Assembly: GCA_964016885.1 (NCBI GenBank)
Contig: OZ024742.1
Coordinates: 7,130,001 to 7,194,000, forward strand
Source: Eledone cirrhosa
Taxonomy: Eukaryota
Length of the DNA: 64,000 nt
Direction of reading: 5' to 3'
Shown here: one piece after another, positions 1 to 64,000 of the stretch
How positions within the stretch are numbered: the stretch's first letter is position 1
Layout: every line of letters begins with the position of its first letter
Made by a program: the position numbers and the translations under genes
Notes under the pieces: model-generated
The model's database searches: none
What the model was told of the DNA's origin: nothing
The model's input: only the letters and a program-made list of their open reading frames with translations

Positions 1-117
1 CGAGTAGGACACCGACGGTTGAGCTCAAGCCGTTTCGACGGCTAATTCTGGACTAAATCATTTAGTCCAGAATTAGCCGTCGAAACGGCTTGAGCTCAAC
101 CGTCGGTGTCCTACTCG
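1..117. repeat. Perfect palindrome: 58-bp arms (1-58 and 60-117) around a single C59; the left arm is cut by the window edge
   Basis: Checked base by base: CGAGTAGGACACC...CTGGACTAAAT-C-ATTTAGTCCAG...GGTGTCCTACTCG, no mismatches. Confidence 0.97.
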
Positions 118-201
118 TCCCTATTACCCACTCTACTACCCTAAGTATTAAGTACTTTGGTGCGTTATGGTCCACCTGGTTCCTTACCACATTTCCTTCG
201 T
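1..201. mobile_element. Probable Penelope-like element (PLE) terminal-repeat remnant in inverted arrangement, abutting a (TA)n tract
   Basis: Contains the 3' half of a hammerhead motif: CGAAA 81-85, ACGG/CCGT stem, palindromic loop TTGAGCTCAA, GTC at 102-104. Inverted terminal copies and hammerheads are established PLE features. The family assignment is inference; no RT or GIY-YIG coding sequence is present. Confidence 0.45.
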
Positions 202-248
202 TATATATATATGTATATATATATATGTGTGTGTGTAGAGAGAGAGAG
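202..248. repeat. Compound microsatellite (TA)n(TG)n(AG)n
   Basis: Seen directly. Confidence 0.95.
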
Positions 249-452
249 GTTATATTTAATTTGTTGGGATTCAACAAGCTTAAACATTTTTATAACTGAT
301 ATGAAGCACTCAACAGGTAGTGGAGTAAATACATAATATATTAATAAATGGAAACTATATTTATAAAACCATATTTATTTCATACAGGAAGCTCCAACCG
401 TTAAGGTTGTCTTTTTCCGGGTATGTCAATATTTATTTATAAAACAAATCTG

Positions 453-831
453 TATTTTATCTGATGAAAGCGAACCATAATTTGCCTTGGTTGCCCTTGA
501 AATATCTTCTATCTTCTATATATATATAAAAGCGAGGATGTGTGTGTGTCTGTGTACAACTTTGGATACCTAAGGCTTTTACAATTACCAACCGAATTTG
601 ACCAAATTTTCTGTGCACGTTTTCAAATCGACCCACGTTGAGCAATAAAAAATCGATATCAAAATTATCAATTTTGATGTAAGGGAGATAACCAACTTTA
701 TTGACAGAAATATAAACATCAGATTCATTTGAAGATAAATCACTAATATTATCGTCTGTTACTTGTTTATTCTTTGTTGCATTTCAAACCCCGGGCAACG
801 CCGGGTAAATCTGCTAGTGTATAATAAAATA
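453..831 (+). ncRNA. Type I minimal hammerhead ribozyme motif, split by a Helitron insertion (453-504 joined to 818-831); probably decayed
   Basis: Stem I TATTTTAT (453-460) pairs with ATAAAATA (824-831); core CTGATGA 461-467; stem II AAG..AACCA with TGGTT..CTT (468-498, imperfect); GAAA 499-502; stem III ATA (502-504) with TAT (820-822); cleavage triplet AUA 821-823. Confidence 0.7.
505..817 (+). mobile_element. Non-autonomous Helitron (313 bp)
   Basis: 5' TC start (TCTTCTATCTTCTATATATATATAAAAG; alternative start at 512); 3' CTAG at 814-817; GC-rich hairpin CCCGG-GCAACG-CCGGG at 790-805, 8 nt before CTAG; inserted between A504 and T818 with no TSD; internal (TG)n run. These are canonical Helitron hallmarks. 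Confidence 0.85.
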
Positions 832-872
832 AATATGGTTTTATAAATATAGTTTCCATTTATTAATATATT

Positions 873-1230
<358 letters not shown>

Positions 1231-1293
1231 GTGCAGTCGAGTATCTCATTAGTGAAGCATATCTCTATAGATAAGACATTATTGGCTGAGATA

Positions 1294-1461
1294 CTCACTC
1301 TCTCTCTCTCTCTCACTCTCTGTTCCTCACCATCTCACTCTTTCACTATGTTCATCTCTCTCTCTCTCTTTCACACACACATACACACTCTCTCTCTTTC
1401 GTACATACAGACACACACACACACTCTCTCTCTCTCTCTTTCGTACATACACACACACACA
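1294..1461. repeat. Compound (CT)n/(CA)n microsatellite with a duplicated TCTCTTTCGTACATAC block, running into the gap
   Basis: Seen directly; TTTCGTACATAC occurs at about 1397 and about 1439. Confidence 0.9.
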
Positions 1462-1661
1462 NNNNNNNNNNNNNNNNNNNNNNNNNNNNNNNNNNNNNNN
1501 NNNNNNNNNNNNNNNNNNNNNNNNNNNNNNNNNNNNNNNNNNNNNNNNNNNNNNNNNNNNNNNNNNNNNNNNNNNNNNNNNNNNNNNNNNNNNNNNNNNN
1601 NNNNNNNNNNNNNNNNNNNNNNNNNNNNNNNNNNNNNNNNNNNNNNNNNNNNNNNNNNNNN
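1462..1661. other. Assembly gap of exactly 200 N (placeholder; true size unknown)
   Basis: N run from 1462 to 1661. The round length suggests a scaffolding join. Confidence 0.98.
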
Positions 1662-1723
1662 CGTATATGTTGTTGTATTTGAAAGTTTCCTAGCAACGGT
1701 TAATTGTGATTATTATGTGTTTA

Positions 1724-1905
1724 GGGCGGTGAATTTGCAGTATCGGTGGCGGGTCGGACATGCTTTCCAGCATAGTTACGTCCCTTTACGATCTGAGTTC
1801 AAATCCTGCCGAGGTTAACTTTGCCTTTCATCCTTACGGGGTCGATAAAATAAAGTACCAGTAATGTACTGCATAATTGCTGGCCTTGTGCCTAAAATAG
1901 AAACA
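1724..1905 (+). mobile_element. tRNA-derived SINE with 12-bp target-site duplication
   Basis: TSD ATTATGTGTTTA at 1712-1723 and 1906-1917; A-box-like TTGCAGTATCGG 1735-1746; B box GTTCAAATC 1797-1805; central block TTTGCCTTTCATCCTTACGGGGTCGATAAAATAAAGTACCAG like the conserved core of several metazoan SINEs; 3' GGCCTTGTGCCTAAAATAGAAA. It resembles an abundant octopus SINE as I recall it (unverified). Confidence 0.85.
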
Positions 1906-2523
1906 ATTATGTGTTTATGTTTGTGTTTATATTTTCAGTCTGAAAGAGGATTGTGAACAATTTGTAATGTTATTAATACAACTGTGAATATAATTATTTT
2001 ACTCTTTGGTATATGTCTGTATGATTTTTAAATACGTACATGCTATTATTTCATATGAAATAATATTAATGCTTTCTTTTGCATAATATAATAAAATATA
2101 TAGTTAAATATATATCATTTTATTTGAGGATTGAGGTCATATATCATGTTGTATATTCACAAACAACTGTTCTGTTAAATATGGATTTCATATATTATGT
2201 ATGAACTAATATCACATCAGCGAAAATTGTCAAAGTTACGCTTCTTCTTCGGGCAATATTCAGTGGAATTATACAAATATTGCCGTTGTTGTCAGACAAT
2301 AAATATCCAGGAATTAAGTACACCTTGGAGGTAAAGGAAAACTTAAGACGATTTATAAAATGTGATCAAATTACCAGTAATGGAGGATATAGGTAGGACA
2401 TCGGAACTGTAAATATCCACAGCAGTAAAAGATCATTAAATCAACGGGAGAAATATTAAGAGTATATGTGATGGCATATGGCTTTAAAATTAAAAAGAAA
2501 CCCTGTTATTCAGTAATATGATT

Positions 2524-2536
2524 ATACACACACACA

Positions 2537-2635
<99 letters not shown>

Positions 2636-2663
2636 ACATACATATAAATACATTAATATACAT

Positions 2664-2730
<67 letters not shown>

Positions 2731-2782
2731 AATGTATTTATATATATATATATATATACATATTTTTTCTATCTATCTATCT
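2524..2782. repeat. Compound (CA)n/(TA)n microsatellite ending in (ATCT)3
   Basis: Seen directly. Confidence 0.95.
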
Positions 2783-2985
2783 CGGAGAAGATCACGTGAT
2801 TTTGTTTCGGTCGTGCATTTTGTCGGAATTTATTACGAGAAGCGGTAGGTTTGTTTAAGTAATTTGTTATTTGTTGTGTTTAACCCACCGCCTGTGCCAG
2901 CAGACGTTGGGTAAAATAAATTTCGCCCCTTTTTGGGGCGAAATATAATAGTTATAAGTTGTCGATAAAAAGTCGTTTAGTGAAA
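2783..2985 (+). promoter_or_regulatory. Putative promoter or 5'UTR: CpG-richer unique segment with a palindromic E-box and a 10-bp inverted repeat
   Basis: ATCACGTGAT at 2791-2800; ATTTCGCCCC-TTTTT-GGGGCGAAAT at 2920-2944; more CpG than the AT-rich 1920-2520 stretch; precedes AAAATG at 2983-2988. Function is inferred only. Confidence 0.3.
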
Positions 2986-4626
2986 ATGTACGCCATTAAT
3001 ACGACACATTCCACGTCCCCCAAGGAAAGTGATAGAGAAAAGGTCGCAGCACAACGCTGTAAGCCTTCCCTCCTCACTCCCGCAAAAGACACCGCGGAAT
3101 CAAAAGAAAAAATTGTGGAAATGGGTGAAAACCCCAAAAATAACAATAACAACACAACCAACAACAGCAACAATGACAATAACAACACAACCAACAACAG
3201 CAATAATGACAATAACAACACGACCAACAACAGCAACAGTGACAATAACAACACAACCAACAACAGCAACAATGACATTAACAACACAACCAACAACAGC
3301 AACAATGACAATAACAACACAGCCAACAACAGCAACAATGACAATAACAACACAACCAACAACAGCAACAATGTCAATAACAACACAACCAACAATATCA
3401 ACAATGACAATAACAACACAACCAACAACAGCAACAATGACAATAACAACACATCCAACAACAGCAACAGTGACAATAACAACACAACCAACAACAGCAA
3501 CAATGACAATAACAACACAACCAACAATATCAACAATGACAATAACAACACAACCAACAATATCAACAATGACAATAACAACACAACCAACAACAGCAAC
3601 AATGACAATAACAACACAACCAACAACAGCAACAGTGACAATAACAACACAACCAACAATATCAACAATGACAATAACAACACAACCAACAACAGCAACA
3701 ATGACAATAACAACACAACCAACAACAGCAACAATGACAATAACAACACAACCAACAACAGCAACAATGACAATAACAACACGACCAACAACAGCAACAA
3801 TGACAATAACAACACAACCAACAACAGCAATAATGACAATAACAACACGACCAACAACAGCAACAGTGACAATAACAACACAACCAACAACAGCAACAAT
3901 GACAATAACAACACAGCCAACAACAGCAACAATGACAATAACAACACAACCAACAACAGCAACAATGACAATAACAACACGACCAACAACGGCAATAATG
4001 ACAATAACAACACAACCAACAACAGCAACAATGACAATAACAACACAACCAACAACAGCAACAATGACAATAACAACACAACCAACAACAGCAACAATGA
4101 CAATAACAACACGACCAACAACAGCAATAATGACAATAACAACACAACCAACAACAGCAACAATGACAATAACAACACAACCAACAACAGCAACAATGAC
4201 AATAACAACACGACCAACAACAGCAATAATGACAATAACAACAAAACCAACAACAGCAACAATGACAATAACAAAACAACCAACAATATCAACAATGACA
4301 ATAACAACACAACAAACAACAGCAACAATGACAATAACAACACAACCAGCAACAGCAACAATGACAATAACAACACAACCAACAACAGCAACAATGACAA
4401 TAACAACACAACCAACAACAACAACAATGACAATAACAACACAACCAACAACAGCAACAATGACAATAACAACACAACCAACAACAGCAACAATGACAAT
4501 AACAACACAACCAACAACAGCAACAATGACAATAACAACACGACCAACAACAGCAACAATGACAGTAAAACACAACCAACAACAGCAACAATGACAATAA
4601 ATCAAAACCAACAACAGCAACAATGA
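2986..4626 (+). CDS. Possible ORF (546 aa): 51-aa unique charged N-terminus fused in frame to about 43 NNSNNDNNNTT repeats; coding status doubtful
   Basis: ATG at 2986 with A at -3; MYAINTTHSTSPKESDREKVAAQRCKPSLLTPAKDTAESKEKIVEMGENPK continues into the Asn frame of the array until 1-bp deletions near 4567 and 4600 lead to a stop. No recognisable domain or signal peptide. Confidence 0.2.
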   Translation: MYAINTTHSTSPKESDREKVAAQRCKPSLLTPAKDTAESKEKIVEMGENPKNNNNNTTNNSNNDNNNTTNNSNNDNNNTTNNSNSDNNNTTNNSNNDINNTTNNSNNDNNNTANNSNNDNNNTTNNSNNVNNNTTNNINNDNNNTTNNSNNDNNNTSNNSNSDNNNTTNNSNNDNNNTTNNINNDNNNTTNNINNDNNNTTNNSNNDNNNTTNNSNSDNNNTTNNINNDNNNTTNNSNNDNNNTTNNSNNDNNNTTNNSNNDNNNTTNNSNNDNNNTTNNSNNDNNNTTNNSNSDNNNTTNNSNNDNNNTANNSNNDNNNTTNNSNNDNNNTTNNGNNDNNNTTNNSNNDNNNTTNNSNNDNNNTTNNSNNDNNNTTNNSNNDNNNTTNNSNNDNNNTTNNSNNDNNNTTNNSNNDNNNKTNNSNNDNNKTTNNINNDNNNTTNNSNNDNNNTTSNSNNDNNNTTNNSNNDNNNTTNNNNNDNNNTTNNSNNDNNNTTNNSNNDNNNTTNNSNNDNNNTTNNSNNDSKTQPTTATMTINQNQQQQQ

Positions 4627-4869
4627 CAATAACAACACAACCAACAACAGCAACAATGAGAATAACAACACAACCAACAACAGCAACAATGACAATAACA
4701 ACACAACCAACACCAGCAACAATGACAATAACAACACAACCAAAAACAGCATCAATGAAAATAACAACACAACCAACAACAGCAAAAATGACAATAACAA
4801 CACAACCAACAACAGCAATAATGACAATAAGAACACAACCAACAACAGCAACAGTGAAAATAACAACAC

Positions 4870-7800
4870 AACCAAACAACAGCAACAATGACAATAACAA
4901 CACAACCAACAACAGCAATAATGACACTAACAACACAACTAACAACAGTAACAATGACAATAACAACACAACCAACAACAGCAATAATGACACTAACAAC
5001 ACAACCAACAACAGCAACAATGACAATAACAACACAACCAACAACAGCAACAGTGACAATAACAACACAACCAACAACAGCAACAATAACAATAACAACA
5101 CAACCAACAACAGCAACAGTGACAATAACAACACAACCAACAACTGCAACAATGACAATAACAACAAAACCAACAACAGCAATAATAACAATAACGACAC
5201 AACCAACAACAGCAACAGTGACAATAACAACACAACCAACAACAGCAACAATGACAATAACAACAAAACCAACAACAGCAATAATGACAATAACGACACA
5301 ACCAACAACAGCAACAATGACAATAACAACACAACCAACAACAGCAACAGTGACAATAACAACACAACCAACAACAGCAATAATGACAATAACAACACAA
5401 CCAACAACAGCAACAATGACAATAAAACAAAACCAACAACAGCAACAATGACAATAAAACAAAACCAACAACAGCAACAATGACAATAACAACACAACCA
5501 ACAACAGCAACAATGACAATAACAACACAACCAACACCAGCAACAATGACAATAACAACACAACCAACAACAGCATCAATGACAATAACAACACAACCAA
5601 CAACAGCAACAATGACAATAACAACACAACCAACAACAGCAATAATGACAATAAGAACACAACCAACAACAGCAACAGTGACAATAACAACACAACCAAC
5701 AACAGCAACAATGACAATAACAACACAACCAACAACAGCAACAGTGACAACAACAACACAACCAACAACAGCAACAATAACAATAACAACACAACCAACA
5801 ACAGCAACAGTGACAATAACAACACAACCAACAACAGCAACAATGACAATAACAACAAAACCAACAACAGCAATAATGACAATAACGACACAACCAACAA
5901 CCGCAACAGTGACAATAACAACACAACCAACAACAGCAATAATGACAATAACAACACAACCAACAACAGCAACAATGACAATAAAACACAACCAACAACA
6001 GCAACAATGACAATAAAACAAAACCAACAACAGCAACAATGACAATAACAACACAACCAACAACAGCAACAATGACAATAACAACACAACCAACACCAGC
6101 AACAATGACAATAACAACACAACCAACAACAGCATCAATGACAATAACAACACAACCAACAACAGCAACAATGACAATAACAACACAACCAACAACAGCA
6201 ATAATGACAATAAGAACACAACCAACAACAGCAACAGTGACAATAACAACACAACCAACAACAGCAACAATGACAATAACAACACAACCAACAACAGCAA
6301 TAATGACACTAACAACACAACCAACAACAGCAACAATGACAATAACAACACAACCAACAACAGCAACAGTGACAATAACAACACAACCAACAACAGCAAC
6401 AATAACAATAACAACACAACCAACAACAGCAACAGTGACAATAACAACACAACCAACAACAGCAACAATGACAATAACAACAAAACCAACAACAGCAATA
6501 ATGACAATAACGACACAACCAACAACCGCAACAGTGACAATAACAACACAACCAACAACAGCAATAATGACAATAACAACACAACCAACAACAGCAACAA
6601 TGACATTAACAACACAACCAACAACAGCAACAATGACAATAACAACACAACTAACAACAGCAACAATGACAATAACTACACAACCATCAATATCAACAAT
6701 GACAATAACAACACAACCAACAACAGAAACAATGACAATAACAACACAACCAACAATATCAACAATGACAATAACAACAAAACCAACAACAGCAACAATG
6801 ACAATAAAAACACAACCAACAACAGCAACAATGACAATAACAACACAACCAACAACAGCAACAATGACAATAACAACACAACCAACAACAGCAACAATGA
6901 CAATAACAACACAACCAACAACAGCAACAGTGACAATAACAACACAACCAACAACAGCAACAGTGACAATAACAACACAACCAACAACACCAATAATGAC
7001 AATAACAACACAACCAACAACAGCAACAATGACATTAACAACACAACCAACAACAGCAACAATGACAATAACAACACAACCAACAACAGCAACAATGACA
7101 ATAACGACACAACCAACAACAGCAACAGTGACAATAACAACACAACCAACAACAGCAATAATGACAATAACAACACAACCAACAACAGCAACAATGACAA
7201 TAACAACACAACCCACAATATCAACAATGACAATAACAACACAACCAACAACAGCAACAATGACAATAACAACACAACCAACAATATCAACAATGACAAT
7301 AACAACAAAACCAATAACAGCAACAATGACAATAACAACAAAACCAACAACAGCAACAATGACAATAACAACACAACCAACAACAGCAACAATGACAATA
7401 ACAACACAACCAACACCAGCAACAATGACAATAACAACACAACCAACAACAGCATCAATGACAATAACAACACAACCAACAACAGCAACAATGACAATAA
7501 CAACACAACCAACAACAGCAACAGTGACAATAACAACACAACCAAACAACAGCAACAATGACAATAACAACACAACCAACAACAGCAATAATGACACTAA
7601 CAACACAACTAACAACAGTAACAATGACAATAACAACACAACCAACAACAGCAATAATGACACTAACAACACAACCAACAACAGCAACAATGACAATAAC
7701 AACACAACCAACAACAGCAACAGTGACAATAACAACACAACCAACAACAGCAACAATAACAATAACAACACAACCAACAACAGCAACAGTGACAATAACA

Positions 7801-10050
7801 ACACAACCAACAACTGCAACAATGACAATAACAACAAAACCAACAACAGCAATAATAACAATAACGACACAACCAACAACAGCAACAGTGACAATAACAA
7901 CACAACCAACAACAGCAACAATGACAATAACAACAAAACCAACAACAGCAATAATGACAATAACGACACAACCAACAACAGCAACAATGACAATAACAAC
8001 ACAACCAACAACAGCAACAGTGACAATAACAACACAACCAACAACAGCAATAATGACAATAACAACACAACCAACAACAGCAACAATGACAATAAAACAA
8101 AACCAACAACAGCAACAATGACAATAAAACAAAACCAACAACAGCAACAATGACAATAACAACACAACCAACAACAGCAACAATGACAATAACAACACAA
8201 CCAACACCAGCAACAATGACAATAACAACACAACCAACAACAGCATCAATGACAATAACAACACAACCAACAACAGCAACAATGACAATAACAACACAAC
8301 CAACAACAGCAATAATGACAATAAGAACACAACCAACAACAGCAACAGTGACAATAACAACACAACCAACAACAGCAACAATGACAATAACAACACAACC
8401 AACAACAGCAACAGTGACAACAACAACACAACCAACAACAGCAACAATAACAATAACAACACAACCAACAACAGCAACAGTGACAATAACAACACAACCA
8501 ACAACAGCAACAATGACAATAACAACAAAACCAACAACAGCAATAATGACAATAACGACACAACCAACAACCGCAACAGTGACAATAACAACACAACCAA
8601 CAACAGCAATAATGACAATAACAACACAACCAACAACAGCAACAATGACAATAAAACACAACCAACAACAGCAACAATGACAATAAAACAAAACCAACAA
8701 CAGCAACAATGACAATAACAACACAACCAACAACAGCAACAATGACAATAACAACACAACCAACACCAGCAACAATGACAATAACAACACAACCAACAAC
8801 AGCATCAATGACAATAACAACACAACCAACAACAGCAACAATGACAATAACAACACAACCAACAACAGCAATAATGACAATAAGAACACAACCAACAACA
8901 GCAACAGTGACAATAACAACACAACCAACAACAGCAACAATGACAATAACAACACAACCAACAACAGCAATAATGACACTAACAACACAACCAACAACAG
9001 CAACAATGACAATAACAACACAACCAACAACAGCAACAGTGACAATAACAACACAACCAACAACAGCAACAATAACAATAACAACACAACCAACAACAGC
9101 AACAGTGACAATAACAACACAACCAACAACAGCAACAATGACAATAACAACAAAACCAACAACAGCAATAATGACAATAACGACACAACCAACAACCGCA
9201 ACAGTGACAATAACAACACAACCAACAACAGCAATAATGACAATAACAACACAACCAACAACAGCAACAATGACATTAACAACACAACCAACAACAGCAA
9301 CAATGACAATAACAACACAACTAACAACAGCAACAATGACAATAACTACACAACCATCAATATCAACAATGACAATAACAACACAACCAACAACAGAAAC
9401 AATGACAATAACAACACAACCAACAATATCAACAATGACAATAACAACAAAACCAACAACAGCAACAATGACAATAAAAACACAACCAACAACAGCAACA
9501 ATGACAATAACAACACAACCAACAACAGCAACAATGACAATAACAACACAACCAACAACAGCAACAATGACAATAACAACACAACCAACAACAGCAATAA
9601 TGACAATAACAACACAACCAACAACAGCAACAGTGACAATAACAACACAACCAACAACAGCAACAGTGACAATAACAACACAACCAACAACACCAATAAT
9701 GACAATAACAACACAACCAACAACAGCAACAATGACATTAACAACACAACCAACAACAGCAACAATGACAATAACAACACAACCAACAACAGCAACAATG
9801 ACAATAACGACACAACCAACAACAGCAACAGTGACAATAACAACACAACCAACAACAGCAATAATGACAATAACAACACAACCAACAACAGCAACAATGA
9901 CAATAACAACACAACCCACAATATCAACAATGACAATAACAACACAACCAACAACAGCAACAATGACAATAACAACACAACCAACAATATCAACAATGAC
10001 AATAACAACAAAACCAATAACAGCAACAATGACAATAACAACAAAACCAA
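4870..10050. repeat. Higher-order tandem duplication, period 2670 bp (2703 after a one-unit indel); internal 559-bp sub-repeat
   Basis: Matching ORF pairs 4888/7558, 5480/8150 and 6039/8709 (offset 2670); shared rare variants AACTGC, CCATCAATATC and CCCACAAT; 5480/6039 offset 559. Confidence 0.9.
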
Positions 10051-13000
10051 CAACAGCAACAATGACAATAACAACAAAACCAACAACAGCAACAATGACA
10101 ATAACAACACAACCAACAACAGCAACAATGACAATAACAACACAACCAACAACAGCAACAATGACAATAACAACAAAACCAACAACAGCAACAATGACAA
10201 TAACAACACAACCAACAACAGCAAAAATGACAATAACAACACAACCAACAACAGCAACAATGACAATAACAACACAACCAACAACAGCAACAATGACAAT
10301 AACAACACAACCAACAATATCAACAATGACAATAACAACAAAACCAACAACAGCAACAATGATAATAACAACAAAACCAACAACAGCAACAATGACAATA
10401 ACAACACAACCAACAACAGCAACAATGACAATAACAACACAACCAACAACAGCAACAATGACAATAACAACAAAACCAACAACAGCAACAATGACAATAA
10501 CAACACAACCAACAACAGCAACAATGACAATAACAACACAACCAACAACAGCAACAATGACAATAACAACACAACCAACAATAACAACAATGACAATAAC
10601 AACACAACCAACAACAGCAACAATGACAATAACAACACAACCAACAACAGCAACAATGACAATAACAACACAACCAACAACAGCAACAATGACAATAACA
10701 ACACAACCAACAACAGCAACAATGACAATAACAACACAACCAACAACAGCAATAATGACAATAAGAACACAACCAACAACAGCAACAGTGACAATAACAA
10801 CACAACCAACAACAGCAACAATGACAATAACAACAAAACCAACAGCAGCAATAATGACAATAACGACACAACCAACAACAGCAACAATGACAATAACAAC
10901 ACAACCAACAACAGCAACAGTGACAATAACAACACAACCAACAACAGCAACAATGACAATAACAACACAACCAACAACAGCAATAATGACACTAACAACA
11001 CAACCAACAACAGCAACAATGACAATAACAACACAACCAACAACAGCAACAGTGACAATAACAACACGACCAACAACAGCAACAATGACAATAACAACAC
11101 AACCAACAGCAGCAACAATGACAATAACAACACAACCAACAACAGCAACAATGACAGTAAAACACAGCCAACAACAGCAACAATGACAATAAAACAAAAC
11201 CAACAACAGCAACAATGACAATAACAACACAACCAACAACAGCAACAATGACAATAACAACACGACCAACAACAGCAACAATGACAATAACAACACAACC
11301 AACACCAGCAACAATGACAATAACAATACAACCAACAACAGCATCAATGACAATAACAACACAACCAACAACAGCAACAATGACAATAACAACACAACCA
11401 ACAACAGCAATAATGACAATAAGAACACAACCAACAACAGCAACAGTGACAATAACAACACAACCAACAACAGCAACAATGACAATAACAACACAACCAA
11501 CAACAGCAATAATGACACTAACAACACAACCAACAACAGCAACAATGACAATAACAACACAACCAACAACAGCAACAATGACAATAACAACACAACCAAC
11601 AACAGCAACAATGACAATAACAACACAACCAACAATATCAACAATGACAATAACAACAAAACCAATAACAGCAACAATGACAATAACAACAAAACCAACA
11701 ACAGCAACAATGACAATAACAACAAAACCAACAACAGCAACAATGACAATAACAACACAACCAACAACAGCAACAATGACAATAACAACACAACCAACAA
11801 CAGCAACAATGACAATAACAACAAAACCAACAACAGCAACAATGACAATAACAACACAACCAACAACAGCAAAAATGACAATAACAACACAACCAACAAC
11901 AGCAACAATGACAATAACAACACAACCAACAACAGCAACAATGACAATAACAACACAACCAACAATATCAACAATGACAATAACAACAAAACCAACAACA
12001 GCAACAATGATAATAACAACAAAACCAACAACAGCAACAATGACAATAACAACACAACCAACAACAGCAACAATGACAATAACAACACAACCAACAACAG
12101 CAACAATGACAATAACAACAAAACCAACAACAGCAACAATGACAATAACAACACAACCAACAACAGCAACAATGACAATAACAACACAACCAACAACAAC
12201 AACAATGACAATAACAACACAACCAACAACAGCAACAATGACAATAACAACACAACCAACAACAGCAACAATGACAATAACAACACAACCAACAACAGCA
12301 ACAATGACAATAACAACACGACCAACAACAGCAACAATGACAGTAAAACACAACCAACAACAGCAACAATGACAATAAAACAAAACCAACAGCAGCAACA
12401 ATGACAATAACAACACAACCAACAACAGCAACAATGACAATAACAACACAACAAAACAACAGCAACAATGACAATAACAACACAACCAACACCAGCAACA
12501 ATGACAATAACAACACAACCAACAACAGCATCAATGACAATAACAACACAACCAACAACAGCACCAATGACAATAACAACACAACCAACAACAGCAATAA
12601 TGACAATAAGAACACAACCAACAACAGCAACAGTGACAATAACAACACAACCAACAACAGCAACAATGACATTAACAACACAACCAACAACAGCAATAAT
12701 GACACTAACAACACAACCAACAACAGCAACAATGACAATAACAACACAACCAACAACAGCAACAGTGACAATAACAACACAACCAACAACAGCAACAGTG
12801 ACAATAACAACACAACCAACAACAGCAACAATGACAATAACAACACAACCAATAACAACAAAACCAACAATATCAACAATGACAATAACAACACAACCAA
12901 CAACAGCAACAATGACAATAACAACACAACCAACAACAGCAACAATGACAATAATAACACGACCAACAACAGCAACAATGACAATAACAACACGACCAAC

Positions 13001-13619
13001 AACAGCAACAATGACAATAACAACACGACCAACAACAGCAACAATGACAATAACAACACAACCAACAACAGCAACAATGACAATAACAACACGACCAACA
13101 ACAGCAACAATTAAATAACAACACAACCAACAACAGCAACAATGACAATAACAACACAACCAACAACAGCAACAATGACAATAACAACACAACCAACAAC
13201 AGCAACAATGACAATAACAACAGAACCAGCAACAGCAACGATGACATTAACAACACAACCAACAACAGCAACAATGACAACAACAACATAACCAACAACA
13301 GCAGCAATTAAATTACAACATGACCAACAACATCAACAATGACAATAACAACACAACCAACAACAGCAACAATGACAATAACAACACAACCAACAACAGC
13401 AATAATGACAATAACAACACAACCAACAACAGCAAAAATGACAATAACAACACAACCAACAACAGCAACAATGACAATAACAACACAACCAACAACAGCA
13501 ACAATGACAATAACAACACAACCAACACCAGCAACAATGACAATAACAACACAACCAACAACAGCAATAATGACAATAACAACACAACCATCAATATCAA
13601 CAATGACAATAACAACACA

Positions 13620-16600
13620 ACCAACAACAGCAACAGTGACAATAACAACACAACCAACAATATCAACAATGACAATAACAACAAAACCAACAACAGCAAC
13701 AATGACAATAAAAACACAACCAACAACAGCAACAATGACAATAACAACACAACCAACAACAGCAACAATGACAATAACAACACAACCAACAACAGCAACA
13801 ATGACAATAAGAACACAACCAACAACAGCAATAATGACAATAACAACACAACCAACAACAGCAACAGTGACAATAACAACACAACCAACAACAGCAACAG
13901 TGACAATAACAACACAACCAACAACACCAATAATGACAATAACAACACAACCAACAACAGCAACAATGACAATAACGACACAACCAACAGCAGCAACAGT
14001 GACAATAACAACACAACCAACAACAGCAACAATGACATTAACAACACAACCAACAACAGCAACAATGACAATAACAACACAACCAACAACAGCAACAATG
14101 ACAATAACGACACAACCAACAACAGCAACAGTGACAATAACAACACAACCAACAACAGCAATAATGACAATAACAACACAACCAACAACAGCAACAATGA
14201 CAATAAAAACACAACCAACAACAGCAACAATGACAATAACAACACAACCCACAATATCAACAATGACAATAACAACACAACCAACAACAGCAACAATGAC
14301 AATAACAACACAACCAACAATATCAACAATGACAATAACAACAAAACCAACAACAGCAACAATGACAATAACAACAAAACCAACAACAGCAACAATGACA
14401 ATAACAACACAACCAACAACAGCAACAATGACAATAACAACACAACCAATAACAACAAAACCAACAATATCAACAATGACAATAACAACACAACCAACAA
14501 CAGCAACAATGACAATAACAACACAACCAACAACAGCAACAATGACAATAATAACACGACCAACAATAGCAACAATGACAATAACAACACGACCAACAAC
14601 AGCAACAATGACAATAACAACACGACCAACAACAGCAACAATGACAATAACAACACAACCAACAACAGCAACAATGACAATAACAACACGACCAACAACA
14701 GCAACAATTAAATAACAACACAACCAACAACAGCAACAATGACAATAACAACACAACCAACAACAGCAACAATGACAATAACAACACAACCAACAACAGC
14801 AACAATGACAATAACAACAGAACCAGCAACAGCAACGATGACATTAACAACACAACCAACAACAGCAACAATGACAACAACAACATAACCAACAACAGCA
14901 GCAATTAAATTACAACATGACCAACAACAGCAACAATGACAATAACAACACAACCAACAACAGCAACAATGACAATAACAACACAACCAACAACAGCAAT
15001 AATGACAATAACAAGACAACCAACAACAGCAAAAATGACAATAACAACACAACCAACAACAGCAACAATGACAATAACAACACAACCAACAACAGCAACA
15101 ATGACAATAACAACACAACCAACAATATCAACAATGACAATAACAACAAAACCAACAACAGCAACAATGATAATAACAACAAAACCAACAACAGCAACAA
15201 TGACAATAACAACACAACCAACAACAGCAACAATGACAATAACAACACAACCAACAACAGCAACAATGACAATAACAACAAAACCAACAACAGCATCAAT
15301 GACAATAACAACACAACCAACAACAGCAACAATGACAATAACAGCACAACCAACAACAGCAACAATGACAATAACAACACAACCAACAACAACAACAATG
15401 ACAATAACAACACAACCAACAACAGCAACAATGACAATAACAACACAACCAACAACAGCAACAATGACAATAACAACACAACCAACAACAGCAACAATGA
15501 CAATAACAACACGACCAACAACAGCAACAATGACAGTAAAACACTACCAACAACAGCAACAATGACAATAACAACACAACAAAACAACAGCAACAATGAC
15601 AATAACAACACAACCAACACCAGCAACAATGACAATAACAACACAACCAACAACAGCATCAATGACAATAACAGCACAACCAACAACAGCACCAATGACA
15701 GTAACAACACAACCAACAACAGCAATAATGACAATAAGAACACAACCAACAACAGCAACAGTGACAATAACAACACAACCAACAACAGCAACAATGACAA
15801 TAACAACACAACCAACAACAGCAATAATGACACTAACAACACAACCAACAACAGAAACAATGACAATAACAACACAACCAACAACAGCAACAGTGACAAT
15901 AACAACACAACCAACAACAGCAACAGTGACAATAACAACACAACCAACAACAGCAACAATGACAATAACAACACAACCAACAACAGCAACAGTGACAATA
16001 ACAACACAACCAACAACAGCAACAATGACAATAACAACAAAACCAACAACAGCAATAATGACAATAACGACACAACCAACAACAGCAACAGTGACAATAA
16101 CAACACAACCAACAACAGCAATAATGACAATAACAACACAACCAACAACAGCAACAATGACATTAACAACACAACCAACAACAGCAACAATGACAATAAC
16201 AACACAACCAACAACAGCAACAATGACAATAACAACACAACCAACAATATCAACAATGACAATAACAACAAAACCAACAACAGCAACAATGACAATAAAA
16301 ACACAACCAACAACAGCAACAATGACAATAACAACACAACCAACAACAGCAACAATGACAATAACAACACAACCAACAACAGCAACAATGACAATAACAA
16401 CACAACCAACAACAGCAATAATGACAATAACAACACAACCAACAACAGCAACAGTGACAATAACAACACAACCAACAACAGCAACAGTGACAATAACAAC
16501 ACAACCAACAACACCAATAATGACAATAATTACACAACCAACAACAGCAACAATGACAATAACGACACAACCTACAACAGCAACAGTGACAATAACAACA

Positions 16601-19600
16601 CAACCAACAACAGCAACAATGACATTAACAACACAACCAACAACAGCAACAGTGACAATAACAACACAACCAACAATATCAACAATGACAATAACAACAC
16701 AACCAACAACAGCAACAGTGACAATAACAACACAACCAACAATATCAACAATGACAATAACAACAAAACCAACAACAGCAACAATGACAATAAAAACACA
16801 ACCAACAACAGCAACAATGACAATAACAACACAACCAACAACAGCAACAATGACAATAACAACACAACCAACAACAGCAACAATGACAATAAGAACACAA
16901 CCAACAACAGCAATAATGACAATAACAACACAACCAACAACAGCAACAGTGACAATAACAACACAACCAACAACAGCAACAGTGACAATAACAACACAAC
17001 CAACAACACCAATAATGACAATAACAACACAACCAACAACAGCAACAATGACAATAACGACACAACCAACAGCAGCAACAGTGACAATAACAACACAACC
17101 AACAACAGCAACAATGACATTAACAACACAACCAACAACAGCAACAATGACAATAACAACACAACCAACAACAGCAACAATGACAATAACGACACAACCA
17201 ACAACAGCAACAGTGACAATAACAACACAACCAACAACAGCAATAATGACAATAACAACACAACCAACAACAGCAACAATGACAATAAAAACACAACCAA
17301 CAACAGCAACAATGACAATAACAACACAACCCACAATATCAACAATGACAATAACAACACAACCAACAACAGCAACAATGACAATAACAACACAACCAAC
17401 AATATCAACAATGACAATAACAACAAAACCAACAACAGCAACAATGACAATAACAACAAAACCAACAACAGCAACAATGACAATAACAACACAACCAACA
17501 ACAGCAACAATGATAATAACAACACAACCAATAACAACAAAACCAACAATATCAACAATGACAATAACAACACAACCAACAACAGCAACAATGACAATAA
17601 CAACACAACCAACAACAGCAACAATGACAATAATAACACGACCAACAACAGCAACAATGACAATAATAACACGACCAACAACAGCAACAATGACAATAAC
17701 AACACGACCAACAACAGCAACAATGACAATAACAACACAACCAACAACAGCAACAATGACAATAACAACACGACCAACAACAGCAACAATTAAATAACAA
17801 CACAACCAACAACAGCAACAATGACAATAACAACACAACCAACAACAGCAACAATGACAATAACAACACAACCAACAACAGCAACAATGACAATAACAAC
17901 AGAACCAGCAACAGCAACGATGACATTAACAACACAACCAACAACAGCAACAATGACAACAACAACATAACCAACAACAGCAGCAATTAAATTACAACAT
18001 GACCAACAACAGCAACAATGACAATAACAACACAACCAACAACAGCAACAATGACAATAACAACACAACCAACAACAGCAATAATGACAATAACAACACA
18101 ACCAACAACAGCAAAAATGACAATAACAACACAACCAACAACAGCAACAATGACAATAACAACACAACCAACAACAGCAACAATGACAATAACAACACAA
18201 CCAACAATATCAACAATGACAATAACAACAAAACCAACAACAGCAACAATGATAATAACAACAAAACCAACAACAGCAACAATGACAATAACAACACAAC
18301 CAACAACAGCAACAATGACAATAACAACACAACCAACAACAGCAACAATGACAATAACAACAAAACCAACAACAGCATCAATGACAATAACAACACAACC
18401 AACAACAGCAACAATGACAATAACAGCACAACCAACAACAGCAACAATGACAATAACAACACAACCAACAACAACAACAATGACAATAACAACACAACCA
18501 ACAACAGCAACAATGACAATAACAACACAACCAACAACAGCAACAATGACAATAACAACACAACCAACAACAGCAACAATGACAATAACAACACGACCAA
18601 CAACAGCAACAATGACAGTAAAACACTACCAACAACAGCAACAATGACAATAACAACACAACAAAACAACAGCAACAATGACAATAACAACACAACCAAC
18701 ACCAGCAACAATGACAATAACAACACAACCAACAACAGCATCAATGACAATAACAGCACAACCAACAACAGCACCAATGACAGTAACAACACAACCAACA
18801 ACAGCAATAATGACAATAAGAACACAACCAACAACAGCAACAGTGACAATAACAACACAACCAACAACAGCAACAATGACAATAACAACACAACCAACAA
18901 CAGCAATAATGACACTAACAACACAACCAACAACAGAAACAATGACAATAACAACACAACCAACAACAGCAACAGTGACAATAACAACACAACCAACAAC
19001 AGCAACAGTGACAATAACAACACAACCAACAACAGCAACAATGACAATAACAACACAACCAACAACAGCAACAGTGACAATAACAACACAACCAACAACA
19101 GCAACAATGACAATAACAACAAAACCAACAACAGCAATAATGACAATAACGACACAACCAACAACAGCAACAGTGACAATAACAACACAACCAACAACAG
19201 CAATAATGCCAATAACAACACAACCAACAACAGCAACAATGACATTAACAACACAACCAACAACAGCAACAATGACAATAACAACACAACCAACAACAGC
19301 AACAATGACAATAACAACACAACCAACAGTATCAACAATGACAATAACAACAAAACCAACAACAGCAACAATGACAATAAAAACACAACCAACAACAGCA
19401 ACAATGACAATAACAACACAACCAACAACAGCAACAATGACAATAACAACACAACCAACAACAGCAACAATGACAATAACAACACAACCAACAACAGCAA
19501 TAATGACAATAACAACACAACCAACAACAGCAACAGTGACAATAACAACACAACCAACAACAGCAACAGTGACAATAACAACACAACCAACAACACCAAT

Positions 19601-19720
19601 AATGACAATAATTACACAACCAACAACAGCAACAATGACAATAACGACACAACCTACAACAGCAACAGTGACAATAACAACACAACCAACAACAGCAACA
19701 ATGACATTAACAACACAACC
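13620..19720. repeat. Higher-order tandem duplication, period 3082 bp
   Basis: ORF pairs 13663/16745, 14470/17552, 14917/17999 and 16250/19332 are all offset by 3082; there are a few private substitutions, e.g. GCC at about 19208 and AAG at about 15013. Confidence 0.9.
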
Positions 19721-19899
19721 AACAACAGCAACAATGACAATAACAACACAACCAACAACAGCAACAATGACAATAACGACACAACCAACAACAGCAACAG
19801 TGACAATAACAACACAACCAACAACAGCAATAATGACAATAACAACACAACCAACAACAGCAACAATGACAATAACAACATAACCAACAACAGCAACAA

Positions 19900-22800
19900 T
19901 GACAATAACAACACAACCCACAATATCAACAATGACAATAACAACACAACCAACAACAGCAACAATGACAATAACAACACAACCAACAATATCAACAATG
20001 ACAATAACAACAAAACCAACAACAGCAACAATGACAATAACAACACAACCAACAACAGCAAAAATGACAATAACAACACAACGAACAACAGCAACAATGA
20101 CAATAACAACACAACCAACAACAGCAACAATGACAATAACAACACAACCAACAATATCAACAATGACAATAACAACACAACCAACAATATCAACAATGAC
20201 AATAACAACAAAACCAACAACAGCAACAATGACAATAACAACAAAACCAACAACAGCAACAATGACAATAACAACACAACCAATAACAACAAAACCAACA
20301 ATATCAACAATGACAATAACAACACAACCAACAACAGCAACAATGACAATAACAACACAACCAACAACAGCAACAATGACAATAATAACACGACCAACAA
20401 CAGCAACAATGACAATAACAACACGACCAACAACAGCAACAATGACAATAACAACACGACCAACAACAGCAACAATGACAATAACAACACAACCAACAAC
20501 AGCAACAATGACAATAACAACACGACCAACAACAGCAACAATTAAATAACAACACAACCAACAACAGCAACAATGACAATAACAACACAACCAACAACAG
20601 CAACAATGACAATAACAACACAACCAACAACAGCAACAATGACAATAACAACAGAACCAGCAACAGCAACGATGACATTAACAACACAACCAACAACAGC
20701 AACAATTACAACAACAACATAACCAACAACAGCAGCAATTATATAACAACACGACCAACAACAGCAACAATGACAATAACAACACAACCAACAACAGCAA
20801 CAATGACAATAACAACACAACCAACAACAGCAATAATGACAATAACAACACAACCAACAACAGCAATAATGACAATAACAACACAACAACCAACAACAGC
20901 AACATTGACGGTAACAACAAAAACCAACAACAGCAACAGTGACAATAACAACACAACCAACAACAGCAACAATGACAATAACAACAAAACCAACAACAGC
21001 AACAATGACAATAACAACACAACCAACAACAGCAACAGTGAAAATAACAACACAACCAACAACAGCAACAATGACAATAACAACACAACCAGCAACAGCA
21101 ACAATGACAAAAACAAGACAACCAACAACATCAACAATGACAATAATAACACAACCAACAACAGCAACAATGACAATAACAACAAAACCAACAACAGCAA
21201 CAATGACAATAACAACACAACCAACAACCGCAACAATGACAATAACAACACGACCAACAACAGCAATAATGACAATAACAAGAAAACCAGAGACAGCAAT
21301 AATGACAATAACAACACAACCAACAACAGCAACAATGACAATAACAACACAACCAACAACAGCAATAATGACAATAACAACACAACCAACAACAGCAATA
21401 ATGACAATAACAACACAACCAACAACAGCAACAATGACAATAACAACACGACCAACAACAGCAACAATGACAATAACAACACAACCAACAACAGCAACAA
21501 TGACAATAGCAACACAACCAACAATATCAACAATGACAATAACAACACAACCAACAACAGCAATAATGACAATAACAACACAACCAACAACAGCAACAAT
21601 GACAATAACAACACAACCAACAACAGCAACAATGACAATAACAACACAACCAACAATAGCAACAATTAAATAACAACAGCGACAATTAAATAACAACACA
21701 ACCAACAACAGCAACAATGACAATAACAACACAACCAACAACGGCAATAATGACAATAACAACACAACCAACAATATCAACAATGACAATAACAACACAA
21801 CCAACAACAGCAATAATGACAATAACAACACAACCAACAACAGTAACAATGACAATAACAACACAACCAACAACAGCAACAATGACAATAACGATACAAC
21901 CAACAACAGCAACAATGACAATAACAACACAACCAACAACAGCAACAATGACATTAACAACACAACCAACAACAGCAACAATGACAATAACAACACAACC
22001 AACAACAGCAACAATGACAATAACAACACAACCAACAATATCAACAATGACAATAACAACACAACCAACAACAGCAACAATGACAATAACAACACAACCA
22101 ACACTATCAACAATGACAATAACAACACGACCAACAACAGCAACAATGACAATAACAACACAACCAACAACAGCAACAATGACAATAACAACATAACCAA
22201 CAACAGCAACAATGACAATAACAACAAAACCAACAACAGCAACAATGACAATAACAACACAACCAACAACAGCAACAATGACAAGAACAACACAACCAAC
22301 AATATCAACAATGACGATAACAAAACAACCAACAACAGCAACAATGATAATAACAACACAACCAACAACAGCAACAATGACATTAACAACACAACCAACA
22401 ACAGCAACAATGACAATAACAACACAACCAACAACAGCAACAATGACAATAACAACACAACCAACAATATCAACAATGACAATAACAACACAACCAACAA
22501 CAGCAACAATGACAATAACAACACAACCAACAACCGCAACAATGACAATAACAACACAACCAACAACAGCAACAATGACAACAACAACACAACCAACAAC
22601 AATGACAATAATAACACATCCAATAACAGCAACAATGACAATAACAACACAACCAAAAACAGCAACAATGACAATAACAACACAACCAACAACAGCAACA
22701 ATGACAATAACAACACAACCAACAACAGCAACAATGACAATAACAACACGACCAACAACAGCAACAATGACAATAACAACACAACCAACAACAGCAATAA

Positions 22801-25800
22801 TGACAATAACAACACAACCAACAACAGCAACAATGACAATAACAACACAACCAACAACAGCAACAATGACAATAACAACACAACCAACAATAGCAACAAT
22901 TAAATAACAACAGCAACAATTAAATAACAACACAACCAACAACAGCAACAATGACAATAACAACACAACCAACAACGGCAATAATGACAATAACAACACA
23001 ACCAACAATATCAACAATGACAATAACAACACAACCTACAACAGCAATAATGACAATAACAACACAACCAACAACAGCAACAATGACAATAACAACACAA
23101 CCAACAACAGCAACAATGACATTAACAACACAACCAACAACAGCAACGATGACAATAACAACACAACCAACAACAGCAACAATGACAATAACAACACAAC
23201 CAACAATATCAACAATGACAATAACAACACAACCAACAACAGCAACAATGACAATAACAACACAACCAACACTATCAACAATGACAATAACAACACAACC
23301 AACAACAGCAACAATGACAATAACAACACAACCAACAATATCAACAATGATAATAACAACACAACCAACAACAGCAACAATGACAATAACAACACAACCA
23401 ACAATATCAACAATGACAATAACAACACAACCAACAACAGCAACAATGACAATAACAACACAACCAACAACCGCAACAATGACAATAACAACACAACCAA
23501 CAACAGCAACAATGACAACAACAACACAACCAACAACAATGACAATAATAACACATCCAATAACAACAACAATGACAATAACAACACAACCAACAACAGC
23601 AACAATGACAATAACAACACAACCAACAACAGCAACAATGACAATAACAACACAACCAACAACAGCAACAATGACAATAACAACACGACCAACAACAGCA
23701 ACAATGACAATAACAACACAACCAACAAAAGCAATAATGACAATAACAACACAACCAACAACAGCAACAATGACAATAACAACACAACCAACAACAGCAA
23801 CAATGACAATAACAACACAACCAACAATAGCAACAATTAAATAACAACAGCAACAATTAAATAACAACACAACCAACAACAGCAACAATGACAATAACAA
23901 CACAACCAACAACGGCAATAATGACAATAACAACACAACCAAACAATATCAACAATGACAATAACAACACAACCTACAACAGCAATAATGACAATAACAA
24001 CACAACCAACAACAGCAACAATGACAATAACAACACAACCAACAACAGCAACAATGACAATAACGACACAACCAACAACAGCAACAATGACAATAACAAC
24101 ACAACCAACAACAGCAACAATGACATTAACAACACAACCAACAACAGCAACAATGACAATAACAACACAACCAACAACAGCAACAATGACAATAACAACA
24201 CAACCAACAATATCAACAATGACAATAACAACACAACCAACAACAGCAACAATGACATTAACAACACAACCAACAACAGCAACAATGACAATAACAACAC
24301 AACCAACAACAGCAACAATGACAATAACAACACAACCAACACTATCAACAATGACAATAACAACAAAACCAACAACAGCAACAATGACAATAACAACACA
24401 ACCAACAACAGCAATAATGACAATAACAACACAACCAACAACAGCAACAATGACAATAACAACACAACCAACAACAGCAACAATGACAATAACAACACAA
24501 CCAACAATAGCAACAATTAAATAACAACAGCAACAATTAAATAACAACACAACCAACAACAGCAACAATGACAATAACAACACAACCAACAACGGCAATA
24601 ATGACAATAACAACACAACCAAACAATATCAACAATGACAATAACAACACAACCAACAATATCAACAATGACAATAACAACACAACCAACAACAGCAACA
24701 ATGACAATAACAACACAACCAACACTATCAACAATGACAATAACAACAAAACCAACAACAGCAACAATGACAATAACAACACAACCAACAACAGCAACAA
24801 TGACAATAACAACATAACCAACAACAGCAACAATGACAATAACAACAAAACCAACAACAGCAACAATGACAATAACAACACAACCAACAATATCAACAAT
24901 GACGATAACAACACAACCAACAACAGCAACAATGATAATAACAACACAACCAACAACAGCAACAATGACATTAACAACACAACCAACAACAGCAACAATG
25001 ACAATAACAACACAACCAACAACAGCAACAATGACAATAACAACACAACCAACAATATCAATGACAATAACAACACGACCAACAATAGCAATAATGACAA
25101 TAACAACACAACCAACACCAGTAACAATGACAATAACAACACGACCAACAACAGCAACAATGACAATAACAACACTACCAACAACAGCAACAATGACTAT
25201 AACAACACAACCAACAACACCAACAATGACAATAACAACACAACCAATAACAGCGACAATGACAATGTCAACAAAACCAACAACAGCAACAATGACAATA
25301 ACAACACAACCAACAACAGCAACAATGACAATAACAACACGACCAACAATATCAACGATGACAATAACAACACAACCAACAACAGCTACAATGACAATAA
25401 CAACACAACCAACAACAGCAACAATGACAATAATAACACGACCAACAACAGCAACAATGACAATAACAACACGACCAACAACAGCAACAATGACAATAAC
25501 AACACGACCAACAACAGCAACAATGACAATAACAACACAACCAACAACAGCAACAATGACAATAACAACACAACCAACAACAGCAACAATGACAATAACA
25601 ACACGACCAACAACAGCAACAATTAAATAACAACACAACCAACAACAGCAACAATGACAATAACAACACAACCAACAACAGCAACAATGACAATAACAAC
25701 ACAACCAACAACAGCAACAATGACAATAACAACAGAACCAGCAACAGCAACGATGACATTAACAACACAACCAACAACAGCAACAATGACAACAACAACA

Positions 25801-28800
25801 TAACAAACAACAGCAGCAATTAAATAACAACACGACCAACAACAGCAACAATGACAATAACAACACAACCAACAACAGCAACAATGACAATAACAACACA
25901 ACCAACAACAGCAACAGTGACAATAACAACACAACCAACAACAGCGACAATGACAATAACAACAAAACCAACAACAGCAACAATGACAATAACAACAAAA
26001 CCAACAACAGCAACAATGACAATAACAACACAACCAACAACAGCAACAATCACAACAACAACACGACCAACAACAGCAATAATGACAATAACAACACAAC
26101 CAACAACAGTAACAATGACAATAACAACACGACCAACAACAGCAACAATGACAATAACAACACTACCAACAACAGCAACAATGACAATAACAACACAACC
26201 AACAACACCAACAATGACAATAAGAACACAACCAACAACAGCGACAATGACAATAACAACAAAACCAACAACGGCAACAATGATAATAACAACACAACCA
26301 ACAACAGCAACAATGACAATAACAACATAACCAACAACAGCAACAATGACAATAACAACAAAACCAACAACAGCAACAATCACAATAACAACACAACCAA
26401 CAACAGCAACAATGACAATAACAACACAACCAACAACAGCAACAATGTCAATAACAACACAACCAACAACAGCAACAATGACAATAACAACAAAACCAAC
26501 AACAGCAACAATGACAATAACAACACAACCAACAACAGCAACAATGACAATAACAACACAACCAACAACAGCAACAATGACAATAACAACACAACCAACA
26601 ACAGCAACAATGACAATAAAAACACAACCAACAACAGCAACCATGACAATAACAATACGACCAACAACAGCAACAATGACAATAACAACACAACCAACAA
26701 TATCAACAATGACAATAACAACACAACCAACAACAGCAACAATGACAATAACAACACAACCAACAACAGCAACAATGACAATAATAACACGACCAACAAC
26801 AGCAACAATGACAATAACAACACGACCAACAACAGCAACAGTGACAATAACAACACGACCAACAACAGCAACAATGACAATAACAACACAAGCAACAACA
26901 GCAACAATGACAATAACAACACGACCAACAACAGCAACAATTAAATAACAACACAACCAACAACAGCAACAATGACAATAACAACACAACCAACAACAGC
27001 AACAATGACAATAACAACACAACCAACAACAGCAACAATGACAATAACAACAGAACCAGCAACAGAAACGATGACATTAACAACACAACCAACAACAGCA
27101 ACAATGACAACAACAACATAACCAACAACAGCAGCAATTAAATAACAACACGACCAACAACAGCAACAATGACAATAACAACACAACCAACAACAGCAAC
27201 AATGACAATAACAACACAACCAACAACAGCAATAATGACAATAACAACACAACCAACAACAGCAATAATGACAATAACAACACAACAACCAACAACAGCA
27301 ACAATGACAGTAACAACACAACCAACAACAGCAACAGTGACAATAACAACACAACCAACAACAGCAACAATGACAATAACAACAAAACCAACAACAGCAA
27401 CAATGACAATAACAACACAACCAACAACAGCAACAGTGAAAATAACAACACAACCAACAACAGCAACAATGACAATAACAACACAACCAACAACAGCAAC
27501 AATGACAATAACAACACAACCAACAACAGCAACAATGACAATAATAACACAATGAACAACAGCAACAATGACAATAACAACAAAACCAACAACAGCAACA
27601 ATGACAATAACAACACAACCAACAACAGCAATAATGACAATAACAACACAACCAACAACAGCAACAATGACAATAACAACACAACCAACAACAGCAACAA
27701 TGACAATAACAACACAACCAACAATAGCAACAATTAAATAACAACAGCAACAATTAAATAACAACACAACCAACAACAGCAACAATGACAATAACAACAC
27801 AACCAACAACGGCAATAATGACAATAACAACACAACCAACAATATCAACAATGACAATAACAACACAACCAACAACAGCAATAATGACAATAACAACACA
27901 ACCAACAACAGCAACAATTACAATAACAACACAACCAACAACAGCAACAATGACAATAACGACACAACCAACAACAGCAACAATGACAATAACAACACAA
28001 CCAACAACAGCAACAATGACATTAACAACACAACCAACAACAGCAACAATGACAATAACAACACAACCAACAACAGCAACAATGACAATAACAACACAAC
28101 CAACAATATCAACAATGACAATAACAACACAACCAACAACAGCAACAATGACAATAACGACACAACCAACAACAGCAACAATGACAATAACAACACAACC
28201 AACAACAGCAACAATGACAATAACGACACAACCAACAACAGCAACAATGACAATAACAACACAACCAACAACAGCAACAATGACATTAACAACACAACCA
28301 ACAACAGCAACAATGACAATAACAACACAACCAACAACAGCAACAATGACAATAACAACACAACCAACAATATCAACAATGACAATAACGACACAACCAA
28401 CAACAGCAACAATGACAATAACAACACAACCAACAACAGCAACAATGACATTAACAACACAACCAACAACAGCAACAATGACAATAACAACATAACCAAC
28501 AACAGCAACAATGACAATAACAACACAACCAACAATATCAACAATGACAATAACAACAAAACCAACAACAGCGACAATGACAATAACAACAAAACCAACA
28601 ACAGCAACAATGACAATAACAACACAACCAACAACAGCAACAATGACAATAACAACATAACCAACAACAGCAACAATGACAATAACAACACAACCAACAA
28701 TATCAACAATGACAATAACAACACAACCAACAACAGCAACAATGACAATAACAACACAACCAACAATATCAACAATGACAATAACAACAAAACCAACAAC

Positions 28801-31800
28801 AGCAACAATGACAATAACAACAAAACCAACAACAGCAACAATGACAATAACAACACAACCAACAACAGCAAAAATGACAATAACAACACAACGAACAACA
28901 GCAACAATGACAATAACAACACAACCAACAACAGCAACAATGACAATAACAACACAACCAACAATATCAACAATGACAATAACAACAAAACCAACAACAG
29001 CAACAATGACAATAACAACAAAACCAACAACAGCAACAATGACAATAACAACACAACCAATAACAACAAAACCAACAATATCAACAATGACAATAACAAC
29101 ACAACCAACAACAGCAACAATGACAATAACAACACAACCAACAACAGCAACAATGACAATAATAACACGACCAACAACAGCAACAATGACAATAACAACA
29201 CGACCAACAACAGCAACAATGACAATAACAACACGACCAACAACAGCAACAATGACAATAACAACACAACCAACAACAGCAACAATGACAATAACAACAC
29301 GACCAACAACAGCAACAATTAAATAACAACACAACCAACAACAGCAACAATGACAATAACAACACAACCAACAACAGCAACAATGACAATAACAACACAA
29401 CCAACAACAGCAACAATGACAATAACAACAGAACCAGCAACAGCAACGATGACATTAACAACACAACCAACAACAGCAACAATTACAACAACAACATAAC
29501 CAACAACAGCAGCAATTATATAACAACACGACCAACAACAGCAACAATGACAATAACAACACAACCAACAACAGCAACAATGACAATAACAACACAACCA
29601 ACAACAGCAATAATGACAATAACAACACAACCAACAACAGCAATAATGACAATAACAACACAACAACCAACAACAGCAACATTGACGGTAACAACAAAAA
29701 CCAACAACAGCAACAGTGACAATAACAACACAACCAACAACAGCAACAATGACAATAACAACAAAACCAACAACAGCAACAATGACAATAACAACACAAC
29801 CAACAACAGCAACAGTGAAAATAACAACACAACCAACAACAGCAACAATGACAATAACAACACAACCAGCAACAGCAACAATGACAAAAACAAGACAACC
29901 AACAACATCAACAATGACAATAATAACACAACCAACAACAGCAACAATGACAATAACAACAAAACCAACAACAGCAACAATGACAATAACAACACAACCA
30001 ACAACCGCAACAATGACAATAACAACACGACCAACAACAGCAATAATGACAATAACAAGAAAACCAGAGACAGCAATAATGACAATAACAACACAACCAA
30101 CAACAGCAACAATGACAATAACAACACAACCAACAACAGCAATAATGACAATAACAACACAACCAACAACAGCAATAATGACAATAACAACACAACCAAC
30201 AACAGCAACAATGACAATAACAACACGACCAACAACAGCAACAATGACAATAACAACACAACCAACAACAGCAACAATGACAATAGCAACACAACCAACA
30301 ATATCAACAATGACAATAACAACACAACCAACAACAGCAATAATGACAATAACAACACAACCAACAACAGCAACAATGACAATAACAACACAACCAACAA
30401 CAGCAACAATGACAATAACAACACAACCAACAATAGCAACAATTAAATAACAACAGCGACAATTAAATAACAACACAACCAACAACAGCAACAATGACAA
30501 TAACAACACAACCAACAACGGCAATAATGACAATAACAACACAACCAACAATATCAACAATGACAATAACAACACAACCAACAACAGCAATAATGACAAT
30601 AACAACACAACCAACAACAGTAACAATGACAATAACAACACAACCAACAACAGCAACAATGACAATAACGATACAACCAACAACAGCAACAATGACAATA
30701 ACAACACAACCAACAACAGCAACAATGACATTAACAACACAACCAACAACAGCAACAATGACAATAACAACACAACCAACAACAGCAACAATGACAATAA
30801 CAACACAACCAACAACAGCAACAATGACATTAACAACACAACCAACAACAGCAACAATGACAATAACAACAAAACCAACAACAGCAACAATGACAATAAC
30901 AACACAACCAACAACAGCAACAGTGAAAATAACAACACAACCAACAACAGCAACAATGACAATAACAACACAACCAACAACAGCAACAATGACAATAACA
31001 ACACAACCAACAACAGCAACAATGACAATAATAACACAATGAACAACAGCAACAATGACAATAACAACAAAACCAACAACAGCAACAATGACAATAACAA
31101 CACAACCAACAACAGCAATAATGACAATAACAACACAACCAACAACAGCAACAATGACAATAACAACACAACCAACAACAGCAACAATGACAATAACAAC
31201 ACAACCAACAATAGCAACAATTAAATAACAACAGCAACAATTAAATAACAACACAACCAACAACAGCAACAATGACAATAACAACACAACCAACAACGGC
31301 AATAATGACAATAACAACACAACCAACAATATCAACAATGACAATAACAACACAACCAACAACAGCAATAATGACAATAACAACACAACCAACAACAGCA
31401 ACAATTACAATAACAACACAACCAACAACAGCAACAATGACAATAACGACACAACCAACAACAGCAACAATGACAATAACAACACAACCAACAACAGCAA
31501 CAATGACATTAACAACACAACCAACAACAGCAACAATGACAATAACAACACAACCAACAACAGCAACAATGACAATAACAACACAACCAACAATATCAAC
31601 AATGACAATAACAACACAACCAACAACAGCAACAATGACAATAACGACACAACCAACAACAGCAACAATGACAATAACAACACAACCAACAACAGCAACA
31701 ATGACAATAACGACACAACCAACAACAGCAACAATGACAATAACAACACAACCAACAACAGCAACAATGACATTAACAACACAACCAACAACAGCAACAA

Positions 31801-34800
31801 TGACAATAACAACACAACCAACAACAGCAACAATGACAATAACAACACAACCAACAATATCAACAATGACAATAACGACACAACCAACAACAGCAACAAT
31901 GACAATAACAACACAACCAACAACAGCAACAATGACATTAACAACACAACCAACAACAGCAACAATGACAATAACAACATAACCAACAACAGCAACAATG
32001 ACAATAACAACACAACCAACAATATCAACAATGACAATAACAACAAAACCAACAACAGCGACAATGACAATAACAACAAAACCAACAACAGCAACAATGA
32101 CAATAACAACACAACCAACAACAGCAACAATGACAATAACAACATAACCAACAACAGCAACAATGACAATAACAACACAACCAACAATATCAACAATGAC
32201 AATAACAACACAACCAACAACAGCAACAATGACAATAACAACACAACCAACAATATCAACAATGACAATAACAACAAAACCAACAACAGCAACAATGACA
32301 ATAACAACAAAACCAACAACAGCAACAATGACAATAACAACACAACCAACAACAGCAAAAATGACAATAACAACACAACGAACAACAGCAACAATGACAA
32401 TAACAACACAACCAACAACAGCAACAATGACAATAACAACACAACCAACAATATCAACAATGACAATAACAACAAAACCAACAACAGCAACAATGACAAT
32501 AACAACAAAACCAACAACAGCAACAATGACAATAACAACACAACCAATAACAACAAAACCAACAATATCAACAATGACAATAACAACACAACCAACAACA
32601 GCAACAATGACAATAACAACACAACCAACAACAGCAACAATGACAATAATAACACGACCAACAACAGCAACAATGACAATAACAACACGACCAACAACAG
32701 CAACAATGACAATAACAACACGACCAACAACAGCAACAATGACAATAACAACACAACCAACAACAGCAACAATGACAATAACAACACGACCAACAACAGC
32801 AACAATTAAATAACAACACAACCAACAACAGCAACAATGACAATAACAACACAACCAACAACAGCAACAATGACAATAACAACACAACCAACAACAGCAA
32901 CAATGACAATAACAACAGAACCAGCAACAGCAACGATGACATTAACAACACAACCAACAACAGCAACAATTACAACAACAACATAACCAACAACAGCAGC
33001 AATTATATAACAACACGACCAACAACAGCAACAATGACAATAACAACACAACCAACAACAGCAACAATGACAATAACAACACAACCAACAACAGCAATAA
33101 TGACAATAACAACACAACCAACAACAGCAATAATGACAATAACAACACAACAACCAACAACAGCAACATTGACGGTAACAACAAAAACCAACAACAGCAA
33201 CAGTGACAATAACAACACAACCAACAACAGCAACAATGACAATAACAACAAAACCAACAACAGCAACAATGACAATAACAACACAACCAACAACAGCAAC
33301 AGTGAAAATAACAACACAACCAACAACAGCAACAATGACAATAACAACACAACCAGCAACAGCAACAATGACAAAAACAAGACAACCAACAACATCAACA
33401 ATGACAATAATAACACAACCAACAACAGCAACAATGACAATAACAACAAAACCAACAACAGCAACAATGACAATAACAACACAACCAACAACCGCAACAA
33501 TGACAATAACAACACGACCAACAACAGCAATAATGACAATAACAAGAAAACCAGAGACAGCAATAATGACAATAACAACACAACCAACAACAGCAACAAT
33601 GACAATAACAACACAACCAACAACAGCAATAATGACAATAACAACACAACCAACAACAGCAATAATGACAATAACAACACAACCAACAACAGCAACAATG
33701 ACAATAACAACACGACCAACAACAGCAACAATGACAATAACAACACAACCAACAACAGCAACAATGACAATAGCAACACAACCAACAATATCAACAATGA
33801 CAATAACAACACAACCAACAACAGCAATAATGACAATAACAACACAACCAACAACAGCAACAATGACAATAACAACACAACCAACAACAGCAACAATGAC
33901 AATAACAACACAACCAACAATAGCAACAATTAAATAACAACAGCGACAATTAAATAACAACACAACCAACAACAGCAACAATGACAATAACAACACAACC
34001 AACAACGGCAATAATGACAATAACAACACAACCAACAATATCAACAATGACAATAACAACACAACCAACAACAGCAATAATGACAATAACAACACAACCA
34101 ACAACAGTAACAATGACAATAACAACACAACCAACAACAGCAACAATGACAATAACGATACAACCAACAACAGCAACAATGACAATAACAACACAACCAA
34201 CAACAGCAACAATGACATTAACAACACAACCAACAACAGCAACAATGACAATAACAACACAACCAACAACAGCAACAATGACAATAACAACACAACCAAC
34301 AATATCAACAATGACAATAACAACACAACCAACAACAGCAACAATGACAATAACAACACAACCAACACTATCAACAATGACAATAACAACACGACCAACA
34401 ACAGCAACAATGACAATAACAACACAACCAACAACAGCAACAATGACAATAACAACATAACCAACAACAGCAACAATGACAATAACAACAAAACCAACAA
34501 CAGCAACAATGACAATAACAACACAACCAACAACAGCAACAATGACAAGAACAACACAACCAACAATATCAACAATGACGATAACAAAACAACCAACAAC
34601 AGCAACAATGATAATAACAACACAACCAACAACAGCAACAATGACATTAACAACACAACCAACAACAGCAACAATGACAATAACAACACAACCAACAACA
34701 GCAACAATGACAATAACAACACAACCAACAATATCAACAATGACAATAACAACACAACCAACAACAGCAACAATGACAATAACAACACAACCAACAACCG

Positions 34801-37800
34801 CAACAATGACAATAACAACACAACCAACAACAGCAACAATGACAACAACAACACAACCAACAACAATGACAATAATAACACATCCAATAACAGCAACAAT
34901 GACAATAACAACACAACCAAAAACAGCAACAATGACAATAACAACACAACCAACAACAGCAACAATGACAATAACAACACAACCAACAACAGCAACAATG
35001 ACAATAACAACACGACCAACAACAGCAACAATGACAATAACAACACAACCAACAACAGCAATAATGACAATAACAACACAACCAACAACAGCAACAATGA
35101 CAATAACAACACAACCAACAACAGCAACAATGACAATAACAACACAACCAACAATAGCAACAATTAAATAACAACAGCAACAATTAAATAACAACACAAC
35201 CAACAACAGCAACAATGACAATAACAACACAACCAACAACGGCAATAATGACAATAACAACACAACCAACAATATCAACAATGACAATAACAACACAACC
35301 TACAACAGCAATAATGACAATAACAACACAACCAACAACAGCAACAATGACAATAACAACACAACCAACAACAGCAACAATGACATTAACAACACAACCA
35401 ACAACAGCAACGATGACAATAACAACACAACCAACAACAGCAACAATGACAATAACAACACAACCAACAATATCAACAATGACAATAACAACACAACCAA
35501 CAACAGCAACAATGACAATAACAACACAACCAACACTATCAACAATGACAATAACAACACAACCAACAACAGCAACAATGACAATAACAACACAACCAAC
35601 AATATCAACAATGATAATAACAACACAACCAACAACAGCAACAATGACAATAACAACACAACCAACAATATCAACAATGACAATAACAACACAACCAACA
35701 ACAGCAACAATGACAATAACAACACAACCAACAACCGCAACAATGACAATAACAACACAACCAACAACAGCAACAATGACAACAACAACACAACCAACAA
35801 CAATGACAATAATAACACATCCAATAACAACAACAATGACAATAACAACACAACCAACAACAGCAACAATGACAATAACAACACAACCAACAACAGCAAC
35901 AATGACAATAACAACACAACCAACAACAGCAACAATGACAATAACAACACGACCAACAACAGCAACAATGACAATAACAACACAACCAACAAAAGCAATA
36001 ATGACAATAACAACACAACCAACAACAGCAACAATGACAATAACAACACAACCAACAACAGCAACAATGACAATAACAACACAACCAACAATAGCAACAA
36101 TTAAATAACAACAGCAACAATTAAATAACAACACAACCAACAACAGCAACAATGACAATAACAACACAACCAACAACGGCAATAATGACAATAACAACAC
36201 AACCAAACAATATCAACAATGACAATAACAACACAACCTACAACAGCAATAATGACAATAACAACACAACCAACAACAGCAACAATGACAATAACAACAC
36301 AACCAACAACAGCAACAATGACAATAACGACACAACCAACAACAGCAACAATGACAATAACAACACAACCAACAACAGCAACAATGACATTAACAACACA
36401 ACCAACAACAGCAACAATGACAATAACAACACAACCAACAACAGCAACAATGACAATAACAACACAACCAACAATATCAACAATGACAATAACAACACAA
36501 CCAACAACAGCAACAATGACAATAACAACACAACCAACACTATCAACAATGACAATAACAACAAAACCAACAACAGCAACAATGACAATAACAACACAAC
36601 CAACAACAGCAATAATGACAATAACAACACAACCAACAACAGCAACAATGACAATAACAACACAACCAACAACAGCAACAATGACAATAACAACACAACC
36701 AACAACGGCAATAATGACAATAACAACACAACCAAACAATATCAACAATGACAATAACAACACAACCAACAATATCAACAATGACAATAACAACACAACC
36801 AACAACAGCAACAATGACAATAACAACACAACCAACACTATCAACAATGACAATAACAACAAAACCAACAACAGCAACAATGACAATAACAACACAACCA
36901 ACAACAGCAACAATGACAATAACAACATAACCAACAACAGCAACAATGACAATAACAACAAAACCAACAACAGCAACAATGACAATAACAACACAACCAA
37001 CAATATCAACAATGACGATAACAACACAACCAACAACAGCAACAATGATAATAACAACACAACCAACAACAGCAACAATGACATTAACAACACAACCAAC
37101 AACAGCAACAATGACAATAACAACACAACCAACAACAGCAACAATGACAATAACAACACAACCAACAATATCAATGACAATAACAACACGACCAACAATA
37201 GCAATAATGACAATAACAACACAACCAACACCAGTAACAATGACAATAACAACACGACCAACAACAGCAACAATGACAATAACAACACTACCAACAACAG
37301 CAACAATGACTATAACAACACAACCAACAACACCAACAATGACAATAACAACACAACCAATAACAGCGACAATGACAATGTCAACAAAACCAACAACAGC
37401 AACAATGACAATAACAACACAACCAACAACAGCAACAATGACAATAACAACACGACCAACAATATCAACGATGACAATAACAACACAACCAACAACAGCG
37501 ACAATGACAATAACAACACAACCAACAACAGCAACAATGACAATAATAACACGACCAACAACAGCAACAATGACAATAACAACACGACCAACAACAGCAA
37601 CAATGACAATAACAACACGACCAACAACAGCAACAATGACAATAACAACACAACCAACAACAGCAACAATGACAATAACAACACAACCAACAACAGCAAC
37701 AATGACAATAACAACACGACCAACAACAGCAACAATTAAATAACAACACAACCAACAACAGCAACAATGACAATAACAACACAACCAACAACAGCAACAA

Positions 37801-40010
37801 TGACAATAACAACACAACCAACAACAGCAACAATGACAATAACAACAGAACCAGCAACAGCAACGATGACATTAACAACACAACCAACAACAGCAACAAT
37901 GACAACAACAACATAACAAACAACAGCAGCAATTAAATAACAACACGACCAACAACAGCAACAATGACAATAACAACACAACCAACAACAGCAACAATGA
38001 CAATAACAACACAACCAACAACAGCAACAGTGACAATAACAACACAACCAACAACAGCGACAATGACAATAACAACAAAACCAACAACAGCAACAATGAC
38101 AATAACAACAAAACCAACAACAGCAACAATGACAATAACAACACAACCAACAACAGCAACAATCACAACAACAACACGACCAACAACAGCAATAATGACA
38201 ATAACAACACAACCAACAACAGTAACAATGACAATAACAACACGACCAACAACAGCAACAATGACAATAACAACACTACCAACAACAGCAACAATGACAA
38301 TAACAACACAACCAACAACACCAACAATGACAATAAGAACACAACCAACAACAGCGACAATGACAATAACAACAAAACCAACAACGGCAACAATGATAAT
38401 AACAACACAACCAACAACAGCAACAATGACAATAACAACATAACCAACAACAGCAACAATGACAATAACAACAAAACCAACAACAGCAACAATCACAATA
38501 ACAACACAACCAACAACAGCAACAATGACAATAACAACACAACCAACAACAGCAACAATGTCAATAACAACACAACCAACAACAGCAACAATGACAATAA
38601 CAACAAAACCAACAACAGCAACAATGACAATAACAACACAACCAACAACAGCAACAATGACAATAACAACACAACCAACAACAGCAACAATGACAATAAC
38701 AACACAACCAACAACAGCAACAATGACAATAAAAACACAACCAACAACAGCAACCATGACAATAACAATACGACCAACAACAGCAACAATGACAATAACA
38801 ACACAACCAACAATATCAACAATGACAATAACAACACAACCAACAACAGCAACAATGACAATAACAACACAACCAACAACAGCAACAATGACAATAATAA
38901 CACGACCAACAACAGCAACAATGACAATAACAACACGACCAACAACAGCAACAGTGACAATAACAACACGACCAACAACAGCAACAATGACAATAACAAC
39001 ACAAGCAACAACAGCAACAATGACAATAACAACACGACCAACAACAGCAACAATTAAATAACAACACAACCAACAACAGCAACAATGACAATAACAACAC
39101 AACCAACAACAGCAACAATGACAATAACAACACAACCAACAACAGCAACAATGACAATAACAACAGAACCAGCAACAGAAACGATGACATTAACAACACA
39201 ACCAACAACAGCAACAATGACAACAACAACATAACCAACAACAGCAGCAATTAAATAACAACACGACCAACAACAGCAACAATGACAATAACAACACAAC
39301 CAACAACAGCAACAATGACAATAACAACACAACCAACAACAGCAATAATGACAATAACAACACAACCAACAACAGCAATAATGACAATAACAACACAACA
39401 ACCAACAACAGCAACAATGACAGTAACAACACAACCAACAACAGCAACAGTGACAATAACAACACAACCAACAACAGCAACAATGACAATAACAACAAAA
39501 CCAACAACAGCAACAATGACAATAACAACACAACCAACAACAGCAACAGTGAAAATAACAACACAACCAACAACAGCAACAATGACAATAACAACACAAC
39601 CAACAAAAGCAACAATGACAATAACAACACAACCAACAACAGCAACAATGACAATAATAACACAATGAACAACAGCAACAATGACAATAACAACAAAACC
39701 AACAACAGCAACAATGACAATAACAACACAACCAACAACAGCAATAATGACAATAACAACACAACCAACAACAGCAACAATGACAATAACAACACAACCA
39801 ACAACAGCAACAATGACAATAACAACACAACCAACAATAGCAACAATTAAATAACAACAGCAACAATTAAATAACAACACAACCAACAACAGCAACAATG
39901 ACAATAACAACACAACCAACAACGGCAATAATGACAATAACAACACAACCAACAATATCAACAATGACAATAACAACACAACCAACAACAGCAATAATGA
40001 CAATAACAAC
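19900..40010. repeat. Large duplication of an approx. 8-kb block at offset 12264/12113 bp, with a nested 3487-bp tandem duplication (about 27370-34290)
   Basis: Pairs 20542/32806 and 22951/35215 (12264); 24833/36946 and 27169/39282 (12113); 27785/31272 and 29547/33034 (3487). The rare variant AAGAAAACCAGAGACAGC occurs at about 21280, 30057 and 33544. Confidence 0.9.
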
Positions 40011-43000
40011 ACAACCAACAACAGCAACAATGACAATAACAACACAACCAACAACAGCAACAATGACAATAACGACACAATCAACAACAGAAACAATGAC
40101 AATAACAACACAACCAACAACAGCAACAATGACATTAACAACACAACCAACAACAGCAACAATGACAATAACAACACAACCAACAATATCAACAATGACA
40201 ATAACAACACAACCAACAACAGCAACAATGAAAATAACAACACAACCAACACTATCAACAATGACAATAACAACAAAACCAACAACAGCAACAATGACAA
40301 TAACAACACAACCAACAACAGCAACAATGACAATAACAACATAACCAACAACAGCAACAATGACAATAACAACAAAACCAACAACAGCAACAATGACAAT
40401 AACAACACAACCAACAACAGCAACAATGACAATAACAACACAACCAACAATATCAACAATGACGATAACAACACAACCAACAACAGCAACAATGATAATA
40501 ACAACACAACCAACAACTGCAACAATGACATTAACAACACAACCAACAACAGCGACAATGACAATAACAACAAAACAAACAACAGCAACAATGACAATAA
40601 CAACACAACCAACAACAGCAACAATGACAATAACAACATAACCAACAACAGCAACAATGACAATAACAAGAAAACCAACAACAGCAACAATGACAATAAC
40701 AACACAACCAACAACAGCAACAATGACAATAACAACACAACCAACAACAGCAACAATGGCAATAACAACACAACCAACAACAGAAACAATGAAAATAACA
40801 ACAAAACCAACAACAGCAACAATGACAATAACAACACAACCAACAACAGCAACAATGACAATAACAACACAACCAACAACAGCAACGATGACAATAACAA
40901 CACAACGAACAACAGCAACAATGACAATAACAACACAACCAACAACAGCAATAATGACAATAACAACACAACCAACAACAGCAACGATGACAATAACAAC
41001 ACAACCAACAACAGCAACAATGACAACAACAACATAACCAACAACAGCAGCAATTAAATAACAACACGACCAACAACAGCAACAATGACAATAACAACAC
41101 AACCAACAACAGCAACAATGACAATAACAACACAACCAACAACAGCAATAATGACAATAACAACACAACCAACAACAGCAATAATGACAATAACAACACA
41201 ACCAACAACAGCAACGATGACAATAACAACACAACCAACAACAGCAACAATGACAATAACAACACAACCAACAACAGCGACAATGACAATAACAACAAAA
41301 CCAACAACAGCAACAATGACAATAACAACAAAACCAACAACAGCAACAATGACAATAACAACACAACCAACAACAGCAACAATGACAATAACAACACGAC
41401 CAACAACAGCAATAATGACAATAACAACACAACCAACAACAGTAACAATGACAATAACAACACGACCAACAACAGCAACAATGACAATAACAACACTACC
41501 AACAACAGCAACAATGACAATAACAACACAACCAACAACACCAACAATGACAATAAGAACACAACCAACAACAGCAACAATGACAATAACAACACAACCA
41601 ACAACAGCAACAGTGACAATAACAACACAACCAACAACAGCAACAATGACAATAACAACACAACCAACAACAGCAACAGTGACAATAACAACACAACCAA
41701 CAACAGCGACAATGACAATAACAACAAAACCAACAACGGCAACAATGATAATAACAACACAACCAACAACAGCAACAATGACAATAACAACATAACCAAC
41801 AACAGCAACAATGACAATAACAACAAAACCAAGAACAGTAACAATGACAATAACAACACAACCAACAACAGCAACAATGACAATAACAACACAACCAACA
41901 ACAGCAACAATGACAATAACGACACAACCAACAACAGCAACAATGACAATAACAACAAAACCAACAACAGCAACAATGACAATAACAACACAACCAACAA
42001 CAGCAACAATGACAATAACAACACAACCAACAACAGCAACAATGACAATAACAACACAACCAACAACAGCAACAATGACAATAAAAACACAACCAACAAC
42101 AGCAACCATGACAATAACAATACGACCAACAACAGCAACAATGACAATAACAACACAACCAACAATATCAACAATGACAATAACAACACAACCAACAACA
42201 GCAACAATGACAATAATAACACGACCAACAACAGCAACAATGACAATAACAACACGACCAACAACAGCAACAGTGACAATAACAACACGACCAACAACAG
42301 CAACAATGACAATAACAACACTACCAACAACAGCAACAATTAAATAACAACACAACCAACAACAGCAACAATGACAATAACAACACAACCAACAACAGCA
42401 ACAATGACAATAACAACACAACCAACAACAGCAACAATGACAATAACAACAGAAACAGCAACAGCAACGATGACATTAACAACACAACCAACAACAGCAA
42501 CAATGACAACAACAACATAACCAACAACAGCAGCAATTAAATAACAACACGACCAACAACAGCAACAATGACAATAACAACACAACCAACAACAGCAACA
42601 ATGACAATAACAACACAACCAACAACAGCAATAATGACAATAACAACACGACCAACAACAGCAATAATGACAATAACAACACAACAACCAACAACAGCAA
42701 CAATGACAGTAACAACACAACCAACAACAGCAACAGTGACAATAACAACACAACCAACAACCGCAACAATGACAATAACAACAAAACCAACAACAGCAAC
42801 AATGACAATAACAACACAACCAACAACAGCAACAGTGAAAATAACAACACAACCAACAACAGCAACAATGACAATAACAACACAACCAACAACAGCAACA
42901 ATGACAATAACAACACAACCAACAACAGCAACAATGACAATAATAACACAATCAACAACAGCAACAATGACAATAACAACAAAACCAACAACAGCAACAA

Positions 43001-46000
43001 TGACAATAACAACACAACCAACAACAGCAATAATGACAATAACAACACAACCAACAACAGCAACAATGACAATAACAACACAACCAACAACAGCAACAAT
43101 GACAATAACAACACAACCAACAATAGCAACAATTATATAACAACAGCAACAATTAAATAACAACACAACCAACAACAGCAACAATGACAATAACAACACA
43201 ACCAACAACGGCAATAATGACAATAACAACACAACCAACAATATCAACAATGACAATAACAACACAACCAACAACAGCAATAATGACAATAACAACACAA
43301 CCAACAACAGCAACAATGACAATAACAACACAACCAACAACAGCAACAATGACAATAACAACAAAACCAACAACAGCAACAATGACAATAACAACACAAC
43401 CAACAACAACAACAATGACAATAACAACACAACCAACAACAGCAACAATGACAATAACAACACAACCAACAACAGCAACAATGACAATAAAAACACAACC
43501 AACAACAGCAACCATGACAATAACAATACGACCAACAACAGCAATAATGACAATAACAACACAACCAACAATATCAACAATGACAATAACAACACAACCA
43601 AAAACAGCAACAATGACAATAACAACACAACCAACAACAGCAACAATGACAATAATAACACGACCAACAACAGCAACAATGACAATAACAACACAACCAA
43701 CAACAGCAACAGTGACAATAACAACACGACCAACAACAGCAACAATGACAATAACAACACAAGCAACAACAGCAACAATGACAATAACAACACGACCAAC
43801 AACAGCAACAATTAAATAACAACACAACCAACAACAGCAACAATGACAATAACAACACAACCAACAACAGCAACAATGACAATAACAACGCAACCAACAA
43901 CAGCAACAATGACAATAACAACAGAACCAGCAACAGCAACGATGACATTAACAACACGAGCAACAACAGCAACAATGACAACAACAACATAACCAACAAC
44001 AGCAGCAATTAAATAACAACACGACCAACAACAGCAACAATGACAATAACAACACAACCAACAACAGCAACAATGACAATAACAACACAACCAACAACAG
44101 CAACAATGACAATAACAACACAACCAACAACAGCGACAATGACAATAACAACAAAACCAACAACAGCAACAATGACAATAACAACAAAACCAACAACAGC
44201 AACAATGACAATAACAACACAACCAACAACAGCAACAATGACAATAACAACACGACCAACAACAGCAATAATGACAATAACAACACAACCAACAACAGTA
44301 ACAATGACAATAACAACACGACCAACAACAGCAACAATGACAATAACAACACTACCAACAACAGCAACAATGACAATAACAACACAACCAACAACACCAA
44401 CAATGACAATAAGAACACAACCAACAACAGCGACAATGACAATAACAACAAAACCAACAACGGCAACAATGATAATAACAACACAACCAACAACAGCAAC
44501 AATGACAATAACAACATAACCAACAACAGCAACAATGACAATAACAACAAAACCAAGAACAGTAACAATGACAATAACAACACAACCAACAACAGCAACA
44601 ATGACAATAACAACACAACCAACAACAGCAACAATGACAATAACGACACAACCAACAACAGCAACAATGACAATAACAACAAAACCAACAACAGCAACAA
44701 TGACAATAACAACACAACCAACAACAGCAACAATGACAATAACAACACAACCAACAACAGCAACAATGACAATAACAACACAACCAACAACAGCAACAAT
44801 GACAATAAAAACACAACCAACAACAGCAACCATGACAATAACAATACGACCAACAACAGCAACAATTAAATAACAACACAACCAACAACAGCAACAATGA
44901 CAATAACAACACAACCAACAACAGCAACAATGACAATAACAACGCAACCAACAACAGCAACAATGACAATAACAACAGAACCAGCAACAGCAACGATGAC
45001 ATTAACAACACGAGCAACAACAGCAACAATGACAACAACAACATAACCAACAACAGCAGCAATTAAATAACAACACGACCAACAACAGCAACAATGACAA
45101 TAACAACACAACCAACAACAGCAACAATGACAATAACAACACAACCAACAACAGCAACAATGACAATAACAACACAACCAACAACAGCGACAATGACAAT
45201 AACAACAAAACCAACAACAGCAACAATGACAATAACAACAAAACCAACAACAGCAACAATGACAATAACAACACAACCAACAACAGCAACAATGACAATA
45301 ACAACACGACCAACAACAGCAATAATGACAATAACAACACAACCAACAACAGTAACAATGACAATAACAACACGACCAACAACAGCAACAATGACAATAA
45401 CAACACTACCAACAACAGCAACAATGACAATAACAACACAACCAACAACACCAACAATGACAATAAGAACACAACCAACAACAGCGACAATGACAATAAC
45501 AACAAAACCAACAACGGCAACAATGATAATAACAACACAACCAACAACAGCAACAATGACAATAACAACATAACCAACAACAGCAACAATGACAATAACA
45601 ACAAAACCAAGAACAGTAACAATGACAATAACAACACAACCAACAACAGCAACAATGACAATAACAACACAACCAACAACAGCAACAATGACAATAACGA
45701 CACAACCAACAACAGCAACAATGACAATAACAACAAAACCAACAACAGCAACAATGACAATAACAACACAACCAACAACAGCAACAATGACAATAACAAC
45801 ACAACCAACAACAGCAACAATGACAATAACAACACAACCAACAACAGCAACAATGACAATAAAAACACAACCAACAACAGCAACCATGACAATAACAATA
45901 CGACCAACAACAGCAACAATGACAATAACAACACAACCAACAATATCAACAATGACAATAACAACACAACCAACAACAGCAACAATGACAATAATAACAC

Positions 46001-49000
46001 GACCAACAACAGCAACAATGACAATAACAACACGACCAACAACAGCAACAGTGACAATAACAACACGACCAACAACAGCAACAATGACAATAACAACACG
46101 ACCAACAACAGCAACAATTAAATAACAACACAACCAACAACAGCAACAATGACAATAACAACACAACCAACAACAGCAACAATGACAATAACAACACAAC
46201 CAACAACAGCAACAATGACAATAACAACAGAACCAGCAACAGCAACGATGACATTAACAACACAACCAACAACAGCAACAATGACAACAACAACATAACC
46301 AACAACAGCAGCAATTAAATAACAACACGACCAACAACAGCAACAATGACAATAACAACACAACCAACAACAGCAACAATGACAATAACAACACAACCAA
46401 CAACAGCAATAATGACAATAACAACACGACCAACAACAGCAATAATGACAATAACAACACAACAACCAACAACAGCAACAATGACAGTAACAACACAACC
46501 AACAACAGCAACAGTGACAATAACAACACAACCAACAACCGCAACAATGACAATAACAACAAAACCAACAACAGCAACAATGACAATAACAACACAACCA
46601 ACAACAGCAACAGTGAAAATAACAACACAACCAACAACAGCAACAATGACAATAACAACACAACCAACAACAGCAACAATGACAATAACAACACAACCAA
46701 CAACAGCAACAATGACAATAATAACACAATCAACAACAGCAACAATGACAATAACAACAAAACCAACAACAGCAACAATGACAATAACAACACAACCAAC
46801 AACAGCAATAATGACAATAACAACACAACCAACAACAGCAACAATGACAATAACAACACAACCAACAACAGCAACAATGACAATAACAACACAACCAACA
46901 ATAGCAACAATTATATAACAACAGCAACAATTAAATAACAACACAACCAACAACAGCAACAATGACAATAACAACACAACCAACAACGGCAATAATGACA
47001 ATAACAACACAACCAACAATATCAACAATGACAATAACAACACAACCAACAACAGCAATAATGACAATAACAACACAACCAACAACAGCAACAATGACAA
47101 TAACAACACAAACAACAACAGCAACAATGACAATAACAACAAAACCAACAACAGCAACAATGACAATAACAACACAACCAACAACAACAACAATGACAAT
47201 AACAACACAACCAACAACAGCAACAATGACAATAACAACACAACCAACAACAGCAACAATGACAATAAAAACACAACCAACAACAGCAACCATGACAATA
47301 ACAATACGACCAACAACAGCAACAATGACAATAACAACACAACCAACAATATCAACAATGACAATAACAACACAACCAACAACAGCAACAATGACAATAA
47401 CAACACAACCAACAACAGCAACAATGACAATAATAACACGACCAACAACAGCAACAATGACAATAACAACACAACCAACAACAGCAACAGTGACAATAAC
47501 AACACGACCAACAAAAGCAACAATGACAATAACAACACAAGCAACAACAGCAACAATGACAATAACAACACGACCAACAACAGCAACAATTAAATAACAA
47601 CACAACCAACAACAGCAACAATGACAATAACAACACAACCAACAACAGCAACAATGACAATAACAACACAACCAGCAACAGCAACGATGACATTAACAAC
47701 ACAAGCAACAACAGCAACAATGACAACAACAACATAACCAACAACAGCAGCAATTAAATAACAACACGACCAACAACAGCAACAATGACAATAACAACAC
47801 AACCAACAACAGCAACAATGACAATAACAACACAACCAACAACAGCAATAATGACAATAACAACACAACCAACAACAGCAATAATGACAATAACAACACA
47901 ACAACCAACAACAGCAACAATGACAGTAACAACACAACCAACAACAGCAACAGTGACAATAACAACACAACCAACAACAGCAACAATGACAATAACAACA
48001 AAACCAACAACAGCAACAATGACAATAACAACACAACCAACAACAGCAACAGTGAAAATAACAACACAACCAACAACAGCAACAATGACAATAACAACAC
48101 AACCAACAACAGCAACAATGACAATAACAACACAACCAACAACAGCAACAATGACAATAATAACACAATGAACAACAGCAACAATGACAATAACAACAAA
48201 ACCAACAACAGCAACAATGAAAATAACAACACAACCAACAACAGCAATAATGACAATAACAACACAACCAACAACAGCAACAATGACAATAACAACACAA
48301 CCAACAACAGCAACAATGACAATAATAACACAACCAACAATAGCAACAATTAAATAACAACAGCAACAATTAAATAACAACACAACCAACAACAGCAACA
48401 ATGACAATAACAACACAACCAACAACGGCAATAATGACAATAACAACACAACCAACAATATCAACAATGACAATAACAACACAACCAACAACAGCAATAA
48501 TGACAATAACAACACAACCAACAACAGCAACAATGACAATAACAACACAACCAACAACAGCAACAATGACAATAACGACACAACCAACAACAGCAACAAT
48601 GACAATAACAACACAACCAACAACAGCAACAATGACATTAACAACACAACCAACAACAGCAACAATGACAATAACAACACAACCAACAATATCAACAATG
48701 ACAATAACAACACAACCAACAACAGCAACAATGAAAATAACAACACAACCAACACTATCAACAATGACAATAACAACAAAACCAACAACAGCAACAATGA
48801 CAATAACAACACAACCAACAACAGCAACAATGACAATAACAACATAACCAACAACAGCAACAATGACAATAACAACAAAACCAACAACAGCAACAATGAC
48901 AATAACAACACAACCAACAACAGCAACAATGACAATAACAACACAACCAACAATATCAACAATGACGATAACAACACAACCAACAACAGCAACAATTATA

Positions 49001-49330
49001 ATGACAACACAACCAACAACAGCAACAATGACATTAACAACACAACCAACAACAGCGACAATGACAATAACAACAAAACAAACAACAGCAACAATGACAA
49101 TAACAACACAACCAACAACAGCAACAATGACAATAACAACATAACCAACAACAGCAACAATGACAATAACAACAAAACCAACAACAGCAACAATGACAAT
49201 AACAACACAACCAACAACAGCAACAATGACAATAACAACACAACCAACAACAGCAACAATGGCAATAACAACACAACCAACAACAGAAACAATGAAAATA
49301 ACAACAAAACCAACAACAGCAACAATGACA
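39250..49330. repeat. Further nested duplications at offsets 8503, 3778 and 1054 bp
   Basis: Pairs 39282/47785 and 39898/48401 (8503); 41811/45589, 42568/46346 and 43184/46962 (3778); 44040/45094 (1054). Confidence 0.85.
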
Positions 49331-52049
49331 ATAACAACACAACCAACAACATCAACAATGACAATAACAACACAACCAACAACAGCAACAATGACAATAA
49401 CAACATAACCAACAACAGCAACAATGACAATAACAACAAAACCAACAACAGCAACAATGACAATAACAACACAACCAACAATATCAACAATGACGATAAC
49501 AACACAACCAACAACAGCAACAATGATAATAACAACACAACCAACAACAGCAACAATGACATTAACAACACAACCAACAACAGCAACAATGACAATAACA
49601 ACACAACCAACAACAGCAACAATGACAATAACAACACAACCAACAATATCAATGACAATAACAACACAACCAACAACAGCAACAATGACAATAACAACAC
49701 GACCAACAACAGCAATAATGACAATAACAACACAACCAACAACAGTAACAATGACAATAACAACACGACCAACAACAGCAACAATGACAATAACAACACT
49801 ACCAACAACAGCAACAATGACTATAACAACACAACCAACAACACCAACAACGACAATAACAACACAACGAACAACAGCGACAATGACAATAACAACAAAA
49901 CCAACAACAGCAACAATGACAATAACAACACAACCAACAACAGCAACAATGACAATAACAAAACGACCAACAATATCAACGATGACAATAACAACACAAC
50001 CAACAACAGCGACAATGACAATAACAACACAACCAACAACAGCAACAATGACAATAATAACACGACCAACAACAGCAACAATGACAATAACAACACGACC
50101 AACAACAGCAACAATGACAATAACAACACGACCAACAACAGCAACAATGACAATAACAACACAACCAACAACAGCAACAATGACAATAACAACACAACCA
50201 ACAACAGCAACAATGACAATAACAACACGACCAACAACAGCAACAATTAAATAACAACACAACCAACAACAGCAACAATGACAATAACAACACAACCAAT
50301 AACAGCAACAATGACAATAACAACACAACCAACAACAGCAACAATGACAATAACAACAGAACCAGCAACAGCAACGATGACATTAACAACACAACCAACA
50401 AGAGCAACAATGACAACAACAACATAACCAACAACAGCAGCAATTAAATAACAACACGACCAACAACAGCAACAATGACAATAACAACACAACCAACAAC
50501 AGCAACAATGACAATAACAACACAACCAACAACAGCAATAATGACAATAACAACACAACCAACAACAGCAATAATGACAATAACAACACAACCAACAACA
50601 GCAACGATGACAATAACAACACAACCAACAACAGCAACAATGACAATAACAACACAACCAACAACAGCGACAATGACAATAACAACAAAACCAACAACAG
50701 CAACAATGACAATAACAACAAAACCAACAACAGCAACAATGACAATAACAACACAACCAACAACAGCAACAATGACAATAACAACACGACCAACAACAGC
50801 AATAATGACAATAACAACACAACCAACAACAGTAACAATGACAATAACAACACGACCAACAACAGCAACAATGACAATAACAACACTACCAACAACAGCA
50901 ACAATGACAATAACAACACAACCAACAACACCAACAATGACAATAAGAACACAACCAACAACAGCGACAATGACAATAACAACATAACCAACAACAGCAA
51001 CAATGACAATAACAACAAAACCAACAACAGTAACAATGACAATAACAACACAACCAACAACAGCAACAATGACAATAACAACACAACCAACAACATCAAC
51101 AATGACAATAACGACACAACCAACAACAGCAACAATGAAAATAACAACAAAACCAACAACAGCAACAATGACAATAACAACACAACCAACAACAGCAACA
51201 ATGACAATAACAACACAACCAACAACAGCAACAATGACTAACAACACAACCAACAACAGCAACAATGACAATAAAAACACAACCAACAACAGCAACCATG
51301 ACAATAACAACACAACCAACAACAGCAACAATGACAATAACAACACAACCAACAACAGCAACAATGACAATAATAACACGACCAACAACAGCAACAATGA
51401 CAATAACAACACGACCAACAACAGCAACAGTGACAATAACAACACGACAAACAACAGCAACAATGACAATAACAACACGACCAACAACAGCAACAATTAA
51501 ATAACAACACAACCAACAACAGCAACAATGACAATAACAACACAACCAACAACAGCAACAATGACAATAACAACACAACCAACAACAGCAACAATGACAA
51601 TAACAACACAACCAACAACAGCAACAATGACAATAACAACACAACCAACAACAGCAACAATGACAATAACAACACAACCAACAACAGCAACAATGACAAT
51701 AACAACAAAACCAGCAACAGCAACGATGACATTAACAACACAACCAACAACAGCAACAATGACAACAACAACATAACCAACAACAGCAGCAATTAAATAA
51801 CAACACGACCAACAACAGCAACAATGACAATAACAACACAACCAACAACAGCAACAATGACAATAACAACACAACCAACAACAGCAATAATGACAATAAC
51901 AACACAACCAACAACAGCAATAATGACAATAACAACACAACAACCAACAACAGCAACAATGACAGTAACAACACAACCAACAACAGCAACAGTGACAATA
52001 ACAACACAACCAACAACCGCAACAATGACAATAACAACAAAACCAACAA

Positions 52050-55000
52050 CAGCAACAATGACAATAACAACACAACCAACAACAGCAACAGTGAAAATAA
52101 CAACACAACCAACAACAGCAACAATGACAATAACAACACAACCAACAACAGCAACAATGACAATAACAACACAACCAACAACAGCAACAATGACAATAAT
52201 AACACAATGAACAGCAGCAACAATGACAATAACAACAAAACCAACAACAGCAACAATGACAATAACAACACAACCAACAACAGCAATAATGACAATAACA
52301 ACACAACCAACAACAGCAACAATGACAATAACAACACAACCAACAACAGCAACAATGACAATAACAACACAACCAACAATAGCAACAATTAAATAACAAC
52401 AGCAACAATTAAATAACAACACAACCAACAACAGCAACAATGACAATAACAACACAACCAACAACGGCAATAATGACAATAACAACACAACCAACAATAT
52501 CAACAATGACAATAACAACACAACCAACAACAGCAATAATGACAATAACAACACAACCAACAACAGCAACAATGACAATAACAACACAACCAACAACAGC
52601 AACAATGACAATAACGACACAACCAACAACAGCAACAATGACAATAACAACACAACCAACAACAGCAACAATGACATTAACAACACAACCAACAACAGCA
52701 ACCATGACAATAACAACACAACCAACAACAGCAACAATGACAATAACAACACAACCAGCAATATCAACAATGACAATAACAACACAACCAACAACAGCAA
52801 CAATGAAAATAACAACACAACCAACACTATCAACAATGACAATAACAACAAAACCAACAACAGCAACAATGACAATAACAACACAACCAACAACAGCAAC
52901 AATGACAATAACAACATAACCAACAACAGCAACAATGACAATAACAACGAAACCAACAACAGCAACAATGACAATAACAACACAACCAACAACAGCAACA
53001 ATGACAGTAACAACACAACCAACAATATCAACAATGACGATAACAACACAACCAACAACAGCAACAATGATAATAACAACACAACCAACAACAGCAACAA
53101 TGACATTAACAACACAACCAACAACAGCGACAATGACAATAACAACAAAACAAACAACAGCAACAATGACAATAACAACACAACCAACAACAGCAACAAT
53201 GACAATAACAACATAACCAACAACAGCAACAATGACAATAACAACAAAACCAACAACAGCAATAATGACAATAACAACACAACCAACAACAGCAACAATG
53301 ACAATAACAACACAACCAACAACACCAACAATGGCAATAACAACACAACCAACAACAGCAACAATGAAAATAACAACAAAACCAACAACAGCAACAATGA
53401 CAATAACAACACAACCAACAACAGCAACAATGACAATAACAACACAACCAACAACAGCAACAATGACAATAACAACACAACCAACAACAGCAACAATGAC
53501 AATAAAAACACAACCAACAACAGCAACCATGACAATAACAATACGACCAACAACAGCAACAATGACAATAACAACACAACCAACAATATCAACAATGACA
53601 ATAACAACACAACCAACAACAGCAACAATGACAATAACAACACAACCAACAACAGCAACAATGACAATAATAACACGACCAACAACAGCAAAAATGACAA
53701 TAACAACACGACCAACAACAGCAACAATGACAATAACAACACGACCAACAACAGCAACAATGACAATAACAACACATCCAACAACAGCAACAATGACAAT
53801 AACAACACAACCAACAACAGCAACAATGACAATAACAACACAACCAACAACAGCAACAATGACAATAACAACACGACCAACAACAGCAACAATTATATAA
53901 CAACACAACCAACAACAGCAACAATGACAATAACAACACAACCAACAACAGCAACAATGACAATAACAACACAACCAACAACAGCAACAATGACAATAAC
54001 AACAGAACCAGCAACAGCAACGATGACATTAACAACACAACCAACAACAGCAACAATGACAACAACAACATAACCAACAACAGCAGCAATTAAATAACAA
54101 CACGACCAACAACAGCAACAATGACAATAACAACACAACCAACAACAGCAACAATGACAATAACAACACAACCAACAACCGCAACAATGACAATAATAAC
54201 ATGACCAACAACAGCAATAATGACAATAACAACACAACCAACAACAGTAACAATGGCAATAACAACACGACCAACAACAGCAACAATGACAATTACAACA
54301 CTACCAACAACAGCAACAATGACAATAACAACACAACCAACAACACCAACAATGACAATAACAACACAACCAACAACAGCGACAATGACAATAACAACAA
54401 AACAAACAACAGCAACAATGACACTAACAACACAACCAACAACAGCAACAATGACAATAACAACATAACCAACAACAGCAACAATGACAATAACAACAAA
54501 ACCAACAACCGCAACAATGACAATAACAACAAAACCAACAACAGCAACAATGACAATAACAACACAACCAACAACAGCAACAGTGAAAATAACAACACAA
54601 CCAACAACAGCAACAATGACAATAACAACACAACCAACAACAGCAACAATGACAATAACAACACAACCAACAACAGCAACAATGACAATAATAACACAAT
54701 CAACAACAGCAACAATGACAATAACAACAAAACCAACAACAGCAACAATGACAATAACAACACAACCAACAACAGCAATAATGACAATAACAACACAACC
54801 AACAACAGCAACAATGACAATAACAACACAACCAACAACAGCAACAATGACAATAACAACACAACCAACAATAGCAACAATTAAATAACAACAGCAACAA
54901 TTAAATAACAACACAACCAACAACAGCAACAATGACAATAACAACACAACCAACAACGGCAATAATGACAATAACAACACAACCAACAATATCAACAATG

Positions 55001-56940
55001 ACAATAACAACACAACCAACAACAGCAATAATGACAATAACAACACAACCAACAACAGCAACAATGACAATAACAACACAACCAACAACAGCAACAATGA
55101 CAATAACGACACAACCAACAACAGCAACAATGACAATAACAACACAACCAACAACAGCAACAATGACATTAACAACACAACCAACAACAGCAACAATGAC
55201 AATAACAACACAACCAACAACAGCAACAATGACAATAACAACACAACCAACAATATCAACAATGACAATAACAACACAACCAACAACAGCAACAATGAAA
55301 ATAACAACACAACCAACACTATCAACAATGACAATAACAACAAAACCAACAACAGCAACAATGACAATAACAACACAACCAACAACAGCAACAATGACAA
55401 TAACAACATAACCAACAACAGCAACAATGACAATAACAACAAAACCAACAACAGCAACAATGACAATAACAACAAAACCAACAACAGCAACAATGACAGT
55501 AACAACACAACCAACAATATCAACAATGACGATAACAACACAACCAACAACAGCAACAATGATAATAACAACACAACCAACAACAGCAACAATGACATTA
55601 ACAACACAACCAACAACAGCGACAATGACAATAACAACAAAACAAACAACAGCAACAATGACAATAACAACACAACCAACAACAGCAACAATGACAATAA
55701 CAACATAACCAACAACAGCAACAATGACAATAACAACAAAACCAACAACAGCAATAATGACAATAACAACACAACCAACAACAGCAACAATGACAATAAC
55801 AACACAACCAACAACAGCAACAATGGCAATAACAACACAACCAACAACAGCAACAATGAAAATAACAACAAAACCAACAACAGCAACAATGACAATAACA
55901 ACACAACCAACAACAGCAACAATGACAATAACAACACAACCAACAACAGCAACAATGACAATAACAACACAACCAACAACAGCAACAATGACAATAAAAA
56001 CACAACCAACAACAGCAACCATGACAATAACAATACGACCAACAACATCAACAATGACAATAACAACACAACCAACAATATCAACAATGACAATAACAAC
56101 ACAACCAACAACAGCAACAATGACAATAACAACACAACCAACAACAGCAACAATGACAATAATAACACGACCAACAACAGCAAAAATGACAATAACAACA
56201 CGACCAACAACAGCAACAATGACAATAACAACACGACCAACAACAGCAACAATGACAATAACAACACAACCAACAACAGCAACAATGACAATAACAACAC
56301 AACCAACAACAGCAACAATGACAATAACAACACGACCAACAACAGCAACAATTATATAACAACACAACCAACAACAGCAACAATGACAATAACAACACAA
56401 CCAACAACAGCAACAATGACAATAACAACACAACCAACAACAGCAACAATGACAATAACAACAGAACCAGCAACAGCAACGATGACATCAACAACACAAC
56501 CAACAACAGCAACAATGACAACAACAACATAACCAACAACAGCAGCAATTAAATAACAACACGACCAACAACAGCAACAATGACAATAACAACACAACCA
56601 ACAACAGCAACAATGACAATAACAACACAACCAACAACCGCAACAATGACAATAATAACATGACCAACAACAGCAATAATGACAATAACAACACAACCAA
56701 CAACAGTAACAATGGCAATAACAACACGACCAACAACAGCAACAATGACAATTACAACACTACCAACAACAGCAACAATGACAATAACAACACAACCAAC
56801 AACACCAACAATGACAATAACAACACAACCAACAACAGCGACAATGACAATAACAACAAAACAAACAACAGCAACAATGACACTAACAACACAACCAACA
56901 ACAGCAACAATGACAATAACAACATAACCAACAACATCAA
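52050..56940. repeat. Higher-order tandem duplication, period 2492/2459 bp
   Basis: Pairs 52440/54932 and 53232/55724 (2492); 54201/56660 (2459, one unit fewer). Confidence 0.85.
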
Positions 56941-59900
56941 CAATGACAATAACAACAAAACCAACAACAGCAACAATGACAATAACAACACAACCAACAA
57001 CAGCAACAATGACAATAACAACAAAACCAACAACAGCAACAATGACAATAACAACACAACCAACAACAGCAACAATGAAAATAACAACAAAACCAACAAG
57101 AGCAACAATGACAATAACAACACAACCAACAACAGCAACAATGACAATAACAACACAACCAACAACAGCAACAATGACAATAACAACACAACCAACAACA
57201 GCAACAATGACAATAAAAACACAACCAACAACAGCAACCATGACAATAACAATACGACCAACAACAGCAACAATGACAATAACAACACAACCAACAATAT
57301 CAACAATAACAATAACAACACAACCAACAACAGCAACAATGACAATAACAACACAACCAACAACAGCAACAATGACAATAATAACACGACCAACAACAGC
57401 AACAATGACAATAACAACACGACCAACAACAGCAACAATGACAATAACAACACGACCAACAACAGCAACAATGACAATAACAACACAACCAACAACAGCA
57501 ACAATGACAATAACAACACAACCAACAACAGCAATAATGACAATAACAACACGACCAACAACAGCAAAAATTAAATAACAACACAACCAACAACAGCAAC
57601 AATGACAATAACAACACAGCCAACAACAGCAACAATGACAATAACAACACAACCAACAACAGCAACAATGACAATAACAACAGAACCAGCAACAGCAACG
57701 ATGACATTAACAACACAACCAACAACAGCAACAATGACAACAACAACATAACCACCAACAGCAGCAATTAAATAACAACACGACCAACAACAGCAACAAT
57801 GCCAATAACAACACAACCAACAACAGCAACAATGACAATAACAACACAACCAACAACCGCAACAATGACAATAACAACACAACCAATAACAGCAATAATG
57901 ACAATAACAACACGACCAACAAAAGCAACAATGACAATAACAACACGACCAACAACAGCAACAATGACAATAAAACAAAACCAACAACAGCAACAGTGAC
58001 AATAACAACACAACCATCAACAGCAACAATGACAGTAACAACACAACCAACAACAGCAACAGTGACAATAACAACACAACCAACAACAGCAACAATGACA
58101 ATAACAACAAAACCAACAACAGCAACAATGACAATAACAACACAACCAACAACAGCAACAGTGGCAATAACAACACAACCAACAACAGCAACAATGACAA
58201 TAACAACACAACCAACAACAGCAACAATGACAATAATAACACAACCAACAACAGCAACCATGACAATAACAACACGACCAACAACAGCAACAATGACAAT
58301 AACAGCACAACCAACAATATCAACAATGACAATAACAACACAACCAACAACAGCAACAATGACAATAACAACAAAACCAACAACAGCAACAATGACGATA
58401 ACAACACAACCAACAACCGCAACAATGACAATAACAACAGGACCAACAACCGCAATAACGACAATAACAACAAAACCAAAGACAGCAATAATGACAATAA
58501 CAACACAACCAACAACAGCAACAATGGCAATAACAACACAACCAACAACAGCAATAATGACAATAACAACACAACCAACAACAGCAATAATGACAATAAC
58601 AACACAACCAACAACAGCAACAATGACAATAACAACACAACCAACAACCGCAACAATGACAATAACAACACAACCAACAACAGCAACAATGACAACAACA
58701 ACACAACCAACAACAATGACAATAATAACAAATCCAATAACAGCAACAATGACAATAACAACACAACCAACAACAGCAACAATGACAATAACAACACAAC
58801 CAACAACAGCAACAATGACAATAACAACACAACCAACAACAGCAACAATGACAATAACAACACGACCAACAACAGCAACAATGACAATAACAACACAACC
58901 AACAACAGCAACAATGACAATAGCAACACAACCATCAACGGCAATAATGACAATAACAACACAACCAACAACAGCAACAGTGACAATAACAACACAACCA
59001 ACAACAGCAACAATGACAATAACAACACAACCAACAACAGCAACAATGACAATAACAACACAACCAACAACAGCAACAATGACAATAACAACACAACCAA
59101 ACTATCAACACTGACAATAACAACAAAACCAACAACAGCAACAATGACAATAACAACACAACCAACAACAGCAACAATGACAATAACAACACAACCAACA
59201 ACCGCAACAATGACAATAATAACACGACCAACAACAGCAATAATGACAATAACAACACAACCAACAACAGTAACAATGGCAATAACAACACGACCAACAA
59301 CAGCAACAATGACAATTACAACACTACCAACAACAGCAACAATGCCAATAACAACACAACCAACAACACCAACAATGACAATAACAACACAACCAACAAC
59401 AGCGACAATGACAATAACAACAAAACAAACAACAGCAACAATGACACTAACAACACAACCAACAACAGCAACAATGACAATAACAACATAACCAACAACA
59501 GCAACAATGACAATAACAACAAAACCAACAACAGCAACAATGACAATAACAACACAACCAACAACAGCAACAATGACAATAACAACAAAACCAACAACAG
59601 CAACAATGACAATAACAACACGACCAACAACAGCAACAATGACAATAACAACACGACCAACAACAGCAACAATGACAATAACAACACAACCAACAACAGC
59701 AACAATGACAATAACAACACAACCAACAACAGCAACAATGACAATAACAACACGACCAACAACAGCAACAATTAAATAACAACACAACCAACAACAGCAA
59801 CAATGACAATAACAACACAGCCAACAACAGCAACAATGACAATAACAACACAACCAACAACAGCAACAATGACAATAACAACAGAACCAGCAACAGCAAC

Positions 59901-60519
59901 GATGACATTAACAACACAACCAACAACAGCAGCAATTAAATAACAACACGACCAACAACAGCAATAATGACAATAACAACACGACCAACAAAAGCAACAA
60001 TGAAAATAACAACACGACCAACAACAGCAACAATGACAATAAAACAAAACCAACAACAGCAACAGTGACAATAACAACACAACCATCAACAGCAAAAATG
60101 ACAGTAACAACACAACCAACAACAGCAACAGTGACAATAACAACACAACCAACAACAGCAACAATGACAATAACAACAAAACCAACAACAGCAACAATGA
60201 CAATAACAACACAACCAACAACAGCAACAGTGGCAATAACAACACAACCAACAACAGCAACAATGACAATAACAACACAACCAACAACAGCAACAATGAC
60301 AATAATAACAAAACCAACAACAGCAACCATGACAATAACAACACGACCAACAACAGCAACAATGACAATAACAACACAACCAACAATATCAACAATGACA
60401 ATAACAACACAACCAACAACAGCAACAATGACAATAACAACACGACCAACAACAGCAATAATGACAATAACAACACAACCAACAACAGCAACAATGACAA
60501 TAACAACACAACCAACAAC

Positions 60520-63500
60520 AGCAACAATGACAATAACAAGACAACCAACAACAGCAACAATGACAATAACAACACGACCAACAACAGCAACAATGACAAT
60601 AACAACACAACCAACAACAGCAACAATTAAATAACAACACAACAAACAACAGCAACTGTAACAATAACAACACAACCAACAACAGCAACAATGACAATAA
60701 CAACACAACCAACAACAGCAACAATGACAATAACAACAGAACCAGCAACAGCAACGATGACATTAACAACACAACCAACAACAGCAACAATGACAACAAC
60801 AACATAACCAACAACAGCAACAATTAAGTAACAACACGACCAACAACAGCAACAATGACAATAACAACACAACCAACAACAGCAACAATGACAATAACAA
60901 CACAACCAACAACCGCAACAATGACAATAACAACACAACCAACAACAGCAATAATGACAATAACAACACGACCAACAAAAGCAACAATGACAATAACAAC
61001 ACGACCAACAACAGCAACGATGACAATAAAACAAAACCAACAACAGCAACAGTGACAATAACAACACAACCACCAACATGAACAATGACAGTAACAACAC
61101 AACCAACAACAGCAACAGTGACAATAACAACACAACCAACAACAGCAACAATGACAATAACAACACAACCAACAACAGCAACAATGACAATAACAACACA
61201 ACCAACAACAGCAACAATGACAATAATAACACAACCAACAACAGCAACAATGACAATAACAACAAAACCAACAACAGCAACAATGACAATAACAACACAA
61301 CCAACAACCGCAACAATGACAATAACAACAGGACCAACAACAGCAATAACGACAATAACAACAAAACCAAAGACAGCAATAATGACAATAACAACACAAC
61401 CAACAACAGCAATAATGACAATAACAACACAACCAACAACAGCAATAATGACAATAACAACACAACCAACAACAGCAATAATGACAATAACAACACAACC
61501 AACAACAGCAACAATGACAATAACAACACAACCAACAACCGCAACAATGACAATAACAACACAACCAACAACAGCAACAATGACAACAACAACACAACCA
61601 ACAACAATGACAATAATAAAAAATCCAATAACAGCAACAATGACAAAAACAACACAACCAACAACAGCAACAATGACAATAACAACACAACCAACAACAG
61701 CAACAATGACAATAACAACACAACCAACAACAGCAACAATGACAATAACAAGACAACCAACAACAGCAACAATGACAATAACAACACGACCAACAACAGC
61801 AACAATGACAATAACAACACAACCAACAACAGCAACAATTAAATAACAACACAACAAACAACAGCAACTGTAACAATAACAACACAACCAACAACAGCAA
61901 CAATGACAATAACAACACAACCAACAACAGCAACAATGACAATAACAACAGAACCAGCAACAGCAACGATGACATTAACAACACAACCAACAACAGCAAC
62001 AATGACAACAACAACATAACCAACAACAGCAACAATTAAGTAACAACACGACCAACAACAGCAACAATGACAATAACAACACAACCAACAACAGCAACAA
62101 TGACAATAACAACACAACCAACAACCGCAACAATGACAATAACAACACAACCAACAACAGCAATAATGACAATAACAACACGACCAACAAAAGCAACAAT
62201 GACAATAACAACACGACCAACAACAGCAACGATGACAATAAAACAAAACCAACAACAGCAACAGTGACAATAACAACACAACCACCAACATCAACAATGA
62301 CAGTAACAACACAACCAACAACAGCAACAGTGACAATAACAACACAACCAACAACAGCAACAATGACAATAACAACACAACCAACAACAGCAACAATGAC
62401 AATAACAACACAACCAACAACAGCAACAATGACAATAATAACACAACCAACAACAGCAACAATGACAATAACAACAAAACCAACAACAGCAACAATGACA
62501 ATAACAACACAACCAACAACCGCAACAATGACAATAACAACAGGACCAACAACAGCAATAACGACAATAACAACAAAACCAAAGACAGCAATAATGACAA
62601 TAACAACACAACCAACAACAGCAATAATGACAATAACAACACAACCAACAACAGCAATAATGACAATAACAACACAACCAACAACAGCAATAATGACAAT
62701 AACAACACAACCAACAACCGCAACAATGACAATAACAACACAACCAACAACAGCAACAATGACAACAACAACACAACCAACAACAATGACAATAATAAAA
62801 AATCCAATAACAGCAACAATGACAAAAACAACACAACCAACAACAGCAACAATGACAATAACAACACAACCAACAACAGCAACAATGACAATAACAACAC
62901 AACCAACAACAGCAACAATGACAATATCAACACGACCAACAACAGCAACAATGACAATAACAACACAACCAACAACAGCAACAATGACAATAGCAACACA
63001 ACCAACAATATCAACAATGACAATAACAACACAACCAACAACAGCAATAATGACAATAACAACAAAACCAACAACAGCAACAATGACAATAACAACACAA
63101 CCAACAACCGCAACAATGACAATAACAACAGGACCAACAACAGCAACAGTGACAATAACAACACAACCAACAACAGCAACAATGACAATAACAACACAAC
63201 CAACAACAGCAACAATGACAATAACAACACAACCAACAACAGCAACAATGACAATAACAACACAACCAAACTATCAACACTGACAATAACAACAAAACCA
63301 ACAACAGCAACAATGACAATAACAACACAACCAACAACAGCAACAATGACAATAACAACATAACCAACAACAGCAACAATGACAACAACAACATAACCAA
63401 CAACAGCAGCAATTAAATAACAACACGACCAACAACAGCAACAATGACAATAACAACACAACCAACAACAGCAACAATGACAATAACAACACAACCAACA

Positions 63501-63750
63501 ACCGCAACAATGACAATAACAACACAACCAACAACAGCAATAATGACAATAACAACACGACCAACAAAAGCAACAATGACAATAACAACACGACCAACAA
63601 CAGCAACGATGACAATAAAACAAAACCAACAACAGCAACAGTGACAATAACAACACAACCACCAACATCAACAATGACAGTAACAACACAACCAACAACA
63701 GCAACAGTGAAAATAACAACACAACCAACAACAGCAACAATGACAATAAC
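60520..63750. repeat. Higher-order repeats of about 1.2-1.4 kb (offsets 1212 and 1377)
   Basis: ORFs at 60855, 62067 and 63444; the shared variant AGCAACTGTAAC at about 60651 and 61863, and AATTAAGT at about 60823 and 62034. Confidence 0.85.
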
Positions 63751-64000
63751 AACAAAACCAACAACAGCAACAATGACAATAACAACACAACCAACAACAG
63801 CAATAATGACAATAACAACACAACCAACAACAGCAACAATGACAATGACAACACAACCAACAACAGCAACAATGACAATAACAACACAACCAACAACAGC
63901 AATAATGACAATAACAACACAACCAACAACAGCAATAATGACAATAACAACAAAACCAACAACAGCAACAATGACAATAACAACACAACCAACAACAGCA

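What the first reader, a model, noticed from the sequence alone, without database searches (positions are those of the whole stretch)
453..831. Cryptic hammerhead ribozyme that reassembles only when a Helitron is removed from its stem III loop
Seen: deleting 505-817 (TC...hairpin...CTAG, inserted at A|T) gives TATTTTAT CTGATGA AAGCGAACCA-loop-TGGTTGCCCTT GAAA TA|TGTAT A ATAAAATA. This has an 8-bp perfect stem I, both invariant core boxes, a very short stem III and an AUA cleavage triplet. Stem III ATATGTAT is one transition from the palindrome ATACGTAT. Established: PLE terminal repeats carry minimal type I hammerheads with short, palindromic stem III that work as dimers. Inference: a Helitron landed in the loop of a retroelement ribozyme. 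Because the insertion is in a loop, the core could still fold with a 313-nt loop 3, so motif scanners with loop-length limits would miss it. The two calls support each other's boundaries.
Basis: partly seen in the sequence, partly recalled or inferred. Interest (0 to 1): 0.75.

Follow-up and report, generated by a model that had tools for sequence, protein, structure and literature searches.

The report
Helitron landing pad in hammerhead ribozyme
A small rolling-circle transposon splits one of thousands of copies of a retroelement's hammerhead (predicted self-cutting RNA) motif, and the same spot has been hit dozens of times in this genome, likely only because its DNA matches the transposons' preferred landing sequence, while this split copy is predicted not to fold into a working ribozyme.

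Summary
Observation confirmed. Bases 505-817 are a non-autonomous Helitron (A|TC...hairpin-CTAG|T) inside a type I hammerhead; 7,933 exact uninterrupted junctions exist in the genome and stem II covaries across subfamilies. The host is the terminal repeat of a Hydra-clade Penelope-like element. New: the event is recurrent. 69 Helitron ends from about 12 end types sit at three bonds of stem III and the cleavage triplet, 45 at the window's bond. A control removes the mystery: the 13-mer A|TATATAATAAAA is filled at 0.76% inside and 0.76% outside this family, so Helitrons read primary sequence, not the ribozyme. One broken copy elsewhere looks retro-copied. Rfam misses even intact copies. The scan earlier noted Hydra-clade hammerheads and one Helitron inside a ribozyme repeat in this genome; none of the 16 notes shown described this hotspot. 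Verdict: new member of known kinds, modest interest.

The parts
245..383 (-). Inverted, 5'-truncated copy of the same pseudo-LTR: begins just 3' of the cleavage site and runs to the tail end
   Evidence: blastn to L002, L012, L159; left end approximate
385..504 (+). Forward 5'-truncated pseudo-LTR of a Hydra-clade Penelope-like element, left part
   Evidence: 95-98% to the 3' repeat of ORF-bearing copies L159, L002
453..504 (+). Hammerhead 5' half: stem I 453-460, CTGATGA 461-467, stem II 468-498, GAAA 499-502, first half of stem III palindrome 502-504
505..817 (+). Non-autonomous Helitron (HLE1 type), 313 nt: 5' TC, hairpin 790-805, CTAG 814-817, no target duplication
   Evidence: longer relatives with the same ends carry Pif1 helicase pieces
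818..831 (+). Hammerhead 3' half: rest of palindrome 818-822, predicted cleavage after A823 (AUA), stem I 824-831
832..868 (+). Remainder of the forward pseudo-LTR, 51 of 51 identical to four paralogues over 818-868
866..1226 (.). (TA)n microsatellite, the usual target of Hydra-clade elements

Best explanation
This is a truncated terminal-repeat copy of a Hydra-clade Penelope-like retroelement whose hammerhead motif is split by a 313-base Helitron and is predicted to be inactive, at a bond that Helitrons hit repeatedly, likely because its DNA matches their preferred target sequence. Order of events (inferred from nesting): the retroelement put an inverted pair of truncated repeats into a (TA)n tract; a RepHel transposase acting in trans later pasted the Helitron between A504 and T818. 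Intact family members are type I hammerheads with a 2-3 bp stem III whose 8-nt palindrome would pair between two copies, so they likely cleave as dimers (known for this kind; not assayed here). Helitrons here choose A|T bonds followed by AT-rich DNA with TAAA 8-10 bases downstream; stem III plus the AUA triplet plus stem I spell that motif in thousands of copies, so about 1 in 100 TA-type copies has been hit. The insert splits the palindrome and, in this copy, is predicted to displace stem II.
For: Shown: empty sites 7,933; 52 exact Helitron-3'-end junctions at this bond, 30 of 30 fetched end in a Helitron-type hairpin and CTAG by eye; bond use 45 / 14 / 10 / 0 at offsets 0, -2, +4, +2 and none at four later A|T bonds, of 69; 35 complete left-half|insert|right-half structures from about 12 Helitron end types in different stem II subfamilies, no pair above 93% across insert and flank among 70 junctions. 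Target rule from flanks chosen by the Helitron alone: TAAA at +8 in 9, +9 in 2, +10 in 2, +6, +7, +11 in 0 of 33 non-microsatellite flanks, which predicts the rank of the bonds. Control: filled share of A|TATATAATAAAA 113 of 14,782 outside the main family against an estimated 35 of 4,557 inside; sister hammerheads are 2,639 of 14,669 empty control sites and 3 of 19 filled ones. TA-type palindromes are hit 7 times more than TG-type (47 of about 4,570, 4 of about 2,780), as G at +2 is rare in flanks (2 of 49). Ribozyme identity: 8 of 9 stem II pairs change on both sides, 0 of 500 shuffles reach the covariation score; palindrome centre TA 57, TG 35, CG 5, CA 0 in the first 100 rows (hand count). 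Host: RT end, CxCX5C linker, GIY-YIG with CxxC and CxH upstream of the same repeat (definition). Folding.
Against: No cleavage assay and no RNA data. Folding energies ignore tertiary contacts and Mg; intact monomers also score badly (median 7.2 kcal/mol, n=71) and two other split copies score as well as intact ones (6.7 and 7.4). The inside-family rate is extrapolated (20 of 27 fetched junctions pass the strict hairpin; TA share from 100 rows of one contig) and its denominator needs more matching letters than its numerator. A simple position matrix did not predict the empty +2 bond (score 7.6, above the +4 bond's 6.4); only the TAAA-spacing rule, read from 33 flanks after seeing the bond counts, does. 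Some junctions may be retro-copies of one insertion (L158). GIY-YIG Pfam scores are below cut-off (18-20 bits against 22.6). Rfam finds no hammerhead.
Confidence: 0.83

Rival explanations
1. The split hammerhead still works: the Helitron folds away as a 313-nt loop 3 and the core cleaves after A823, alone or paired with an intact copy.
For: All core letters and stem I are intact; stem I forms with probability about 0.9 in the excised 453-831 RNA; two other split copies have an active-fold penalty like intact monomers.
Against: Stem II base and stem III have probability 0.00 in the window copy, active fold 12.9-13.8 kcal/mol above the ensemble; Helitron ends add no stable stem III (-0.3 kcal/mol); palindrome is split; single minimal PLE hammerheads showed no cleavage and dimers only low cleavage in PMC4209133.
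Confidence: 0.06
2. Helitrons target the hammerhead as a structure, for example through a DNA hairpin or single-stranded bubble formed by the motif or during retrotransposition.
For: 3 of 52 flanks of the window's own Helitron family are at this bond, far above the share of all A|T bonds; all hits cluster within 7 bases at stem III.
Against: Equal filling inside and outside the family and no excess of sister hammerheads among filled control sites; TG variant, same structure, is hit 7 times less; one Helitron family prefers the -2 bond (7 of its 7 complete copies), which points to transposase sequence preference.
Confidence: 0.06
3. The many split copies come from a few insertions that the retroelement then copied as composites.
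For: L158 is an inverted pair with a Helitron 3' end in both arms; many junction loci show no left half within 1.5-4 kb.
Against: About 12 Helitron end types, three bonds and different stem II subfamilies among 35 complete structures; the window's composite has no close copy among 70 junctions, best 84%.
Confidence: 0.05

Closest known systems
Hammerheads in pseudo-LTRs of metazoan Penelope-like elements (Cervera and De la Pena 2014, PMC4209133; parts 1-2 of 4 read)
   Same: Type I, both core boxes, long stem II, short palindromic stem III, located in the terminal repeat, thousands of dispersed truncated copies, opposite-strand pairs a few hundred bases apart, subfamilies with compensatory changes.
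   Different: 8-bp stem I (4-5 bp there), 8-nt palindrome, conserved C.C mismatch in stem II, first stem II pair often A-U or G-U rather than G-C, AUA triplet; no interruption by DNA transposons is mentioned in the parts read.
Hydra clade of Penelope-like elements (Craig et al. 2021, PMC8557442; passages, section 11 and supplement searches)
   Same: C-terminal GIY-YIG, CxCX5C linker, CxxC and CxH motifs, (TA)n targets, canonical hammerhead, inverted 5'-truncated copy.
   Different: The hammerhead listed for Hydra-1_Obim has other stems; five short motifs of this family had 0 hits in the one supplementary file held, so this looks like another family.
Canonical non-autonomous Helitrons, HLE1 (PMC11417382 and Helraiser PMC4778049; passages)
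   Same: 5' TC, 3' hairpin and CTAG, A|T insertion, no duplication, AT-rich preference strongest on the 3' side.
   Different: Here the 3' preference resolves into a spaced motif (TAAA at +8 to +10) and produces a recurrent site in one repeat family; the passages read report only AT richness.

Membership tests
Type I hammerhead ribozyme (intact family members) | CUGANGA and GAAA core boxes, NUH triplet | tested here: met
   (114 of 127 copies CTGAYGA; partly built in, since many loci were fetched by patterns fixing these letters)
Type I hammerhead ribozyme (intact family members) | Three helices supported by covariation | tested here: met
   stem II 8 of 9 pairs change on both sides; stem III 2 of 4; stem I 1 of 8 (96.7% paired, mostly wobble changes); 54 hand-picked of 108 rows, one (L126) a split copy included by mistake
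Type I hammerhead ribozyme (intact family members) | Match to an Rfam hammerhead model | tested here: not met
   no hammerhead at E<=10 on one intact copy, none among the best 150 of 220 rows on 10 loci, none at E<=5 in the window
Type I hammerhead ribozyme (intact family members) | Self-cleavage | not testable with these tools
   no RNA run; copy ends show no clear peak at the site
Working hammerhead (window copy) | Stem II and stem III able to form; palindrome continuous | tested here: not met
   (prediction only)
Hydra-clade Penelope-like element | C-terminal GIY-YIG after RT, CxCX5C linker, CxxC and CxH motifs, no CCHH | tested here: met
   on L159 and L002, which carry the same repeat; motifs read by eye, Pfam score below cut-off
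Hydra-clade Penelope-like element | (TA)n target, pseudo-LTR with hammerhead, inverted truncated copy | tested here: met
Hydra-clade Penelope-like element | RWK and DKT motifs, RT phylogeny | not tested
   only the 3' part of the ORF was in the loci
Non-autonomous HLE1 Helitron | 5' TC, 3' hairpin + CTRR, A|T target, no duplication | tested here: met
Non-autonomous HLE1 Helitron | Ends shared with RepHel-coding relatives | tested here: met
   L171 and L178 share both ends and carry Pif1 2B domains; L182 shares the 3' end and has PIF1 E=4e-27 (4 of 6 pieces hit); no intact autonomous copy was sought

The most novel reading that the evidence does not exclude
Helitron-split hammerheads are a recurring class of working or mobile hybrids: in some copies the 0.2-3 kb insert folds away as a giant loop 3, the split core still cuts, and the retroelement re-copies such composites, carrying Helitron ends to new sites (L158). 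That would be a natural series of giant-loop ribozymes invisible to motif scanners and a route by which a retroelement moves pieces of a DNA transposon.
Probability: 0.08. Interest if true: 0.7.

Novelty: new member of a known kind. Interest (0 to 1): 0.33.

Why it matters
Both parts are known kinds and nesting of transposons is common. What is usable: (1) thousands of near-identical target sites act as a natural landing-pad assay and sharpen the Helitron target rule from 'AT-rich' to A|T with TAAA about one helical turn downstream, with family-specific offsets; (2) the palindrome series TA, TG, CG and GCGC is clean comparative support for dimer cleavage; (3) dozens of natural ribozyme knock-outs, one apparently retro-copied, bear on the open question whether Penelope-like elements need their hammerhead in cis. 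Seven literature searches listed no paper whose title or abstract start reports Helitrons recurring in hammerheads; subscription papers are not covered.

Tried and rejected
Rfam scans of the window, ten loci and one intact copy: no hammerhead. One search used a pattern one TA too short; its 11 hits are deletion variants and were not used; one search replaced it. Sequencing runs: no RNA holder listed; three contig sets of one sample add only the empty junction. Search for a pile-up of 5' ends at the cleavage site: 1,203 copies lack the G of GAAA at its place; 4 of 30 fetched start exactly at the site but look like one duplicated event; 6-9 of 100 rows by eye; none of the 22 truncated or otherwise incomplete copies among 190 starts at the site; no clear peak, and at least 7,933 copies read through the site. 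Folding z-score of an intact copy -0.86: no signal. Position matrix of the target failed to explain the empty +2 bond. Extension of stem III by Helitron ends: -0.3 to -1.8 kcal/mol, rejected. My first label 'Neptune-like' (recalled) was dropped for Hydra. Lunse et al. 2017 was not held and is known only from a review's passages (PMC6765202). Passages of bioRxiv 10.64898/2026.07.22.740005 and PMC13282606 held nothing on this point; preprint supplements were not seen.

Full report
1. Observation. The window is G000:C3:7130001-7194000 of a 3.0-Gb, microsatellite-rich animal genome; octopus-like by my recall and by earlier notes, not tested. A search with 400-504 gave 258 candidates, 40 scored, 97-100% alike. 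In the 29 other loci fetched, GAAATA is followed in most copies by TATATA, TGTATA or, once, CGTATA and then ATAAAATA; one has a short deletion, a few carry point changes and one has another Helitron at the same bond. The exact empty junction occurs 7,933 times. The insert has 2,190 candidates, 40 scored; its ends fall at A|TC and CTAG|T in unrelated flanks, 515 copies carry its exact 3' end, and longer relatives with the same ends carry Pif1 helicase pieces.

2. The host. L159 shows the repeat twice around a broken ORF with the end of an RT, the linker CNCRNKSNC and a GIY-YIG domain; L002 adds CxxC before the conserved E and CxH after the N. These match the Hydra clade as defined in section 11 of PMC8557442, as do the (TA)n target and the inverted truncated partner at about 245-383. 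Pfam gives GIY-YIG only below cut-off (2 of 4 pieces). Hydra-1_Obim has a different hammerhead.

3. The ribozyme. 127 distinct apparently intact copies were collected from the loci then held; 6 of them were split copies caught by the pattern. Stem II is 3 bp, a C.C mismatch (107 of 127), then 5-6 bp, with A-U, G-U and G-C exchanges. On 54 rows picked by eye from 108 with distinct stem II (one split copy included), 8 of 9 stem II pairs change on both sides and no shuffle of 500 reaches the covariation score 0.284; slid controls reach at most 0.123. Related sequences inflate this test, and core, stem I and stem III were partly fixed by the patterns that fetched the loci. The stem III palindrome centre is TA 57, TG 35, CG 5, other 3, CA 0 in the first 100 rows (hand count, one contig); a distant subfamily has ATGCGCAT (5 copies). 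All common forms self-pair, CA would not. Copies share ancestors, so this is suggestive, not a statistic. It fits the dimer model of PMC4209133 and the review PMC6765202. Rfam does not detect the motif. Cleavage is not shown; most inserted copies read through the site.

4. A hotspot. Two of 29 paralogues of the insert, chosen by the insert alone, lie at the same bond in other subfamilies. 52 exact junctions exist; all 30 fetched are Helitron ends. A looser pattern gives 69: 45 at the window's bond, 14 two bases upstream, 10 inside the triplet, none at +2 or at four later A|T bonds (40 loci fetched). 35 complete structures fall into about 12 end types by eye, 21, 9 and 5 at the three bonds. Among 70 junctions no two exceed 93% across insert and flank; the window's best is 84%.

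5. Why there. In 33 non-microsatellite flanks of the window's family TAAA lies at +8 (9), +9 (2), +10 (2) and never at +6, +7 or +11; 16 of 49 flanks are (TA)n. The three used bonds have TAAA at +8, +10 and +9; the unused +2 bond has it at +6 and +11. I saw this rule after the bond counts, and a plain matrix failed on +2. The decisive control: with the main family excluded by one letter, 113 strict Helitron ends precede TATATAATAAAA against 14,669 empty sites, 0.76%. Inside the family the estimate is 35 against 4,522, 0.76% (20 of 27 fetched TA junctions pass the strict pattern). Sister hammerheads make up 2,639 of the empty control sites and 3 of 19 readable filled ones of 20 fetched (longer inserts could hide some). 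TG-type copies are hit 7 times less than TA-type. Helraiser prefers AT-rich DNA on the 3' side (PMC4778049, passages). So the ribozyme is hit as a sequence, not as a structure (inferred).

6. Does the split copy work? Predicted no. In 453-831 stem I forms but the base of stem II and stem III have probability 0.00; the active fold lies 12.9 kcal/mol above the ensemble, against about 5-6.5 for three intact monomers. With a 6-bp stem I, 71 intact copies have a median of 7.2, and 6 of 9 split copies could be scored: 6.7, 7.4, 9.3, 10.2, 13.0 and 13.8, the last being the window. No RNA data were available.

7. A lead. L158 is a head-to-head pair whose arms (136 nt, 95% alike) each hold a Helitron 3' end, the 3' half of the hammerhead and the repeat, one arm running to the tail and (TA)n. 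This is the retroelement's own insertion pattern, so a split copy was probably reverse-transcribed (one case, inferred).

8. Verdict. Real, well-bounded nesting of two known kinds of element; recurrent but explained; function of this copy unlikely. New member of a known kind, interest 0.33. Literature searches that found no report of the hotspot: (listings and abstract starts only).

Noticed in passing
L158:1984-2530 (G000:C6:96193439-96193841): Inverted pair with a Helitron 3' end plus hammerhead 3' half in both arms; probably a Helitron-split repeat copied by the retroelement.
   Followed up: partly
L259/L260 and L261/L262 (G000:C1:34758889 and 35993197): Inverted pairs whose two arms both begin exactly at the predicted cleavage site; the two loci look like duplicates of one event.
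   Followed up: partly
L122, L123, L124, L126, L130, L131, L134: One Helitron family (5' TCTAAAC, 3' GGTGG..CTAG) uses only the bond two bases upstream in all 7 complete copies: family-specific target offset.
   Followed up: partly
L034 and L053; L038, L051 and L184: The window's Helitron family also recurs at near-identical sites in two other repeats.
   Followed up: no
window 3135-64000: 33-bp tandem array (93% matches in the first 3 kb), with frames broken by stops, preceded by about 150 codons of open frame from 2920-2984.
   Followed up: partly
window 1-226: Another repeat with a 118-nt near-perfect palindrome, also found beside the hammerhead repeat in L005 and L022.
   Followed up: no
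L085:2253-2327, L121:2132-2206: Distant hammerhead subfamily with stem III palindrome ATGCGCAT and a longer stem II.
   Followed up: partly
window 1730-1905: SINE-like repeat (family recalled, not tested); 1462-1661 is a 200-base assembly gap.
   Followed up: no
Helitron 5' ends: The 5' ends (TC then TATA..TAAAA) resemble the preferred 3' target flank; whether the transposase reads both alike was not tested.
   Followed up: no
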